This document shows, one piece after another, positions 1 to 64,000 of a stretch of 64,000 nucleotides of DNA. This DNA comes from Eubacteriales bacterium (GTDB lineage: Bacteria; Bacillota; Clostridia; Oscillospirales; RGIG577): contig JBMNPT010000004.1 of assembly GCA_050943735.1 (NCBI GenBank), positions 137,420 through 201,419 of the forward strand, read 5' to 3'. How positions within the stretch are numbered: the stretch's first letter is position 1; the number at the start of each line of letters is the position of its first letter. Made by a program: the position numbers and the translations under genes. The notes beneath the pieces are model-generated. The model was not told the DNA's origin, did not search any database, and was given only the letters and a program-made list of their open reading frames with translations.

Positions 1-619
1 TATATCCCACTGCAGTGGGAGTGTCAGGCACACGGATCTTTTGCCCTTCCAGATCTGCGGGCACTGTTACAGGAATTTTTGCAGTAGCCAATTGCCGAGT
101 GCCCAGCAGCAGATTTCCCAGTGCGATGAGTCCTGTCTGAGCCGTAAATTCTTCGTACAACTTTTGGCCAGGCTCACCGTTGAGCACCTCAATACACTGT
201 TCTGCATTTTCAAATACATACGGTGCATCAAACATCAACAGAGGGGCATAACGTTTGCCCAATTCGCCAGGGCTGGCCAGTGCCAGATCCAACGAGCCAT
301 TGACTACACTGTCTACATTGTCCTTTTCAGAACCCAACTGGCCCCCGGCAAAATACTCAATCCCCAAGGCACCTTCTGTCCGCTCCATGAGTTTTTCCTG
401 AATACGGGCTGCAGAAGTAGAAAACTGGTGATCCGCCGGCAGTACAGAACCATACGATAACATAATGGTTTCGCCTTGAGTTTCTCCACCCGTACTGGTA
501 GAAGTACTGGTATTCGTTCCAGTACTTGCATTGGTACTGGTATCTGCTCCACTGCAGCCAGCTGCCAAAGCAGTCATCAAGGACATTGCCAACAGAGCCG
601 CCATAGCCTTCTTCAACAT
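1..619 (-). CDS. dctP: TRAP transporter solute-binding lipoprotein (DctP family), N-terminal ~206 codons; the 3' end lies beyond the left window edge
   Basis: Own translation from ATG at 619: MLKKAMAALLAMSLMTALAAGCSG (signal peptide with lipobox), a Thr/Ser-rich linker, then YGSVLPADHQF...IEYFAGGQLGSEKD...DAPYVFEN, which is typical of DctP. The frame is open to position 1. GGAGGA RBS lies upstream. It is absent from the ORF track because it is truncated. Confidence 0.8.
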   Translation of the reverse strand, partial: MLKKAMAALLAMSLMTALAAGCSGADTSTNASTGTNTSTSTSTGGETQGETIMLSYGSVLPADHQFSTSAARIQEKLMERTEGALGIEYFAGGQLGSEKDNVDSVVNGSLDLALASPGELGKRYAPLLMFDAPYVFENAEQCIEVLNGEPGQKLYEEFTAQTGLIALGNLLLGTRQLATAKIPVTVPADLEGQKIRVPDTPTAVGY

Positions 620-663
620 AATTTCTTCCTCCTCATAAAACTACAAATAATTTGAATCTGAAT

Positions 664-1935
664 TTACACTGGCATCAGCAAATTGGGCAGAATCAGTGAG
701 ATCTGCGGCACAAAGGTGAGAATGTAGAGAACTACAATGGTCACCAACAGATACGGTACCAATGCTTTGACCAATTTTTCATAGGGCACACTAGATATAC
801 TTTGCAGTACAAACAACACACCACCCACCGGCGGGGTTAAAAGCCCAATCATCAAGTTGACAATCATGATAATGCCAAAGTGAATGGGATCAATCCCATA
901 TTGCAGCGCCACCGGCATAAGTACAGGTGCCAAAATGGGAATGGCAGCAGAATTGTCCAGCAGCATGCCAACCACCAGCAAGAAAACATTCAATACTAGC
1001 AGTGCCGACACTTTATTGCTAATAAAGTTCAGGAAAAAGTTGCTAATGAGATTTGCCACACCTGCTCTGGCCATAATCCAGCCAAACAGAGAGGCTGCCG
1101 CCACCATCATCATCACATTGGTGGTCACTCGGGCCGTTTCCACCAGATAACCATACATATCCTTCCAAGTGATGGTTTTATAAAAGAGGCCCAAAATAAT
1201 GGCATATGCCACCGCCACTACAGCTGCTTCTGTGGGAGTAAACACGCCGCCCAAAATGCCGCCAATCAGAATCACCGGTGTCATCAATGGCAAAAAAGCC
1301 TGACTGAATGCTTCCCATATTTCCCGCAAAGTGGGTCGTGCCCGCTTTTGATAGCCTTTCTTTTTGCACTGCACATACACCACACAGCACATGGAGAAAG
1401 CCAACACAATGCCTGGTAAAATACCTGCGATCAGCAGCCGGCCCAGAGAGACGTTGGCCGCCACCGCAAACATAACTGCTGCAATACTGGGAGGAATAAT
1501 GGGACCGATAATGGAAGAGGCCCCGGTAATAGCCAAGCTGAAATCATCCTCATAACCTGCTTCTTTCATAGCTGCCAGTTCAATGGCACCCAGGCCGCCC
1601 GCATCTGCCAGCGCGCTACCGGACATCCCAGCAAAAATCACACTGGCCAACACATTGGCATGTCCCAGGCCACCAGTGATATGCCCTACCAAAACATTAC
1701 ACAGGTTAAAAATCCGCGTAGTCACGCCTCCGTTGTTCATTACCACACCCGCCAGAATAAAGAACGGGATAGCCAACAATGGAAAGGAGTCCACACCGGC
1801 AGCCATTCTCTGCACCGCAATGGTACAAGTCATATCATTGGCCATCAAATAACACATGCAGCTGATGAAAATGGTAAAACCGATGGGCATTCCTGCCAAC
1901 AGCAACACTACAAACGGAAGAAAAATAACTGCCAT
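664..1935 (-). CDS. dctM: TRAP transporter large permease subunit (DctM family)
   Basis: 423-aa polytopic membrane ORF with DctM-like motifs (GGVTTRIF, GGLGHANVLASVIFAGMSGSALAD). It starts 1 nt after the dctQ stop. Confidence 0.9.
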   Translation of the reverse strand: MAVIFLPFVVLLLAGMPIGFTIFISCMCYLMANDMTCTIAVQRMAAGVDSFPLLAIPFFILAGVVMNNGGVTTRIFNLCNVLVGHITGGLGHANVLASVIFAGMSGSALADAGGLGAIELAAMKEAGYEDDFSLAITGASSIIGPIIPPSIAAVMFAVAANVSLGRLLIAGILPGIVLAFSMCCVVYVQCKKKGYQKRARPTLREIWEAFSQAFLPLMTPVILIGGILGGVFTPTEAAVVAVAYAIILGLFYKTITWKDMYGYLVETARVTTNVMMMVAAASLFGWIMARAGVANLISNFFLNFISNKVSALLVLNVFLLVVGMLLDNSAAIPILAPVLMPVALQYGIDPIHFGIIMIVNLMIGLLTPPVGGVLFVLQSISSVPYEKLVKALVPYLLVTIVVLYILTFVPQISLILPNLLMPV

Positions 1936-1936
1936 A

Positions 1937-2422
1937 TTACTTTTCCTCCTTTCCTGTGATCAATTGCCATGTATGCTGCAGCAATCGAATTTCTGCCAGG
2001 ACAATTCCCACTGGTACGCTCAAGTAGACCCAGGACATATCCACCTTTACACCAGTGGACATGATTCCCCGCTGTCCATTCATCACTTCCATGGCCGGCA
2101 AAAACAGAATTGCAAAAAAGATCATTGCCAGAACATTACAGGAAATTTTCAGAATTTTTTGTACTCCGGGCGAGAATTTGGAACTGAGAAGTTCCACAGT
2201 GGTATAAGTCTTCATTTTTACGGTATAGGAAATGCCAATAAAGGTAAGCCAAATAAACAGGAAGCGTACACTTTCTTCACTCCACACCAGAGGGGTTTGC
2301 AGCACATATCGGAAAAATACCTGCAGCAGCATGATCAACCCCATGGCTCCTACAATGAAAGCTAAAACCACCTCCTCTGCTTTGTTGCATAAAAACCATA
2401 ACAATTTCTTCATAACATGCAA
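1937..2422 (-). CDS. dctQ: TRAP transporter small permease subunit (DctQ family)
   Basis: 161-aa four-TM protein immediately upstream of dctM. GGAGG lies 7 nt before the ATG. Confidence 0.8.
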   Translation of the reverse strand: MHVMKKLLWFLCNKAEEVVLAFIVGAMGLIMLLQVFFRYVLQTPLVWSEESVRFLFIWLTFIGISYTVKMKTYTTVELLSSKFSPGVQKILKISCNVLAMIFFAILFLPAMEVMNGQRGIMSTGVKVDMSWVYLSVPVGIVLAEIRLLQHTWQLITGKEEK

Positions 2423-2485
2423 CTACCTCCTTTTGATTCTCACTCAGCATTTTGTAGGTTTTGTCTTTGAGGAACCCCCGTTCTC

Positions 2486-2518
2486 AAAACAAAAAGCCTC
2501 ACGTTTGCTTCGTGAGGC
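2486..2518 (-). terminator. Rho-independent terminator after the SBP-like/AraC unit
   Basis: GCCTCACG/CGTGAGGC stem (2496-2518) followed on the minus strand by a U-tract. Confidence 0.6.
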
Positions 2519-2616
2519 CATCATACGATATTTGTTTGTGTTTGTAAATTGTGAATTTTTCATTTAATTATCAAATACGCACATTTCACCAACAATATCA
2601 CAAATTATGAATTTGA

Positions 2617-3636
2617 TTACGAATTTGATAATTTTTGCAACAATTCATAGAACTGAATCAAATCCTCTCCCATATTTTCATTCCAAAATTGTTCGATTGC
2701 TTGTTGCGCCAATATTTTGTTTTCATCAGATAATTTCTGTATCTTATATGTCTGGTACAATTCAGTTCGATTCTCCAGCAATTGCTGATATGTATATTCT
2801 CCCAGCAATTTAGCGGCTGTGTGCAAAATTGCTTGCACATTATCATTAAAGGACTCATACAGATTTCGATTCACCAGCAAATAGTACAATTGCAATGTAT
2901 CCTCAGTTCCATAAATTTGTCCTTTCCCCGGTCCATAATCCATCACTTCTGATAAAGAATAAAACTCGGCTTGATATTTGATCTGTAAGTCATCCAGGCT
3001 TCCCTCTTGTTCCAAAGGGTTAAAACCATATTGTTTTAACAGATAAGGGGAGAAATGATTTTGCCGGCACAAAACGGTTGCACCTGGTTCCAATGAATCT
3101 TCACCAGTGGAAAAAAGATATTGGTACCCATCCTGTCCCACTAACAGTAATTTCATATTGCTGTTTTTAAGCTTTTGATTCAAAACATTGAGCACTTCTT
3201 CACGGGACAAAACCGCTTTCGCCTCTTGATAATCATGAAAAACAGCGGGCATTTCCAATACCAAGCTCTCTTTCAAATAGGGCATCAGTGAAGAAACCAT
3301 AGCAATCTCACTACTACCCTGTTCCAAACTTCGCAAAATCTCTTCTTCTGTTGGCAATAGACTATTGTTTTCATAAATCTCCATGCGCAATTCGCTATTT
3401 TGCTCTATGTAGCTTACAAAATACAGCTTAAAGCCCACTTGATTGGCATGTGATAGCGTATATGAATGCTGGGCAATCAATGTTTGCGACAATTTGCTCT
3501 CTATGGTATTTTCCCGCAGAGAAATAACCCCTGGTACATTTTGTACTTTTTCCCCTTGCGGCATCATTAGAAATCCAGCTGTAGCTATCAAACAAATCGC
3601 GACTCCAGCTGCCGTCACCCATTTTACTCGGCTCAT
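2617..3636 (-). CDS. Membrane-anchored DctP-like solute-binding protein (degenerate TRAP SBP fold), probable co-sensor
   Basis: 339 aa with an N-terminal TM anchor (VTAAGVAICLIATAGFLMM). DctP-like segments include EIAMVSSLMPYLKESLVLEMPAVFHDYQEAKAVL and LYYLLVNRNLYESFNDNVQAIL. Its start overlaps the upstream AraC gene stop (ATGA, 3633-3636). Confidence 0.55.
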   Translation of the reverse strand: MSRVKWVTAAGVAICLIATAGFLMMPQGEKVQNVPGVISLRENTIESKLSQTLIAQHSYTLSHANQVGFKLYFVSYIEQNSELRMEIYENNSLLPTEEEILRSLEQGSSEIAMVSSLMPYLKESLVLEMPAVFHDYQEAKAVLSREEVLNVLNQKLKNSNMKLLLVGQDGYQYLFSTGEDSLEPGATVLCRQNHFSPYLLKQYGFNPLEQEGSLDDLQIKYQAEFYSLSEVMDYGPGKGQIYGTEDTLQLYYLLVNRNLYESFNDNVQAILHTAAKLLGEYTYQQLLENRTELYQTYKIQKLSDENKILAQQAIEQFWNENMGEDLIQFYELLQKLSNS

Positions 3637-5897
3637 TGCTCTTCCTCCTGTGTTGCCAGGTGCTTTCTATACTGCCCTGGAGTCACTCCCTCATATTTCT
3701 TAAATGTCCGCAAAAATCCCTGGGTATTATTAAATCCACAACAGCTGCCCACTTCCGCAACACTCATGGAACGATCTTGAAGCATAGTTTTCGCTTTTTC
3801 AATCCGCACAAATGCCAGATAATCCACATATGTCCTACCGGTTTCTTCTTTGATCAGCCGGCTGACATAGGCTCCTGAAAATCCCGAAGCATCGGCTACA
3901 TCTCTTAAGGAAATATCCTGAGAGAGATGTTCTTGAATGTATTGCAGAATATTGCAATTGACACGCCCAACATGTCCCTGTATTACGCGGTCACAGGCTT
4001 CCTCACACAGTCTTTGCAAGGCTTGGATACATTCTTCTAATGTATCTTTTTGTTCCATATCCTTCTTCAGCACAGCATACTCTACGTCCAAGTGAAGACC
4101 AGCTTTTTTTAGTTCCTCCAAAACATTTTGTTCCAGCATATAAAGCGCAAATTTCACCTGTTCCACCTGGGGCAGTTTACCCTGTACCAGTTCCTTTTGA
4201 ATTGTACGCAGCTGCTGAATTGCTTTTTCCTTATCACCTACTCGCACATAATTCAAAAGCTGTTTTTGTAGTTCCAGAAGAACTCCGTTTTCCTCCTGTA
4301 CGGCCAGCTGACTGCGATTGTAATATACTGTATTGCTGCCAAAATAAAAACGATAATGCATACTTTCCTGTGCAGTTTGCATGGATTGTGCCAATTGTGT
4401 CACGCCGATCACAGGGACGCCTACCGCCAATGTAACAGAAAATGGGAACTTAGGAGTAACCTCTTCCACCAACTGTTGGTACTCTTTCTCTTGCAACGGC
4501 TCCCCCAGCATTACAAAAACATATTCTCGCAAATCCAACTCATTGCTGAACCATATTTGAACGCCTTTCTGCGCCACAAAATTCTCAATTTCTTCCCGCA
4601 GCATCATTTTCAAGCTTACGATTCCCACAATTGTATGTTCTTGATCATAATCTGTCCGGCATAATACCACTTGCATTGTTTGCTGCTGCACATCCTGCTC
4701 CAACTTTTGCAGATAAGCTGTACAACCCTCACTGACCCTTCCTTGTAAGTATTCTATTACCGCTCTGGAGCGCAAAATGGGCTCAGTTTCCTCAATCTTA
4801 TTGGAAAGCTGAACATTACTGGTTTGCATTTTTTCCCATGCCTGGTCCAAGACTTCATATTCATCCTCACCCAATAGAGGCATAGTTCCCACAGAAACCA
4901 CTTTGTCCATCAATTTAGCTATAGGCGTATAAATTCTCCGATTGATGGTCAAAATCATGACCACCGTCACCGCCAAGCACAAACCTGTAATGAGAACCAA
5001 TAAAAACCCAAAAAGCCGTACTGGTTCCATAAAACTTTTATAGGGTACCGAATAGTAGTAGAGCCAATCATTGTAATCAGACCGAGCATAAACGGCTATC
5101 ATCTGTTCCGTTCCTGCCTGATATAAAAATACATCCTCCTCTATAAGAGTCATTTCATCTCCGTAAAGCTTCTGTATTTTTTGACCAATTTCATCTTCTT
5201 TTCCACTGCTGATCACAGTTCCCACTTTATCACAAATCAATAATTTGCTGCCATTTTGCTCTTTGGCCTCAATCTGATTTTGAAAAACCGATTGAGAAAT
5301 ATTAACCACCACTCCACCTTTTTTGCTCCAAGTGTGATAGGGAACATTTCTCATCATGGTAATATAGGTTTGAGGCTTTTGCATATTATCCACAGTTTTT
5401 CGTGTCAGAAGTGTTTTTGTACCCAAAAACTGAGTATTAAATTCTCCCAGCCATTGAGTATCGGTATAATCCCGAATATCCATCATACCAGAATTGGAAC
5501 TGTACAAAGTCCCAGAAGAAGCCACGTATACATAAACCGATGCAACACAAGCATGGTTGGTTGCATCGGCCAGCATGGTAGTAATTCTTTTACTCTGATT
5601 ATATCCACCGCCGCTTCCCATCACCGCTTGAATTACATCAGGATGATTGGAAATTTGATACAGCGTGGATTCACCGCTTTTCAAAACTTCATCCGCCAAT
5701 TCCACTGTTTTTTTCAGCATATTCCGATTGACTTCAATGTTTTGTTTTTGGATGGTGTTACGGGTCATATTATAAGTATAACCGCCAAAAATCAACAGAG
5801 GCAGCAGGGTAATCAGCAGCATGCACAAATTGCGGTAAAACAAACTTCGCCATCTGAACACCGGTACGGGACCGGTTTGTTTCACCTTTACGGCCAT
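3633..5897 (-). CDS. Membrane-bound AraC-family transcriptional regulator with an extracytoplasmic sensor domain (TM - Cache-like - TM - linker - AraC HTH)
   Basis: 754 aa. Two TM segments (about residues 25-45 and 296-318) flank a ~250-aa extracellular region. The C-terminus LRDVADASGFSGAYVSRLIKEETGRTYVDYLAFVRIEKAKTML...GFNNTQGFLRTFKKYEGVTPGQYR is a canonical AraC HTH pair. Confidence 0.75.
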   Translation of the reverse strand: MAVKVKQTGPVPVFRWRSLFYRNLCMLLITLLPLLIFGGYTYNMTRNTIQKQNIEVNRNMLKKTVELADEVLKSGESTLYQISNHPDVIQAVMGSGGGYNQSKRITTMLADATNHACVASVYVYVASSGTLYSSNSGMMDIRDYTDTQWLGEFNTQFLGTKTLLTRKTVDNMQKPQTYITMMRNVPYHTWSKKGGVVVNISQSVFQNQIEAKEQNGSKLLICDKVGTVISSGKEDEIGQKIQKLYGDEMTLIEEDVFLYQAGTEQMIAVYARSDYNDWLYYYSVPYKSFMEPVRLFGFLLVLITGLCLAVTVVMILTINRRIYTPIAKLMDKVVSVGTMPLLGEDEYEVLDQAWEKMQTSNVQLSNKIEETEPILRSRAVIEYLQGRVSEGCTAYLQKLEQDVQQQTMQVVLCRTDYDQEHTIVGIVSLKMMLREEIENFVAQKGVQIWFSNELDLREYVFVMLGEPLQEKEYQQLVEEVTPKFPFSVTLAVGVPVIGVTQLAQSMQTAQESMHYRFYFGSNTVYYNRSQLAVQEENGVLLELQKQLLNYVRVGDKEKAIQQLRTIQKELVQGKLPQVEQVKFALYMLEQNVLEELKKAGLHLDVEYAVLKKDMEQKDTLEECIQALQRLCEEACDRVIQGHVGRVNCNILQYIQEHLSQDISLRDVADASGFSGAYVSRLIKEETGRTYVDYLAFVRIEKAKTMLQDRSMSVAEVGSCCGFNNTQGFLRTFKKYEGVTPGQYRKHLATQEEEQ

Positions 5898-5915
5898 CTT
5901 ACCCTGCCTCCTTTT

Positions 5916-6854
5916 TCAGTTTAATCCATATAGATTCTCAATTCTCTGAATCATTGCATCATGGCCAGGTGTGGGAATTCCCAACTTTTTACCCAATTCA
6001 CTCACATACGGAGAAAAGAGAGGAAATTCAGTGCATTTTTTCCCCGCATCCAAGTCCCTGCGCAAAGACGAAGTATTACTGGGATCCAATTTTCTGGCAT
6101 CCTCAATCACCCGATCCACCTGATCTGGTGGCAACGCAATTCCGGAAGCGATTCCCACTTGATAAATTTCTTCCAACAACTGATACAAAGTGGCGAACAT
6201 CTTTTCATCGGACAAAATTTGTCCCACATTGGCCTGCAGTCCTACTGTACACACGCCAAACGCACAAACCATAAAATATTTGCTCCAAATGCTCACTTCC
6301 ACCTGAGAAGACAGCTCAAAATCCACTCCCATATTCTGCAATTTTTGCTCTATCTCACGCAGCCGCTGTTGATGTTCTTTTTGATTGGAACCAAACAACA
6401 CTTTTTTGCTAATTCCAGGATGAGATGCTTCTCCATGACCATTGGATACTCCAGTAATATAGGTACAGCCGCTAGTCAGGATCCCTCGCTGCCACACTTT
6501 TTCAATTTTTTCACGAATGCCAATGCCATTGAGAATGGGAATCAGTACCGTATTTTCTCCGCAAATGGGTGCCAAGGAAGGAACCGCATCCGCCAGGCTA
6601 TAGCTTTTAACGCACAATATTACCACATCCATGATCTGATGCAGTTCTGCAGCACTGGCAAAAATACCATCAGGCTGCACACAAAACGTTCCGTAATGAT
6701 CAGAAACTACTGTCAGCCCATGCTTTCGCACCGCTTCCAGTTGTACCGCCCAAGGTTCCAGAAAATATACCTCATCTTCCTGTGTTTTTCCATGGGCCAA
6801 GAACCCGCCTATTACACTACCAATACCGCCCAAACCGACTACTGCTATTTTCAT
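5916..6854 (-). CDS. Ketopantoate reductase family oxidoreductase (PanE/ApbA-like)
   Basis: 312 aa with an N-terminal Rossmann motif MKIAVVGLGGIGSVIGGFLA and length/layout typical of the ApbA/PanE family. Confidence 0.65.
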   Translation of the reverse strand: MKIAVVGLGGIGSVIGGFLAHGKTQEDEVYFLEPWAVQLEAVRKHGLTVVSDHYGTFCVQPDGIFASAAELHQIMDVVILCVKSYSLADAVPSLAPICGENTVLIPILNGIGIREKIEKVWQRGILTSGCTYITGVSNGHGEASHPGISKKVLFGSNQKEHQQRLREIEQKLQNMGVDFELSSQVEVSIWSKYFMVCAFGVCTVGLQANVGQILSDEKMFATLYQLLEEIYQVGIASGIALPPDQVDRVIEDARKLDPSNTSSLRRDLDAGKKCTEFPLFSPYVSELGKKLGIPTPGHDAMIQRIENLYGLN

Positions 6855-6990
6855 GGAAATTCTTCCTTTCTTTTTCTATTTGGGGGTTCATTGTTATCAT
6901 AGCATGTTTTTTCAATATATGACAAGGTTCTCATATGGGGTAGTTAACAAAAATTTACGCCTTGTATTTTATGTATTGTGCATAATCTTT

Positions 6991-7028
6991 CCAAAAACAA
7001 AAAGCGTCCGGCATCAATGCCGGACGCT
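6991..7028 (-). terminator. Rho-independent terminator downstream of the SHOCT gene
   Basis: 11-bp stem AGCGTCCGGCA/TGCCGGACGCT (7003-7028), with a U-tract on the minus strand (A-run 6993-7002 on plus). Confidence 0.7.
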
Positions 7029-7033
7029 TTACC

Positions 7034-7387
7034 TTACAATCCCAGTAACTGTTTCTTTTTTGCCTCAAATTCCTCTTGGGTAATCACTCCACTATCCAAC
7101 AATTCCTTAAACTTTTTCAATTCATCTGCACTGGAAATGGTTTGACTGCCTCCAGCGTTTTGATGAATTTCATCAGCCTCTTGCTGTGCTTTTCTCAGCC
7201 GGGCTTTTGCTTCCTGCAGCTTTCTGTCACTGTCGTGATTCACACCCGAAACTCCCAGATCAATCAGTTCTCTCGAGCCACATTTGGGACATCTTTCAAA
7301 ATCTACAATGCGGTTCAATTCATTCTGTGCATTTCCCTGATGGACAGCACTTGGTTTGGAATACACAAAAAAGTATAGGTAAAACAA
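7034..7387 (-). CDS. Small zinc-ribbon / SHOCT-domain protein (start codon uncertain; possibly N-terminally truncated)
   Basis: The C-terminus ELKKFKELLDSGVITQEEFEAKKKQLLGL matches the SHOCT signature, and a CPKCGS half zinc-ribbon is present. There is no internal Met and no convincing RBS for the TTG at 7387. Confidence 0.5.
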   Translation of the reverse strand: MFYLYFFVYSKPSAVHQGNAQNELNRIVDFERCPKCGSRELIDLGVSGVNHDSDRKLQEAKARLRKAQQEADEIHQNAGGSQTISSADELKKFKELLDSGVITQEEFEAKKKQLLGL

Positions 7388-7396
7388 TTTGTTATC

Positions 7397-7425
7397 TTGA
7401 TATATAAAACAAAATGTTATATAAT
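7397..7425 (+). promoter_or_regulatory. Sigma-70-type promoter of the 307-aa gene
   Basis: TTGATA (7397-7402), 17-nt spacer, TATAAT (7420-7425), about 40 nt upstream of the GAGGTG RBS and ATG 7468. Confidence 0.6.
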
Positions 7426-7467
7426 AGATTGAACCTTGAATATTATAAAACTAAATGAGGTGTTTTT

Positions 7468-8391
7468 ATGCTTTTTCCTCCATGGTTTCCGCTTTCGATA
7501 ACAGCTTGCTCTTCCGAGAATCAGCCTATAAATACGGAACAATGTGTCAGTCTTTTTGCCCCAGTTCAAGAAACAACAAAAGGAATTCTTTTCAAGCGAA
7601 CAACTTCCCGAAAAGCAACCAGCGAAGAATTTCAGCAACGAAAAGAATCCTTGGGTATTGTCCTTGCATTCAAGAGTTCAGCCAAAGTAGATCAATATGT
7701 GTTTCTTACTAATACACACATTGTCTTTTGGGGGAAACACGATGAGTTTTCAACTGCGGAAATGAAAAGCTACACGCTTTCTCAATCCATGCTTAAAAAA
7801 ATTTCAATCGCTGAATATACAGAAGATGCATATTCTTATGACGCTATCATGCCGACCCACCGGCTGAACATTAAAACCGCGGAAAACAGCAAGCAAAGTG
7901 TGGCAGGACGAGCGGCGGCAGGCGCAGTAATCGCCGGGCCGGTTGGGGCTGTTGTTGGTGCTGCATCGGCAGCCGAACATAACCGGGAAGCCGAACGTCT
8001 GAATTCTCAACATGATGCCCCTCTGATAGAAAAGAAAAGAGTTTACCATGCCGCAGAAACAATCCCCAACTGTTTAGTCATAGAATGTGAAAGGTACGCG
8101 AATTCACAAGAGCGGAATGCTGGAATAAAGGGTCTGCAAAAGGAATTATTAGCTGTTGGCCCGCTGGATGAAGAGTTTAGTGTCTATGCAAATGGGTACA
8201 GGGATATCGAAGAGTATAACCAGCTACTGGCGGAATTGCTGCGCATCAAATACGATTTGCCCTGCGAAGCAGGACTTACCGATGCGCAAAAAGAGCATTT
8301 GGAGGTATTTCGAGAAATGCTGAATGACGGCGACATTGACGAGGAAACATATCAAGAACGGGTGGAAGAGTGTAAGCAAATGATTCATTAA
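7468..8391 (+). CDS. PH-like / glycine-zipper / SHOCT-like protein of unknown function (family shared with cassette proteins B and C)
   Basis: 307 aa. It contains a glycine zipper KQSVAGRAAAGAVIAGPVGAVVGAASAA (about nt 7895-7975). The C-terminus LEVFREMLNDGDIDEETYQERVEE is SHOCT-like. The N-terminal beta-rich part (YVFLTNTHIVFWGK) looks bacterial-PH-like. Confidence 0.6.
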   Translation: MLFPPWFPLSITACSSENQPINTEQCVSLFAPVQETTKGILFKRTTSRKATSEEFQQRKESLGIVLAFKSSAKVDQYVFLTNTHIVFWGKHDEFSTAEMKSYTLSQSMLKKISIAEYTEDAYSYDAIMPTHRLNIKTAENSKQSVAGRAAAGAVIAGPVGAVVGAASAAEHNREAERLNSQHDAPLIEKKRVYHAAETIPNCLVIECERYANSQERNAGIKGLQKELLAVGPLDEEFSVYANGYRDIEEYNQLLAELLRIKYDLPCEAGLTDAQKEHLEVFREMLNDGDIDEETYQERVEECKQMIH

Positions 8392-8450
8392 TTTGCAGGG
8401 GGGTACATTCCGGGAAACTCTAAGACATAAACTCGATTATCTGATAGAGG

Positions 8451-8484
8451 ACGCTTATGCAGGCCGCATGAGCGTTTTCTTTTG
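8451..8484 (+). terminator. Rho-independent terminator
   Basis: 10-bp stem ACGCTTATGC/GCATGAGCGT, loop AGGCC, then TTTCTTTT. Confidence 0.7.
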
Positions 8485-8594
8485 GCCGTCTTGCGAGTGT
8501 TCGCAAGAGTACACCTTTAGGAACACTTAAAAACTCCTTGTTTCTTTTGTTCGTAAAACATGAAATTTATTTTACAGATATATTCGTAAATATA

Positions 8595-8623
8595 TTGACT
8601 TTTATGAACGCTTGTGGTAGAAT
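8595..8623 (+). promoter_or_regulatory. Promoter of the serine recombinase gene
   Basis: TTGACT (8595-8600), 17 nt, TAGAAT (8618-8623). The GTG at 8614 used by the ORF track lies inside this promoter, so I reject it as the start. Confidence 0.6.
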
Positions 8624-8652
8624 ACGAACAGATAAAGAAAGGGGACGCAAGC

Positions 8653-9261
8653 GTGGATAATCGGACTTACTACTATGCCAGAGTATCAAGCAAGGAGCAA
8701 AACCTTGACCGCCAGATTGCCGCATTTAAGGCGCTTGGAGCGCAGGAACGGGAGATAATCACCGATAAGGAAAGCGGAAAAGACTTGAATCGAGCGGGAT
8801 ATATGGCGCTTAAAAATGCCATGCTCCGCAAGGGAGATACACTTGTTGTAAAATCTCTCGACAGACTGAGCCGCAATAAGTGCGACATAAAAAATGAATT
8901 GCAATTCTTTAAGGACAATGGAATCCGTTTGAAAGTCATTGACTTGCCTACTACCATGATGGAATTACCAGAGGGGCAGGAATGGGTTTTTGAAATGGTA
9001 AACAACATCTTAATTGAAGTGTTGGGAACGATTGCAGAACAGGAGCGGGAAACTATACGCAAGCGGCAAGCCGAGGGCATTGAAGCGGCAAAGCAGAACG
9101 GCAAAAAGTTAGGCCGCCCCGCGCTTACCTTCCCCTCAAATTGGAATGAAGTATATTCTGCTTGGAAAGCGGGAGAAATTACAGCAAAGACAGCTATGGA
9201 GCAAACCAACACTAAAAGAACCAGTTTTTATAAATTAGTCAGTATGACGGAAAACCAGTAA
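8653..9261 (+). CDS. Small serine recombinase (resolvase/invertase family)
   Basis: YYYARVSSKEQNLDRQ catalytic-Ser motif, DRLSRN, and a C-terminal GRP...HTH. I place the start at GTG 8653, which follows AAAGGGGA and is in frame with the track ORF 8614..9261. Confidence 0.85.
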   Translation: MDNRTYYYARVSSKEQNLDRQIAAFKALGAQEREIITDKESGKDLNRAGYMALKNAMLRKGDTLVVKSLDRLSRNKCDIKNELQFFKDNGIRLKVIDLPTTMMELPEGQEWVFEMVNNILIEVLGTIAEQERETIRKRQAEGIEAAKQNGKKLGRPALTFPSNWNEVYSAWKAGEITAKTAMEQTNTKRTSFYKLVSMTENQ

Positions 9262-9264
9262 AAC

Positions 9265-9339
9265 GGGACACCTTTTGCATGGGACACTTTTCTTTGCTCT
9301 CTGACTACTGGATTCGGCGGCGGGACACAGGCAGGACAC
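9265..9339 (+). repeat. Four direct (G)GGACAC repeats, candidate arm-type recombinase binding sites of a decayed element
   Basis: GGGACAC at 9265, 9281 and 9322, and AGGACAC at 9333. They lie directly left of a terminator-like GGGAACAGGTTTCCCC and a rubrerythrin 3' fragment. This is the same layout as the right end of the intact element (20154-20320). Confidence 0.4.
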
Positions 9340-9411
9340 CAAAGCACAAAAAAGAGAGGGAACAGGTTTCCCCATTCCCTCTCAGAAGTGCTTGATTTTA
9401 CTGGTATTGAA

Positions 9412-9480
9412 TTAGCCGAAGTAGCGCTTCAGCAGACCCTCGAATGCCTTGCCGTGGCGGGCCTCGTCGCGAGCCATCTC
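9412..9480 (-). pseudogene. Displaced 3' fragment of a rubrerythrin gene (last ~22 codons plus stop)
   Basis: The reverse complement reads [22 protein letters not shown]. The intact gene at 20292-20834 ends [22 protein letters not shown]. Homology stops abruptly at 9480. Confidence 0.8.
9441..9480. repeat. attL direct repeat of the integrative element
   Basis: CGAATGCCTTGCCGTGGCGGGCCTCGTCGCGAGCCATCTC. It is 39/40 identical to 20321-20360 (G/A difference at 9454/20334). Confidence 0.8.
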
Positions 9481-9594
9481 ATCAGTATCTTCGCTGCGCT
9501 CGATACTGCGGGGGAACTTATCTTCCCCTGTTATGGTTATTATACAAGGAAAAGCACAGAGAATCAAGCATTTTTCTAACATCTTTTATTCATC

Positions 9595-9669
9595 GTGGAC
9601 ACTTCTTTTAGACAACTTCTAACATCTTTTTAAGTTCTCCAAATCAAGGCTTGGACAAGTTTTGGACAA
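9595..9669 (+). promoter_or_regulatory. attL-proximal arm-type repeats (TGGACAA/TGGACAC)
   Basis: GTGGACAC 9595-9602, TAGACAAC 9609-9616, TGGACAA 9652-9658 and 9663-9669. They share orientation with the attR-proximal copies. Confidence 0.5.
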
Positions 9670-9685
9670 TTTGGAGGTCTTTTTT

Positions 9686-10900
9686 ATGGCAAAATCGAAT
9701 GATGTGGGTGTTTATCAGCTTGATAACGGTATGTGGGGTTTTCGGTTCGTGATGGTCGTGGATGGCAAGCGAATCAGCCAAAGGAAATCCACAGATGAAC
9801 AAGGCAATAAGCTCACTACAAAGAATCAGGCAATCAAGGCGCGGCAAACGGCAATGGTTCAAGCCCGAACAGAGAGAGTCCAAAAGCAGAAAATCGCCCG
9901 CCGCAAGTTCAAGGAAGTGTACGCGGAGTTTTGCGAAAAGGGGCGTTCTGACCGCGCCTATCAGACAAAGCGCAAACAGGACAGCATTTGGGATAATCAC
10001 TTGTGCGCCCGTTTCGGCAATCGTTATGTGGATGAAATTAGCAGCGGAGAAGTCAATGACTATTTGACGGAGCTTTATTGTGTAGATGGCTATTCCCATC
10101 AATACACAGAAAGTTTTCTGAAAATGTTCTATCTGATTTTGGGACAGGCGTATTCCCGCAATTATCTTGAAGCAGATACCTATAACAAGCTGTGCGTGAA
10201 CAAAGACACAAAAATCCATATGCCAAAGCAGAAAACAGAGGACGATACCGACATTATAGCCTTTAGCCGTGATGAACTTGTGCTTTTGGATGAATATTTC
10301 AGAGGCACAAACGCAGAAACAGCATATTTATTGGGGCGATATTGCGGGCTGCGTATCAATGAGTGTTTCGGGCTGAAATGGACGAATGTGGATTTAGAGG
10401 CGGGGACGATTCTGATTGACCGTCAGATGCAGTATCAGGATGGGCTTATCAAACTGATAGCACCGAAAACCCGTAACTCCAAAAGGACAATCTTCATGTG
10501 TGACGCTCTGAAAGCACATCTTCAAAAACTGGCGGCGGAGCGGGAGCGGGACACGGCGGAATTTGCTGCTGTGCGGGAACAGAAACAGCGGTTCATTGAT
10601 GATTTGGACGGAAAGAAAATTTCCTCCACGGAGCTTGTGAACTGTCTGCCTGACGGGACGATTCAAACCGTTAATTCCATGAAATACCCCACGCGGGAAA
10701 TCAAAAACAAATTGGGTATCAACTTCAAATATCACTATTTGCGGCACACCTACGGAACACTTATGGCGGAAATGAATACCCCCACACATTTGCTCTGCAA
10801 TCAGATGGGGCATGGAAATATTCATGTGACGCAGCGGTATTATATTGCAATCTCCAAAAGCGGAATTGATGTGCTGAATAAAAACCTGAATCAACTATAA
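9686..10900 (+). CDS. Tyrosine integrase of the element
   Basis: Catalytic-domain motifs GLRINECFGLKW (Arg), HYLRHTYGT (HxxR) and GHGNIHVTQRYY (His...Tyr). I place the start at ATG 9686, 6 nt after GGAGG and in frame with track ORF 9662..10900. Confidence 0.85.
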   Translation: MAKSNDVGVYQLDNGMWGFRFVMVVDGKRISQRKSTDEQGNKLTTKNQAIKARQTAMVQARTERVQKQKIARRKFKEVYAEFCEKGRSDRAYQTKRKQDSIWDNHLCARFGNRYVDEISSGEVNDYLTELYCVDGYSHQYTESFLKMFYLILGQAYSRNYLEADTYNKLCVNKDTKIHMPKQKTEDDTDIIAFSRDELVLLDEYFRGTNAETAYLLGRYCGLRINECFGLKWTNVDLEAGTILIDRQMQYQDGLIKLIAPKTRNSKRTIFMCDALKAHLQKLAAERERDTAEFAAVREQKQRFIDDLDGKKISSTELVNCLPDGTIQTVNSMKYPTREIKNKLGINFKYHYLRHTYGTLMAEMNTPTHLLCNQMGHGNIHVTQRYYIAISKSGIDVLNKNLNQL

Positions 10901-10906
10901 AACACG

Positions 10907-10934
10907 GCGGGCAGAGTGTAAAAGCTCTGCCCGC
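10907..10934. terminator. Bidirectional terminator hairpin between integrase and WYL gene
   Basis: 10-bp stem GCGGGCAGAG/CTCTGCCCGC. Confidence 0.6.
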
Positions 10935-10938
10935 TCGT

Positions 10939-12072
10939 TTAGTACATTTCATTGATTTTAGATACAAAGGACTTGAATTCTTCCACCACGGGAGCGGGAG
11001 AAAGAATTTTTGCCCGTCTGCCAAAGCCGCAAATCCACGAAAAGAACTGTTCGCTGACTTTGATTTCTGCGGTGATAGTAAAATGGTGTTCATCAAACTT
11101 GCTGTAAACTGCGCCCTTTCTGCCGAAACGGTCAAGCACGGTATTCATAGCCGAATTGATAAAACGGATAACAACGCGCTGTGTATCGCCGCCGAACATG
11201 GAAAAGGACTGTTGCGCGTATTTGTTGATTTCGATTGCGGCGGCGGCCTCCTGTCCCTCTCTTGGTTCACCTAACCGGCGCACATCGGCCATGCGGTCAA
11301 CGCGGTATGTTCTGATTGCTTGGTACTTATCATCAAAGCCCATCAGATAATAATTCCCGTCATTTATCAAAAGGCGGTACGGGCTGACAATGTACCACTC
11401 GCCCTTGCGTCCCTCTCTTGGCTTGTCCAGATTGTCGATGGTGTATTCCTGATACTTGAAGCGGATTTTTTCAGGTTCGTGCTTCTGGCCGTCCAAAACT
11501 ATGCTCATGGCATCGTTGATTGTACTGATATTGTTTAGGACACTCCGGTTATTGGTCTTTACACGGTCGGTTAAAAGCGCATCGTGGCGGATAGTCTTTG
11601 CCTGTTTCTCGCTGACAAACTCCGATACCACATTGACAAGGCGCTCCGCCTGTCCCTGCGCGATAAATTTTGCGGAATAGACACACTCCGCCAAAAGGCG
11701 AATATCATTCAAATCAAAATGCCGCTGCCGCACATAAAAGCCTTTTTTGCTCTTGTCATAGATAACGGTCTTTTCGTTGTCGGCATCATCGGCGGCAAGG
11801 GCTTCTTCCGCTTCATCAATAGTGCTTTCAGGGTTCTCCATCAGCCACAAAACCTTGTTGATGTCCTCAATATCCCTGTAAATGGAGCGGCGTTCTGCGG
11901 AAATTCCACAGTCCTCCAAAAAGGAAATAATGTCATAGGCGGTGACAGCATTATTTTCGTCCGTATACTTCAAAAGATATTGAAGCACAACATAGGGTTT
12001 CAGCTTTTGGTTAGGCTTTTTCCCGTGTTCTGCTAAATCGCCTTTTATTGGTTGGCCTACTTTTTGTGCCAT
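10939..12072 (-). CDS. wHTH-WYL-domain transcriptional regulator (PafBC/BrxR/CapW-like architecture)
   Basis: N-terminal wHTH (YVVLQYLLKYTDENNAVTAYDIISFLEDCGISAERRSIYRDIEDIN). WYL region WYIVSPYRLLINDGNYYLMGFDDKYQAIRTYRVDRM, followed by a C-terminal extension. Start at ATG 12072 after AAGGGGGTG. Confidence 0.75.
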   Translation of the reverse strand: MAQKVGQPIKGDLAEHGKKPNQKLKPYVVLQYLLKYTDENNAVTAYDIISFLEDCGISAERRSIYRDIEDINKVLWLMENPESTIDEAEEALAADDADNEKTVIYDKSKKGFYVRQRHFDLNDIRLLAECVYSAKFIAQGQAERLVNVVSEFVSEKQAKTIRHDALLTDRVKTNNRSVLNNISTINDAMSIVLDGQKHEPEKIRFKYQEYTIDNLDKPREGRKGEWYIVSPYRLLINDGNYYLMGFDDKYQAIRTYRVDRMADVRRLGEPREGQEAAAAIEINKYAQQSFSMFGGDTQRVVIRFINSAMNTVLDRFGRKGAVYSKFDEHHFTITAEIKVSEQFFSWICGFGRRAKILSPAPVVEEFKSFVSKINEMY

Positions 12073-12155
12073 GCGCGCCGCACCCCCTTTTTTCCATTCT
12101 ACCACGCCAAAAGCAAAAAGAAAAGCAACGGAATATCAAGCGACAATCCGATGCT

Positions 12156-12356
12156 TCAATCTTCAATGTATTCTGCAATATCTTCCAGTTTGCAATTTAG
12201 TATCTTGCAAAGCTGATTGATGGTATAGGTGCTGACATTTCCGTTTTTCCTCAGCCGGTCGAGCTGCCCGCTGCTGATTTGGTATTCCTTTATGAGCTTG
12301 TATTGGGATATTTCTTTGTCTTTCATGGTTTGCCATAGCTTATCAAATACAATCAT
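12156..12356 (-). CDS. XRE-family HTH regulator (66 aa)
   Basis: MIVFDKLWQTMKDKEISQYKLIKEYQISSGQLDRLRKNGNVSTYTINQLCKILNCKLEDI. AAGGAG RBS before ATG 12356. It is divergent from cassette gene A. Confidence 0.75.
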   Translation of the reverse strand: MIVFDKLWQTMKDKEISQYKLIKEYQISSGQLDRLRKNGNVSTYTINQLCKILNCKLEDIAEYIED

Positions 12357-12409
12357 GCAGACAACTCCTTGCATAGTATCTGCATTTAGAGTATAATCAC
12401 GCCCTTTCG

Positions 12410-12438
12410 TTGACAATTGCCCATAAACGGGCTATAAT
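12410..12438 (+). promoter_or_regulatory. Cassette promoter copy 1 (consensus sigma-70)
   Basis: TTGACA (12410-12415), 17 nt (ATTGCCCATAAACGGGC), TATAAT (12433-12438). The -35 overlaps a minus-strand TTGTCA (12411-12416) that could serve the XRE gene. Confidence 0.7.
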
Positions 12439-12511
12439 TCTAAAGAATAGAGAACTATAGGCAAATAGCAGGGGCACAGTCAAAGAGATATTCTGCAAAG
12501 GAGTAATTATA

Positions 12512-13048
12512 ATGGGAATATTTAATCTGATTGTAAACGCAATCAATAAGGCGGACCGCAAAAAAGAAGCTGCGTTTATAGAAGAATTTAGTCCATACGG
12601 AGAAATCGTCAAAGACCCCAGTACCAGATTTGAAACGGACACACTCTATATTAAAAAGCACGGCAAGATATTGCGAAAACTGTTGATTGCAAAACCTGTG
12701 GAATATGTGCACACGAAGAAAGAGCCGGATAAATTAGTTTATACCTCAGCTACAGTAGGCGGTATTACAACAGGTGGATTTCATGTCCAAAGCGGAAACA
12801 CATCATATTATACGTCTAATTCCGGAAAATTTGCGGTGGCATATTGTCCCAATAATAGCGTTCACGGCAGTTATGCAATAGAAATATTCCTATCTGAACA
12901 AATATACAATGCGGCAAAGAAATCCGGACTTTCAGGATTATTTGAAAACAAGTACAGAAGTAAAGATAAACGCCATCGATATGGAATAAATACAAAGCGA
13001 AAATCGAAAGAAGAATGCGATAAACTCATAAACTGGCTTGCAAATTAG
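12512..13048 (+). CDS. Cassette gene A, hypothetical soluble protein (178 aa)
   Basis: AAGGAG RBS, and an own promoter and terminator. I recognise no family and see no TM segment. Confidence 0.6.
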   Translation: MGIFNLIVNAINKADRKKEAAFIEEFSPYGEIVKDPSTRFETDTLYIKKHGKILRKLLIAKPVEYVHTKKEPDKLVYTSATVGGITTGGFHVQSGNTSYYTSNSGKFAVAYCPNNSVHGSYAIEIFLSEQIYNAAKKSGLSGLFENKYRSKDKRHRYGINTKRKSKEECDKLINWLAN

Positions 13049-13085
13049 TCAGTAGCTAACTGTTGCTTATACGATACATAATGGA

Positions 13086-13116
13086 GGAGCGAGGCGTTTG
13101 CCCCGCTCCTTTTCTG
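13086..13116 (+). terminator. Terminator of cassette A
   Basis: GGAGCG.GG/CC.CGCTCC stem followed by TTTTCT. Confidence 0.6.
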
Positions 13117-13167
13117 TCATATCAACTGCGCATGGCCTTGTATGGCCGCCTCTATCTTTTGGGTTCG
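13117..13167 (-). pseudogene. Remnant of a tyrosine recombinase 3' end (17 codons plus stop)
   Basis: The reverse complement reads RTQKIEAAIQGHAQLI*. The intact gene at 15274 ends EPQRIEAAIQGHAQLI*. Four of the last seven codons differ only synonymously (cat/gcg/ttg/ata against cac/gca/tta/att). Confidence 0.75.
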
Positions 13168-13196
13168 TTGACAATCGCCCATAAACGGGCTATACT
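13168..13196 (+). promoter_or_regulatory. Cassette promoter copy 2
   Basis: TTGACA, 17 nt (ATCGCCCATAAACGGGC), TATACT. It is part of a 62-bp block (13133-13194) identical to 14013-14074. Confidence 0.7.
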
Positions 13197-13234
13197 GTGA
13201 GCATCAAAGGCAATTTAATAAAAACAAAAGCGGG

Positions 13235-13951
13235 GTGCAAAGAGTGGAAGAAGTATTTAACCGTTCAGTTGGTACGCTTTGGCCATATGACAAAATAATT
13301 ATTTGTGATGATGGAATCAGGTGGGTCTCGCAAGATGCAGAAAGAGTGGTTCACTGTAAGCTTATCCCGTATTCATCTATTGCAAACCTTAAAATTGTAT
13401 CAACACCATTACTTGGTTTTTATTTGCGAATAATTACGACAAATTCTGTAAAAAAGGATTTTGATATAAAAAAAGAAGACAAAGACAGATTGAAAAATAC
13501 GATTGCGGACATTCAGAAGCAAAAGGCGTTTGGTTCAAAGGGGAATCCGGTCGAGGAGAGCGAAGAATATGCATTTGTTCCTTTTGAATCGTTGACTCTT
13601 GAAGAAATGTTGTCCTTGCCCAGGAACGATTTGTCCGAAGAAGAAAAAGCAGCAGTCATAAAGAAAATAAAAGATGCATGGCTGGCAAAAAAGATTAGCG
13701 AATTAACCTATAAAGAGCTCACAGCAGAATATGAAGGAAGAGTCCTTTCTGACTTCGAAAGAGAAATGGCGCTGCGAGTGGATTTATTTCATGTAAAAAG
13801 TGAGTATGAAAACATGCTCCGGGAAAAACAGGGAAAAAAAGACCGAAATTCAATCATAAAAGGCGCTGTTGTTGGTGGTGTTCTTGCAGGCCCCACAGGA
13901 GCGGTTGTCGGCGCGATTGTTGGGAAAAACAAGGCAGACAACAATAAATGA
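13235..13951 (+). CDS. Cassette gene B, PH-like / SHOCT-like / C-terminal glycine-zipper protein (238 aa; start GTG 13235 or 13244)
   Basis: The N-terminus WPYDKIIICDDGIRWVS...IPYSSIANLKIV looks bacterial-PH-like. The C-terminus KGAVVGGVLAGPTGAVVGAIVGKNK is a glycine zipper (nt ~13861-13925). Confidence 0.6.
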   Translation: MQRVEEVFNRSVGTLWPYDKIIICDDGIRWVSQDAERVVHCKLIPYSSIANLKIVSTPLLGFYLRIITTNSVKKDFDIKKEDKDRLKNTIADIQKQKAFGSKGNPVEESEEYAFVPFESLTLEEMLSLPRNDLSEEEKAAVIKKIKDAWLAKKISELTYKELTAEYEGRVLSDFEREMALRVDLFHVKSEYENMLREKQGKKDRNSIIKGAVVGGVLAGPTGAVVGAIVGKNKADNNK

Positions 13952-13957
13952 TAGGTG

Positions 13958-13995
13958 AACAACAGGAGCGGGACGCGTGTTCCGCTCCTGTTGTT
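13958..13995 (+). terminator. Terminator-like hairpin of cassette B
   Basis: Perfect 14-bp stem AACAACAGGAGCGG/CCGCTCCTGTTGTT. The downstream T-tract is weak. Confidence 0.55.
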
Positions 13996-13996
13996 A

Positions 13997-14047
13997 TCAA
14001 ATTAACTGTGCGTGGCCTTGTATGGCCGCCTCTATCTTTTGGGTTCG
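13997..14047 (-). pseudogene. Second remnant of a tyrosine recombinase 3' end
   Basis: TCAAATTAACTGTGCGTGGCCTTGTATGGCCGC is identical to 15274-15306 of the intact gene. It then diverges into the conserved promoter block. Confidence 0.75.
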
Positions 14048-14076
14048 TTGACAATCGCCCATAAACGGGCTATAAT
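14048..14076 (+). promoter_or_regulatory. Cassette promoter copy 3 (consensus sigma-70)
   Basis: TTGACA (14048-14053), 17 nt, TATAAT (14071-14076). Confidence 0.7.
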
Positions 14077-14127
14077 ATTTGCAATATTTCTTTACTTCGG
14101 TTAACTCTCTACAAAAGTCCGAAAGGA

Positions 14128-15240
14128 ATGATAGTTTTGTTTGAAACTCTTAGCTCAAAAGATGCCCGCAACTGTTGGACATTTACAGATGATGGCATTG
14201 CTGTTTATGCAATGGATGTCATTGGTCATGCAGAGAGACGCAAAATGTTTATTCATTACGGCGCTATTTCCTCGATTACGCTGAATTTTGCGGGTGTTTT
14301 GAACATCAATAAAAACTTTGCTATGCTACAGCTCGGAAAGGCAGATAAAGACACAGCAAAGGTGATGATGTCTTTTATCAAGGAGAAATCAAAAACTGCA
14401 TCTTCAGAGATTATCTACATTCAGGGATTTCCTTCGTTTGAAAGCAATGTAGAAAAGTGTGGTTCGAGCTTTGCAAAAAGTCAATATATCGCTCGAAATA
14501 CAACGATGCTCACAAAGAAAATCGGAAATCAGGAAGCCCTTGAATTTTATGACCCCGAAGTACAGGAATTTTTGAAAAAATATCCCGGTGAAAATGCAAT
14601 TGTCAACAAAGTGCTTGGGCTGTCTGTTAAAGAATTTAATGATAGTGAAAACCTTAAAAGTATGCTTTGTGGCGGCGGTGTAAGGCTTTTAATGTGTTGG
14701 GATGACCAGTACTCCAAGTATAAAACACAAAGCTGTGTTGTTTTCACTTCCAAAATGATTTTCTTACATAATGCCGCTAAAAATGAGAATTCGTTCTATT
14801 TTGTTCCTAATCTCCACGGTTTTATTAGCCGTATGAGTTCTGTTGTAATTAAAGAAAGTACCTATCATTCAAAACAGAGCAGCGTTACCGGCAGCGCAGT
14901 TGCGGGCGGTATCATTGCGGGGCCTGTAGGCGCTTTAGTCGGTGCTGTGGCTGCGTCTAATTCCAATGCACACGGCGGTAGAACAGTTGCCGGACCTAAA
15001 CAGGATTTAGGTAACCGCGCTGTGCATGTTCGCGGTCTTGTCGGAGTTGAGCGTGGCACAGTTAGCACAATTTATGCAGCAAAGGGTAGCGGATGCCCTG
15101 CGGTAAACCATGCCCATGCAAGTGGATGTGATTACTCCGAATTAGAGTATATTAACGGTATCCCCGAAGAAAAGTATAATAGGTTTGCAAAATACATTGC
15201 CGATTTGTGCCAAAGCATGGATGCCGCACACAATAAATAA
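14128..15240 (+). CDS. Cassette gene C, PH-like / glycine-zipper protein (370 aa; alternative TTG start at 14137)
   Basis: KQSSVTGSAVAGGIIAGPVGALVGAVAASNS (nt ~14887-14955) closely parallels the motif in the 307-aa protein at 7468. PH-like stretches (WTFTDDGIAVYAM, VVFTSKMIFLHN) are present. Confidence 0.6.
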   Translation: MIVLFETLSSKDARNCWTFTDDGIAVYAMDVIGHAERRKMFIHYGAISSITLNFAGVLNINKNFAMLQLGKADKDTAKVMMSFIKEKSKTASSEIIYIQGFPSFESNVEKCGSSFAKSQYIARNTTMLTKKIGNQEALEFYDPEVQEFLKKYPGENAIVNKVLGLSVKEFNDSENLKSMLCGGGVRLLMCWDDQYSKYKTQSCVVFTSKMIFLHNAAKNENSFYFVPNLHGFISRMSSVVIKESTYHSKQSSVTGSAVAGGIIAGPVGALVGAVAASNSNAHGGRTVAGPKQDLGNRAVHVRGLVGVERGTVSTIYAAKGSGCPAVNHAHASGCDYSELEYINGIPEEKYNRFAKYIADLCQSMDAAHNK

Positions 15241-15243
15241 GCT

Positions 15244-15272
15244 AAAAGGGAGCCTTTAGGCTCCCTTTTTCT
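15244..15272. terminator. Bidirectional terminator between cassette C and the small recombinase gene
   Basis: AAAAGGGAGCC/GGCTCCCTTTT stem flanked by an A-tract and a T-tract. Confidence 0.7.
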
Positions 15273-15273
15273 A

Positions 15274-15837
15274 TCAAATTAACTGTGCGTGGCCTTGTAT
15301 GGCCGCTTCAATCCTCTGCGGCTCAATTCCGATATACCGTTGTGTGGTGGCGGCAGAGCTGTGCTGTAAAAGCCGCTGAACAAGGGCAATATCGTAACCG
15401 TTGGCCTTGTAAATCTCCGTGGCATACCACTTGCGGAAGCTGTGTGTGCTGATACCCTCAAAGCCTAAATAATCACAGACGATTGCAAGCTGCTTTTGTA
15501 TCGCCCGTTCCGTGATGGGAAACATCAATTCCGTCTTGCCTATCCCGCTCCGCAGACAGTAATTCTCTATGTACTGCTGAATAACGAGCGGGACAGTAAA
15601 CATACGGCGCTTGCCTGTCTTTTGCTCCACGATTTCAAGTCGGTATCGCTCACCGTCCCGTACAATATCGCAAAGGCGCAGACGCAGAATATCGCTGACA
15701 CGCAAGCCCAAATTCCCCTCCAACACAAGGGCGGTTGCGATACGCTCATTTGGGCGGCAGCCGCAAAAGCCTTGCTTCATGGTTTGAATTATTTCCTTGT
15801 ATTGTTCCGTGGTGAGAGCCTTTGTTTTCTTGTTCAT
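15274..15837 (-). CDS. Minimal tyrosine recombinase (187 aa, catalytic domain only)
   Basis: GLRVSDILRLRLCDI (Arg), STHSFRKWYATEIY (HxxR) and LLQHSSAATTQRYIG (His...Tyr). Start at ATG 15837, 5 nt after GGAGG; the track TTG at 15849 is rejected. Confidence 0.85.
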   Translation of the reverse strand: MNKKTKALTTEQYKEIIQTMKQGFCGCRPNERIATALVLEGNLGLRVSDILRLRLCDIVRDGERYRLEIVEQKTGKRRMFTVPLVIQQYIENYCLRSGIGKTELMFPITERAIQKQLAIVCDYLGFEGISTHSFRKWYATEIYKANGYDIALVQRLLQHSSAATTQRYIGIEPQRIEAAIQGHAQLI

Positions 15838-16005
15838 GCTTGCCTCCAAAAGTCATAAAGTTCGTATTTTGAGCGGTGAACTGTTCGTATGTTTGCGGCC
15901 GCCGCAGACAATCCGCAGAAATACAGGGTTTTGGTGTTCGTAAAATTCAAATTTTAGGAACTTTCCCCGCCGCCCCCCTATTTCAGAGGGCGGCGGGGTT
16001 TCCGT

Positions 16006-16284
16006 TTAGTAGGAAACAGAGAAGCGGCGGGAGCTGACAGGCTTGGTGAAGTCCTTGTAGAGTTCGCCGTAAAGCCGTTTGAATGTGGTGCTGTCAAATC
16101 GATTGCTGATGATGTTGGTGTAGCGGACGATGTAAGCACCGGCGGTCAGTTCTTCGGTGTTCTGTCTGACCATTTCTTCTTTGATGGCCTCGCGGATGGC
16201 ATCGGCCTTGGCCTTTGCCTTGGCAGCCAAATCATCATAGTTGTTCATGGCCTCAATCATGGAAATCATTTCGTTCTTGCTCAT
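16006..16284 (-). CDS. Hypothetical protein (92 aa), element backbone
   Basis: Clean ORF with a GGAGAA RBS and a coiled-coil-like N-terminus. No family recognised. Confidence 0.5.
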   Translation of the reverse strand: MSKNEMISMIEAMNNYDDLAAKAKAKADAIREAIKEEMVRQNTEELTAGAYIVRYTNIISNRFDSTTFKRLYGELYKDFTKPVSSRRFSVSY

Positions 16285-16475
16285 TGTTCTTTTCTCCTTT
16301 TGGTGTTAGATTTTGTTTGGCAAGTGGTGGGTGGCTGTTTAAGTATCTATGCCTCTCCGCAATCCCAATCTCCCTTATCCGTTCCCACTCTTACCTTGCG
16401 TTCTTGGTTTCGGCTCTCGCCTACTTTCGTCCGCCTTGGCTTGCCCTTTGGTGTTCCCCTTAACTGTCTATATAA

Positions 16476-16564
16476 TACACCTAAATCGAGTGTATTTCAA
16501 TTCGCAGAATATACAAATATTACACTCGTTTCTTGTGTAATTTTGACACTTGAAATAGGTGTAA
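16476..16564. promoter_or_regulatory. Three operator-like dyads TACAC-N9-GTGTA
   Basis: 16476-16494 TACACctaaatcgaGTGTA, 16520-16540 TTACACtcgtttcttGTGTAA, 16544-16564 TGACACttgaaatagGTGTAA. They lie just upstream of the 71-aa HTH gene, and a TTGGTG-17-TATAAT promoter sits at 16448-16476. Confidence 0.55.
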
Positions 16565-16608
16565 CCTTGTGTTATCATAAGGACAATGGAAAAGGAGGCG
16601 ATTTTTCG

Positions 16609-16824
16609 GTGCCTATCGTATATAAAATTGATGTGCTTGCCGCACTCAAAGAAAAAGGCTACAACACTAACAAAATCAGAAAAGATAAAATCATGGGTGA
16701 AGCCATGCTTCAAAAGTTGAGAAGCGGTCAGATGGTGTCCTGGGCTACCCTTGAAACGCTCTGTGCGCTCTTGGAATGTCAGCCGGGGGACTTGATTGAA
16801 TTTGTTGCAGGGGCAGCGGAATAG
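16609..16824 (+). CDS. XRE/Cro-type HTH regulator (71 aa)
   Basis: GTG 16609 lies 10 nt after AAAGGAGG. The sequence ...MGEAMLQKLRSGQMVSWATLETLCALLECQPGDLIEFV is a typical short HTH. The upstream 103 codons of track ORF 16300..16824 are pyrimidine-rich non-coding sequence. Confidence 0.7.
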   Translation: MPIVYKIDVLAALKEKGYNTNKIRKDKIMGEAMLQKLRSGQMVSWATLETLCALLECQPGDLIEFVAGAAE

Positions 16825-17046
16825 CCCTCTCAAAGCTCACAGGGGGGCGGGTGCTGTTTCGGGAAAACTTTGTTTTCTTTCCCCCTTTGTGATTTGGCGT
16901 GGGCGCAGCTCCCACGGAGAGTGTTTTTTATTCCGAAAGACGGTTTTTTCGTCTGTTTGCGGTTCGCCTATTTTCTCTCCGTCAGACGGAATACAACGAA
17001 AAAAAACGGCAAATCCCCGTTTCGGAGATTTGCCGTTTCAAATCAG

Positions 17047-17109
17047 AAAGCACGCAAAAATTTTTGGTTTCCTCTAAAAAATAAGAGGCCAAAAACTTTT
17101 GCGTGCTTT
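17047..17109. terminator. Nested inverted repeat / bidirectional terminator between convergent units
   Basis: 13-bp arms AAAGCACGCAAAA/TTTTGCGTGCTTT enclose an inner CCTCT/AGAGG hairpin. It abuts the stop at 17109. A second hairpin GGCAAATC/GATTTGCC lies at 17008-17034. Confidence 0.5.
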
Positions 17110-17261
17110 TATTTCCAGTCTTTTAATAAATCATCTATGGCCGCATCCAGACACTTTTTCATGCTCTGCCGCATAACCGAATAAATGTAGTTTTCTAAAA
17201 TGGATTCACTTTTCTTTTTCTTCTTTTCTTTCTCTCGTTCATTTTTTGATGCACTTTTCAT
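17109..17261 (-). CDS. Hypothetical small protein (50 aa, Lys/Glu-rich)
   Basis: Its ATG overlaps the upstream stop in ATGA (17258-17261), indicating translational coupling. Confidence 0.4.
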   Translation of the reverse strand: MKSASKNEREKEKKKKKSESILENYIYSVMRQSMKKCLDAAIDDLLKDWK

Positions 17262-17443
17262 CTGATTTTTACCTCGCTTGAAATATGCACCTCTGGAATG
17301 TTGTTGGCTTCTTCTCTCTTCTGTATTATTTGATAAAGTTTCTTGTGAGCGGCCTCCATAATCTCCCATGGCTCATATCCGTCAAGATACATATAGTCGC
17401 TGTATTCCGGAATATTGCGTGTTGCGTATTCATGTAATGTCAT
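17258..17443 (-). CDS. Hypothetical small protein (61 aa)
   Basis: ATG 17443 lies 6 nt after GGAGA. It overlaps the end of the upstream 260-aa gene by 14 nt. Confidence 0.45.
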   Translation of the reverse strand: MTLHEYATRNIPEYSDYMYLDGYEPWEIMEAAHKKLYQIIQKREEANNIPEVHISSEVKIR

Positions 17444-18212
17444 TTTCGGTCTCCTTTTCAAAATTGATTATGTTGTAGCCCTCAATCCCGTAAACAGGGA
17501 CTTTGATGGGTGTGTAGCCGTATTTGGCCTTGAACTCGCGGCGGGCGTTTGCATAGCTGAAATAGGCGGCTTCTCCGATGATGGAATCCCGTTCTTCTTT
17601 GCTAATCAAGCCGATTTCGCAATCGTTCAGGGCATCCAGTTCCGCCTTTGCACTTAACTTCTGCTCGGCGTGAAAGAGCTTCAAAAATCCCTGAACCTGT
17701 TCTTCTGGCATGGGAATATAGCAGTTATATTCGCTGTCCAGTCTACACCAAATCTTATCAAGGATTCTGCCTCTTGTACCGCCCTCGTTCTGGCGTGTGC
17801 CAAACATTTCCCGCATTTGTAGCCGTGTGTATTCGCTGACAGTTCCAAACTTGTGTTGAAATTCCTGAATTTCTTCCTTGTCTTTGATAATTCTGGCTAC
17901 ATTGGCGGCGGTCTGGACATTATCCTCTTTGACAACCTCGATAATTTTTTCGCCGTATACTTCGTTGCGCTTCTGCGCGTTTCTCTTGTTGGGGATTTTC
18001 TGATAATCACCTAACTTTTTCAGAATGTGGTACTTTGTTTCCCGCCCCTGATACTCAACCTCATATTCATAATAGAGGCTGAAATTTGAAAGCAGCTCGT
18101 TTCGCTTGTGGCTCCATGTGCTGTTGCTGACTTCCATAAATGCTTGTAGTGCCTTTGTGGTGTAGTATCTTCCCACTTCCAATTCTTTTTCTATGGGTAT
18201 CTCTCCTTTCAT
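17430..18212 (-). CDS. Hypothetical protein (260 aa), element backbone (replication or regulation function possible but unsupported)
   Basis: Long clean ORF within the minus-strand operon. No motif recognised. Confidence 0.55.
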   Translation of the reverse strand: MKGEIPIEKELEVGRYYTTKALQAFMEVSNSTWSHKRNELLSNFSLYYEYEVEYQGRETKYHILKKLGDYQKIPNKRNAQKRNEVYGEKIIEVVKEDNVQTAANVARIIKDKEEIQEFQHKFGTVSEYTRLQMREMFGTRQNEGGTRGRILDKIWCRLDSEYNCYIPMPEEQVQGFLKLFHAEQKLSAKAELDALNDCEIGLISKEERDSIIGEAAYFSYANARREFKAKYGYTPIKVPVYGIEGYNIINFEKETENDIT

Positions 18213-18348
18213 AGATTCTTGCGTTTTGTGGCAAGTTGATTATCCATTTTTGCCCTATCCCCGCAAAAGCTGAACCGCAGCTTCTTATTACGCAAATTTT
18301 TTTGGGTTCTTTTTCTTATAGGACTACAAAAAATTCTGCGTGATATTT

Positions 18349-18543
18349 TTATAGATTGCTGACCGCCGCAAGCAACTGGCTTTCAGTCATACCGGAAAAC
18401 TCAGTTTCAAGCTGCTCTGCGGTAAAGCCCGCAGCCTCATAGAAATCAAACAGCAGCGCAAGCATGGCACTATCAAAATCTGGAATGTCAAACTGCTCCA
18501 TAAATCCCTTTACCATTTCAATCGTCATTTCCTTAGTTTTCAT
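18349..18543 (-). CDS. Hypothetical acidic small protein (64 aa)
   Basis: ORF with an RBS in the backbone operon. Confidence 0.4.
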   Translation of the reverse strand: MKTKEMTIEMVKGFMEQFDIPDFDSAMLALLFDFYEAAGFTAEQLETEFSGMTESQLLAAVSNL

Positions 18544-18569
18544 CTTTTCAAATCCTTTCTATGTTTTAA

Positions 18570-19001
18570 TCAGGCGGCGGGCTTGTCGGCGGGGATGGGA
18601 AGAAACTTTGTTTCAACGGTCTTGGCTACGCGGCCAAAGTTAGCAACTTCGGGGTACTGCTGCAAAAACCACCTCTTGATAGTGGGGTAACGGAACGCCT
18701 TGGAATGGCAAGCGGCAATCATCCGCATTTCCGCAAACTCTGTCAGAACCGCATCAACGGTTTCGGCGCTTTCGTGGGTCATGATGTAGTCCTCCATGTA
18801 CTGATAAGTCAGCCCCGCATAGGTTTCCTTATTGGGATTCCGCTTGATGGAGCGGGTGACGACCGCAAAATTGGGGTAATCGCGGCGAACACTTTGAAGC
18901 TGTGCGTATTCCTCGCTTCTGGTGTTCCGGCACTTCTGTGCAAAGGTTCTGTCCATGACGATTTTTCCGTTCTCAAAGTCGATTTTCAGCGTGTTCTTCA
19001 T
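18570..19001 (-). CDS. Hypothetical protein (143 aa), paralog of 19036..19461
   Basis: It shares GLTYQYMEDYI / GLTFEYMETYI and IKRWFLQQYPEV / IKMWFLSQYPEI with its neighbour. The upstream sequence GGAGGAAAAGAAAATG is identical for both. Confidence 0.6.
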   Translation of the reverse strand: MKNTLKIDFENGKIVMDRTFAQKCRNTRSEEYAQLQSVRRDYPNFAVVTRSIKRNPNKETYAGLTYQYMEDYIMTHESAETVDAVLTEFAEMRMIAACHSKAFRYPTIKRWFLQQYPEVANFGRVAKTVETKFLPIPADKPAA

Positions 19002-19035
19002 TTTCTTTTCCTCCTATTTCTATTCTTCTGTTGGC

Positions 19036-19461
19036 TTATGCGGCGGTTTTCTGAGCGGTACGCACCTTGCGGGCGTTGTCAATAATCTTGTTGACCTTGG
19101 CGCTCATGGCTTCGATTTCGGGGTACTGAGAGAGAAACCACATCTTGATTTCGCCGTAGCTTGCGGCGGCAGCAAGCTCTACCTTGTTTCCCTCCGTATC
19201 CAGTCCGCGCAGCTCGTAAAACTCAGCCATGATGGAACAGTCGGTATCGTGCGCCTTGATGTAGGTTTCCATATACTCAAAGGTCAGTCCCTTGAAGTGG
19301 TCACCTCTCTTGGCGGCGGACTTAACGATAACTACGCGGAAAGTGGGTTCCGCAGCTTTCAGGGTGTGCAGCTCGTTGAACTTCTCGCTGCCGTACTTGC
19401 CGGCGGCCTTGGCCTCGTTCTTGGTCATCTCGATGGTGTTGTTGGTGTAATTGATAGTCAT
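19036..19461 (-). CDS. Hypothetical protein (141 aa), paralog of 18570..19001
   Basis: Start at ATG 19461, 8 nt after GGAGG. The track TTG at 19476 overlaps the RBS. Confidence 0.6.
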   Translation of the reverse strand: MTINYTNNTIEMTKNEAKAAGKYGSEKFNELHTLKAAEPTFRVVIVKSAAKRGDHFKGLTFEYMETYIKAHDTDCSIMAEFYELRGLDTEGNKVELAAAASYGEIKMWFLSQYPEIEAMSAKVNKIIDNARKVRTAQKTAA

Positions 19462-19564
19462 TTTCTTTTCCTCCAAATTTTATATTTTTTGTTTTTATTT
19501 GTGGGCTTGCTGCCCTGTTCTCTATGGTTTTATTATAGCAGTTTTGGTATGGCGGTCAGTCGTT

Positions 19565-19837
19565 TTAATGGCACTGGTTATCAATGAAACTGTCGCAGTC
19601 GAACTTGATTTTCTTTTGCTTGAAGATGTGTTCCATTCTGCTGCGCGGCACATCGTTCAGGACTTCATAGATAGCGGCAATCCACTTGCATTTTTCAACA
19701 TCTTCATCTGTGATGTGCTTGAACAATCCGTAACCGTCTGCATCACAGGACAAGGCAACAATGGCCTCGTAGATTTCCTTGTAGCCTTCAACGGTCAGGC
19801 GTCCAGATTCTTCCTCGAAATACTTTTCATTCAACAT
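19565..19837 (-). CDS. Hypothetical protein (90 aa), first gene of the backbone operon
   Basis: Clean ORF with a GGAGAG RBS. Confidence 0.45.
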   Translation of the reverse strand: MLNEKYFEEESGRLTVEGYKEIYEAIVALSCDADGYGLFKHITDEDVEKCKWIAAIYEVLNDVPRSRMEHIFKQKKIKFDCDSFIDNQCH

Positions 19838-20153
19838 CTTGATACTCTCCTTTTTTGTTTTTGTTTTTTGTGGTTCATCTCTTTTGTGATTTTAGTATAC
19901 CAAAATTTTTTGACCGAGGTGTCGTTCTAATGTGACACATACACTTTTTTGAAAAGAAAAAACACAGTCTTTTCGACTGTGTTGTAAGTGGGGCGAACGG
20001 GAGCGGCCGCCGCATGTATCAATGATGCTTAAAAGATGTTAACGGGATGTTCGTATTTTCATTGAAAGTAGTTCGATAGTTGTAAAAAGTCTATGAATAG
20101 ATGCTATAAACCTGTTGTTCTCTGGCTTTTGGTAGAGTATGATGTAATCGTCA

Positions 20154-20228
20154 ATGGACAAGTTTTGATGGACAACTTTGATGGTTCTTTGCCTCCGTAA
20201 AAAGAGGTAATGGACAAGAAATGGACAA
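20154..20228 (+). promoter_or_regulatory. attR-proximal arm-type repeats (4 x ATGGACAA)
   Basis: ATGGACAA at 20154, 20168, 20210 and 20221, all direct, 90-170 bp left of the attR core. Confidence 0.55.
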
Positions 20229-20291
20229 TCCGAATAAAAGAAACGGGGAAACAGGTTTCCCCGTTTCCCCGTTGGAAATGCTTGATTTATC

Positions 20292-20834
20292 TTACTTGAA
20301 GTAACGTGCCAGCAGGCCTTCGAATGCCTTGCCATGGCGGGCCTCGTCGCGAGCCATCTCGTGAACGGTGTCGTGGATGGCGTCCAGATTGGCAGCCTTC
20401 GCACGCTTTGCCAGATCAAACTTGCCGGCAGTAGCACCATTCTCAGCTTCCACACGCATTTCCAGATTCTTCTTGGTAGAGTCGGTCACAACTTCACCCA
20501 GCAGTTCGGCAAACTTAGCAGCGTGCTCAGCTTCTTCCCAAGCAGCCTTCTCCCAGTACAGGCCGATTTCAGGATAGCCTTCTCTGTGAGCTACGCGAGC
20601 CATGGCCAGATACATACCTACTTCGGTGCACTCGCCCTGGAAATTGGCTCTCAGATCTTCCATAATATCCTGGCTGGAACCCTGTGCCACACCTACCACA
20701 TGCTCAGCCGCCCAGCTCATTTCGCCAGCCTGCTCTACAAACTTAGAAGCCGGAGCCTTGCACTGAGGACATGCTTCGGGAGCGCTGTCACCTTCATGAA
20801 CGTATCCACACACACTGCAAACGAATTTTTTCAT
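20292..20834 (-). CDS. rbr: Reverse rubrerythrin (N-terminal rubredoxin-like Cys4 domain plus ferritin-like domain)
   Basis: [10 protein letters not shown]...CPQCKAP at the N-terminus and diiron motifs EEAEHAAKF and [11 protein letters not shown]. The last ~10 codons are supplied by the inserted element. Confidence 0.85.
20321..20360. repeat. attR direct repeat
   Basis: 39/40 identical to 9441-9480. The sequence to its right is the rubrerythrin body. Confidence 0.8.
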
Positions 20835-20855
20835 TGTTATACCTCCTGATTATGT

Positions 20856-21257
20856 TTACTTCAAAAACTTATCCAATGTTACCTGTTGGAATTCCTGCAA
20901 CAACACCTGATTGATCCGTCCAAATTCCCGTTGAAATTGGCAACTTCCTTTATTTTTCACCCGATTGCAACAAATCTCTTCATCCAGGCACTTGCTGATT
21001 TCCAGCTTTCCTTCGATGGCTTCCACGATATCAGCCAAACTGATTTCCTGCGGAGTGCAATTGAGTTCGTATCCTCCGCCTGCTCCTTTGTAAGACCGAA
21101 CCATTCCACAATGGACCAGCTTGTGCAAGATCTTCAGTGCAAAACGCAACGTTACACACATCTCTTCTGAGATGGATTTGGCATCCATTCTCTCCTGGCT
21201 TTTGGCCAGACAATATAATATGCGCAACGCATAATCTGTTTCCATTGTGACCTTCAT
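20856..21257 (-). CDS. Rrf2-family transcriptional regulator
   Basis: MKVTMETDYALRILYCLA...GMVRSYKGAGGGYEL. Start at the sixth codon of the track ORF. Confidence 0.8.
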   Translation of the reverse strand: MKVTMETDYALRILYCLAKSQERMDAKSISEEMCVTLRFALKILHKLVHCGMVRSYKGAGGGYELNCTPQEISLADIVEAIEGKLEISKCLDEEICCNRVKNKGSCQFQREFGRINQVLLQEFQQVTLDKFLK

Positions 21258-21432
21258 CGTGAAATCTCCCAACGCTTTGGATTACATCTATAATATATAC
21301 CATTTTTGTATATAAGTCAATGATCTTTTTGAAAAAAAGAATTAAAATATTTTTCCAAAACAACTTGACAGTTTTATCAATGTTCAGTATAATTATTGTT
21401 GTTGTGCAGGACTTTGGGCACAAAAAGTCTTT

Positions 21433-21516
21433 GCGAGTGTGCTGGAACTGGTAGACAGGCACGTTTGAGGGGCGTGTGCCAAAAGCGTACGGGTTCAAGT
21501 CCCGTCACTCGCACCA
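21433..21516 (+). tRNA. tRNA-Leu (anticodon GAG)
   Basis: Acceptor GCGAGTG/CACTCGC, anticodon arm CACGT-TTGAGGG-GCGTG, long variable arm, T-arm ACGGG-TTCAAGT-CCCGT, encoded CCA. Confidence 0.9.
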
Positions 21517-21543
21517 CTTTTTTCCTCAGGCACAACTTCATAT

Positions 21544-21630
21544 GCGGATGTGGCGGAATTGGCAGACGCGCTAGCTTCAGGTGCTAGTGGTGGCAACATC
21601 GTGGGGGTTCAAGTCCCTTCATCCGCACCA
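21544..21630 (+). tRNA. tRNA-Leu (anticodon CAG)
   Basis: Acceptor GCGGATG/CATCCGC, anticodon arm CTAGC-TTCAGGT-GCTAG, long variable arm, TTCAAGT T-loop, encoded CCA. Confidence 0.85.
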
Positions 21631-21639
21631 AACAATGAT

Positions 21640-21688
21640 AATCCGAACTACATTATCCAAATAGGTAATGTGTTCGGATTTTTTATTT
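21640..21688 (+). terminator. Terminator after the tRNA pair
   Basis: AATCCGAAC/GTTCGGATT stem with a large loop, followed by TTTTTATTT. Confidence 0.5.
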
Positions 21689-21853
21689 CTATTGAAAATA
21701 TGCTCTGATTGGACAGGATTGGGACCAACGTTCCCAATCCTTGCTTTTTGTGGTGATTCTTGTTATAATTCATTCAATAATACATCATTCTATCTGTAGG
21801 TTTACTTCAGGAAATTCATGGAAGCGGTATGATATCACCCAATGGAGGCTACT

Positions 21854-22465
21854 ATGAAACGAAACACATTCATTGCAATCATATTTTTGCTTGTATCATT
21901 TGTATTTTCTGCCTGTGCATCTGTACCCCCTAGCGACCAAACACCTGAATTGTTGAACGACATTGGAAAAACGTTTAGTGAATTGAAAAAAGAGCATCCT
22001 GAAGGCGAATTGATTGTAAATTTAGATGGATTCCCGGATAGTGCTGCTGCATGTTTTGGGGAGCCAGAATCGGAGTCTGTTTATTTCTTTTTTGAAGGAC
22101 AAAGCGGTGATTTTGAAAAGGCTATGAACGAATGTGAAGATGAAATAAAATGCGCCGGTTTTATAACCACAGCAAACACACTTTTTACAGATATGGAAGA
22201 TGATATGTCCTTTGAAGACTTCTTCTCTTTAATCGGTGTGAACGATTATGAGTACTTTGGTGAAGACACAATAACTGCACAAGGCTGGTTAAAATTCACG
22301 TACAGCGGTATGGAAGTAATGATAAATACAAACGAAGCCATTGCTGGCGGCGGCTGGGACGTCACAGGAGCAGAAATAGTAAAGAGTACTGCTCCGGTAT
22401 CTATTGTAGATCCAGAAATATTAAATGCCAATCAAGACTTAGCCGAAGCGGTTATGTTCGATTGA
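21854..22465 (+). CDS. Hypothetical lipoprotein
   Basis: MKRNTFIAIIFLLVSFVFSAC gives a signal peptide with lipobox. It lies in an AT-rich islet right after the tRNA genes. Confidence 0.6.
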   Translation: MKRNTFIAIIFLLVSFVFSACASVPPSDQTPELLNDIGKTFSELKKEHPEGELIVNLDGFPDSAAACFGEPESESVYFFFEGQSGDFEKAMNECEDEIKCAGFITTANTLFTDMEDDMSFEDFFSLIGVNDYEYFGEDTITAQGWLKFTYSGMEVMINTNEAIAGGGWDVTGAEIVKSTAPVSIVDPEILNANQDLAEAVMFD

Positions 22466-22572
22466 GCTGTGTCATGATAACACATTGTATTTTTTCCTTC
22501 TTCGTTGCAAAGTGAAAAAACCATCCATCGGTTCTCAATATGAAATACCCTTTCTTACCATTGGACCATAAC

Positions 22573-22612
22573 AATAGCCCCTCTTGATAACTCAAGAGGG
22601 GCTATTGTTTTT
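22573..22612. terminator. Bidirectional terminator
   Basis: 15-bp stem AATAGCCCCTCTTGA/TCAAGAGGGGCTATT followed by GTTTTT. Confidence 0.7.
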
Positions 22613-22634
22613 CACAATCTATCATGTATTTCTT

Positions 22635-23078
22635 CTATTCTTCATTGGCGGTTTCCATATTGTACTTCATCCGGTCAATAAAAGCCAGCAGCTGTTTTTC
22701 TTCTTTAGGCGAAAACCCTTTCATCAATGTTTTCTCAAATTCTTCCCGACACTGTCTGAGCTGCTGGGATACCGCCGTAGCCTGCTCCGTCAAACGCAAT
22801 CGTTTCAATCTGGCATCATGAGATACACTTTCTCGACGCAAAAAACCTTTTTGCACCATCAAATTTACCACTTTGGATGCAGTAGAACGGGTAATGCCAA
22901 ATTCCATTTCCAGATTTTTTTGATATACTGGTTCATCGCCATGTTCTTCAATATAGCCAATAATCCAACCATTGGTTCCGGTCAAACGCTGAATTTCCCG
23001 CAAACTTTTTTGGCTGTCCACATGCCGCATAATCAGGTTATTGAGCAGCCGCAACTCTCTTCCCACATGCCTTTGCAT
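22635..23078 (-). CDS. MarR-family transcriptional regulator
   Basis: Winged-helix segment QKNLEMEFGITRSTASKVVNLMVQKGFLRRESVSHDARLKRLRLT. It is divergent from the MttB-family gene, and TGACAG/CTGTCA dyads occur in the intergenic region. Confidence 0.8.
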   Translation of the reverse strand: MQRHVGRELRLLNNLIMRHVDSQKSLREIQRLTGTNGWIIGYIEEHGDEPVYQKNLEMEFGITRSTASKVVNLMVQKGFLRRESVSHDARLKRLRLTEQATAVSQQLRQCREEFEKTLMKGFSPKEEKQLLAFIDRMKYNMETANEE

Positions 23079-23232
23079 CTGGCATTCGCTCCTTTTCCTG
23101 TTTGATATAAAACATTATAAAAAATTTTTTATCCACTGTCAATTCCTTTGCACAAAAGCATATTGTCTTGACAGCATTTTCCTGCTATAATTGACAGGTA
23201 TATTTACCTTGTCAGAAAAGAGGAGATCCTAT

Positions 23233-24657
23233 ATGCACACCACACAACTACTTACCCTCTCCACCCAGGAACTGGCACTGTTCGGCCGCCGGGTAGAGGA
23301 CTTGCTGGAACAGCGTGGGATTACCATAGAACATGCAGCGATGCGGGAAGCATTGGCTCAAGCTGGCGCTCTGGTGGAAAACGACCGGGTACGATTTCCC
23401 CGCTCCCTGATTCATAAAGCGGTACAAGCTGTACCCAGTACTTTTACCCTTTGCGCTCCTGATCCACAGTGGAATCTTACCTTCCCCCATCCCCATCAAG
23501 GCTTTTACACCCGTACCAACACCGGTGCCATGCAGTATCTGCCCAAAGAGGGAGAGGTGCGCCCTGTGACGCTGGCCGACGTGGCAGAATGGACCCGTTT
23601 GGCCAATGCATTGCCCCACATTCATTTTCTGTGTCTGCCCTCCACCTCCGGGGAAGAGGTTCCCATTCACTCCATCGATCTGTGCACACTGGATGTCATG
23701 CTCCGGCTCAGCCGCAAACACATCTGGGTACAGCCCTATGAAGCACCCAATGTACGGTGCATGATTGATTTAGCCGCTGCTTCTGTAGGCGGATACGAAA
23801 AGCTGCGCTCCGCTTCTCCCATCAGCTTTATCTCCTGCTCCGTTCCCGTATTGCACTACAAAGAGATGGACGCGGAAGTACTATGGCAATGCGCCCAATA
23901 TGGAATCCCCGTACAATGCTGTTCCCTGCCCACTGCAGGTGCCAACGCTCCTGTAACGGGTCAAGGCGTGGCCCTGCTGGCCTGTGCCGAAGTGCTGGCC
24001 CAAATCGTCATGCTGGAATTGCTGGCTCCGGGCACTCCGGCCATTGCCACCCCCCTGCTCTTCTCCATGGATATGATGACCACCTTCACGCTGCAATCCA
24101 ACACCCAGATCACCCTGGGGCGGCTCATCGCCATGCAATATTTTGAACAGGAGCTCAACATTCGGGCCCACTCCTATGGCACTGGCACCGACTCGGTGGT
24201 GCTGGACAGCCAGAACATGCTGGAACGCTCCAGTCTGGCTCATATGATGGGACTTTGTCCCGCCTCCATCCTGGGCGGCGCCGGGCAGCTGGAAACCGCC
24301 AAGACTATCAGCCCCCTGCAGCTCATTATAGACGACGGATTGTTTGACACCGTCCAGCAGCTGCGGCAAGGACTGGATATAACCGACGAAACGCTGGACT
24401 TCCAGGAACTGCTTCATGGCACTGGTGAAGAGGGCTTCATCACCTCTGACCACACGTTGGAACACTATCAGGAATTGCATCGACCTGAACTATACAATCG
24501 CAGCGGAATTCAGGGCGGCACTTCTACCTTGCTACAGCGAGCGGCCCATCGGATGGACGAGCTGTTGCTGCATCCGTCCCAGCGGGATCTTCCGCCCCAG
24601 GTAGTGGCTGCCATGGATGAGGCATTGCACAAGGGATTGGAGGTACTGGAAGGATGA
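23233..24657 (+). CDS. MttB-superfamily (trimethylamine methyltransferase-like) protein, non-pyrrolysine type
   Basis: 474 aa, uninterrupted with no in-frame TAG. Length and segments (e.g. GANAPVTGQGVALLACAEVLAQIVMLELLAPGTP, LQLIIDDGLFD) fit the MttB family. AGGAGA RBS before ATG 23233. Confidence 0.7.
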   Translation: MHTTQLLTLSTQELALFGRRVEDLLEQRGITIEHAAMREALAQAGALVENDRVRFPRSLIHKAVQAVPSTFTLCAPDPQWNLTFPHPHQGFYTRTNTGAMQYLPKEGEVRPVTLADVAEWTRLANALPHIHFLCLPSTSGEEVPIHSIDLCTLDVMLRLSRKHIWVQPYEAPNVRCMIDLAAASVGGYEKLRSASPISFISCSVPVLHYKEMDAEVLWQCAQYGIPVQCCSLPTAGANAPVTGQGVALLACAEVLAQIVMLELLAPGTPAIATPLLFSMDMMTTFTLQSNTQITLGRLIAMQYFEQELNIRAHSYGTGTDSVVLDSQNMLERSSLAHMMGLCPASILGGAGQLETAKTISPLQLIIDDGLFDTVQQLRQGLDITDETLDFQELLHGTGEEGFITSDHTLEHYQELHRPELYNRSGIQGGTSTLLQRAAHRMDELLLHPSQRDLPPQVVAAMDEALHKGLEVLEG

Positions 24658-24872
24658 AACTGACTCGAGGAGAAAAGATTTGGCTGATTGCCACTGTCCT
24701 ACTGTTTGTGCTCTATAACCTTCCCTTTGTCCCGTCCTATGGAGATTCCATCGGAACTCTAATTCATGGAGCTCTGACCGTTGTGCCGCTGTGGATTGTC
24801 TCCTACGCCGGGTTACGTCACATCTGCCGGCAGTACCCTCTCCGTACTGAAAAGGAGGAAAAGCAATGTTAA
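24654..24872 (+). CDS. Small two-TM membrane protein, probable accessory subunit of the downstream symporter
   Basis: 72 aa. It is coupled by ATGA to the MttB stop and overlaps the symporter start by 7 nt. Confidence 0.5.
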   Translation: MKLTRGEKIWLIATVLLFVLYNLPFVPSYGDSIGTLIHGALTVVPLWIVSYAGLRHICRQYPLRTEKEEKQC

Positions 24873-26410
24873 ATCCCACTCTGCTCTGGATGGTATTTGC
24901 CCTGTATCTGCTCTTTATGGTGACGGTTTCCACCCTCACCGCACGCCGGCAAGCCCGTCAGGGCGCGGATGCCCGCAGCTTTCTCACCGGCAGTTCCTCC
25001 ATCAGCTGGCCCATGCTGGTGATGACCTACATCGCCTCTCTCATGAGCACCTGGGTATTTTTTGCCGGGCCGGGCGCCTACTACCGGGCCGGGCTGGGGT
25101 ACTGGCTGTCCGAAATGAGCTATATTTGCCTGTTTCCGGTGATCACCCACTTTACCATGAACAAAATCTGGGTCCTCAATACCTCCCGTCACTATGTCAC
25201 CCCCGCTGATTTTTTCTGCGACCGTTTTCGCTCCCGGGCACTCCGCCTGGTGCTGGGACTTGTATTTCTCAGCGCTTCCTTCCCCTATGTGGCCTCGGTG
25301 TTGATGGCCATCGGCAAAGCCGGTGACATCGCCACCGGCGGACAGGTGGGATATGAAGCCATTGTCATCACAGTGGGCATCGTCATTGTACTGCTCACCA
25401 TGCTGGGTGGAATGCGCTCTGTGGCCACCTCGGACACCTTGCAGGGTCTGCTGTTCATCAGCATTCTGCTGCTCATTGCAGGCTGCTGCCTGTGGGTGGG
25501 ATTTGGCGGCTCCCTACCCGATGCCCTGTCCACCATCTGGCAAAACACCAACAGTTGGTTTTCCTACCCCGGCCCCGATGGCTGGGTCCCCTATGCGGCC
25601 CGTTTTGGCTACCCCTTCTCCTGCGCCATCGGCTGGACCATCATGCTGCCTCACGTGTTTGTGCGGGCAGGCTACTCCGGACAGGATTTGAACAGTCAGC
25701 GCAAACTGATGTTTCTCACCCCCATCTTGCAGGGAATTGTGTGGACCGGTACCATGCTCATTGGACTGATCGGCATCGCTCTGCTGCCGGGCCTCTCCAC
25801 CTCTGACACCGAGCTCATCATTCCTTATCTCATCCAACACGTGATTTCGGGCGTCTACCCCACTCTGGCCATTCTATTGATGATTGGCTTCTTTTTGGGA
25901 GCGGTGGCAGTGGGGATTTCCACCGCCGACTCCTTTCTGCTGGTGGCCGGCTCCATTGTATACCAGGATTTTCTGGAACATCTCTTCCACTGGAAGCTCA
26001 CCGAACGGGGACGGATGCGGACTGTACGGGTGGTCATCCTGCTCATCGGCGTGATCAGCATTCTATTCGCTCTCAATCCGCCCGATCTCATTTACACCCT
26101 CATCATGTTCTCCATCGCACTGGTGATGCCTCTCTTTGTGCTGGTGGTGCTGGCACTCTACTGGCCCCGGGCCACCCGGATGGGCGCGCTGTGCGGAGCG
26201 ATTGCAGGCACCATCGTGGTTTTGATGACCTATTTTGTATGGAATGTGGGAGACGTCTGGTACGGTGCCTTCGGACTGCTGGCAGCTGCGGTTGTGATGG
26301 TGCTTGTCAGTCTTCTGGATCGCTCTCCTCAACCGGAACAGGCGGAATTTCAGGAGGCACTGCAAAAAGGAATGGAACGCTTCTATTTTCTGCCCAAACA
26401 ATCCCAATAA
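24866..26410 (+). CDS. Sodium:solute symporter (SSS) family transporter
   Basis: 514-aa polytopic protein with SSS-like organisation. GGAGGAA RBS. Confidence 0.75.
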   Translation: MLNPTLLWMVFALYLLFMVTVSTLTARRQARQGADARSFLTGSSSISWPMLVMTYIASLMSTWVFFAGPGAYYRAGLGYWLSEMSYICLFPVITHFTMNKIWVLNTSRHYVTPADFFCDRFRSRALRLVLGLVFLSASFPYVASVLMAIGKAGDIATGGQVGYEAIVITVGIVIVLLTMLGGMRSVATSDTLQGLLFISILLLIAGCCLWVGFGGSLPDALSTIWQNTNSWFSYPGPDGWVPYAARFGYPFSCAIGWTIMLPHVFVRAGYSGQDLNSQRKLMFLTPILQGIVWTGTMLIGLIGIALLPGLSTSDTELIIPYLIQHVISGVYPTLAILLMIGFFLGAVAVGISTADSFLLVAGSIVYQDFLEHLFHWKLTERGRMRTVRVVILLIGVISILFALNPPDLIYTLIMFSIALVMPLFVLVVLALYWPRATRMGALCGAIAGTIVVLMTYFVWNVGDVWYGAFGLLAAAVVMVLVSLLDRSPQPEQAEFQEALQKGMERFYFLPKQSQ

Positions 26411-26470
26411 AATGTGCATCCCCCCTTGTCAATTCCCTTTTCTGGCGGTATACTGAAACAGTCGAAATGA

Positions 26471-26506
26471 AAGAGGCCATCTTCTCAGGAAGATGACCTC
26501 TTTTCC
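26471..26506 (+). terminator. Rho-independent terminator after the symporter gene
   Basis: AAGAGGCCATCTTC/GAAGATGACCTCTT stem (one mismatch) followed by TTTT. Confidence 0.65.
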
Positions 26507-26535
26507 GTGTACTTTACCTCAAAGGAGCGTTTTTC

Positions 26536-27915
26536 ATGGCACACACCAATGACCTGGGACGAGACAGCATTCCAAAACTGGTGCTGCGGCTGGCCATTCC
26601 CACCATGCTGGCACAACTGGTTAACGTTCTTTACAGCATTGTAGACCGCATTTTCATCGCCAATATCCCGGTCATTGGCGAACAGGCACTGGCCGGAGCC
26701 GGAGTGTGCGGTCCCGTAGTGACATTGCTTTCTTCCTTCGCCTTTCTGGTGGGGCTGGGCGGCGCGCCGCTGATGGCCATTCGGATGGGAGAAGGCCGCC
26801 GTCGGGAAGCGGAACGGATTCTCTCCAACTGCACTCAAATGCTGCTGGTATTATCAGTGACACTCACCATTCTATTTTTGCTACTGCGCCAACCCCTATT
26901 GATGGCCTTTGGTGCCAGCCCCGTTACCTATCCCTATGCCAACACCTATATGACCATTTATACCGCCGGTACTATTTTTGCCATTTTGGCCACCGGACTC
27001 AATCAGTTTATCACCTGCCAGGGATATGCCAACCTGAGTATGTTCACCGTACTCATCGGCGCCATCCTCAACATTGTACTGGACCCTATTTTTATTTTTG
27101 CGCTGGATATGGGCGTAGCGGGAGCCGGCGTGGCTACCGTTCTCTCTCAAGCAGCCTCCTGTCTGTTTGTATTGCGGGTACTTACCTCTGATGCGGTCCG
27201 CATTCGCATTCGCCTACGCAAACCCAACTGGCAAATCATACGGCGAGTCTTGCTGTTCGGCCTCTCTCCTTTTTGTATTTTAGCCACCGACAGCCTGGTA
27301 CTCATCGCTCTCAACAGCAGTCTGCAACGCTATGGCGGTCCTGAAATGGGAGATACGCTGGTCACCTGTGCCACCATTGTTCTCAGCTATATGCAGCTCA
27401 TCAGCATGCCCATGATCGGCATCACTGGCGGTACCCAGCCAATCCTCAGTTTCAATTATGGGGCCAAACAGGTGGACCGAATCCGTCAGGGTGAAAAATA
27501 CATCCTCCTCATGGCGGTGACCTTCGGCACGCTTATGTTTGGCGTTTCTCAATGGATTCCCGAAGTTTTTGCCCGAATTTTCACCAGTGACCCCACCTAT
27601 ATAGATTTGTCCGTCTGGGCCATTCGGGTGTATACCGCCTGCGTCATCCCCATGGCGTTCCAATACACCTTCGTGGATGGTTTGACTGCATTGGGCGTCC
27701 CCCAGGCAGCGGTCACTCTTTCTCTTATGCGCAAAATTACTCTGCTAGTTCTCACCATGGCGCTCCCTCTCTGGTTCGGAGCCCAAAGCGCATTTTATTC
27801 AGAGCCCATTGCAGATCTGCTCTGTGGCATCATTACCACCATTGTTTTTCTGGTGGTATTCAATCGTCTGATGCGGAAACGTGAAGCTATGGCAGATGAC
27901 GAAAAACTCTTCTGA
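26536..27915 (+). CDS. MATE-family efflux transporter
   Basis: The N-terminus IPKLVLRLAIPTMLAQLVNVLYSIVDRIFI is typical of MATE. 459 aa, about 12 TM segments. Confidence 0.85.
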   Translation: MAHTNDLGRDSIPKLVLRLAIPTMLAQLVNVLYSIVDRIFIANIPVIGEQALAGAGVCGPVVTLLSSFAFLVGLGGAPLMAIRMGEGRRREAERILSNCTQMLLVLSVTLTILFLLLRQPLLMAFGASPVTYPYANTYMTIYTAGTIFAILATGLNQFITCQGYANLSMFTVLIGAILNIVLDPIFIFALDMGVAGAGVATVLSQAASCLFVLRVLTSDAVRIRIRLRKPNWQIIRRVLLFGLSPFCILATDSLVLIALNSSLQRYGGPEMGDTLVTCATIVLSYMQLISMPMIGITGGTQPILSFNYGAKQVDRIRQGEKYILLMAVTFGTLMFGVSQWIPEVFARIFTSDPTYIDLSVWAIRVYTACVIPMAFQYTFVDGLTALGVPQAAVTLSLMRKITLLVLTMALPLWFGAQSAFYSEPIADLLCGIITTIVFLVVFNRLMRKREAMADDEKLF

Positions 27916-27957
27916 AAATCAAAACAGCCGGTGAGGATTCTCCCCCACCGGCTGTTT

Positions 27958-28746
27958 TCACACCTGCTGAAAACAGTAAATATTGTAAATGTTAATGAAA
28001 ATAATCACCAGCATGAGTGCGGAAAAGAGCTTATCCGTCTGCTCACCGGAAATCCTGCGGTTGATTTTGCGGCCCAAAAAGCCGCCTCCAATGCCTCCCA
28101 ACACCATCAGTCCCAGTGCCAACGGTGCGAACTCGGGAACAGTACCGGTAAGCACTGTGGTGAGAAAACTAGTCAACTGGGAAAATAGAATGATGTACAG
28201 AGAATTTTGTGCCGCTGTTTTGGTATCCATGGAGAAAAAGTAAAACAAGATCATCAAATTGATGGGGCCTCCCCCAATGCCCAGAAAGGCTGAAATGATC
28301 CCCAGAGAGAACCCGATCACACCTCCGGCCAGCGCACCCCGCACCTGTCGGGTATGAATTTTGTTTTTGTTGATCATATACAGCAGCGTGGCCAGTGTAA
28401 TGAGCATCAGGCAGACCGACTGAATGGTGCTCACCAGACTTTCCTGCGGGATGGACTCCTTGACGATTTGAAACAACTGCTGCCCGGCAACCCCGCCAAT
28501 GGCCGCGCCCACCGCCAAGGGGGTCGCGGTGCGCAGATCCACTTTGGAATCCCCCGACAATTTCCCCACCAGTACAGAATAGCAGGTCATGGCCAACACC
28601 GTACAGCCAGACAGAAAATTGATGGTGGAAATATCCAGCATGTGCAATGCGTCCAGAGCAGGTTTGATAATCACACCACTGCCAATTCCGCAAATGGCGC
28701 CTATGGTAGCAGCCCCCAAACTCACGGCCAGAAAAATCAGTTCCAT
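27958..28746 (-). CDS. TauE/SafE-family anion exporter
   Basis: MELIFLAVSLGAATIGAICGIGSGVIIKP and repeated GxGGG motifs. Start at ATG 28746 after GGAGGAAG. Confidence 0.7.
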   Translation of the reverse strand: MELIFLAVSLGAATIGAICGIGSGVIIKPALDALHMLDISTINFLSGCTVLAMTCYSVLVGKLSGDSKVDLRTATPLAVGAAIGGVAGQQLFQIVKESIPQESLVSTIQSVCLMLITLATLLYMINKNKIHTRQVRGALAGGVIGFSLGIISAFLGIGGGPINLMILFYFFSMDTKTAAQNSLYIILFSQLTSFLTTVLTGTVPEFAPLALGLMVLGGIGGGFLGRKINRRISGEQTDKLFSALMLVIIFINIYNIYCFQQV

Positions 28747-28868
28747 TTCTCTTCCTCCATTTCCCTCATTCTGGCTGTTATTATAGCACAAATCCCCATA
28801 AAACACCACCATCAGCCAGATTTCGCACCCAGAAAAAAGGCCGGGCACTATAGTGCCCGGCCTTTTTT

Positions 28869-29792
28869 TCATTTCCCACGAAAATAAACTCTTTTTGCGG
28901 TATTATACATGATGTTTTCCAGTTCCTGCTCATTGAAATGCCCACATTGGACAATGGAATTCACCATGTCCTCAAAGGAATGAGCCGTCAATGCGGTGGG
29001 CAAATCAGTGCCGAACATCATACGCTCACTCCCCACCCGATCCCGGGTGAGCTTCATGTAATGAGCAGCGGTGGGATAGGGCGCCACATCAGGCAGTGTA
29101 TTCCACAGCAGCGCGGCCAAGTCAAAGCTGACATTTTCAAAGGGTTTCAACGCATCCAACGCCATAATCAGCTTTTCCTCATCCCCCGGACGCTTGGTGG
29201 GCGCAAAGGTATGACACACCACCAGCTGAATATGGGGACAATTCCGCAGGATATCCAGCGTTTCTTCCAGCTGAAAGCTCTCCATGTAGGGACTGCCATA
29301 ATCCAGTGCCACCACCAGCCGTTTTTGTTCAGCCTTGTACCACACATGGTCCATCAGCGGAGCATTGAGTTTGAAATCCCCGTGGAAGCCCATAAAGCCT
29401 CCTCCGGTACTGAATTCAAACTTCAGAATATCAAATCCCTCTTTGTCCACCCAACGGTCCAAAATTGCTTTGGCTTCCAGGAAATAGGGGTCAATGGTGC
29501 ACGCACCTACAAAACGATCCGGATATTTCTCCACAGCTTCCTTGACATATTCATTCATGAAGCCATAGAGATTGCCCTGCAGCAAGACTCCGCGTTCTAC
29601 GCCATAGCGATCCATCAGCTCCACAGCTTTTTCCGGCGGAAAGGACACATCTCCCATGCCCTCTGGAATAATGCGCATCTCATCGCCATTGGCCCAGCGG
29701 CCCCAGCCATTCCCAATGGCCCGCAGTTCACCTTTTCTGCCATAGCCTTTGAGATAATCAAAAATATGCATGTGCGCGTCAATGATTTTCAT
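28869..29792 (-). CDS. Amidohydrolase-2 family metal-dependent hydrolase (lactonase/decarboxylase-like)
   Basis: MKIIDAHMHIFD N-terminal HxH motif. 307 aa, last gene of the sugar ABC operon. Confidence 0.7.
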   Translation of the reverse strand: MKIIDAHMHIFDYLKGYGRKGELRAIGNGWGRWANGDEMRIIPEGMGDVSFPPEKAVELMDRYGVERGVLLQGNLYGFMNEYVKEAVEKYPDRFVGACTIDPYFLEAKAILDRWVDKEGFDILKFEFSTGGGFMGFHGDFKLNAPLMDHVWYKAEQKRLVVALDYGSPYMESFQLEETLDILRNCPHIQLVVCHTFAPTKRPGDEEKLIMALDALKPFENVSFDLAALLWNTLPDVAPYPTAAHYMKLTRDRVGSERMMFGTDLPTALTAHSFEDMVNSIVQCGHFNEQELENIMYNTAKRVYFRGK

Positions 29793-29803
29793 GACTGTCT
29801 CCT

Positions 29804-30778
29804 TTATTGCGCAGGCAATCTTTTCTGTTTCTTGGCCTTCTTTTCACTCTTGGCGTAAAAATCAATGGCCACTGCTGTTACAATGACAATGCCTTTGGCC
29901 ACCGAATGATAGGTGGTGGGAGCGTCCATCAGGGTCAGGCCATTGTTAATCAGGCCCACCAGCAAAGCACCGAACAAGGCTCCCTGGATGGTACCTTCGC
30001 CGCCAAACAGGCTGGTGCCGCCCACCACGATGGCGGTGAGCACATCCATCTCATAGCCGCGGGCCATCAGAGAGCTGGCCTGCTGCACCTTGGAGGAAAG
30101 AACGATGCCGCCCAGAGAAGCGGTGAGTCCCGAGAAGGTATACGCCATCACAGTCACCAGCTTGGAGCGAATACCGGAGAGATCCGATGCTTCGGGGTTG
30201 CCGCCCACAGCATACAGTTCCCGCCCATACACCGTATGGTTGAGTATAAAATAGCTGATGGCCGCCATGACCAGCATAATGCCGATGGGCATATAACCAG
30301 TGCCAATGGCCAGAAACGCATCCGGCTTCAGCAGGCCAAAGGTTTCGCCGCCCGTCAGAGCGATGGCAACGCCATTGATCACCGTCTGAGAAGCCATGGT
30401 AATCAGGAATGCCGGTACCGCAAAGGCTGTGACCAGCACTCCATGGATCATTCCAATGGCAGCTCCGGTCAGCAGAGCCAGCGCGCAGCCCATCACCACA
30501 CTTTGGGTGGTATAGCCATTGTTCATGATAGTAAAGACCAATATAATACCCGATAGACAGCTGACCGACCCCACAGCCAAATCAATGCCGCCCAGCAAAA
30601 TGACACAAATGGTACCAGTGGTCATAATGCCAATCACCGCTACTGCCCAGAGAATCCCTGAGAAGTTGCCCCAAGTATTGAATACACCTGGTTTGAGCAA
30701 TGTCAATACCAGCATTACCACTGCCAAAATACAGGGGTACCGCAACGTATAGAGAATATTTTTCGCTTTTTTGTTCAT
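29804..30778 (-). CDS. Sugar ABC transporter permease (CUT2/RbsC-like)
   Basis: 324-aa polytopic protein adjacent to a duplicated-ATPase gene. Confidence 0.8.
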   Translation of the reverse strand: MNKKAKNILYTLRYPCILAVVMLVLTLLKPGVFNTWGNFSGILWAVAVIGIMTTGTICVILLGGIDLAVGSVSCLSGIILVFTIMNNGYTTQSVVMGCALALLTGAAIGMIHGVLVTAFAVPAFLITMASQTVINGVAIALTGGETFGLLKPDAFLAIGTGYMPIGIMLVMAAISYFILNHTVYGRELYAVGGNPEASDLSGIRSKLVTVMAYTFSGLTASLGGIVLSSKVQQASSLMARGYEMDVLTAIVVGGTSLFGGEGTIQGALFGALLVGLINNGLTLMDAPTTYHSVAKGIVIVTAVAIDFYAKSEKKAKKQKRLPAQ

Positions 30779-30789
30779 GGTTCCACCTC

Positions 30790-32331
30790 CTAGATGATGC
30801 CGGAGGATGCCTGCAAAACATCCTCTTCTGTCACGCTGCCCGTTGTGAACTCCTTAATGATGGCTCCCTTTCGCATTACAAGAATGCGATGAGACAGCTT
30901 GATGAGTTCAGGCAGATCAGAGGTTACCAGAAGAACCATAACCCCGCTGTCCGCCAGCGCGTTGATATGGCTGTAAATCTCATCCTTTGCACCTACGTCG
31001 ATACCCGCTGTGGGTTCATCGATCAGCAGCAATTTCAGGTCACGCATCAGCCACTTGCCCAGCACTACCTTCTGTTGGTTGCCGCCCGACAGATTACCCA
31101 CCGGAATATCAATCCGCTTGGGACGAATGTCAATATGGTCCACCGCTTTTTGGGCCAGTGTTTTTTCCTGTTTACCGGATACCACTCCGCCGCTACTTAA
31201 ATGATCATAGCTGGTCAGCGCCACATTCTTATTGATGGACAGTAGCGGCACAAAGCCCTGATTACGCCGGTCTTCCGGAATCAATCCAATGCCATTCTGC
31301 ACGCTCTTTTTCAGGCTGGGACGATAGGGTTTCCCCTCCAGCAGGATTTCCCCGGAGGCAAACCGGTCCGCTCCATAAATGGCGCGCAGCAATTCCGTAC
31401 GGCCGGAACCAACCAGCCCGCTGATGCCCAAAATTTCACCTCTATGCAGCTGGAAGCTCACGTCCCGCAATTTTCCCGGAGCGGTGAGATGGCGCACTTC
31501 CAATCCCACTTCCCCAGTAGGCTCCCGCAATACGCCAGAGCTTTCATTTTCTTCCAGCGTTTTGCCGATCATCAGATTGATGACTTCCTTGGGGTCAATC
31601 TCTCCCTTTTCCAAGGTGGTGACATTTTTGCCATCCCGCAGTACCGTCAGACGGTCAGACAGCATATAGACCTCTTCCAGCCGGTGAGAAATGTAAATGA
31701 TACTCACGTCTTTATCCCGCAGTCTCCGGATAATGGAGAACAGAATCTCCGATTCACCAGCGCTGAGAGAAGCGGTGGGTTCATCCATGATGATGATATT
31801 GGCATTGGTGGACAGTGCTTTGAGAATTTCCACCATCTGCCGCTGGGCAATGCTCAAACTCTCCACCATATCGGTGGCCTTCAGCGGGAAACCGTACTCA
31901 TTGATCAGGTCAGTCACCTGAGATTCCAGTTTCTTCCGGTCGATGAAGGGACCGATGGTGGGCTCCCGCCCCAGCAAAATATTCTGCGCCACCGTACAGG
32001 TGGGAATGGAACTCAGCTCCTGAAAAATAACCGCAATGCCATAGCGGGCAGCATCCTGCCGGTTTTGAATATCAATCTCCTGTCCCGCGTAATACAGTTC
32101 ACCACTGTCACGGGTATAGGCTCCGGTGATGATTTTAATGAGAGTGGATTTCCCTGCTCCATTCTCACCCATCAGAGAGTGTACCTCACCTTTGCGCACA
32201 TCAAAATGCACATCGTTGAGCACTTGAATCCCGTTGAAACTCTTATTGATGTGACGAGCTTCCAGCAATACCTGCCCCCGTTCCACATCCAGATGACTCT
32301 GCTGCGTGGCAGCTGTGGTTTTCATTTTCAT
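30790..32331 (-). CDS. Sugar ABC transporter ATP-binding protein (fused double ATPase, RbsA-like)
   Basis: Two ABC cassettes: GENGAGKST / LSIAQRQMVEI and LSGGNQQKVVLGKWL / LLLIDEPTAGIDVGA. Confidence 0.9.
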   Translation of the reverse strand: MKMKTTAATQQSHLDVERGQVLLEARHINKSFNGIQVLNDVHFDVRKGEVHSLMGENGAGKSTLIKIITGAYTRDSGELYYAGQEIDIQNRQDAARYGIAVIFQELSSIPTCTVAQNILLGREPTIGPFIDRKKLESQVTDLINEYGFPLKATDMVESLSIAQRQMVEILKALSTNANIIIMDEPTASLSAGESEILFSIIRRLRDKDVSIIYISHRLEEVYMLSDRLTVLRDGKNVTTLEKGEIDPKEVINLMIGKTLEENESSGVLREPTGEVGLEVRHLTAPGKLRDVSFQLHRGEILGISGLVGSGRTELLRAIYGADRFASGEILLEGKPYRPSLKKSVQNGIGLIPEDRRNQGFVPLLSINKNVALTSYDHLSSGGVVSGKQEKTLAQKAVDHIDIRPKRIDIPVGNLSGGNQQKVVLGKWLMRDLKLLLIDEPTAGIDVGAKDEIYSHINALADSGVMVLLVTSDLPELIKLSHRILVMRKGAIIKEFTTGSVTEEDVLQASSGII

Positions 32332-33341
32332 ACGGACGCACCTCCCACTGCGGCTTCTTCTTCTACCGGCCGACTCTTGAGACGTTTTTCATACATCCGC
32401 TGATACCAAGCGTCAAAAATCACCACAACCATAATTATCAAGCCTTTGATGATATACTGATAAGCAGTGGGAATATCCAATTTGTAAATGCCGCTGTTAA
32501 GCACTGCCATAAACAGTGTACCGATCACTGTGCCCACAATGTCGCCCCGGCCGCCGCTGAAACTACAGCCGCCTACCACCACTGCGGCAATGACATCAAA
32601 TTCAAAGCCAGTACCCAGTTCAGGAGTGGCGGTGCCCATGCGGGCAGAAGTAAAGATGGCGCCCAGACCACAGCAAAAGCCGGAAAGAGCATACACCATC
32701 TGTTTGATTCTGGACACGTTGATACCAGAAAGAATAGCAGATTTCAGATTGGAACCCACCGCATAGGTATAGGTGCCGAATTTGGTGTGTTTGAGCAAAA
32801 TATGTCCTACAATTGCCATCAGGAAAAAGGCAATGGTCACAAAATACAGACCACCCACATCATCCGCCAAAGCCAGAAAAGCCCGATTTTGAATACGGGA
32901 TGTAACCACAAAACCGCTGGCATCTCGCATGGTGATCATCAAAGTCAGGCCGCGGTAAATATTCATGGTTGCCAGCACCGCAATAAAATCCGGCACATGC
33001 AGTTTGGTGATAATCAAACCATTGATATAGCCGCACAATACGCCCACCAGACATCCCAGAAGCAGGATGACAGGCAGCGGCAATGGGGTAAAACGAATCA
33101 TATCGGCACAGGCCATAGCCACCACAGCCATCATAGAACCAGTGGACAAATCAATGCCCGCTGTGATGATTACAAAGGTAACGCCAACAGCCGCAATGCC
33201 CACTACCCCTGCTTCCCGCAAAATGGAAAACAAATTGCGGGTGCTTAAAAAAGTATCCGTAGTCAACGTAAACAGCACAGCCAACAACAACAAAAGTCCT
33301 ACGGAGATCAACTTTCGCATAGTGGATTGTTTCAATTTCAA
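32328..33341 (-). CDS. Sugar ABC transporter permease (CUT2)
   Basis: 337-aa polytopic protein. Its stop overlaps the ATPase start. Confidence 0.8.
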   Translation of the reverse strand: MKLKQSTMRKLISVGLLLLLAVLFTLTTDTFLSTRNLFSILREAGVVGIAAVGVTFVIITAGIDLSTGSMMAVVAMACADMIRFTPLPLPVILLLGCLVGVLCGYINGLIITKLHVPDFIAVLATMNIYRGLTLMITMRDASGFVVTSRIQNRAFLALADDVGGLYFVTIAFFLMAIVGHILLKHTKFGTYTYAVGSNLKSAILSGINVSRIKQMVYALSGFCCGLGAIFTSARMGTATPELGTGFEFDVIAAVVVGGCSFSGGRGDIVGTVIGTLFMAVLNSGIYKLDIPTAYQYIIKGLIIMVVVIFDAWYQRMYEKRLKSRPVEEEAAVGGASV

Positions 33342-33434
33342 TGTAATTCCCCCTTGTCCCAGTGCCGGAGAAAATAAAAGAAACAGGCGGAGGAGATCCC
33401 CCCGCCTGCCCTGTTTTCTCCTATGCGGATTATA

Positions 33435-34472
33435 TTACCAGCGATCTTCTTCAGCAATGTTGCCTACATTCTCCTTGGTCACGGGGATAGGAGCCAGCTT
33501 CACAATAGGAGTGGAACCATTGGGTGCAGTGGTAATACCTGCACTGACGCAATACAGAGCCAGTCTGGCTGCAGTTGCACCTTGTTCATAGCAGTTGGTG
33601 TACACAGTACCGGTCAGCTCGCCATTTTCAATCATGGTCAGAGCATCCTTTTCACCATCAGCGCCCCAAATGACCATTTCATCCAGACGCCCAGCTGCCT
33701 TGGCTGCCAGAGCGGCGCCTTCCGCCATGGAGTCGTTGACAGCAAACACACCGTCAATCTGAGGATTGGCCTGCATAAAGCTGTTCATGATATCCATGGC
33801 CTTTTCCTTCAGCCATTCAGCGTTCTGTGCTGCCACAATCTCAATGCCAGGACAGTTGGCCTCAATGTAGTCCCGGAATCCCTTTTCTCTCTGCACACCC
33901 AAAGACGCTCCGGGAGGAGACTGCAGGATTACAACCTTACCTTCACCATTCAATGCTTTTTCCATCTCCTGGGCTACTACACGGCCGGCTTCGTAATCCA
34001 CCATAGCCACCAAACCTGCATGAGCCGTATCCGCATCCAAATTCAGGTTAATAACAGGGATACCCGCTGCTTCCGCATCTTCCACCGAAGCGGCCAGAGC
34101 AGCGCTGTCATATGCCTGCAGGAAAATGACGTCATACTCCTGATTGATCAGTTCTTCCATCAGTTTGATCTGAGTTTCAGCCTTGTTCTCACCATCAAAA
34201 GCCTGATATTGAATATTGGGGAAATACTGCAGTTCCCGCTCAATACCCGTAGACCATGCCACCGGCACACTGTGACCGATCATGTTGGTGATGAAGCCGA
34301 ATTTCAGTTCATCGGTGTATGGATCCTTAGCTTCAACATTGTTGCCCCCTTGATCTCCTGTGTCACCGCCCTGATCCCCGGTATCACCGCCGCTACAGCC
34401 GGTCAGCATCAGACCACAGGTCAAGCTCAGTGCCAACAAAAGACTCAACAATTTTTTGGTGTTCTTTTTCAT
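33435..34472 (-). CDS. Sugar ABC transporter substrate-binding lipoprotein (periplasmic-binding-protein type I)
   Basis: MKKNTKKLLSLLLALSLTCGLMLTGCSG lipoprotein signal. Start at the 15th codon of the track ORF. Confidence 0.8.
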   Translation of the reverse strand: MKKNTKKLLSLLLALSLTCGLMLTGCSGGDTGDQGGDTGDQGGNNVEAKDPYTDELKFGFITNMIGHSVPVAWSTGIERELQYFPNIQYQAFDGENKAETQIKLMEELINQEYDVIFLQAYDSAALAASVEDAEAAGIPVINLNLDADTAHAGLVAMVDYEAGRVVAQEMEKALNGEGKVVILQSPPGASLGVQREKGFRDYIEANCPGIEIVAAQNAEWLKEKAMDIMNSFMQANPQIDGVFAVNDSMAEGAALAAKAAGRLDEMVIWGADGEKDALTMIENGELTGTVYTNCYEQGATAARLALYCVSAGITTAPNGSTPIVKLAPIPVTKENVGNIAEEDRW

Positions 34473-34871
34473 TCTCCACACTCCTCGCTGTTTGGATTCT
34501 TGATTCTGCTGCATCAGCAGAACTCCTGTTCTTAGAGTACACTACTGCCTGCTGTACAACAATATGTATATTGTACAAATTGTATAATACAAATTCTACA
34601 TTTAGAAATTGTTTTATCTATATTGTCTATATTTTCTATGATTTCTGTAAATTATCACAAATATTATCACTTAAAAATGTTCCTTTTTCATTTTATTGTT
34701 AGTTTGTATGCGAATTGTTTCAATTTGCACTTAATTTTTTATGCATTACCTACAATTCACCTATTATACAAACATTTTTGTCATACATATCTCCAGTTTC
34801 TTTACATTTGTAACTGGTTCAAACACTTTTCAAACAAAAAAGACGACAGATTTTCTGTCGTCTTTTTGCTT

Positions 34872-36671
34872 CTAAGAAACCAATTCCGCTACATATTGTT
34901 CTCCCACCGTCATATCAAAGGTTAATTCATCCAAAACCTGGTTGGGAGGTCCATTTTCATATGCCTGGGTATAAATAGGCGTTTCTTCCATTTCCTTCAA
35001 CAAAATCTCTTCCCACGGATCCAGTGTCAACCCCAATTGCCGCCGTAACACATGCGGCAAATAAAAGGCGGATACCTTTTCCTGGGGAAATTGATCCCAC
35101 TGCTGTCCATATGTGCTCCACAGCAAATAGGGCTGTACATACAAATCTGCACAATTCCGGGAATTGATACCCAGTTGATTGTACACACTCTCCTCCCCCA
35201 CAAAAAATGGATAGTGGTCGCCCACAAACAGCAACACCGTAGGTTCATCCAGCTCCTGCAACGCCTGTGTGAAGGCCGCCAATTCCTCATCCGTATGCTG
35301 AATACCATGCAAATAATATTCCAGTTGATCGGTTCCCGTTTCGTCGCTGTAAGGCTGGTGATTCTGCATGGTAGTGGCATGCAGATACACCGGCTGTTCT
35401 TCATTTTTCAATGTTTTAATGATCTTGGAGAACACTTGGCCATCATCAATGTACCGGCGGTATTTTTCGTATTCGCTTCCCTCTTCCATGGTTTCCGGCC
35501 AGCCATCCTCCTGAAAGATCAATCGATCAAATCCATAGGTGGACAGTACTTCCTCCCGTCCATAAAAACTCCCACTGAAAGGATGCACATAATAAGTCCG
35601 ATACCCATCACTTCGGAAAGATTCTGCCACCGAGAGCTGAGGACGCTCCTTCAGCTTAAAATGAGGTACGGTCAAATTGTTCATGGAATTGACTGGCAAT
35701 CCCATGGTGAGTTCAAACTCCGTTCGAGTGGTATAGCCTCCAAAAGTGGGCACTACACATTCCAGCAATGTCCCCTCCTGCGCCAGACGATCAAAAGTTT
35801 GGTAAGCGGAAGCCGGTACCTCTACCACACCCTTTTCATCCATGGCCTGCAGCCGCCGCATATCACTGTAGGATTCGCTCATCACCACAATGACGTTGGG
35901 CTTGAGCTCCGGTTCTTCTCCTGAGGCGGGCAATCCCTCGCCCATCTTGAGAATTCTTTCCTGACTGTATTCCTCCGGCTCCAGGATGTTATCCTGCACT
36001 TCTTTTTCGGAATTTTTAACCAGAGATGCAATGAAGTTATTCTTGTGAAATTCTTCATTGATGACAAAACTACTGGTACTGCCGCGGTCCTGAATTCCTG
36101 CCATAGTGAATATAGCACGCGCCACCGTAGGAGAAATAATCACACCCACATTGCACACCAACACCAACGCAGCCAAAATACTGCTGACTCTGCGGTGAAG
36201 AATCTTCAATCGATAGTCGAACAGCCACATGAGCAGGTTAAACACCACAAAGACCACCGCACACAAAATCAACTCAGGTGTAAAGGTCAACGTAGCCAGG
36301 CCTGCCACATCCTTGGCGTTGGCGGTCATAAGCAAATCAGAAATCACAAAGTGGGTATTACTGGCTGTGAACTTAAAAAATTCCACACAGGACAGGATAT
36401 ACAGAGGCGCACTGATGAGAAACCCTGCCCAAAAAGTACGGCGCACCAGCAACAGCATCGCTAAAAACAATACGGCTATGTACACCAGATCAAACACAAA
36501 AATACCGGTATTCTGTGTAATGAATTCCCACAGACGGGCGGTATCCTGCATGTGATTGAATTCTGTATTGAGTACAGTAATAAAAGGAAACAGCGCCGCC
36601 AACAGGCCGCTGACCCAATAATACCGGGGATTTCTGAACTTTTCCAGAAAAATCTTGACTTCTTGCATCAA
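34872..36671 (-). CDS. LTA synthase / sulfatase-family membrane protein (LtaS-like)
   Basis: Five N-terminal TM segments followed by an extracellular sulfatase-type domain (NVIVVMSESYSD). Confidence 0.7.
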   Translation of the reverse strand: MMQEVKIFLEKFRNPRYYWVSGLLAALFPFITVLNTEFNHMQDTARLWEFITQNTGIFVFDLVYIAVLFLAMLLLVRRTFWAGFLISAPLYILSCVEFFKFTASNTHFVISDLLMTANAKDVAGLATLTFTPELILCAVVFVVFNLLMWLFDYRLKILHRRVSSILAALVLVCNVGVIISPTVARAIFTMAGIQDRGSTSSFVINEEFHKNNFIASLVKNSEKEVQDNILEPEEYSQERILKMGEGLPASGEEPELKPNVIVVMSESYSDMRRLQAMDEKGVVEVPASAYQTFDRLAQEGTLLECVVPTFGGYTTRTEFELTMGLPVNSMNNLTVPHFKLKERPQLSVAESFRSDGYRTYYVHPFSGSFYGREEVLSTYGFDRLIFQEDGWPETMEEGSEYEKYRRYIDDGQVFSKIIKTLKNEEQPVYLHATTMQNHQPYSDETGTDQLEYYLHGIQHTDEELAAFTQALQELDEPTVLLFVGDHYPFFVGEESVYNQLGINSRNCADLYVQPYLLWSTYGQQWDQFPQEKVSAFYLPHVLRRQLGLTLDPWEEILLKEMEETPIYTQAYENGPPNQVLDELTFDMTVGEQYVAELVS

Positions 36672-36861
36672 ATCCCTCCCTTCCAGGAAGATATGCGGTC
36701 ACATATCCCCATTGTATCCCATATCGCCATCTTGTCAAGAAAGGTTTTGTGAATTTTTCATCAATTTTTAATTTTCCCCATAATCCGCAAAAATTTTTGA
36801 CTTTTGCGGCGAAATCCTGTTTAATAAGAGTGAGAGATTTCATGAAAAAGGAGCTGCACCT

Positions 36862-38052
36862 ATGACACTGAAAGAACAGGCCGTCGCACTGCACCAAAAG
36901 CTGCGCGGTAAAATTTCCATTGTAAGCAATGTGCCGGTCAAAACCAGAGAAGATCTTTCGCTGGCCTATACCCCCGGCGTGGCCGAACCCTGTCTGATGA
37001 TCCAAAAAGATCCCTCTCTCTCCTATGAGCTGACCCGCCGGTGGAATATGACATTGGTGGCCACCGACGGCACCGCGGTTCTTGGGCTGGGGGATATTGG
37101 CCCAGAGGCCGGCATGCCGGTGATGGAAGGCAAATGTGTCCTCTTTAAGGAATTTGCCGATGTAGACGCCTTCCCTCTGTGCATCCGCAGCAAAGATGTG
37201 GATGAGATTGTCAATACCATCGCCCTCATCGCGGGCAGCTTTGGCGGCGTCAATCTGGAGGATATCTCCGCGCCCCGCTGCTTTGAAATCGAGGAAAAAC
37301 TCAAAGCCCGGTGTGATATTCCCATTTTCCACGATGATCAGCATGGTACTGCCATCATCGTAGTGGCCGGTCTCATCAACGCCCTGCGAGTAGTGGGCAA
37401 AAAACTGGAAGATGTGAAGATTGTAGTCAACGGCTGCGGTGCTGCAGGCACCGCCATTGCCAAGCACATCCTGCACATGGGTGCCACCCACCTCACCCTG
37501 TGTGACAAGGACGGCATCCTGTACGAGGGCAAGGAAGGGCTCAATCCCTCTCAGGCAGAGATGGCCAAAATCACCAATCGTGAAATGCAAAAAGGCATGC
37601 TGGCGGACGCACTTCGGGGTGCAGACGTCTTTGTGGGTGTATCCGCTCCGGGCATTGTCACCCAGGACATGGTCGCCTCCATGGCACCGGATGCCATTTT
37701 GTTCGCCATGGCAAACCCCGTACCCGAGATTATGCCCGACCTGGCCAAAGCCGCAGGCGCCCGGGTGGTCGGCACCGGCCGCAGTGACTTTGCCAATCAA
37801 GTCAACAATGTACTGGCTTTCCCCGGGGTATTCCGGGGCGCGCTGGATGTTCGGGCCAGCGACATCAACACCGCTATGAAAGTGGCTGCTTCCTATGCGC
37901 TGGCCGACATTGTGGGCGATGACCTCAGCGAAGACTACATTCTCCCCGCGGCTTTTGATGAACGGGTGGTGCCGGCGGTGGCCCGGGCAGTGGCCCGCGC
38001 CGCTGTGGAAAGCGGTGTAGCCCGCCTGCCGCTGCCTGAAAAGTATCAATAA
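36862..38052 (+). CDS. NAD(P)-dependent malic enzyme (short, MaeB N-domain type)
   Basis: LSLAYTPGVAEPC, ATDGTAVLGLGDIGPEAGMPVMEGK, GINLEDI-like GVNLEDISAPRCFEIE, and NGCGAAGTAI Rossmann motif. Confidence 0.9.
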   Translation: MTLKEQAVALHQKLRGKISIVSNVPVKTREDLSLAYTPGVAEPCLMIQKDPSLSYELTRRWNMTLVATDGTAVLGLGDIGPEAGMPVMEGKCVLFKEFADVDAFPLCIRSKDVDEIVNTIALIAGSFGGVNLEDISAPRCFEIEEKLKARCDIPIFHDDQHGTAIIVVAGLINALRVVGKKLEDVKIVVNGCGAAGTAIAKHILHMGATHLTLCDKDGILYEGKEGLNPSQAEMAKITNREMQKGMLADALRGADVFVGVSAPGIVTQDMVASMAPDAILFAMANPVPEIMPDLAKAAGARVVGTGRSDFANQVNNVLAFPGVFRGALDVRASDINTAMKVAASYALADIVGDDLSEDYILPAAFDERVVPAVARAVARAAVESGVARLPLPEKYQ

Positions 38053-38113
38053 GCCCTTTGTCTCACAAGACGCAAAAAACGCACAGTGGTTTCACTGTGC
38101 GTTTTCTTTTTGA

Positions 38114-38821
38114 TTATGCTCCCAGATATGCCTTGCGCACCTGGTCATTTTCCAGCATTTCGCTGGCTTTGCCGCTCATGACCACCCGGCCGGTTTCCAA
38201 CACGTAGGCCCGATGGGCAATGGACAGCGCCATTTTGGCGTTCTGCTCCACCAGCAAAATGGTGATGCCCGAACGGTTCAGCTCCTGAATGATGGCAAAG
38301 ATCTCCTTGACCAACAGCGGAGACAGACCCATGGAGGGCTCATCCATCAAAATAATCTTGGGTTTGCTCATCATGGCGCGGCCGATGGCCAGCATTTGCT
38401 GCTCACCACCGCTGAGAGTACCGGCTGCCTGCCGGTAGCGCTCCTTCAAACGGGGAAAATGAACATATACATTTTCAATGTCCCTGCGAATCTCCTCCCG
38501 GTCATTGCGGATAAACGCGCCCATCTGCAGATTTTCCTCCACCGTCATATCGGTGAACACATGCCGTCCTTCCGGCACATGGGCCATTCCCAGCCGGATG
38601 ATCTTATGGGCATCGGTCTTGAGCAGATTGGTCCCCTCCAGGGTGATAGACCCGCTGGTGGGGCGCTTGAGCCCAGTGATGGTGTGCAGTGTAGTGGTTT
38701 TGCCGGCACCGTTGGCACCGATCAGAGAAACAATCTCACCCTGCTGCACCTCCAGGCTGACATCATGAATGGCGTGAATGGCCCCATAGGACACATTCAA
38801 ATTTTCAACTTTCAGCATCAC
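38114..38821 (-). CDS. livF: Branched-chain amino acid ABC transporter ATP-binding protein
   Basis: GANGAGKTT, LSGGEQQMLAIGRA, ILMDEPSMGL. Confidence 0.85.
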   Translation of the reverse strand: MMLKVENLNVSYGAIHAIHDVSLEVQQGEIVSLIGANGAGKTTTLHTITGLKRPTSGSITLEGTNLLKTDAHKIIRLGMAHVPEGRHVFTDMTVEENLQMGAFIRNDREEIRRDIENVYVHFPRLKERYRQAAGTLSGGEQQMLAIGRAMMSKPKIILMDEPSMGLSPLLVKEIFAIIQELNRSGITILLVEQNAKMALSIAHRAYVLETGRVVMSGKASEMLENDQVRKAYLGA

Positions 38822-38829
38822 ATTCCCTC

Positions 38830-39597
38830 CTACTCGCCCAGATAGGCGCCGATCACCTTTTTGTTGGTGGCGATCTCCGCCGGAGTTCCCTTGGCGATGA
38901 TCATACCGTAATCCAGCACCACAATGCGCTCGCAGATGTTCATCACCAAACTCATATCATGCTCAATGAGCAGGATGGAAATGCCGAATTTTTCCCGAAT
39001 CAGGGCAATGGCTTCCATCAATTCCGCTGTTTCAGTGGGATTCATACCCGCCGCCGGTTCATCCAGCAGTAAAATCTTACAGCCGGTGGCCAGTGCCCGG
39101 GCGATCTCCAGCTTACGCTGCTGACCGTAGGGCAGATTCTTTGCGGTATTGTCAGCCAGCTCCTCCATGTGGAACAGAGAGAGGATCTCCCGGGCCTTAG
39201 TGTCGATCTCCTGCTCTTCCTTCCAATAACTGCCCAGCCGCAAAACACCCTGCAAAATGCTGTACTTCATATTTTGATTGAAGGCCACCTTGACATTTTC
39301 CAGTACCGACAGATCCTTGAACAACCGGATATTCTGGAAAGTACGGGCAATGCCTTCCTTGGCCCGCTGATGGGGCAGCTTGCCCTGCATATCCTTGCCG
39401 TTGAGGTAAATGGTGCCTTCTGTGGGCTGATATACGCCGGTGAGCAGGTTGAATACCGTAGTTTTTCCGGCGCCGTTGGGGCCGATCAAACCCACCAGCT
39501 CCCGCTCGCCAATTTCAATATTGAAATCACCCACCGCTTTGAGGCCGCCAAAAGTGATGCCCAGATGTTCCGCCTTGAGTACAGGAACCTTTTTCAT
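38830..39597 (-). CDS. livG: Branched-chain amino acid ABC transporter ATP-binding protein
   Basis: GPNGAGKTT, LPYGQQRKLEIARAL, LLLDEPAAGMNP. Confidence 0.85.
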   Translation of the reverse strand: MKKVPVLKAEHLGITFGGLKAVGDFNIEIGERELVGLIGPNGAGKTTVFNLLTGVYQPTEGTIYLNGKDMQGKLPHQRAKEGIARTFQNIRLFKDLSVLENVKVAFNQNMKYSILQGVLRLGSYWKEEQEIDTKAREILSLFHMEELADNTAKNLPYGQQRKLEIARALATGCKILLLDEPAAGMNPTETAELMEAIALIREKFGISILLIEHDMSLVMNICERIVVLDYGMIIAKGTPAEIATNKKVIGAYLGE

Positions 39598-40634
39598 ACC
39601 TTTTCAGCCTCCTTTCGTGCCTTGGGGCCGGACATTTTACCGCCCCGGCCGGTGACGCGATCCACCAGTCTGGTCAGAGAGAACTCATACCGTCCCAGCA
39701 AACCGGAAGGCTTGAAAATCATCATCAAAATCAGTGCCACCGAATAGATGACCATTCGATAGTCGGAAAATTCCCGCAGTGCTTCGGGCAAAATGGTCAG
39801 GCCTGTGGCCGCCAGCACCGAACCGGTAAGAGAACCCATACCGCCCAAAACCACGAACACCAGAATGTCCACCGATTTGTTAAAGTCAAACTTAGCGGCA
39901 CTGAGCAAGCCGGTAAACAGCGCATACATGGCGCCGGCCACTCCGGCAAAAAAGGCGGAAACCACAAAAGCCAGCACCTTGTAATAGGTGTTGTGAATCC
40001 CGCAGGCCTCCGAGGCAATGTCATCCTCCCGGATGGCCATAATCGCCCGGCCAAAACGGCTGCGAACAAAGGTAAAGAGCACTGCCACAATCAGCACCGT
40101 CACCCAGAACACCCAGCTGAACGCGGCCAGCTTGGGGATTTGTTTGAGGCCCTGCGCGCCGCCGGTGAAGTCGAAATACTCAATGATTACCTTAATGATC
40201 TGACAAAAACCCAGGGTGATAATGGCCAGATAGTCGCCTTTCAGGCGCAGGGAAGGAATACCCATAGCCAGGCCTACCACAGCGGCCAGAATGCCGCCCA
40301 CCAGCAAGGAGACCACAAAAATACCAAAGGACAGTGCCATATCCATAGCGGGATTTCCGGTCTGAGGCTCACCTACCGCCTTGGCCAGCAGGCCCGCAGC
40401 ATAGGCACCAATGGACATAAAACCGGCATGTCCCAGAGCGATCTGCCCCAGGAAACCAGTGGTAATATTCAGCGATACCGCCAGTACAATATTCACCAGA
40501 ATCAACATCAAAATGCCCTTGTAATAGCTGTTGATTACGCCGGTCTGCATCAGAAGCATCAGCAGCGCATACAGGGCCACCACCGCCACCAGGTTGATGA
40601 CGGAGGCGCGCATACATTCTTTTCTGCTTTTCAT
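39594..40634 (-). CDS. livM: Branched-chain amino acid ABC transporter permease
   Basis: 346-aa polytopic protein. Its stop overlaps the livG start. Confidence 0.8.
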   Translation of the reverse strand: MKSRKECMRASVINLVAVVALYALLMLLMQTGVINSYYKGILMLILVNIVLAVSLNITTGFLGQIALGHAGFMSIGAYAAGLLAKAVGEPQTGNPAMDMALSFGIFVVSLLVGGILAAVVGLAMGIPSLRLKGDYLAIITLGFCQIIKVIIEYFDFTGGAQGLKQIPKLAAFSWVFWVTVLIVAVLFTFVRSRFGRAIMAIREDDIASEACGIHNTYYKVLAFVVSAFFAGVAGAMYALFTGLLSAAKFDFNKSVDILVFVVLGGMGSLTGSVLAATGLTILPEALREFSDYRMVIYSVALILMMIFKPSGLLGRYEFSLTRLVDRVTGRGGKMSGPKARKEAEKV

Positions 40635-40644
40635 TATCCGTCAC

Positions 40645-41562
40645 CTACACTTTCTCGCCGGTATTTTTGCCCAGTACGCCGGTGGGCTTCACAAGCAACA
40701 CTACAATCAACACGCCAAACACAATGGCATCAGACAGGTCCGTCGAAATATACGCCTTGGACAGGCTCTCAATGATCCCAATGACAATGCCGCCCAGCAT
40801 GGCTCCGGGCAAAATGCCGATTCCTCCCAGCACCGCCGCCACAAAAGCCTTGAGGCCCAGCATGGAACCAATAAACGGTCCTACCGAAGGGTATTGGCTC
40901 ACATACATGGCAGCCGCCACCGCTGCCAGCCCGCTGCCAATGGCAAAAGTCAGCGAAATGGTGGTGTTGGGATTGATGCCCATCAGCACCGCCGCACTGC
41001 TGTCCTCCGACACTGCGCGCATGGCTTTGCCCATCCGGGTTTTCTTTACAAAAAGCTGCAATGCTACCATAGCGATCACCGACAGCACCACCGTCACGAT
41101 GGTCACACCGGAAATCTCAATGGGCCCCACCATAATAGACGGTGCGTTAAACAGCGCCTGCACCGGCTTTTTGGCACTGCCAAAAATCAGCAGGAAGCTG
41201 TTTTGCAGCAGCAAACTCACCGCAATGGCGGTGATCAGCACCGACAGGCTGGGGGCTCCCCGCAGCGGTTTATACGCAATTTTCTCGGTCGCCATACCCA
41301 GCACAGCACATACCACAATAGCCGCCAGTATGCACAGCCAGGCGGGCATGCCCGCTCCCAACAAAAGCGGAATGGTCAGCAGACAGACATAGCCACCCAC
41401 CATGATGAAATCACCATGGGCAAAATTGATGAGCTTGACGATACCATACACCATGGTATAGCCCAGCGCCACCAGTGCGTAAATGCTGCCCGCCTGCAAA
41501 CCGTTGATCAAATGCTGAATCAGCATTTCCAGGTGTTGCACCAGCTGTTGTAACATTCCCAT
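40645..41562 (-). CDS. livH: Branched-chain amino acid ABC transporter permease
   Basis: INGLQAGSIYALVALGYTMVYG N-terminal signature. Start at ATG 41562, 5 nt after GAGGAG. Confidence 0.8.
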   Translation of the reverse strand: MGMLQQLVQHLEMLIQHLINGLQAGSIYALVALGYTMVYGIVKLINFAHGDFIMVGGYVCLLTIPLLLGAGMPAWLCILAAIVVCAVLGMATEKIAYKPLRGAPSLSVLITAIAVSLLLQNSFLLIFGSAKKPVQALFNAPSIMVGPIEISGVTIVTVVLSVIAMVALQLFVKKTRMGKAMRAVSEDSSAAVLMGINPNTTISLTFAIGSGLAAVAAAMYVSQYPSVGPFIGSMLGLKAFVAAVLGGIGILPGAMLGGIVIGIIESLSKAYISTDLSDAIVFGVLIVVLLVKPTGVLGKNTGEKV

Positions 41563-41731
41563 CACATCTCCTCTTCCCCCAGACGGCTGCCTCACAAACC
41601 GCCGTTGGTTTCTGTCCGCACATGGCAGACAAATGCTTTTCTCATACCCTCTATATTAAACAATTTGCTGAAAAAAGTCAATGGGGCAGGAAACTCCTGC
41701 CCCATTGTGTATCTCTCCCTACAGAGGGATT

Positions 41732-42898
41732 TTACTTGGTGATCTTGGTCTCCAGCTTGCTGGCTCCATTTTCATACTTGATAACAGCGATGTCCTTGAT
41801 GGTGTCACCGTTTTCGTCAAACTTGATGTGGCCGGTTACACCGTCGATTTCCACGCTGGCCAGCGCCTCGGCAATGGCTGCCCGGTCAGTGCTGCCGGCT
41901 GCCTCGATGGCTGCCTTCATCTGATACACAGCGTCATAGCCCAGTGCGGAGAAAGCAGTGGGATCTTCGTTGTAAGTCTCCTTGTACTTGGATACAAAGT
42001 TGGCTACCACTTCGGTGGTGTCGTTCACATCATAGTGGTTGGAGTAATAGCAGTTGTCCACCACGTTCATGTTGTCCGCGGTGAGCTGAGTCAGCACGCC
42101 ATCCCAGCCGTCCGCACCCAGAATGGGATTGGTGTAGCCAGCATCTCTTGCCTGAATGGCAATCATGGCATCCTTTTCATAGTACTCGGGCACAAACAGC
42201 ACATCAGGATTGAGAGAAGCGATCTTGGTGAGCTGGGTCTTGAAGTCCACGTCATCCTTGCCGTAGCCTTCATCCGCTACCACTTCCAGTCCCAATTCAC
42301 CAGCCGCGGCAACAAAAGCGTCCGCTACACCCTGGGAGTACTCATCGGAGTTGTTGCGCAGCACAGCCGCGGTGGAAGCACCCAGATTGTCCTTTGCAAA
42401 GGTGGCCATGGTCTGGCCCTGCTGGGGATCGGTAAAGCAGGTACGGAAAATGGTATCGCCTGCCAGGGTGATGTCGGAGCTGGTGCCGGTGGGAGTGATC
42501 ATTGCCAGGCCCACCTCAGCGGCCAACTCTGCCACTGCCAGGCTGGGCTTACTGGTTACGTCGCCGATCAGGCCCACAATGCCCTCGCCTTCCATCTTAC
42601 GGAATGCGTTCATGGCTTCGTCCACGTCGCCCTTTTCGTCCTGAATGTTGGCCACGATCTGCATACCATTGATGCCGCCGGCCTCATTGATCTCATCGAT
42701 GGCCAGCTGAATGCCATTGACAGTGCTCTTGCCGTACACAGAAACTTCACCGGTCAGAGGAGCCAGTACGCCCAGGTTGATTCCATCACCGGAACCAGTG
42801 CCTTCGCCGCTGGTGGAAGTGCCGGTATCGCCTCCGCAGGCGGTCAGAGTGGTTGCTGCCAATGCGGCTGCCAAAGCCGCTGCCAGAAACTTCTTCAT
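41732..42898 (-). CDS. livK: Branched-chain amino acid ABC transporter substrate-binding lipoprotein
   Basis: MKKFLAAALAAALAATTLTACGG lipobox. LIVBP-type body (GVLAPLTGEVSVYG). Confidence 0.85.
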   Translation of the reverse strand: MKKFLAAALAAALAATTLTACGGDTGTSTSGEGTGSGDGINLGVLAPLTGEVSVYGKSTVNGIQLAIDEINEAGGINGMQIVANIQDEKGDVDEAMNAFRKMEGEGIVGLIGDVTSKPSLAVAELAAEVGLAMITPTGTSSDITLAGDTIFRTCFTDPQQGQTMATFAKDNLGASTAAVLRNNSDEYSQGVADAFVAAAGELGLEVVADEGYGKDDVDFKTQLTKIASLNPDVLFVPEYYEKDAMIAIQARDAGYTNPILGADGWDGVLTQLTADNMNVVDNCYYSNHYDVNDTTEVVANFVSKYKETYNEDPTAFSALGYDAVYQMKAAIEAAGSTDRAAIAEALASVEIDGVTGHIKFDENGDTIKDIAVIKYENGASKLETKITK

Positions 42899-43277
42899 AA
42901 AATCTTCCTCCTTGTTTGCGGGTGATAAAACCCGCTGATAAATGGGATTGCCTGTATGTGGTTTTTATTATAGAAGAAAAGCCATTAAATAACAATGGCA
43001 CATTTCGCTAACTCTGCCGCCTTTATACACTGGAAATCTATCCATTTTTCTGAATTTTTGCATTTTTACTCTTTCCATCTGCGCAAATTTTCCTGAATTG
43101 AAGAAAATTGGGCTTACTTTTTCCTTCTTCTGCATGTTGACATAACTCACCTTGCAAATTCTTTTTCCGCTGCTGTTGTGTTTCCGTCATGCCTTTCGTT
43201 ATCATGCACCAATTCCTGCATTTTTTCTGCAACAATATACAAAATACTGCTTTTTTTACAAGAAAGACACAAATAAA

Positions 43278-43306
43278 TTGCAAACCACCCCCCAATATGA
43301 TATGAT
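43278..43306 (+). promoter_or_regulatory. Promoter of nhaC
   Basis: TTGCAA, 17 nt, TATGAT. Confidence 0.5.
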
Positions 43307-43406
43307 ATGGGTGATTTATATGGATTTTCTCTCCTATAGAGAGAATGTCGTTTCACAGCTGGCGCGGGGGCGCTGGCAATCCAACCAAAAAAGGAGACGT
43401 TGTGTT

Positions 43407-44960
43407 ATGGAACCTATCCAAGTGGGATTTTTATCCGTCCTACCCCCCATCATCGCCATTGGATTGGCACTGCTGACCAAAGAGGTCATTTCCTCTCTGA
43501 TCATTGGCATTCTGTCGGGCACCCTTATTTACGCGGCTTACACCAGCACCGGTATCATTGGCATCATCACCAATACCTTCAGCACTGCCATGCAGCTGAT
43601 GACCGCCAAACTGGGCGACAACGCCGCCATCATTCTTTTCCTGGGCTTTTTGGGCATACTGGTCATGGTGGTGACCAAGGCCGGCGGCTCCCGGGCCTAT
43701 GGCGAATGGGCCAGCCGTAAAATCAAAACCCGGGCAGGCGCACAGCTGGCCACCAGTGCATTAGGCGCTCTCATCTTCATTGACGACTATTTCAACTGTC
43801 TGACTGTAGGTACTGTCATGCGGCCGGTAACGGATAAAAACCGCATTTCCCATGCCAAACTGGCTTATCTCATTGATGCCACCGCGGCTCCCATCTGCAT
43901 CATCGCTCCCATCTCTTCCTGGGCTGCCTCGGTAATCTCTTATATGGAAGGTACCGGACTGGACGGTATGTCCGCTTTTATCCAGTCCATCCCCTACAAC
44001 CTGTACGCAGTGTTCACTTTCCTGATGATCATTCTGCTTTCTTCCACCTCGCTGGATTTCGGCCCTATGGCCCGTTTTGAACGGAATGCACAGCTCCACG
44101 GTGATCTGGATTCCAATACTTCGGTACAGGCGGAAGAAGACGAACTCTCCACAGTGAAAGTATCCGACAAGGGCAAAGTAATCGATCTGGTATTGCCCAT
44201 TTTGGTACTGATCGTCCTGTCCATTTTGTCCATGCTTTATGTGGGTGGATATTTCCAGGGCGGCATGACACTGGCAGAGGGCTTTGGCAACACCGATGCT
44301 GGTCCTGCTCTGGCACTGGCCAGTTTTGGTACCCTGATTTTCACCTTCCTGTGGCTGGTACCCCGAAAAGTGCTTTCTTTTGGTGATTTTATGTCCAGCA
44401 TTGGACCTGGTGTCAAATCCATGGTAGGCGCTTACCTGATCCTCACCCTGGCCTGGACCATCAGCGGTGTATGCCGGGATCTGCTCAGCACCGGTGAATA
44501 TGTAGGTGAATTGGTACGTACCTCCAATATGCCTGTGATGCTCATCCCTGCCATCATCTTCCTGGTAGCTGCGGGACTTTCCTTCTCCATGGGTACATCC
44601 TGGGGTACCTTCGGCATCCTGATTCCCATTATCGCTTCGGTGTGTCAGAAGGTAGCTCCCGATTTGACCATCATTGCTCTGTCCGCCACCCTGGCAGGTT
44701 CTGTCTTCGGCGACCACTGCAGTCCCATCTCCGACACCACCATTCTCTCCTCCACCGGTGCCAAATGTCACCATCTGGATCATGTGTCCACACAGATCCC
44801 CTATGCGCTGGTAGTGGCTATCGCTTCTCTGGCAGGCTATCTGGTGGCAGGTGTGACCGAAAACCTGATTGCCACCCTGCTCACCTCCCTGGTGGTTCTG
44901 GTGGCCATCATTGTGGTTCTGCACCGGAAATTTGTCAAGCAAAACCCGGAAGAAAATTGA
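43407..44960 (+). CDS. nhaC: Na+/H+ antiporter NhaC family
   Basis: 517-aa polytopic protein. AAGGAGA RBS before ATG 43407; the upstream 85 codons of the track ORF lie in the promoter region. Confidence 0.75.
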   Translation: MEPIQVGFLSVLPPIIAIGLALLTKEVISSLIIGILSGTLIYAAYTSTGIIGIITNTFSTAMQLMTAKLGDNAAIILFLGFLGILVMVVTKAGGSRAYGEWASRKIKTRAGAQLATSALGALIFIDDYFNCLTVGTVMRPVTDKNRISHAKLAYLIDATAAPICIIAPISSWAASVISYMEGTGLDGMSAFIQSIPYNLYAVFTFLMIILLSSTSLDFGPMARFERNAQLHGDLDSNTSVQAEEDELSTVKVSDKGKVIDLVLPILVLIVLSILSMLYVGGYFQGGMTLAEGFGNTDAGPALALASFGTLIFTFLWLVPRKVLSFGDFMSSIGPGVKSMVGAYLILTLAWTISGVCRDLLSTGEYVGELVRTSNMPVMLIPAIIFLVAAGLSFSMGTSWGTFGILIPIIASVCQKVAPDLTIIALSATLAGSVFGDHCSPISDTTILSSTGAKCHHLDHVSTQIPYALVVAIASLAGYLVAGVTENLIATLLTSLVVLVAIIVVLHRKFVKQNPEEN

Positions 44961-45032
44961 AATTTGACTTCATAAGAAAGGAAAGCCTCCTGACCGAAGC
45001 TCGGTCAGGAGGCTTTTTGCAACACCTGATTC

Positions 45033-45905
45033 TTATCGATGATCTCCAAAATGAAAGAGCGTTAGTACACCTACACCGGTATGTGCTCCAATAACAGGTC
45101 CAACCTCAGTGAAAATGATATTTTTCACATGCAGCCGTTCCTGTGCCAGGCGATACAACATTTCCCCTTCTTCCTTACAACCACCATGACCAACAAAAAT
45201 GGTCTGCTCTTCAGGATTCACCAAATGAGCTGCTGCCTGTTCCACCATGGACTCCATGGATTTGCGTCTGCCCCGCGCTTTGCCGTAGCTGACCAGACGT
45301 CCCTCATCATCTACCCGGAGTACCGGTTTTACATTGAGCAGTCCACCCACCATGGCAGTGGCTGCGGAAATTCGTCCGCCCCGTTTCAAATGCTGTAAAT
45401 CATCCACTGTATACCAGTGGCACACGTTCATCTTGTGATCTTCTACCCACTGGGCCAACTGCTCCAGTTCCATTCCCTGTTTTTTCTGCTGCACAGCCGC
45501 CCAAACCAATAATCCTTCTCCGCTGGAGGCACACAGCGAATCAATGGAAATGATCTTTCTGTCCGGGAATTTCTCCTGCAACTCTGCCGCTGCAATACGA
45601 GAAGCTTGGTATGTCCCGCTTAAGCCAGAAGAAAAACAAATATATAAAATATCCTTGCCTTCCTCCAAAACCGGAACAAAATACTCCTCATATGTAGTCA
45701 TATTGATCTGGGAGGTGGTGGTCATTTCTCCCTCACCAGTACGCCGGTAAAATTCCTCCAGCGACATCTCCCGGGCATCAAAGTAGTGCCGGTATGACGT
45801 ACCACTCATCTGAAATTCCATGGGCAATACCAAAATCCCCATTTCCCGCACCAAGTCACAGGGCAGATCACAGGTCGCATCGGTTGCGATGATAAACTCT
45901 CTCAT
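45033..45905 (-). CDS. DegV-family fatty-acid-binding protein
   Basis: MREFIIATDATCDLP N-terminus and length typical of DegV. Confidence 0.8.
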   Translation of the reverse strand: MREFIIATDATCDLPCDLVREMGILVLPMEFQMSGTSYRHYFDAREMSLEEFYRRTGEGEMTTTSQINMTTYEEYFVPVLEEGKDILYICFSSGLSGTYQASRIAAAELQEKFPDRKIISIDSLCASSGEGLLVWAAVQQKKQGMELEQLAQWVEDHKMNVCHWYTVDDLQHLKRGGRISAATAMVGGLLNVKPVLRVDDEGRLVSYGKARGRRKSMESMVEQAAAHLVNPEEQTIFVGHGGCKEEGEMLYRLAQERLHVKNIIFTEVGPVIGAHTGVGVLTLFHFGDHR

Positions 45906-46042
45906 GTTCCACCTCATCATAAAATATTGGATTCTTTGTCTATCTTCCTAGAAATTTTTCTTTTTTATCACTATAATAATAGTACAGACTTATCATACCA
46001 CAAATCACGCAAAGATGTAAACCAGAGAGAAAGGAGTTCAAA

Positions 46043-46720
46043 ATGCCGTCCCCTCGTCCCGGAATCCCGCCTCGAATTTTTCGCCTGCTGACGTTTGTCC
46101 CCATGCTGCTTTGCATTCTGTGCTGTCTTTTCTTCTGGCGCAAATTGCAGGGGATCACTCTGCAGGAACTGCTGGAGTTCACACCCTCCAATCTCTTTCT
46201 GGCCACCCTGGTCATTTGGGGGCTCTATGCAGTGAAGTCCTTTACCATCGTATTTCCTCTAATGCTTCTATACCTGGTTTCAGGCCATCTTTTCTCCCCG
46301 TGGATCGCTCTGCTTGTCAATCTGGTAGGCCTGTTTTTCAGTACCTCCCTGCCCTATTGGCTGGGCCGGCTGGCCAGCGTATCAGTGGATGCCGCTTTCC
46401 TGAAAAAATATCCCCAGGCCGCACAGCTTATCAACAACCAAAAAACCAACGCCTTTGCACTGTCCTACTTTCTCCGGGTGGTCAATCTCTTGCCCGGCGA
46501 TGTCGTCAGTATGTTGCTGGGAGCTGCTCGTCTTCCTTACCGCCCGTATCTGGGAGGGTCGCTGCTGGGGATGTTTCCCGCCATGGCTGCCGCCACTTTT
46601 TTAGGCAGCTCGGTGACAGATCCCCGATCTCCTCAATTCTTTGCGGCGGCTATCGGCACCGTACTGCTCACTGTACTCCCCATGCTATATGCCAGACATC
46701 GCCACCGCAGAGAACAGTAA
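46043..46720 (+). CDS. TVP38/TMEM64 (DedA-related) family membrane protein
   Basis: 225 aa, multi-TM, with the segment YFLRVVNLLPGDVVSMLLGA. Confidence 0.6.
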   Translation: MPSPRPGIPPRIFRLLTFVPMLLCILCCLFFWRKLQGITLQELLEFTPSNLFLATLVIWGLYAVKSFTIVFPLMLLYLVSGHLFSPWIALLVNLVGLFFSTSLPYWLGRLASVSVDAAFLKKYPQAAQLINNQKTNAFALSYFLRVVNLLPGDVVSMLLGAARLPYRPYLGGSLLGMFPAMAAATFLGSSVTDPRSPQFFAAAIGTVLLTVLPMLYARHRHRREQ

Positions 46721-46721
46721 C

Positions 46722-48176
46722 TCATGATTTCCAGAAATTGGGGAAAAAGAGGGGCATCATGGTATACAGTTCCAATCTGCCAATCAGCATCAGCAGAATT
46801 TCCAGCAACTTGGTGCCGGAAGAGAGAAATCCGAAATTGTTGTAAGGTCCCACCAATTCCAAACCTGGGCCCACATTGCTCAATGTAGTGGCAGTGGCCG
46901 ACATGGCTGTAATCATATCCAGATCTCCGCCCTCCATGCAGATAGTCAGTATGGTACCTACCACAAACAGCAGCATGAACAGCAGAAAAAAACTCTGCAC
47001 ACCCTGCACATATTCTTCACTGACCACTTTGCCATTGAGCCGAATGGGGCGCACTGATTTGGGGTGTACCGTACGAAACATGGTCCTGCGAATACACTTG
47101 CCCAAAATCAAAATACGGACCACCTTAATGGCACAGGTGGTAGAACTGGAGCAGGCGCCCACAAAGGTGAGCATAAACAGAATGAACTTGCTCAGGCTTG
47201 GCCAATAATTGTAATCCACTGTGGCAAAGCCGGTAGTGGTAATAATGGAAGAAACCTGAAAAGCCGCATGTTCCAGGCAGATAAGCGGGGTGGCAAACAA
47301 TTGCTGTCCCCACAAATTCCATGCGATGAGCAGCGAAGAAACTCCAATGATACACAAATACAACCGCAGTTCTTCGTCTTTGACTGCTTCCCGTACCCGA
47401 CCCTGCAGCACAGCGAAAATAATAAAGAAATTCACGCCCGACAGTGTCATATAAACGGTTGTGACCACATTGATGTAGTGACTGTCAAAATGCCCAATGC
47501 TGGCGTTATAGGTGGAAAAGCCAGCCGTAGCCACTGTGGAAAATGTATGTACCGCCGCATCATACCAGCTCATACCGCCCAGTCTCAGCAGCACCGTCAT
47601 GGAAAATGTAAGAATTACATAGGTAATCAGCAGCATCCGTACCGTATCTTTGGTACGCGATGCTTTTTTCATGGTGGAAGGAGATTCCGCTTTGAAAATA
47701 CGGAACGCTCCCCCATCCAACAGAGGCACAATGAAAAATAAAAATACCAGTACCCCCAGTCCACCAATCCAATGGGTAAAAGATCGCCAGAAAAGCACAG
47801 ATTTAGGCAGAGCCTCAATATCAGGTAAAATGGTGGCACCTGTGGTGGTAAAGCCGGATACCGTTTCAAACAGGGCATCCACACAATCAGGAATGGCACC
47901 CGACAATACAAAGGGAAAGGCTCCAATGAGTGATACAATCACCCAGCACAACACCACTAGCACCAGGCTTTCCCGAATGTTAATGCCCCGTTTTTCCTCC
48001 GGAATACAAAAAGAGAGAAGCCCCAATATCATAGTGCAGACTGCCGGCAATAAAAAAGCACCTGCAATGGTTTCCCCCCATGCCACCGATAGGAGCGCCG
48101 GTACCATCAAAAACAATCCCTGTACCAACAAGACTCGCCCCATCAGACGTGTAATAATCCAAATGCTCAATTTCAT
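46722..48176 (-). CDS. TrkH/KtrB-family potassium transporter (start uncertain)
   Basis: Polytopic protein with repeated TTTGF/TATAGFST pore-loop-like motifs (VSGFTTTGAT, VATAGFSTY, TTTGFATV, LSNVGPG). Confidence 0.8.
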   Translation of the reverse strand: MKLSIWIITRLMGRVLLVQGLFLMVPALLSVAWGETIAGAFLLPAVCTMILGLLSFCIPEEKRGINIRESLVLVVLCWVIVSLIGAFPFVLSGAIPDCVDALFETVSGFTTTGATILPDIEALPKSVLFWRSFTHWIGGLGVLVFLFFIVPLLDGGAFRIFKAESPSTMKKASRTKDTVRMLLITYVILTFSMTVLLRLGGMSWYDAAVHTFSTVATAGFSTYNASIGHFDSHYINVVTTVYMTLSGVNFFIIFAVLQGRVREAVKDEELRLYLCIIGVSSLLIAWNLWGQQLFATPLICLEHAAFQVSSIITTTGFATVDYNYWPSLSKFILFMLTFVGACSSSTTCAIKVVRILILGKCIRRTMFRTVHPKSVRPIRLNGKVVSEEYVQGVQSFFLLFMLLFVVGTILTICMEGGDLDMITAMSATATTLSNVGPGLELVGPYNNFGFLSSGTKLLEILLMLIGRLELYTMMPLFFPNFWKS

Positions 48177-48235
48177 CCCTCCATGCCAGAATGAAAATCC
48201 CACTTTTCCTTCTGCACAGTAAGGCAATCATTATT

Positions 48236-49081
48236 TTATTTTTTCAAAAATTCTCGCAACTCTTCCCGCTTTTGCAGCAAACCATAATACCCTAGCTGGT
48301 ACCCCGTTTCCAGCTTTTTTGTGTTTTTTTCGAACCGACTCAACCCCAAAGGTTCCAGCGGCGCAATGACTATAGCACGCCCTTCCTGCTCCAGCTGCCG
48401 CACCAACTGCTGCTCTTTGGCATACATCTGATGCCGTCTGCGCAAGGCCGAGAGCAGCTGTGGATACTTGCGCAACGCAACTTTCAGCATCCACTCATTG
48501 CCTGCTGGTGATTTTACATACTCCCGATGCCGGGTCAGAATGACCACCACCCGATCGCAGCCATCCTCCAGTGCCCGAGCCACCGGAATGGAATCGGAAG
48601 TACCCCCATCGGAATAATACCGTCCCCGGTAGAACACTGGCGGTGAAAGGGCTGGCAGCGAAGAAGATGCCCGGAGCACTGTGGTATCCCCCCGCAGACA
48701 CTCTTTATCAAAATAAGCAGGCCGTCCAGTGCGCACATCGGTGACCACTGTGACCATCTCACAGGGATTGGCAAAAAACGCCTCTTCATCAAAAGGCACC
48801 AGATGCTGCGGCACTTCCTCAAAGAGAAACTCCATGCCAAACAGGGAGCCGGTCCGCACAAAATTGCGCAGACTCAAATATCGAGGATCCCGAATATACT
48901 CTATATCAATGCGTTTGTTCCGTCCTCGTTGTCCGGATATATAGGACACGCCATTGCAGGCCCCTGCCGATACGCCAATGCAATAATCCACCTGCAGACG
49001 TTCATCCAACATGGCATCCAAGGCACCAATGGTAAAAATTCCACGCAGTCCTCCGCCTTCCAGCACCAGTCCTGTTTTCAT
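48236..49081 (-). CDS. Patatin-like phospholipase
   Basis: GLVLEGGGLRGIF oxyanion motif and GVSAGA nucleophile elbow. Confidence 0.85.
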   Translation of the reverse strand: MKTGLVLEGGGLRGIFTIGALDAMLDERLQVDYCIGVSAGACNGVSYISGQRGRNKRIDIEYIRDPRYLSLRNFVRTGSLFGMEFLFEEVPQHLVPFDEEAFFANPCEMVTVVTDVRTGRPAYFDKECLRGDTTVLRASSSLPALSPPVFYRGRYYSDGGTSDSIPVARALEDGCDRVVVILTRHREYVKSPAGNEWMLKVALRKYPQLLSALRRRHQMYAKEQQLVRQLEQEGRAIVIAPLEPLGLSRFEKNTKKLETGYQLGYYGLLQKREELREFLKK

Positions 49082-49233
49082 CCGTCAACCTCCCTCAAAC
49101 TGTTCTTTGTATCATTGTAGCACAAATCCGCAAAAAGGCCACTGTCATTGTGAAAAAAGATAGCAATTTACCCCAACTTATTGTACAATGGTAAAGGGTT
49201 TACATCCCAATTCAGGAAAGGAGTCAACCAACC

Positions 49234-51195
49234 ATGGGTTTTTTTGATTTTTTCAAGGGAAAGAACTCTCCCGATGATCCGGAAACTCCGGAAGAAATGG
49301 ACATGCCGCAGGAGGAGGCCTCCAATGCTCCCCAAGCACCGAAGGATGCCAGCAAGGAACCAATGCTGCCCTTTGTAGACCCCTACGGCCGTCCTGTATC
49401 GGTTCCGCTGTCCCAGTGGAAAACCGAAGTACTGCCCAAATTACTGGAAAAGCACCGGGAACAGCCCATCCCTCTGTACAATGACATTCTGCTGGCGCTG
49501 CAGCACAACGTGGCGCAGGAGGTATTGGAACCAGCCCAGCATTTGAGCCAGTTGGACCCCTGTGAACGTACCAACACTCTGTTGGCCATTGCCCAGCTCA
49601 AGTGCGGAGATGCTGCTGCCTCTCAAGCCACATTGGAAAGCTACATCGCAGAACATGGCAAAACTGGCCCTCTGCTCACCAATCTGGCCAAAGCACAGTA
49701 CACCCAGAAAGATACCCAGGGTGCGCTGGCCACTCTGTGGGAAGGTCTCACTCTCGACCCCAACCAGAGCAACGGCCTCCCCTGGTATGCCGCTCTGCAT
49801 ATGCAATCTCAGGGCAAAGAGGGCTATTTGGATGCCTTGCGGCGTGCCTCTCAGTTGAAGGACAGCTGGCTGCCCCAGCTCTACCTGGCTCGGGACTTTG
49901 TGCAAAACAAGGAACTGGAGCCCGCCATGGAACTGTACCGCAAGGTGCTGTCCGAACATCCCACCGAACCGGCTGTGTTCATGATCTCCAGCGATTTGGG
50001 TATGACAGGCCATCCCAAGGAACTGGTGGAGCTGCTGGACCCCATTTTTGACCTGAAAAAATATTCCGTTCGGGTGGCCATCAACCTGCTCAACGGCTAC
50101 TTACAGGCAGGTCATCCCGCCAAGGCCCAGGCCCTGCTCAACATTTTGCTCCGCCTGGAACGGCCTGAGCTGAAAAACTATCTGCTGGCAGTTTCGTCCG
50201 CTCTGGACAAGGCCCGCCCAGCCCCCAAGCTCACCGAAGAGGAGCGCAAAGAAATCAAACTGGAAATGGTATCGCTGGACAAACCCATGTGGTACTATGG
50301 TCTAAACAATCCCCAATGGCTGCTGCCTGCCAAGCAGGAAGACGCCAAGCTGGTGGCAGTGCTGTCCTATGCTGACATCACCCAGGCGGCCCCTGAACAA
50401 AATGTGGCGGCCACCGAAGACGAAAGTAGCCGGCTCACCCGTTCCATCCCCTTGCTAATGGGCAGCCGTATGGCTTTCCTGTCCCAGTTCCAGTGCAAGA
50501 ACATCATTCCCTGCGCCCATGGCATTGGACCCGTCCTGTCCCGCAAGGAAGCTGATGAAACCTACCTGCGCAACATTGCCTCCAAAATTGGAGCGGACTA
50601 TCTCATCACCGGTACGGTGCTCAACGTCGACAGTAGTTTTGGCGTTACCACCATCTTCTATGACCGGGAAAAGGATTCCTTCCAGCGCGCCATGAAGCTG
50701 CTGCCCAAAAAGAATCTGGGCCCGGCTCTGTTGGATCTGGTGGAAGAAATCACCGATCTTCTGCACATTGAAGAAGCGGCTGTTCCGGGATATACCCCTT
50801 CTGCGGTTGCGGCCGGCGGATTTGCCACCGCTCTCACCCAGTCTCTCAGCCAGCTTCTCATTCAAAACGGTCAGGTGCCGCTGAAATTGCTTCGGGGAGA
50901 ACGCAACATCCTCAACTGGATGCTCAATCTGGCACTGGCTGATCCTTCCAACACCGCTCTTAAGCTGTTATTCATCGGCGGATTGAGCAAGAGCCGCTCC
51001 TATGGCTCCAACGTCTATCTGGAATTCCACAAACAGGTGTTGCAGATGGTACAGGCTGAGCCGGAAGACAGCCCCGTACGGCGGCTGCTGCCTCTCATCT
51101 ACCGTCTGTACAACCACAAGGAGCCCCTGGAAAAACTACAGGAGCAAACCACTGGCGACGACGAGTACAGCCGTTGGGTTCATTCCTTCCAGTAA
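49234..51195 (+). CDS. Large TPR-like repeat protein of unknown function
   Basis: 653 aa. The helical-repeat N-terminal half has TPR-like periodicity. No catalytic motif recognised. Confidence 0.5.
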   Translation: MGFFDFFKGKNSPDDPETPEEMDMPQEEASNAPQAPKDASKEPMLPFVDPYGRPVSVPLSQWKTEVLPKLLEKHREQPIPLYNDILLALQHNVAQEVLEPAQHLSQLDPCERTNTLLAIAQLKCGDAAASQATLESYIAEHGKTGPLLTNLAKAQYTQKDTQGALATLWEGLTLDPNQSNGLPWYAALHMQSQGKEGYLDALRRASQLKDSWLPQLYLARDFVQNKELEPAMELYRKVLSEHPTEPAVFMISSDLGMTGHPKELVELLDPIFDLKKYSVRVAINLLNGYLQAGHPAKAQALLNILLRLERPELKNYLLAVSSALDKARPAPKLTEEERKEIKLEMVSLDKPMWYYGLNNPQWLLPAKQEDAKLVAVLSYADITQAAPEQNVAATEDESSRLTRSIPLLMGSRMAFLSQFQCKNIIPCAHGIGPVLSRKEADETYLRNIASKIGADYLITGTVLNVDSSFGVTTIFYDREKDSFQRAMKLLPKKNLGPALLDLVEEITDLLHIEEAAVPGYTPSAVAAGGFATALTQSLSQLLIQNGQVPLKLLRGERNILNWMLNLALADPSNTALKLLFIGGLSKSRSYGSNVYLEFHKQVLQMVQAEPEDSPVRRLLPLIYRLYNHKEPLEKLQEQTTGDDEYSRWVHSFQ

Positions 51196-51231
51196 AAAAT
51201 ACCCCCTGACAGATCTGTCAGGGGGCTTTTT

Positions 51232-53064
51232 TTACTGTTTGAGAATTTTCATGAACTCTTCCCCGGTGATGGTTTCTTTTTCCAGCAAATACCGGGCCAA
51301 TTCGTGCAGTTTTTCAGTGTTTTCCTTGAGAATTTCCACTGCTTTTCCATGGGCTTTTCGAATGATTTCCAATACTTCCTGGTCAATTTTTTCGGCAGTG
51401 CCCTGGGAACAAATCAAAGAGGTATCTCCACCCAGATATTGATTGCTGATGGTCTCCAAGGCCATCATGTCAAAATGCTGGCTCATACCCAGCCGGGTTA
51501 CCATCGCCCTGGCAATCTTGGTGGCCTGCTCAATGTCATTGGACGCCCCCGAAGTAAAGGTTCCGAAGATCAATTCCTCCGCTGCCCGGCCGCCGGTAAA
51601 GGTGACAATTTTGTTGAACGCCTCTTCCCGGGTCATGAGCACCGTTTCTTCCTCTGCCACCTGCATGGTGTACCCCAGTGCTCCGCTGGTGCGGGGAATG
51701 ATGGTGATCTTGTGCACCGGAGCGGAATCGGTCTGCATAGCCGCCACCAAAGCATGTCCAATTTCATGATAAGAAATGATCTCTCTTTCACGTGGTGAAA
51801 TGACTGCGCCTTTCCGCTGGTATCCGGCAATGACCACTTCCACTGCCTCTTCCAGATCGGCCTGCTGTACCTGAGAGCGTCCCATGCGTACCGCCCGCAA
51901 AGCGCCTTCATTGATAATATTGGCCAGTTCCGCGCCTGAAGCACCAGCTGTGGCCAGTGCAATGGATTTGAGATCCACCCCTGGCTCCATGTGAATGTTT
52001 TTGGCATGGACCCGCAAAATGGCCTCCCGGCCCTTGAGATCAGGCAATTCCACCGGAATGCGCCGGTCAAAGCGTCCCGGCCGCAGCAGGGCTTGATCCA
52101 ATGAGTCCGGCCGGTTGGTGGCCGCCAGAATCACTACGCCTTTCCGTCCGTCAAAACCATCCATTTCGGTGAGCAGCTGGTTGAGGGTCTGTTCCCGTTC
52201 ATCGTTGCCGCCCAAGCCACCGCTGTCACGCCGTTTGCCAATGGTATCAATCTCATCAATGAATACAATGCAAGGCGCTTTCTCCTGGGCCTGCTTAAAC
52301 AAATCCCGCACCTTCACAGCGCCCATACCCACAAACATCTCCACAAATTCCGAACCGGATATGGAAAAGAAGGGAACATGCGCCTCACCAGCCACGGCTT
52401 TGGCCAGCAGAGTTTTACCAGTTCCAGGAGGGCCTACCAGCAATGCACCTTTAGGCATAGTAGCGCCGATGGATTCGTATTTTCCAGGATTGTGCAGAAA
52501 ATCCACAATCTCCGCCAGTGCTTCTTTTGCTTCATCCTCTCCGGCCACGTCGTCAAATGTCTTGCCGGTCTGTGCCTCCACATAAATTTTGGCATTACTT
52601 TTGCCAAAGGTCATGGCACCGGCGCCCATGCGTTTTTGCATACTCCGCAGAAACAGCTGTCCGATAAATATAAAGAAAAGAATGGGTAACAGCCAGGAGA
52701 GCAATTGTGACAATGCTGACGGCTGCTTGGGCACTACCTTGCCATATTTCACACCATGGTCGTTGAGCAGCGGCACCAACTCCGTATCATTGCTGATGTA
52801 CCCGGTATAGTAAATGGTCTTGTCCTCTTTGCTGGTCAGATAGATTTCAGTGTCGGTGATTTCCACCGTATCCACCTTGTTTTCCTGCACCATGGTGAGA
52901 AATTCGCTGTAATAGATCTCCTTGGTACCGGCCTTATACAACAGCGGCATCACCAGAGTGTTGAGCACAATCACCACCAGCAATACGATGATGTAATAAT
53001 AAATCCAGGGTTTTTTCGATGTTTTTTGTTCTCTCATGATTTTTCGACTCCTTTTTTTCATCAT
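51232..53064 (-). CDS. ftsH: ATP-dependent zinc metalloprotease FtsH
   Basis: GPPGTGKTLLAKAVAGEA Walker A, DEIDTIG Walker B, HEIGHAL zinc site, N-terminal TM pair. Confidence 0.95.
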   Translation of the reverse strand: MMKKRSRKIMREQKTSKKPWIYYYIIVLLVVIVLNTLVMPLLYKAGTKEIYYSEFLTMVQENKVDTVEITDTEIYLTSKEDKTIYYTGYISNDTELVPLLNDHGVKYGKVVPKQPSALSQLLSWLLPILFFIFIGQLFLRSMQKRMGAGAMTFGKSNAKIYVEAQTGKTFDDVAGEDEAKEALAEIVDFLHNPGKYESIGATMPKGALLVGPPGTGKTLLAKAVAGEAHVPFFSISGSEFVEMFVGMGAVKVRDLFKQAQEKAPCIVFIDEIDTIGKRRDSGGLGGNDEREQTLNQLLTEMDGFDGRKGVVILAATNRPDSLDQALLRPGRFDRRIPVELPDLKGREAILRVHAKNIHMEPGVDLKSIALATAGASGAELANIINEGALRAVRMGRSQVQQADLEEAVEVVIAGYQRKGAVISPREREIISYHEIGHALVAAMQTDSAPVHKITIIPRTSGALGYTMQVAEEETVLMTREEAFNKIVTFTGGRAAEELIFGTFTSGASNDIEQATKIARAMVTRLGMSQHFDMMALETISNQYLGGDTSLICSQGTAEKIDQEVLEIIRKAHGKAVEILKENTEKLHELARYLLEKETITGEEFMKILKQ

Positions 53065-53123
53065 ACTCTGTCTGGTGGAAAGAAGTCAATGTTCTTTTGT
53101 ATGAGAAGGAAAATCTTTACACT

Positions 53124-53492
53124 TTATTCATCTTGTTCATTTTTTGTACAAAACATTTGCCAGATTCCCAAAGCGATCAGTAGCCAGTAAAATGCCTTGC
53201 GCAGCCATTCTCCTTCACTGGCTGCCGCCAAAGCGGCACCCAGTGCCGCTCCGGCACAGCCTCCGACCACGCACAGTCCCCACACCTTCCACACCATATA
53301 CCCGTTTTTCCAATGAAAAAATACCCCAGCCAAGGCAGCCGGCAAAAAATACAGCAAATTGAGGGACTGGGCCGCCAGCTGAGGCACCTCCCAAAAGCTG
53401 GTAAGCCACAACAGCAGCAGCGTACCGCCGCCCACACCCATGGCACTGAGCGCACCACATACCGCCGCTCCCGCAAACAGCCAAACGCTCAC
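53124..53492 (-). CDS. Half-size TauE/SafE-like membrane protein (second half)
   Basis: The GTG start overlaps the upstream stop (GTGA at 53489-53492). 123 aa, four TM segments, GVGGG motif. Confidence 0.55.
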   Translation of the reverse strand: MSVWLFAGAAVCGALSAMGVGGGTLLLLWLTSFWEVPQLAAQSLNLLYFLPAALAGVFFHWKNGYMVWKVWGLCVVGGCAGAALGAALAAASEGEWLRKAFYWLLIALGIWQMFCTKNEQDE

Positions 53493-53857
53493 AGCCCCAG
53501 CACCCCCTTGATTCCGGCCAACAGCAACAGCAGAGCAAATGCCCGTTGCAGCCACCGGGTGTTGAGCCGTTTGAGCCACAATCCCCCTATGATGCCACCC
53601 ACTGCTCCCCCCAACAGACAGGGCCACAGCCACTGGGCCGCCAGCTCCACATTGCGGCTGTACAGACACAAACTCACCCCGGATAATACCAACGTCACTC
53701 CCACCGAAGTGGCAAAAACCTTCCGAGTCTCCAGTCCGCTCCAGCGTTTTAATAGCACCACCAGAATGACTCCTCCGGCGCCGCCAAAAAAACCGTTGAT
53801 CAGACCCGCGCCAAAACCAGCCGTCAGCAGCTTCCATTTTTGAGATTGGGGTTTCAT
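53489..53857 (-). CDS. Half-size TauE/SafE-like membrane protein (first half)
   Basis: MKPQSQKWKLLTAGFGAGLINGFFGGAGG. GGAGGAGGG RBS. Confidence 0.6.
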   Translation of the reverse strand: MKPQSQKWKLLTAGFGAGLINGFFGGAGGVILVVLLKRWSGLETRKVFATSVGVTLVLSGVSLCLYSRNVELAAQWLWPCLLGGAVGGIIGGLWLKRLNTRWLQRAFALLLLLAGIKGVLGL

Positions 53858-53938
53858 CCGCTTCCCTCCTCCAAAAAACAACTCCACAGCCTTACTATGG
53901 CTGTGGAGTGAGGATTTTATTCCATTGTAGGCCCAGCA

Positions 53939-54607
53939 TCACAGGCGCAAAAATTCATCGTAATACTCCAGCGCTTCCTGATGACTGTTCTTCCCGCCCA
54001 GGACTCCTTTGATTCGCTCGCTGTAATCCGCACGGTTTTTGCTCTTGCGCATCAAAGACGCCAGCTGTACACAGTATTTCTCCTTGATGCGTTTTTCCCG
54101 GCACATCCGGTTGAGAATGATCTCTTTTTTCTCTTTATCGGTGAGTGTTTTTTTCTTTTCTTTGGAAGGCTTGTTTTTCTCCCGCTGAGGACGGTCTTCC
54201 CCTCGATTTTCCAATACCACCCGGCTTTTGGCCAGGCATTGGGCGATGCATTCGCCGCACTTGATGATAACCTCCGAATTGAGTTCCTTCACCGATTTGA
54301 TGGCTGCCTCATAGCCCCGATCATTGGAAATGATGTAAATTTCGCTCACCGAGTGATCGGCGGTGAGATAGCCCATATAGGTCACCAGCATAAAATCCAG
54401 CGCGTTATTGCCCTTGTGGTCCAGATAACGGGTTTCCACTGTGATATCCCGGTCCCGATAGGCATCCAGAATATCCCGCAGGGAACGGATGATGTTTTCG
54501 CCTGAACCAAAAATCACCACTTTACTGCCTGGCTCCACCGCGCTGATACCGTACAATCCATGCAGCGCCACATTTTCATAATCTACCAGAAATGCCTTCT
54601 TACCCAT
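53939..54607 (-). CDS. NYN/PIN-like domain protein
   Basis: The N-terminus KAFLVDYENV...IYIISNDRGY resembles NYN-type nuclease folds, and the tail is Lys-rich. Family assignment is tentative. Confidence 0.45.
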   Translation of the reverse strand: MGKKAFLVDYENVALHGLYGISAVEPGSKVVIFGSGENIIRSLRDILDAYRDRDITVETRYLDHKGNNALDFMLVTYMGYLTADHSVSEIYIISNDRGYEAAIKSVKELNSEVIIKCGECIAQCLAKSRVVLENRGEDRPQREKNKPSKEKKKTLTDKEKKEIILNRMCREKRIKEKYCVQLASLMRKSKNRADYSERIKGVLGGKNSHQEALEYYDEFLRL

Positions 54608-55337
54608 TCTTTTCCTCTTTTCTCATTGCTTCTTCTCCTTTCAGCAGGATTTTGATCACCTCACCAGCCGCCATCATACCGGCCACCGGTGGCACAAAGG
54701 CCACACTGCCGGGTACACTTCTACGCCCCCGCTCTTCCGCTTCCTCCACCGGGCGCAATGGCTCCTCCCGGCTGTAGAGCACCTTGTGATGATCCACCCC
54801 TCGTTTTTTCAGTTCGCGGCGCACCACCCGGCACAGAGGGCACACCGATGTTTCATAAATATCCGCCACCTCAAACCGGAAGGGGTCCAGCTTGTTGCCT
54901 GTCCCCATCACGCTGATGATGGACACATCCCGCTGATGCGCCTGCTCAATCAAATCCAGTTTGGCGGTCACCATGTCAATGGCGTCTACCACAAAATGAG
55001 GAGCCCACGCAAACAGGAACTCTCTCTCCTCAGGCATATAGCAGCGCTCTGCCGCCACAATCTCCGCCTGGGGATTGATGTCCCGCAATCGAGCCGCCAT
55101 GGCTTCCGCCTTGGACTTTCCCAGGGTGCTGCACAGTGCTACCAATTGACGGTTTCGGTTGGATTCACTCACCACATCGTGGTCCACCAGCAGCAAATGG
55201 CCCACGCCGCAGCGTGCCAGTGCCTCTGCCGCCGCGCTTCCCACGCCGCCAATGCCCACCACTGCCACCCGGCATCCGGAGAGAATCTCGGTGCTTTCTC
55301 TGCCCAGCAGCCGTTCCTGCCGTTCCAAAAATCCCAT
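54600..55337 (-). CDS. tcdA: tRNA threonylcarbamoyladenosine dehydratase (ThiF/E1-like)
   Basis: VAVVGIGGVGSAAAEALARCGVGHLLLVDHDVVSESNRNRQ. Confidence 0.8.
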   Translation of the reverse strand: MGFLERQERLLGRESTEILSGCRVAVVGIGGVGSAAAEALARCGVGHLLLVDHDVVSESNRNRQLVALCSTLGKSKAEAMAARLRDINPQAEIVAAERCYMPEEREFLFAWAPHFVVDAIDMVTAKLDLIEQAHQRDVSIISVMGTGNKLDPFRFEVADIYETSVCPLCRVVRRELKKRGVDHHKVLYSREEPLRPVEEAEERGRRSVPGSVAFVPPVAGMMAAGEVIKILLKGEEAMRKEEKNG

Positions 55338-55356
55338 ATGGGTTCCTCCGTCCTAT

Positions 55357-55386
55357 AAAAAATACCGGTCATGAACCATGACCGGT
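55357..55386 (-). terminator. Rho-independent terminator after the candidate RNA gene
   Basis: ACCGGTCATG/CATGACCGGT stem (55364-55386) followed by UAUUUUUU on the minus strand. It ends about 20 nt before the tcdA start. Confidence 0.75.
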
Positions 55387-55405
55387 AGATAAATTGGCAT
55401 GATGG

Positions 55406-55590
55406 CCCCACAGAAGCCGTGTTGCGCCGCTGATGACCCTGCATCTTCAGCAGGTGGGTTTCCTCCTTACCGTCTCACGCTCCCTTCTTCGGCCGAAGCG
55501 GGAAGGTCTGCAATCCTCGAATAAGAGACCGGAATCCCTATTAAGTCTCTGTAGGTTCAATACAGACGCAATCACGAGCCCCGTAGGGTT
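55406..55590 (-). ncRNA. Candidate 6S RNA (ssrS-like), about 183-nt rod with a central bubble
   Basis: It has its own promoter and terminator. 5' CCCUAC..GCUCGUGAUUGCG pairs with 3' CGCAACACGGC..GUGGGG as a closing stem. Small hairpins occur on both strands of a central open region (UCUGUA/UACAGA and CCUGC/GCAGG). A terminal helix joins CCGGUCUC to GAGACGG, with apex CUUC-GGCC-GAAG. There is no credible ORF. Confidence 0.5.
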
Positions 55591-55596
55591 ACTCTT

Positions 55597-55625
55597 ATTA
55601 TAGCATACTGCCCAACTGCACGCAA
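55597..55625 (-). promoter_or_regulatory. Promoter of the candidate RNA
   Basis: On the minus strand: TTGCGT (55620-55625), 17 nt, TATAAT (55597-55602). Confidence 0.6.
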
Positions 55626-55643
55626 GATATTCCGCAGAGTTGG

Positions 55644-55943
55644 TCAATTTTCCACATCATAAAATTCTTCCAGACGTTCCACCATGATGCTGCGCACTTC
55701 TTCAAATTCCCGTTCATCCTCAATGGTGGCCAGCAATTCGTCGCCGCTCTCCTCATCCACCACGATTTTCATAATCACCAATTCTCCATCGGCTTCCACC
55801 GCTTCATTGGGATCATCATATACCGGAACCAACGCCACATAAGTTTCGTCTTCCAGCTCCAAGGTATCAATGTGCTCAAATTCCATTTTGACGCCGTTTT
55901 CATCTTCCAGCGTAATATAATCGTTTCCAAATTCGCCGCTCAT
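55644..55943 (-). CDS. DUF1292-like small acidic protein
   Basis: YITLEDENGVKMEFEHIDTLELEDETYVALVP pattern. Start at the 18th codon of the track ORF. Confidence 0.6.
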   Translation of the reverse strand: MSGEFGNDYITLEDENGVKMEFEHIDTLELEDETYVALVPVYDDPNEAVEADGELVIMKIVVDEESGDELLATIEDEREFEEVRSIMVERLEEFYDVEN

Positions 55944-56009
55944 GCCAGCACCTGCTTTCTTTCCGTTGTTTTCCCATTTTAATACAAAGTGCACAGGAAG
56001 TCAATACGC

Positions 56010-56735
56010 TCAGGCCATCCTGCCGATTTCCTTTTTCAGTCGGCAGATAATCTTTTTTTCCAGACGGGAAATATAGGATTGACTGATGCCCAAACGATCT
56101 GCCACTTCCTTCTGGGTTTTTTCAGTCCCTCCGTCCAGTCCAAAACGCAGCTGCATAATGGTCTTTTCCCGCTGTCCCAGCCGACCCACCGCCGTCCGCA
56201 GCAATTCCCGGTCCACTTCCTCCTCCATCCTGCGCTGTACCAGATCACTTTCTGTACCCAAAATATCAGACAACAGCAACTCATTGCCATCCCAGTCCAC
56301 ATTGAGCGGTTCATCGATGGACACCTCATTGCGCAGATTACTGGTCTTGCGCAGATACATGAGGATCTCATTTTCAATGCACCGGGAAGCATAGGTGGCC
56401 AGCTTGATATTTTTCCGTGGATTGTAGGTATTGATGGCCTTGATGAGTCCTATGGAACCGATGGAAATGAGATCCTCAATATTGATTCCTGTATTTTCAA
56501 ATTTTTTGGCGATGTATACCACCAGCCGCAGGTTGTGCTCAATCAGATCGGCACGGGCCTGCTGACTGCCCAGCTGCAGCTGGAAAATGGCCCGGGCCTC
56601 CTCCTCTCGGGAAAGAGGCGCGGGTAAAGTATCGCTTCCGCCTATGTAATGCACTTCCTGGGAAAGCAGCAGCCAGTTTTTGCACCGGCTCCACCATCTT
56701 TGCAGCCACTCAACCATGACTTTGATTCGCTTCAT
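56010..56735 (-). CDS. sigE: Sporulation sigma factor (pro-sigma-E)
   Basis: [17 protein letters not shown] pro-sequence junction, region 2 [17 protein letters not shown], region 4 [21 protein letters not shown]. It lies immediately downstream of spoIIGA. Confidence 0.85.
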
Positions 56736-57627
56736 GCAGGGCACCTCCTTCCCGGGAGGACTCCACCAGCCGCAATTGCAGCAGCATATCGTAGCTTCCA
56801 TCCCCACTGGGAGGCTGCTGGCCCACACCTATGACCACCTGTTCCACCGGCGCATATCGGCCATCCTCTTCCACATAAAATGCATCCGGGCGAAATACCG
56901 GCATTTTTCCCGCTCCGCCCATGGTGGTATAGCTCACCAAGTGAAAATCCTCTCCGGGGACATCTGTCCCGCCCTGCATCCGCAGCAGCAGTTTCAACGC
57001 CTTTCTCTCCTCCGGGGAAAACAGCCCCCGAATGGAAGGATAGCTGGTCACCGCCACCGGAGCACCGCTGCCCGGATCTGTCAGGCCGTTTCCTGTGTCC
57101 ACCAGTCCTTTGAGCACACAACTGCGTTCTCCCCGTACAATTTTCACCATATAGACACTCCTTCCCCTTATGCGTTCCTGTCTGATTTGTCCGATCACCA
57201 GTGAAAAAATCAAATGGGTCAGCAAAAGCTCCATCACTGTAATCCAAAAGTTTTGCTGCACCATCACCTGTCCGTCCGGCAGGATTGCTGTCCGTCCGGC
57301 GGCAAACACCGCCTGCCAAAACATCATGGCCCCGCCATACAAAGCGGAAAAGGCTCCCACCGCCAGACACCGCTGCAGTCCGCCCCGCCAGCCTGGCCAT
57401 CCAAAGGCCGCTGCTGTCATCAGGCCGCCTGCCATCAACTTCCACAAAGGATGCTCCAGCCAGTCCGGTCCCGCCACAGCCGCTGTCCCATACAGGGCCC
57501 CCAGCAAGGAGGCCAGCTCCAACCGCCACCGGCCGCTAGTAAATCCGCCAGCCTGAGCGGCTGATCGCAGTGTCAACATGTCTGCCAGCCATTCCAGCAC
57601 AAACAGCACATCCACATATACGGTCAT
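56710..57627 (-). CDS. spoIIGA: Sigma-E processing peptidase SpoIIGA
   Basis: Five N-terminal TM segments ([16 protein letters not shown]...) and the aspartic protease motif [11 protein letters not shown]. Confidence 0.85.
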
Positions 57628-57765
57628 GGTAATTTCTTCCTTTCACCAGTCCATTATACTCCTCCCTGTCCCCTTTTTCTGTCGAATCCAGTCATCGAAT
57701 TGTGTCTGTTTTTCCCGGGCACAAAAAAATCCCCCTGTTCTACCGAACAGAGGGATTTTGTTTTG

Positions 57766-58947
57766 TTACTCTTTGGGATCCATGTAATCGCTGGTGAATA
57801 CCGACAAACCTTTTTTCCTCAGCTGTTTTTCCAGCAATTCCTTGGAGATGGTGTAAATCACCGCAAACATGGGTACGCCAATGAACATACCCATGGCGCC
57901 AAATACGCCGCCCATCACCAACACTGCGAAGATCACCCAGAAAGCGGACAGTCCAATGGAATCTCCCAGCAGCTTGGGCCCCAAAATGTTGCCGTCAAAC
58001 TGTTGCAGCGCCAGTACAAAAATGGAGAAAATAAATGCCTGCCGGAAATCAATAAAGGCCAGCAATATGATACTGGGAATGGCGCCGATAAAAGGACCAA
58101 AGTAGGGAATTACATTGGTAACGCCTACAATCAAACTGATGAGCATGACATAGGGCAGCCGCAGAATCGACATGCCAATGAAGCACAAAATGCCGATGAT
58201 AAAAGAGTCCAGTACTTTGGCATAGATGAACCCACTGAAGGTTTTATTGATGTAGGTAGACAGAGACACCACCTGGTCCCCCCGCTTCACAGGGAGAAGC
58301 GCATAAATGCATTTCCGGGCCTCTCCTGCAAATTTCTCCTTGCTCACCAACATATAAACCGAAATGATCACACCCAGCAGTAAATTTTTCACTACAGTGG
58401 TCACCGCCATGGTGTAGCCATACAGATGTGGAATGATTTCCTGCAACTTCTCTAAAGAAGAAGTCAGGGTATTGGAAATTTGCAGATTAATCAATTGAAT
58501 TTGTTCCTCAGTAAAGGGCATCTGCTCCAGGTACCAGGAAAGATTGGAATTGATCCAATCCCGAATGTATACCGCATAGGTAGGCACCGCAGATACCAAC
58601 CCATACAAACTGGTCATGACTTCCGGCAAAACGCTGGAAAAAAATATGGTAATGAGTGTCCCCGCAAAAACGTAGGCCAATAACAAAGACAACCCTCGTT
58701 TCAGCGCTTTATGCCGGATTCTCAGTCGTTCCACCACATGTTTTTCAAAAAATTTCATGATGGGGTTGACCAGATATGCGATCACAAAGCCATAGGCAAA
58801 CGGCATGGCCAATTTAATAATGTAGCCAAAATACCCTTTGAAAAAGTCAATGTTTTGCAACAAACAAAAGAATAAAATGGAAACCAGAATCACTGCCAAT
58901 GCGTGGAGAGAAATAATGAAATATTTAGATGTTTTATCAATCTTCAT
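57766..58947 (-). CDS. AI-2E family transporter (PerM/YhhT-like)
   Basis: 393-aa polytopic protein with the NVIPYFGPFIGAIP signature. Confidence 0.8.
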   Translation of the reverse strand: MKIDKTSKYFIISLHALAVILVSILFFCLLQNIDFFKGYFGYIIKLAMPFAYGFVIAYLVNPIMKFFEKHVVERLRIRHKALKRGLSLLLAYVFAGTLITIFFSSVLPEVMTSLYGLVSAVPTYAVYIRDWINSNLSWYLEQMPFTEEQIQLINLQISNTLTSSLEKLQEIIPHLYGYTMAVTTVVKNLLLGVIISVYMLVSKEKFAGEARKCIYALLPVKRGDQVVSLSTYINKTFSGFIYAKVLDSFIIGILCFIGMSILRLPYVMLISLIVGVTNVIPYFGPFIGAIPSIILLAFIDFRQAFIFSIFVLALQQFDGNILGPKLLGDSIGLSAFWVIFAVLVMGGVFGAMGMFIGVPMFAVIYTISKELLEKQLRKKGLSVFTSDYMDPKE

Positions 58948-59109
58948 GGGCTACACCTTCCTGCCATGTACTTACAACTTATGTATTTATTATAGTCGCT
59001 TTTGGGGCAGAAAACCAGTAAATGCCACGTAAAAACAGGAGAAAAACACCTGTTTTCTCCTGTTTTTTACATAATATCAATTTGTGTTTCTTTTTTTCTT
59101 ATCCATACT

Positions 59110-60642
59110 CTACTTTTCAGCAGGTAACTCCTCTGCGGATTTTTTGGCAGCCCGCTTTTTCAATATTGCTTTCACAATGGGAGTGCAAATAAATGCGGCC
59201 AGACAAATCATCAGCACACAGGAAATGGGATGGGAGAAAAAGATTCCTACGCTTCCCTGAGAAATGATAAACGCTTTGCGCATATTTTCTTCCAGAATGG
59301 GCGCCAGTACAAAGGCCAGCAGCATAGGAGAAGTGGGATAGTCATTTTTGGTGAGGAAATATCCCAGAATACCTGCCAGGAACATCACTACCACACCGTA
59401 CATAGATTGGCTGGTGCTGTAAGAGCCCACCACACAAACCACTGTGATGGCTGGGATCATATATTTCACTGGCACACTCAAAATTTTAATGAGAAACGGA
59501 ATGATAAACAGTGCCACTGCCAATGTGAATATATTGGCCACAAATAAAGAGGCAATGAGTCCCCAGGCAAAATCCGCGTTGTTGGTGAACAGCAGCGGAC
59601 CAGGATTGAGGCCCCACATGATTAGGCCACCCAGCAGCACTGCACCGGTGCCCGATCCGGGAATCCCCAGTGCCAGCAATGGAGCAAAGGCTCCTGCCGC
59701 TGCGGCGTTGTTGGCCGCTTCACTGGCCGCAATTCCCTCAATGGCCCCTGTTCCCAGAGGTTCTTCACTTTTGAAGCCCTTTTGCGCGGCATATCCCAAA
59801 AAGGCACCAGTCGTGGCACCTGCTCCGGGCAGCACTCCCACAAAGGTTCCTAAAAATCCGCTGCGCAATGCAGGCGGCAACAATCTCCGGACATCATGTC
59901 GTGTGAGCAAACTGCCCCGAACGGTCAGTCGCTCGGTCACTTTTCCCTCGTTGACCTTGTTCCGGTCCTCCATCAGCAACAGCACCTGGGCAAACCCCAC
60001 CATACCGATGACGAAGGGAGTGAAGGGAATTCCGCCCAGCAGATAGATGTTGCCAAAATCATACCGGGGCGCGCCAGACAGGGTATCCATCCCCATAGAG
60101 GCCAGCAGAATCCCCAACATGGTGGTGATAATTCCCTTGGTGGGATTTTCTCCCACCAGCCAGCTAATAGAAGTCATGGCCACCAGCAAAAGAGCCGTCA
60201 TTTCCGCCGGGCCAAACTTCAATCCCAGATCCGCCAGCGCCGGACCGGTGAAGGTGAGAATGATGATGCCGATGGTACCGCCGATGAACGAAGCCAGATT
60301 GGCGGTAAAAAGCGCCTGGCCAGGCCGTTTTTTACGGGTGGCCATGGGATAGCCGTCCTGAGCCGTCATAACAGCGGGGGCGTCTCCCGGAATGTTGAGC
60401 AAAATAGCGCTGAAAGCTCCACCATACATATTGGAATAGTACAGTGCGCCCAGCATAATGATGGCGGTGATGGGATTGAACTTATAGGTGAGAGGCAGCA
60501 GCAGTGCCACACCGGCCAATGAACCAATGCCTGGCATAGCCCCCACAATCAATCCCAATACAGCTCCCAAAATCACTGCACCTATATTTTGAAAGGTGAG
60601 CGCAACGCCGAAGCCCTCCAACAGCATTTGTATGTTTTCCAC
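59110..60642 (-). CDS. tctA: Tripartite tricarboxylate transporter large permease
   Basis: GAVLGLIVGAMPGIGSLAGVALLLP signature. GTG start after GGAGGGG. Confidence 0.85.
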   Translation of the reverse strand: MENIQMLLEGFGVALTFQNIGAVILGAVLGLIVGAMPGIGSLAGVALLLPLTYKFNPITAIIMLGALYYSNMYGGAFSAILLNIPGDAPAVMTAQDGYPMATRKKRPGQALFTANLASFIGGTIGIIILTFTGPALADLGLKFGPAEMTALLLVAMTSISWLVGENPTKGIITTMLGILLASMGMDTLSGAPRYDFGNIYLLGGIPFTPFVIGMVGFAQVLLLMEDRNKVNEGKVTERLTVRGSLLTRHDVRRLLPPALRSGFLGTFVGVLPGAGATTGAFLGYAAQKGFKSEEPLGTGAIEGIAASEAANNAAAAGAFAPLLALGIPGSGTGAVLLGGLIMWGLNPGPLLFTNNADFAWGLIASLFVANIFTLAVALFIIPFLIKILSVPVKYMIPAITVVCVVGSYSTSQSMYGVVVMFLAGILGYFLTKNDYPTSPMLLAFVLAPILEENMRKAFIISQGSVGIFFSHPISCVLMICLAAFICTPIVKAILKKRAAKKSAEELPAEK

Positions 60643-60654
60643 GTTGACCCCTCC

Positions 60655-61110
60655 TTACAGCAAATCCATCAGCCATTCTCCCAGCACACCTAAGGGAAAA
60701 CGAACTTTGAGCCAAAACACAAACACACCAAACACAATGGCTGCCATGATCGCCGTTACGCACAATGTGCCTTTCCAGGGTGCCTTTTCCACCCAGAGCA
60801 GCCAAATCACAATAAACAGCAACACACTGGCCACCAGACCAATCAGATAAGTGGAAGCAATGATGGCTGCCACCGCATAAATGGGCCAGAAATTTTCCTT
60901 GCAATACGCAGCGGGCTTATTCCGCCCAAAGGTGAACAACGCCAGCAAACTGATGGCCGCCATCACCCCTGCCATAATACTGGGGAAAAATCCAGGCATG
61001 GGACCCTGTTTTCCCCAAAAGCCCAACTCGGTCAATCCTATGTAGAGAAACACCATTGCGAACAGGAATCCGCAAAAGGGAATGACCTGTTGAGAACGTA
61101 TCTTTTTCAT
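60655..61110 (-). CDS. tctB: Tripartite tricarboxylate transporter small subunit
   Basis: 151 aa, four TM segments, between the PdxA-family gene and tctA. Confidence 0.7.
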   Translation of the reverse strand: MKKIRSQQVIPFCGFLFAMVFLYIGLTELGFWGKQGPMPGFFPSIMAGVMAAISLLALFTFGRNKPAAYCKENFWPIYAVAAIIASTYLIGLVASVLLFIVIWLLWVEKAPWKGTLCVTAIMAAIVFGVFVFWLKVRFPLGVLGEWLMDLL

Positions 61111-61147
61111 CTGCCTTTTCCCTCCTTATGGACCAGCTGACAAACTT

Positions 61148-62149
61148 TCACCAGTTTTGCAGCAACGCCAGCATGTCATCCACCGTATGCTCAAAGGCTT
61201 CGATGGAAGCCACTCCTTTCCCCGCAATGTCAAACGCAGTGCCATGAGCTGGGGTCACCACCGGCATGGGCAATCCTGCCAATATGCTAACACCCCGTTC
61301 AAAGCCCTTCAGCTTCAGCGCGATCTGGCCCTGATCGTGATACATGGTCACAATCCCGTCAAACTCATTCTTACGGAATGCCCGGTCAAAAATGGTGTCC
61401 GCCGGGTAAGGACCGGTGGTGGGATAGCCCGCCTGGTTCATGGCCTGAATGGCAGGCTGTAAAATATCAATTTCCTCCCGTCCGCAGGTGCCGGCATCGC
61501 CGCCATGGGGATTGAGCGCCGCCACACCCACTCTGGGCTGGGGATTACCCAGCTTGCGGATGGTGCTGTACAGCAGCCGGATGGCCGCCTCTACTTTATC
61601 CTGCGTCAGAGTTTCACACAGTTTCTTCATAGGCACATGGCTCACAATGCGTATGGTACAGATGTGATCCATATGATTGACTTCGCTGGCATATCCGGTA
61701 TACCCCAGCTGTTCTGCAAAATAGGTAAACTCACTGGCGTATTGTTCCCCAATGGCTGCCTTCTCCGCCGCCTTGTTCATCGCCGCAAAGATGGCTCCGC
61801 CAATCACTCCATCTTTCCACAGCTGAATAGCCAAATCAATCTGCCGAATACAAGACATACCGCAACGGGCATCCACCTGTCCCATTTTAATCTCAGCAGG
61901 ATCAATATCCTGCATATCGTACAGACACAGCTCGGTATCCGCAAACGAAATCTCTTCCGCTGAGGTGATCCGCCGATAGGGAATCTTGACTCCCACTAGC
62001 TCCATGGCCTGGCAAAACACCCGTTCATCCCCCAGCAAAATTGCGTTGCACCTCTCCTGGACATATCGTTTGGACAGAATCTTTACCACCTGTTCCGGTC
62101 CGATGCCCGCCGCGTCGCCCAGCAGAATTCCAATTGTCTTTTTTTCCAT
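61148..62149 (-). CDS. PdxA-family NAD-dependent dehydrogenase (4-hydroxythreonine-4-phosphate dehydrogenase-like)
   Basis: IGILLGDAAGIGPE N-terminus, VGVAALNPHGG and VTPAHGTAFDIAGKG motifs. Confidence 0.8.
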   Translation of the reverse strand: MEKKTIGILLGDAAGIGPEQVVKILSKRYVQERCNAILLGDERVFCQAMELVGVKIPYRRITSAEEISFADTELCLYDMQDIDPAEIKMGQVDARCGMSCIRQIDLAIQLWKDGVIGGAIFAAMNKAAEKAAIGEQYASEFTYFAEQLGYTGYASEVNHMDHICTIRIVSHVPMKKLCETLTQDKVEAAIRLLYSTIRKLGNPQPRVGVAALNPHGGDAGTCGREEIDILQPAIQAMNQAGYPTTGPYPADTIFDRAFRKNEFDGIVTMYHDQGQIALKLKGFERGVSILAGLPMPVVTPAHGTAFDIAGKGVASIEAFEHTVDDMLALLQNW

Positions 62150-62213
62150 GAAAGATACCCCTCTCCAGTGGAGGAGACGCTGCTGTTTATCCAGTCAGCG
62201 TCTCTCTTGCCTG

Positions 62214-63245
62214 TCATTCCATATTGGCCAATACTTCTTCCTGATATTGCTGCATATACTCTGTGGCCTCGTCCCAAGGCATAAACGCATTGGTCAGCAT
62301 ATACTTGTCCAGATACTCTGTTTTCCATTCTTCGCTCTCAGACACCGCCTGCAGAACATCCGACCAATATTGCACCGCTTCATCAGGCATGTTGCCAGGG
62401 CCTACCACTCCGCGCCATACCGGCACTTCAAAGTCTTCATAATCGCCAATCTCACTCATGGTGGGCACATCGGCAAACTGACCTTCATATCGTTCCATGG
62501 CCACTGCTACCACCGGAATCATATCTCCAGACTCTACGTATTGAGCTGCCGCGGCCGGCTTACTGGTTACAAAATCCACATGTCCGCCCAACAGTGCGGT
62601 AATGGCATCCGAAGTGGCATCATAGGTGATGTAAGACATCTGATCCTCTGTCAGCCCTGTCACTTCCAACAGGGTTTCATAGGTGGTGATGTCATCTCCC
62701 TTGGAACCGCCCATCACAATGTGGGTCCCATTTTTCGCCGCCTCCAGCAGCTCCGCCATATCCTTGTACGCGGTGTGCTTGCCGAAGAACAGCAGACGGC
62801 TGTCCTCTGCCATAATGGCGATGGGACGGAAATTTTCAATACGGTTGTCAGTGTTCTGCACCATGGGCTCCAAATCCCCATTGTTGAAAGTCAGCAGCGT
62901 ATGTCCTTCGTCGTCGGTCCGGCTCACTTCCAAACGTCCTACTTCCCCGGCGCCATCGGTTTTATTGGTCACCAAAATGGTCTGCTCCACCAGTTTGTTA
63001 CGGGTCATGATATCAGCGATGCAGCGTGTGTAAATATCACTGCCGCCGCCGGGACTGGAAGTGACTACCCAATTGATGTTATCAGAGGGAGTCCATCCGC
63101 TGGACTCTCCACTGGTACTGGTGGTGGTTCCAGTGCTGGTTCCATCAGCGGTTGTGCTGGTATCTCCGTCAGCACCGTTGCTACAGGCAGTGGCCAACAG
63201 AGAAAGCGCTACAATTGCGGAAAGCAATACACTTGTTTTTTTCAT
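62214..63245 (-). CDS. tctC: Tripartite tricarboxylate transporter substrate-binding lipoprotein (Bug/TctC family)
   Basis: MKKTSVLLSAIVALSLLATACS lipobox and the SSPGGGSDIY motif. Confidence 0.8.
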   Translation of the reverse strand: MKKTSVLLSAIVALSLLATACSNGADGDTSTTADGTSTGTTTSTSGESSGWTPSDNINWVVTSSPGGGSDIYTRCIADIMTRNKLVEQTILVTNKTDGAGEVGRLEVSRTDDEGHTLLTFNNGDLEPMVQNTDNRIENFRPIAIMAEDSRLLFFGKHTAYKDMAELLEAAKNGTHIVMGGSKGDDITTYETLLEVTGLTEDQMSYITYDATSDAITALLGGHVDFVTSKPAAAAQYVESGDMIPVVAVAMERYEGQFADVPTMSEIGDYEDFEVPVWRGVVGPGNMPDEAVQYWSDVLQAVSESEEWKTEYLDKYMLTNAFMPWDEATEYMQQYQEEVLANME

Positions 63246-63358
63246 AATCTATACCTCCTGCTCATTTTTCTTTTGTGCACACCTACATTATAGGCAGGAG
63301 TTCACCGCTTCACAATTGGACAAGTTGCTGTCTTATACAAAAATATTGTGGTTTTTAG

Positions 63359-63387
63359 TTGGATTGTCCGTTGCTCTGTAGTATAAT
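63359..63387 (+). promoter_or_regulatory. Promoter of the AraC-like gene
   Basis: TTGGAT, 17 nt, TATAAT. Confidence 0.5.
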
Positions 63388-63424
63388 AATACAAAAAAAT
63401 TGTCTTACTTTTGGCGGAGGTGTC

Positions 63425-64000
63425 ATGATGGCATTTGAAATGATAGAACGGGAATTCCGGGCACGGTACAAACGCTCCTTCTACAATTCTCCCAGTCTGC
63501 AAACCCGCCAGCAATTTTCCTATGTGTTGGGAGCGGGACATTATATCTGTCTGCCCCAATACAAAATCCACCGAAGAGGCTTCGACTGTTTTCTGATGTT
63601 GCTTACCCTGCATGGAAAAGGCCAGCTCACCTATCAGGGCCGGGAGTATGAGCTCAACCCCAACGATCTGTTTCTCATCGATTGTAATCAGGTTCATCTG
63701 TACCGCACCACCGGCGAAGAATGGGATTTTGTATGGATGCATTTTGCGGGTGGAGGCTGTCCGGGATACTATCAATACATCTCTGAAACGTTCGGAAATC
63801 TCATTCATCTGGGAACCCCAAACAACAGTTCCATCCTGGAAGCAGACATCCACTCGGTGATGGGTATGCTGGAGCAAAACGTCTACCGTCTGGACATCAA
63901 CAGTTCCCTGCTGGTCTACCAGGTGCTGAACAAAGTCATCAATCTGGCGCTCAATGCCTCCGAGCCTCTGCAGGTGCGGCTGGAATCCTCCCGCGAAATC
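63425..64000 (+). CDS. AraC-family regulator, N-terminal cupin-like ligand domain; the 3' end lies beyond the right window edge
   Basis: Own translation from ATG 63425 (or 63428) is open to the window end: MMAFEMIEREF...FLMLLTLHGKGQLTYQGREYELNPNDLFLIDCNQVHLYRTTGEEWDFVWMHFAGGG. GGAGG RBS. It is absent from the track because it is truncated. Confidence 0.6.
   Translation, partial: MMAFEMIEREFRARYKRSFYNSPSLQTRQQFSYVLGAGHYICLPQYKIHRRGFDCFLMLLTLHGKGQLTYQGREYELNPNDLFLIDCNQVHLYRTTGEEWDFVWMHFAGGGCPGYYQYISETFGNLIHLGTPNNSSILEADIHSVMGMLEQNVYRLDINSSLLVYQVLNKVINLALNASEPLQVRLESSREI

What the first reader, a model, noticed from the sequence alone, without database searches (positions are those of the whole stretch)
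12406..15837. Cassette array: each cargo gene has the same consensus promoter and is bounded by a copy of the 3' end of the adjacent minimal tyrosine recombinase gene
SEEN: Three consecutive plus-strand genes (A 12512, B 13235, C 14128) each have their own terminator and their own copy of one promoter, TTGACAAT(T/C)GCCCATAAACGGGC-TATAAT/TATACT, at 12410, 13168 and 14048. The units for B and C begin with a 62-bp block that is 100% identical (13133-13194 = 14013-14074). The first 17 bp of that block, TGGCCTTGTATGGCCGC, occur a third time at 15290-15306, inside the 3' end of the 187-aa tyrosine recombinase gene.

In all three places the 16 nt to the left encode the recombinase C-terminus plus its stop (..QGHAQLI*). 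The copy at 13117 does so with four synonymous codon changes. It therefore descends from a diverged, once-functional homolog rather than a recent local duplication. Each copy sits immediately after a terminator hairpin, so the repeating unit is [terminator | recombinase tail | 17-bp core | promoter | variable ORF]. The core contains a GGCC-N6-GGCC dyad (GCGTGGCC TTGTAT GGCCGCCT), which is the geometry of tyrosine-recombinase core sites.

INFERENCE: This is what repeated site-specific insertion of circular cassettes would produce. The att site would overlap the 3' end of the recombinase gene. Each cassette would bring a replacement gene tail, a promoter and a terminator. B would be 880 bp and C 1277 bp. 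The logic resembles an integron, but the site is in the recombinase 3' end, every cassette is self-promoted, and the recombinase is a catalytic-domain-only protein. I know of no described system with this layout.

ALTERNATIVE: Tandem accretion of related small elements, followed by deletion of all but one recombinase gene.
Basis: partly seen in the sequence, partly recalled or inferred. Interest (0 to 1): 0.85.

Follow-up and report, generated by a model that had tools for sequence, protein, structure and literature searches.

The report
Three-gene array in a mobile-element cargo slot
The repeats are real, but they look like recombination scars in the variable cargo slot of a small integrative element of gut Clostridia. 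They do not look like a new integron-like cassette system run by the neighbouring mini-recombinase.

Summary
**Observation: confirmed.**
- Three consensus promoters, three terminators and a 62-bp identical block are all present.
- The rec gene 3' end occurs three times, one copy with four synonymous changes.

**Context**
- The array fills the variable slot of a ~10.7-kb integrative element. Its order is integrase, WYL regulator, XRE, slot, 187-aa Xer-like recombinase (rec).
- The element is inserted in the 3' end of a rubrerythrin gene.
- In 108 related loci the slot holds 0 to 7 genes. Of 138 cargo ORFs, 113 are distinct clusters, many of them restriction-modification or other defence genes. 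32 slots are empty.

**Interpretation: only partly supported**
- Rec-tail scars occur in 3 of about 189 loci.
- The GGCC-N6-GGCC dyad is a codon accident of this allele.
- Synonymous sites in the tail are not constrained.
- Breakpoints scatter from about -90 to +56 relative to the rec stop.
- The arm+promoter junction and the operator promoter were found only in this lineage.
- Rec has its own conserved four-motif site (inverted pair plus two direct TACGAAC copies) just upstream of its gene, laid out like the TnpI/IRS site of Tn4430. No such motif lies at the cassette junctions.
- A sibling allele carries B alone (L196/L197). Its junctions lie inside the promoter repeat and at a 5-nt terminator microhomology, not at the core.

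**Best reading:** accretion of cargo modules from sibling elements, then remodelling by short homology. Rec is probably a resolvase.

The parts
9430..9480 (.). Left att repeat of the host element: displaced copy of the rubrerythrin gene 3' end (fragment ORF 9412-9582, minus strand)
   Evidence: 51-nt repeat, 94% identical to 20310-20360. The fragment translates to ...[22 protein letters not shown], against the intact gene's ...[22 protein letters not shown].
9662..10900 (+). Element integrase (412 aa)
   Evidence: PF00589 plus Phage_int_SAM_3. It holds the same position in relatives.
10939..12105 (-). WYL/WCX transcriptional regulator, the conserved right flank of the slot
   Evidence: PF13280 and PF25583, PADLOC WYL models. 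Found downstream of rec in 108 related loci.
12156..12356 (-). XRE/HTH_26 repressor-like gene, divergent from promoter P1
   Evidence: PF13443, E = 8e-17. In relatives the XRE gene travels with the cargo module.
12406..12438 (+). Promoter P1 (33-nt shared unit; GCCC-N6-GGGC palindrome between -35 and -10)
   Evidence: That the palindrome is the XRE operator is inferred.
12512..13048 (+). Cargo gene A (178 aa, no family match)
   Evidence: Exact copies occur in L011 and L012. Weak similarity to C.
13083..13113 (.). Terminator hairpin of A
   Evidence: -25.8 kcal/mol, z = -3.7.
13117..13164 (-). Rec-tail scar 1 (48 nt; TQKIEAAIQGHAQLI*)
   Evidence: Four synonymous differences in the last 16 nt. 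Also present in L011, L012 and L195.
13164..13196 (+). Promoter P2
13235..13951 (+). Cargo gene B (238 aa; PH-like N-terminus, C-terminal glycine zipper)
   Evidence: Relatives carry PF27000 PH_gly_zipper. Weak Gly-zipper matches. It is the only cargo in L196 and L197.
13958..13995 (.). Terminator hairpin of B
   Evidence: 17-nt arms, 94% complementary. -32.3 kcal/mol, z = -7.5.
13997..14044 (-). Rec-tail scar 2 (48 nt; last 33 nt identical to the resident rec)
14044..14076 (+). Promoter P3
14128..15240 (+). Cargo gene C (370 aa; PH_gly_zipper family)
   Evidence: PF27000 on record for the product. Gly-zipper segment similar to B, E = 8e-8.
15244..15269 (.). Bidirectional terminator between C and rec
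15274..15837 (-). 187-aa Xer-like tyrosine recombinase (rec), catalytic domain only
   Evidence: PF00589 over residues 7-171. Weak Xer and integron-integrase matches far below cut-off. Nearest solved structures are XerA, XerH and XerD. 6666 homologs.
15860..15961 (-). Candidate recombination/resolution site of rec: inverted pair GTTCCTAAAATTTGAATTTTACGAAC (15936-15961) plus two direct TACGAAC copies (15883-15889, 15860-15866)
   Evidence: Conserved at the same positions in 150 of 160 loci. That it is the rec site is inferred.
16006..16284 (-). Conserved 92-aa gene upstream of rec (element backbone)
   Evidence: Present in all related contexts. PHROG 6244.
20310..20360 (.). Right att repeat, inside the intact rubrerythrin gene (20292-20834, minus strand)

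Best explanation
**What the locus is.** It is the variable cargo slot of a ~10.7-kb integrative element of an Oscillospiraceae-like gut Clostridium. The element is inserted in the 3' end of a rubrerythrin gene. In this family the slot lies between a mini Xer-like recombinase gene and a WYL regulator, and it is a hotspot of gene turnover, largely of defence genes.

**What it holds here.** There are three self-contained transcription units. They encode distantly related PH-like/glycine-zipper membrane proteins. Each unit sits under a copy of one lineage-specific promoter whose palindrome is probably the operator of the adjacent XRE repressor.

**How B and C got there (inferred).** They were stacked by accretion. 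Cargo modules from sibling elements arrived with their own rec tail and terminator, and were joined inside the last ~45 nt of the rec gene. Each displaced tail stayed behind as a scar. The scar+promoter linker arose once and was then copied.

**How the array changes afterwards.** It is remodelled by recombination at short homologies: promoter copies, tail copies and terminator stems. This produces alleles such as 'B only'.

**What rec does (inferred).** It is most likely a TnpI-like resolvase that acts on a four-motif site just upstream of its own gene, not on the scars.

**Shown versus inferred.** Shown: the anatomy, the family-wide variability, the allelic states, the junction positions and the conserved upstream motif array. 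Inferred: the order of events, the enzymology, the operator role and the resolvase role.
For: - **Element limits and att scar:**
- **Slot variability:** the same rec protein sits next to 5 different cargoes. Gaps run from 0 to 7.2 kb, 32 of 108 slots are empty, and 113 clusters come from 138 ORFs. Cargo includes restriction-modification and other defence families.
- **Other module boundaries:** elsewhere they lie at the terminator end (+48 to +54) and at the XRE stop.
- **Crossovers inside the rec body and mosaic tails:**
- **Origin of the scars:** they derive from other functional rec alleles.
- **Promoter/operator and arm junction found only in this lineage:**
- **A, B and C are distant relatives:**
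- **Sibling allele XRE-P-B-rec:** its left junction is inside the promoter. Its terminator is a hybrid, C-type for 14 nt and then B-type, switching at GGAGC.
- **Decayed allele A-linker-B:** it is joined to the element's right end and has a G-to-A change in the core.
- **Rec upstream site:**. Its layout matches the Tn4430 IRS as described in PMC2847244.
- **Precedent:** the accretion/CIME route is described in PMC5704250.
Against: - The first formation of the linker is unexplained. It joins rec position -45/-48 to 4 nt upstream of the -35.
- Scars in two independent arrays (this window and L073) start at the same codon, and in L081 within 6-9 nt of it. Random breakage does not predict this.
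- The homologies that would have to be used (17-33 nt core/tail, 33 nt promoter) are short for RecA-type recombination.
- One family crossover maps sharply to between -34 and -31.
- The direction of change between the array and the B-only allele rests on terminator anatomy only.
- No experiment links rec to the upstream motifs. They could instead be operators of another protein.
Confidence: 0.55

Rival explanations
1. The 187-aa recombinase inserts and excises circular, self-promoted cassettes at a core site (GGCC-N6-GGCC) that overlaps its own 3' end. This would make it an integron analogue.
For: - Scar anatomy: a diverged arm, an identical core and a replaced tail.
- The scars recur at the same place in three lineages.
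- The adjacent recombinase has intact catalytic residues (read from the sequence).
- The slot is hypervariable, with empty alleles.
Against: - The dyad is absent from other alleles, for example GCAGCCATTCAGAACCAC.
- Synonymous sites in the tail are not constrained.
- Only 3 of about 189 loci carry scars.
- The first cassette has no site on its outer side.
- The conserved rec-associated motif array is upstream of the gene and absent from the junctions.
- The junctions of the B-only allele are off the core.
- The core is already decaying in L195.
- The junction was not found in the IMG/VR or JGI metagenome scans.
Confidence: 0.1
2. B and C are non-autonomous integrative modules, like CIMEs or IMEXs. 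A different tyrosine integrase, acting in trans, inserted them into an attB in the rec 3' end. Each module carries a replacement tail.
For: - The scar has the same anatomy as the element's own att scar in the rubrerythrin gene: a displaced gene end, an identical centre and diverged flanks.
- The scars share a left end at -45/-48.
- Accretion at att sites in gene 3' ends is a documented route (PMC5704250).
Against: - No integrase with this target was identified.
- No full-size element was seen inserted in a rec tail in about 189 loci.
- The cassettes carry an operator matched to the local XRE.
- The L081 scar may extend further upstream as a decayed pseudogene.
- The deletion allele is off the core.
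Confidence: 0.2
3. Purely local origin. The segment from the promoter to rec position -48 was duplicated in tandem. The gene copies then diverged in place, while gene conversion kept the linkers identical.
For: - A tandem duplication with those end points produces exactly the linker seen (read from the sequence).
- The linkers are 100% identical over 62 nt.
- A, B and C are distant relatives.
Against: - The cargo proteins are under 25-40% identical and the terminators are unrelated, while the linkers are identical.
- The tails differ by synonymous changes typical of other alleles.
- B occurs as the sole cargo elsewhere.
Confidence: 0.1
4. Assembly artefact. Alternative single-cargo alleles from mixed strains were chained into one array.
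For: The repeats of 33-62 nt are long enough to confuse short-k assemblers, and Logan unitigs break at them.
Against: - The arm sequence exists only at the junctions, and independent samples read through it from A.
- A SPAdes contig spans A, the linker and B.
Confidence: 0.03

Closest known systems
Variable cargo (defence) hotspots between conserved genes of phages, satellites and integrative elements (for example the P2/P4 hotspots, PMC9122126); WYL/BrxR-type regulators next to defence genes (PMC9122601)
   Same: - A fixed position between conserved backbone genes.
- Extreme cargo diversity, including restriction-modification and Abi-like genes.
- A WYL regulator alongside.
- Cargo exchanged between otherwise near-identical elements.
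   Different: - A mini tyrosine recombinase gene forms one flank.
- The slot is occasionally multi-unit, with rec-tail scars and copied promoters.
- The hosts are Oscillospiraceae, Lachnospiraceae and related gut Clostridia.
Tandem accretion of integrative elements and CIMEs at an att site in the 3' end of a target gene (ICESt1-type; reviewed in PMC5704250)
   Same: Modules are separated by repeated copies of the 3' end of one gene. Each insertion regenerates an intact gene. Decayed partners lack recombination genes.
   Different: - The target gene is itself a recombinase gene inside another mobile element.
- The modules are single transcription units of 0.9-1.3 kb.
- No cognate integrase is known.
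- The observed deletion allele is not att-to-att.
Integrons (IntI, attI, attC cassettes; defence cassettes in 10.1101/2024.07.02.601686)
   Same: A recombinase gene sits next to an array of small, often defence-type, single-gene units.
   Different: - Rec is not an IntI.
- There are no attC hairpins.
- The site would lie at the 3' end rather than upstream.
- Every unit has its own promoter and terminator.
- Arrays are rare, and junctions are not at one nucleotide.
[quoted passage not shown]
   Same: A tyrosine recombinase gene is preceded by a ~100-bp site. The site has two inverted motifs (spacer about 4-6 bp) and two more copies of the same motif in direct repeat.
   Different: - Rec is 187 aa and lacks an N-terminal domain, whereas TnpI is longer (284 aa from my own knowledge).
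- The element is integrative, not a Tn3-family transposon.
- No activity has been tested.
- Sequence relatedness to TnpI was not tested.
Xer recombinases and IMEX arrays at dif
   Same: The rec catalytic domain is nearest to XerA, XerH and XerD. IMEXs are non-autonomous DNAs that stack at a recombinase site and regenerate it.
   Different: All Xer models score far below their cut-offs. The dif-like inverted pair lies upstream of rec, not at the scars.

Membership tests
Integron | IntI-type integrase | tested here: not met
   TIGR02249 scores 38.9 bits against a cut-off of 265. NF011946 scores 22.9 against 435. The protein is 187 aa with the catalytic domain only.
Integron | attC sites (imperfect palindromes that fold) bounding each cassette | tested here: not met
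   The tail/core/arm segment folds no better than shuffles, z = -0.68. The boundaries are copies of the rec gene end.
Integron | Promoterless cassettes expressed from a common Pc; attI upstream of intI | tested here: not met
   Each unit has a 11-12/12 consensus promoter and its own terminator. The repeats lie at the 3' end of rec.
Tyrosine recombinase (PF00589) | Catalytic domain with R-K-H-R-H/W-Y | tested here: met
   PF00589, E = 1.2e-16. R46, K73, H132, R135, H159 and Y168 are read from the sequence. H159 and Y168 are invariant in 154 alleles.
TnpI/IRS-like resolution system | Site next to the recombinase gene with an inverted core pair plus two directly repeated accessory motifs sharing one motif | tested here: met
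   - GTTCSTA-N-TACGAAC occurs at 15936-15961 and TACGAAC at 15883 and 15860.
- The heptamer piles up at -140 to -100 and -60 to -40 in 169 loci and is not enriched elsewhere.
- 150 of 160 loci have the inverted pair.
- The layout was compared with PMC2847244.
TnpI/IRS-like resolution system | The recombinase binds these motifs and resolves directly repeated sites | not testable with these tools
   This needs binding and recombination assays.
Accretion at a gene 3'-end att site (ICE/IME/CIME) | Direct repeats of the target-gene 3' end flank each module, and the target gene is regenerated | tested here: met
   L073 and L081 show the same.
Accretion at a gene 3'-end att site (ICE/IME/CIME) | An integrase whose attB is that gene end; att-to-att excision of modules | tested here: inconclusive
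   - No such integrase or full-size element was found in about 189 loci.
- The only deletion allele found is not att-to-att.
- Circular forms cannot be tested here.
Defence/cargo hotspot of a mobile element | Conserved flanks with diverse, frequently exchanged cargo enriched in defence genes | tested here: met
Xer/dif | XerC/D/A/H/S-type protein with an N-terminal core-binding domain; 28-bp dif at the scars | tested here: not met
   The best Xer model scores 78 bits against a cut-off of 220. There is no N-terminal domain. No inverted pair lies at the junctions.

The most novel reading that the evidence does not exclude
The last ~45 nt of the mini-recombinase gene are a genuine attachment site. 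Small self-promoted cargo units carrying a replacement tail are inserted there site-specifically, by rec itself with relaxed specificity or by a partner integrase. That would make this widespread family of gut-Clostridia elements a Gram-positive, integron-like platform for collecting defence or membrane-effector genes.
Probability: 0.15. Interest if true: 0.85.

Novelty: new variant of a known kind. Interest (0 to 1): 0.42.

Why it matters
- The element family is very common in gut Clostridia. It has 6666 rec homologs, most on short, fragmented contigs.
- Its slot holds an extremely diverse, mostly unannotated gene pool that includes restriction-modification and other defence genes. It is therefore a practical place to look for new defence or membrane-effector genes.
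- The three allelic states found here ('B only', 'A-B-C' and a decayed 'A-B') show how such slots grow and shrink.
- The mini-recombinase with its conserved four-motif site is a compact candidate resolution system that could be tested directly.
- The integron-like reading would be a real surprise if it were true, but the evidence here makes it unlikely.

Tried and rejected
1. **Exact-protein look-ups.** Rec, B and C gave nothing. Only A, and later close homologs, were on record.
2. **Arm+promoter junction pattern.** No hits in IMG/VR or JGI metagenomes.
3. **A fixed crossover at -34/-33.** A thresholded boundary scan suggested it. It was rejected on inspection. L150 and L171 already diverge from L110 at about -85, and the tails are themselves mosaic. 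Only one event maps sharply.
4. **Nucleotide constraint in the tail.** None was found.
5. **Other repeated boundary elements in multi-gene slots.** The repeats found were inside coding paralogs.
6. **Rec motif at the junction.** Similarity of the arm to the TACGAAC-ACCAAAA motif, and of the core to the rubrerythrin att core, was noticed by eye. Both are short and were judged not significant. The rec-tail origin of the arm explains the arm better.
7. **A longer pseudogene scar in L081.** The evidence is borderline, z = 2.8.
8. **Family searches for A, B and C.** PADLOC and NCBIfam gave no match for A or C and only a far-sub-cut-off one for B; PHROGs gave nothing for A and only unknown-function or weak families for B and C.
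9. **Literature searches.** None found a described system with this layout.
10. **Structure prediction of the cargo proteins.** Not attempted, because they have too few homologs.

Full report
**1.

- The 17-bp core occurs exactly three times in the window, at 13133, 14013 and 15290. Shuffles expect 0.23.
- The 29-bp promoter occurs three times, at 12410, 13168 and 14048. Shuffles expect 0. The three copies are the best promoter matches in the region, at 12/12, 11/12 and 12/12.
- 13133-13194 equals 14013-14074. Copy spacing is 880 and 1277 bp.
- A, B and C are + strand ORFs. Each ends in a stable hairpin, with z-scores of -3.7, -7.5 and -4.2.
- Rec (15274-15837, minus strand) is a 187-aa protein made of the tyrosine-recombinase catalytic domain alone. 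All catalytic residues can be read from the sequence.
- Both internal copies of the rec end translate to TQKIEAAIQGHAQLI*. The copy at 13117 carries four synonymous changes.
- One correction. The 15 nt between the core and the promoter are also rec-derived. They match natural alleles of the 'PQKIE' type at 12/15, which only 1 of 2000 random 15-mers reaches. Each scar is therefore 45-48 nt.
- Unitigs and contigs from other samples reproduce the junction from A into the linker, the C unit and C next to rec. The array is not an artefact.

**2. The setting**

- A 51-nt repeat links 9430-9480 to 20310-20360. A displaced rubrerythrin C-terminus lies at 9412-9582. Together they show a ~10.7-kb element integrated in the 3' end of the rubrerythrin gene.
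- The element's order is: integrase (9662-10900), WYL/WCX regulator, XRE, the array, rec, a conserved 92-aa gene, a second HTH gene, and small genes of unknown function.
- Rec homologs are very numerous: 6666 at E <= 1e-10, mostly on short contigs.
- I retrieved 79 loci from GTDB genomes, mostly Oscillospiraceae with some Lachnospiraceae and other families. I retrieved 80 more from metagenomes and 30 from exact-protein look-ups.
- All show the same backbone. In L001 the element is 9.4 kb and splits a GGGtGRT-family gene.

**3. The slot is hypervariable**

- One identical rec protein (P0084) sits next to five different cargoes.
- In the 108 loci that hold both rec and WYL, the gap runs from about 0 to 7.2 kb. 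32 slots are empty, with rec, a terminator and the WYL promoter directly adjacent. The others carry 1 to 7 genes.
- The 138 cargo ORFs fall into 113 clusters.
- Cargo includes BglII, HindVP and ScaI endonucleases, C5 and N6 methylases, AAA_15/AAA_21 ATPases, Type ISP and helicase proteins, SHOCT proteins and Ig-like surface proteins.
- This is a cargo hotspot rich in defence genes beside a WYL regulator. The association is known for BrxR-type regulators (PMC9122601) and for hotspots of phages and satellites (PMC9122126).

**4. The family does not behave like a site-specific cassette system**

- *Scars are rare.* A search with every rec tail against every locus found scars only in this window, L073 and L081. 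That is 3 of about 189 loci.
- *The ordinary module has other boundaries.* In the P0084 group the exchanged unit is cargo plus promoter plus XRE. It runs from the far end of a shared terminator (+48 to +54 after the rec stop) to the XRE stop or second terminator. No rec-tail copy lies at the outer side.
- *Breakpoints are spread out.* They occur inside the rec body (L111/L153, L077/L085), from about -90 to -22, at the stop, and at +27 and +48 to +56.
- *The apparent -34/-33 cluster is not real.* It reflects where the conserved 'PQRIE' codons give way to an intrinsically variable tail. L150 and L171 already differ from L110 at about -85, and the L148 tail is itself mosaic. Only one crossover maps sharply, between -34 and -31 (L192).
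- *The proposed core is not conserved.* The GGCC-N6-GGCC dyad is absent from other alleles. Third-codon-position entropy in the tail (1.24-1.38 bits) equals that of the rest of the gene. Nothing constrains the DNA beyond the protein.
- *The junction is confined to this lineage.* The arm+promoter junction and the promoter with its GCCC-N6-GGGC palindrome occur only here.

**5. Rec has its own conserved site elsewhere**

- Upstream of rec, almost every family member has an inverted pair, GTTCGTA(TAA)-N-(TTA)TACGAAC. The arms are 10-11 nt with 4-6 nt between them.
- Two further direct copies of ACGAAC(TT) follow, just before the ribosome-binding site.
- The heptamer piles up at -140 to -100 and at -60 to -40 in 169 loci. 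Elsewhere in 1.8 Mb it is not enriched.
- 150 of 160 loci have the inverted pair.
- In this window the site lies at 15860-15961. No copy lies in 12400-15300.
- The layout is that of the 116-bp IRS of Tn4430: a core of IR1-IR2 with a 4-bp spacer, plus accessory motifs DR1-DR2 that share one motif, next to tnpI (PMC2847244).
- Similar mini-recombinases are frequent on Firmicutes plasmids and in phages.
- I infer that rec is a resolvase for the circular or multimeric form of the element and regulates itself at this site. This is inference. The motifs could instead bind another protein.

**6. Allelic states of this very locus**

- *B alone (L196 and L197, two samples).* These carry integrase-WYL-XRE-promoter-B'-rec, with no A and no C. 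The flanks are 97-100% identical to the window and B' is 94.7% identical.
  - The left junction lies inside the promoter. P1's upstream context is joined to a P2-type promoter.
  - The right junction lies inside the terminator. Reading from the rec stop, the first 14 nt are C-type (TAGAAAAAGGGAGC) and the rest is B-type, switching at GGAGC.
  - The hybrid hairpin has lost half of B's outer stem, so it looks derived.
  - The simplest reading is loss of A by recombination between promoter copies and loss of C by a microhomology deletion between the terminators. Neither junction is at the 17-bp core.
- *Decayed A-linker-B (L195, a different host background).* It carries A-linker-B joined directly to the element's right end. 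That is a ~6.2-kb deletion removing C, rec and the backbone. Its linker has a G-to-A change in the core. The scar therefore drifts like neutral DNA.

**7. What still favours something site-specific**

- The scars begin at nearly the same codon: -45/-48 here, -45 in L073 and -39 in L081. L081 may extend further as a decayed pseudogene, but that evidence is only z = 2.8.
- The anatomy (diverged arm, identical centre, replaced gene end) is the same as the element's own att scar in the rubrerythrin gene. It also matches accretion at att sites in gene 3' ends (PMC5704250).
- A site-specific first event by an unidentified integrase is therefore a live rival. I rate rec acting at its own tail as unlikely.

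**8. Cargo**

- B and C belong to the PH_gly_zipper family, PF27000 in the precomputed annotations.
- B and C share the glycine-zipper segment (E = 8e-8). A resembles C weakly.
- No PADLOC or NCBIfam model matches A or C, B has only a far-sub-cut-off NCBIfam hit, and PHROGs returns just unknown-function or weak families for B and C.
- I propose that they are small membrane effectors kept off by the XRE repressor. This is untested.

**9. Verdict**

- The sequence observation is correct and interesting as anatomy.
- The mechanism best supported is accretion of cargo modules from sibling elements in a hotspot, followed by remodelling at short homologies. The neighbouring mini-recombinase most likely acts as a TnpI-like resolvase at its own upstream site.
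- The integron-like reading is not excluded, but it now has low probability.

Noticed in passing
window 15860-15961 (and 100-140 nt upstream of rec in L001-L194): A conserved four-copy TACGAAC motif array lies directly upstream of the mini-recombinase gene. It has one inverted pair overlapping a TATAAT, then two direct copies. The layout resembles the Tn4430 TnpI IRS.
   Followed up: yes
window 9412-9582, 9430-9480 and 20292-20834, 20310-20360: These are the element boundaries: a 51-nt direct repeat in the rubrerythrin gene 3' end and a displaced 23-codon gene tail. The element is about 10.7 kb.
   Followed up: partly
window ~9640-9670 and 20148-20235: Clusters of (T)GGACAA repeats sit near both ends of the element, for example TCAATGGACAAGTTTTGATGGACAAC...TAATGGACAAGAAATGGACAATCC. 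They could be arm-type binding sites of the 412-aa integrase.
   Followed up: no
window 8549-8555, 8623-8629 and 8614-9261: A serine recombinase (resolvase) gene lies just outside the element. Two inverted TACGAAC heptamers flank its start. This may be chance.
   Followed up: no
L196 2860-2960, L197 810-910: A sibling allele has B as its only cargo. Its terminator is a hybrid of the window's C-type and B-type hairpins, switching at GGAGC.
   Followed up: yes
L195 1480-1837: A decayed element in another host (rubrerythrin 85% identical). A-linker-B is fused to the element's right end. C, rec and the backbone are missing. The scar core has a G-to-A change.
   Followed up: partly
L081 8762-11092 and 11791-14745: Two large cargo proteins are built of 69-nt (23-aa) tandem repeat units. 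A possibly longer decayed rec remnant lies between them (11450-11640).
   Followed up: partly
L019, L021, L022, L024, L026-L028, L031, L033, L034, L039, L077, L085 and others: These are empty-slot alleles. The rec stop, one terminator and the WYL promoter are directly adjacent, and there is no XRE gene. The XRE therefore belongs to the cargo module.
   Followed up: partly
rec codons 178-187 across 154 alleles: The last ten residues alternate between invariant positions (A179, I180, H183, L186) and highly variable ones (178, 181, 182, 185, 187). Tails are mosaic between alleles. A tail type ending in HAYM(I/L) goes with cargo on the same strand as rec (BglII-type restriction-modification).
   Followed up: partly
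window 13133-13158 and 14012-14039: The terminator scan flags the core plus the T-rich arm as a weak + strand terminator. The fold is no better than shuffles (z = -0.68).
   Followed up: yes
L025 3-302: A second, partial rec copy lies 7.7 kb upstream of the main one. This suggests two related elements side by side.
   Followed up: no
Most contigs that carry rec are under 2 kb and stop near the slot. This fits strain-level variation or repeats that break assemblies there.
   Followed up: no
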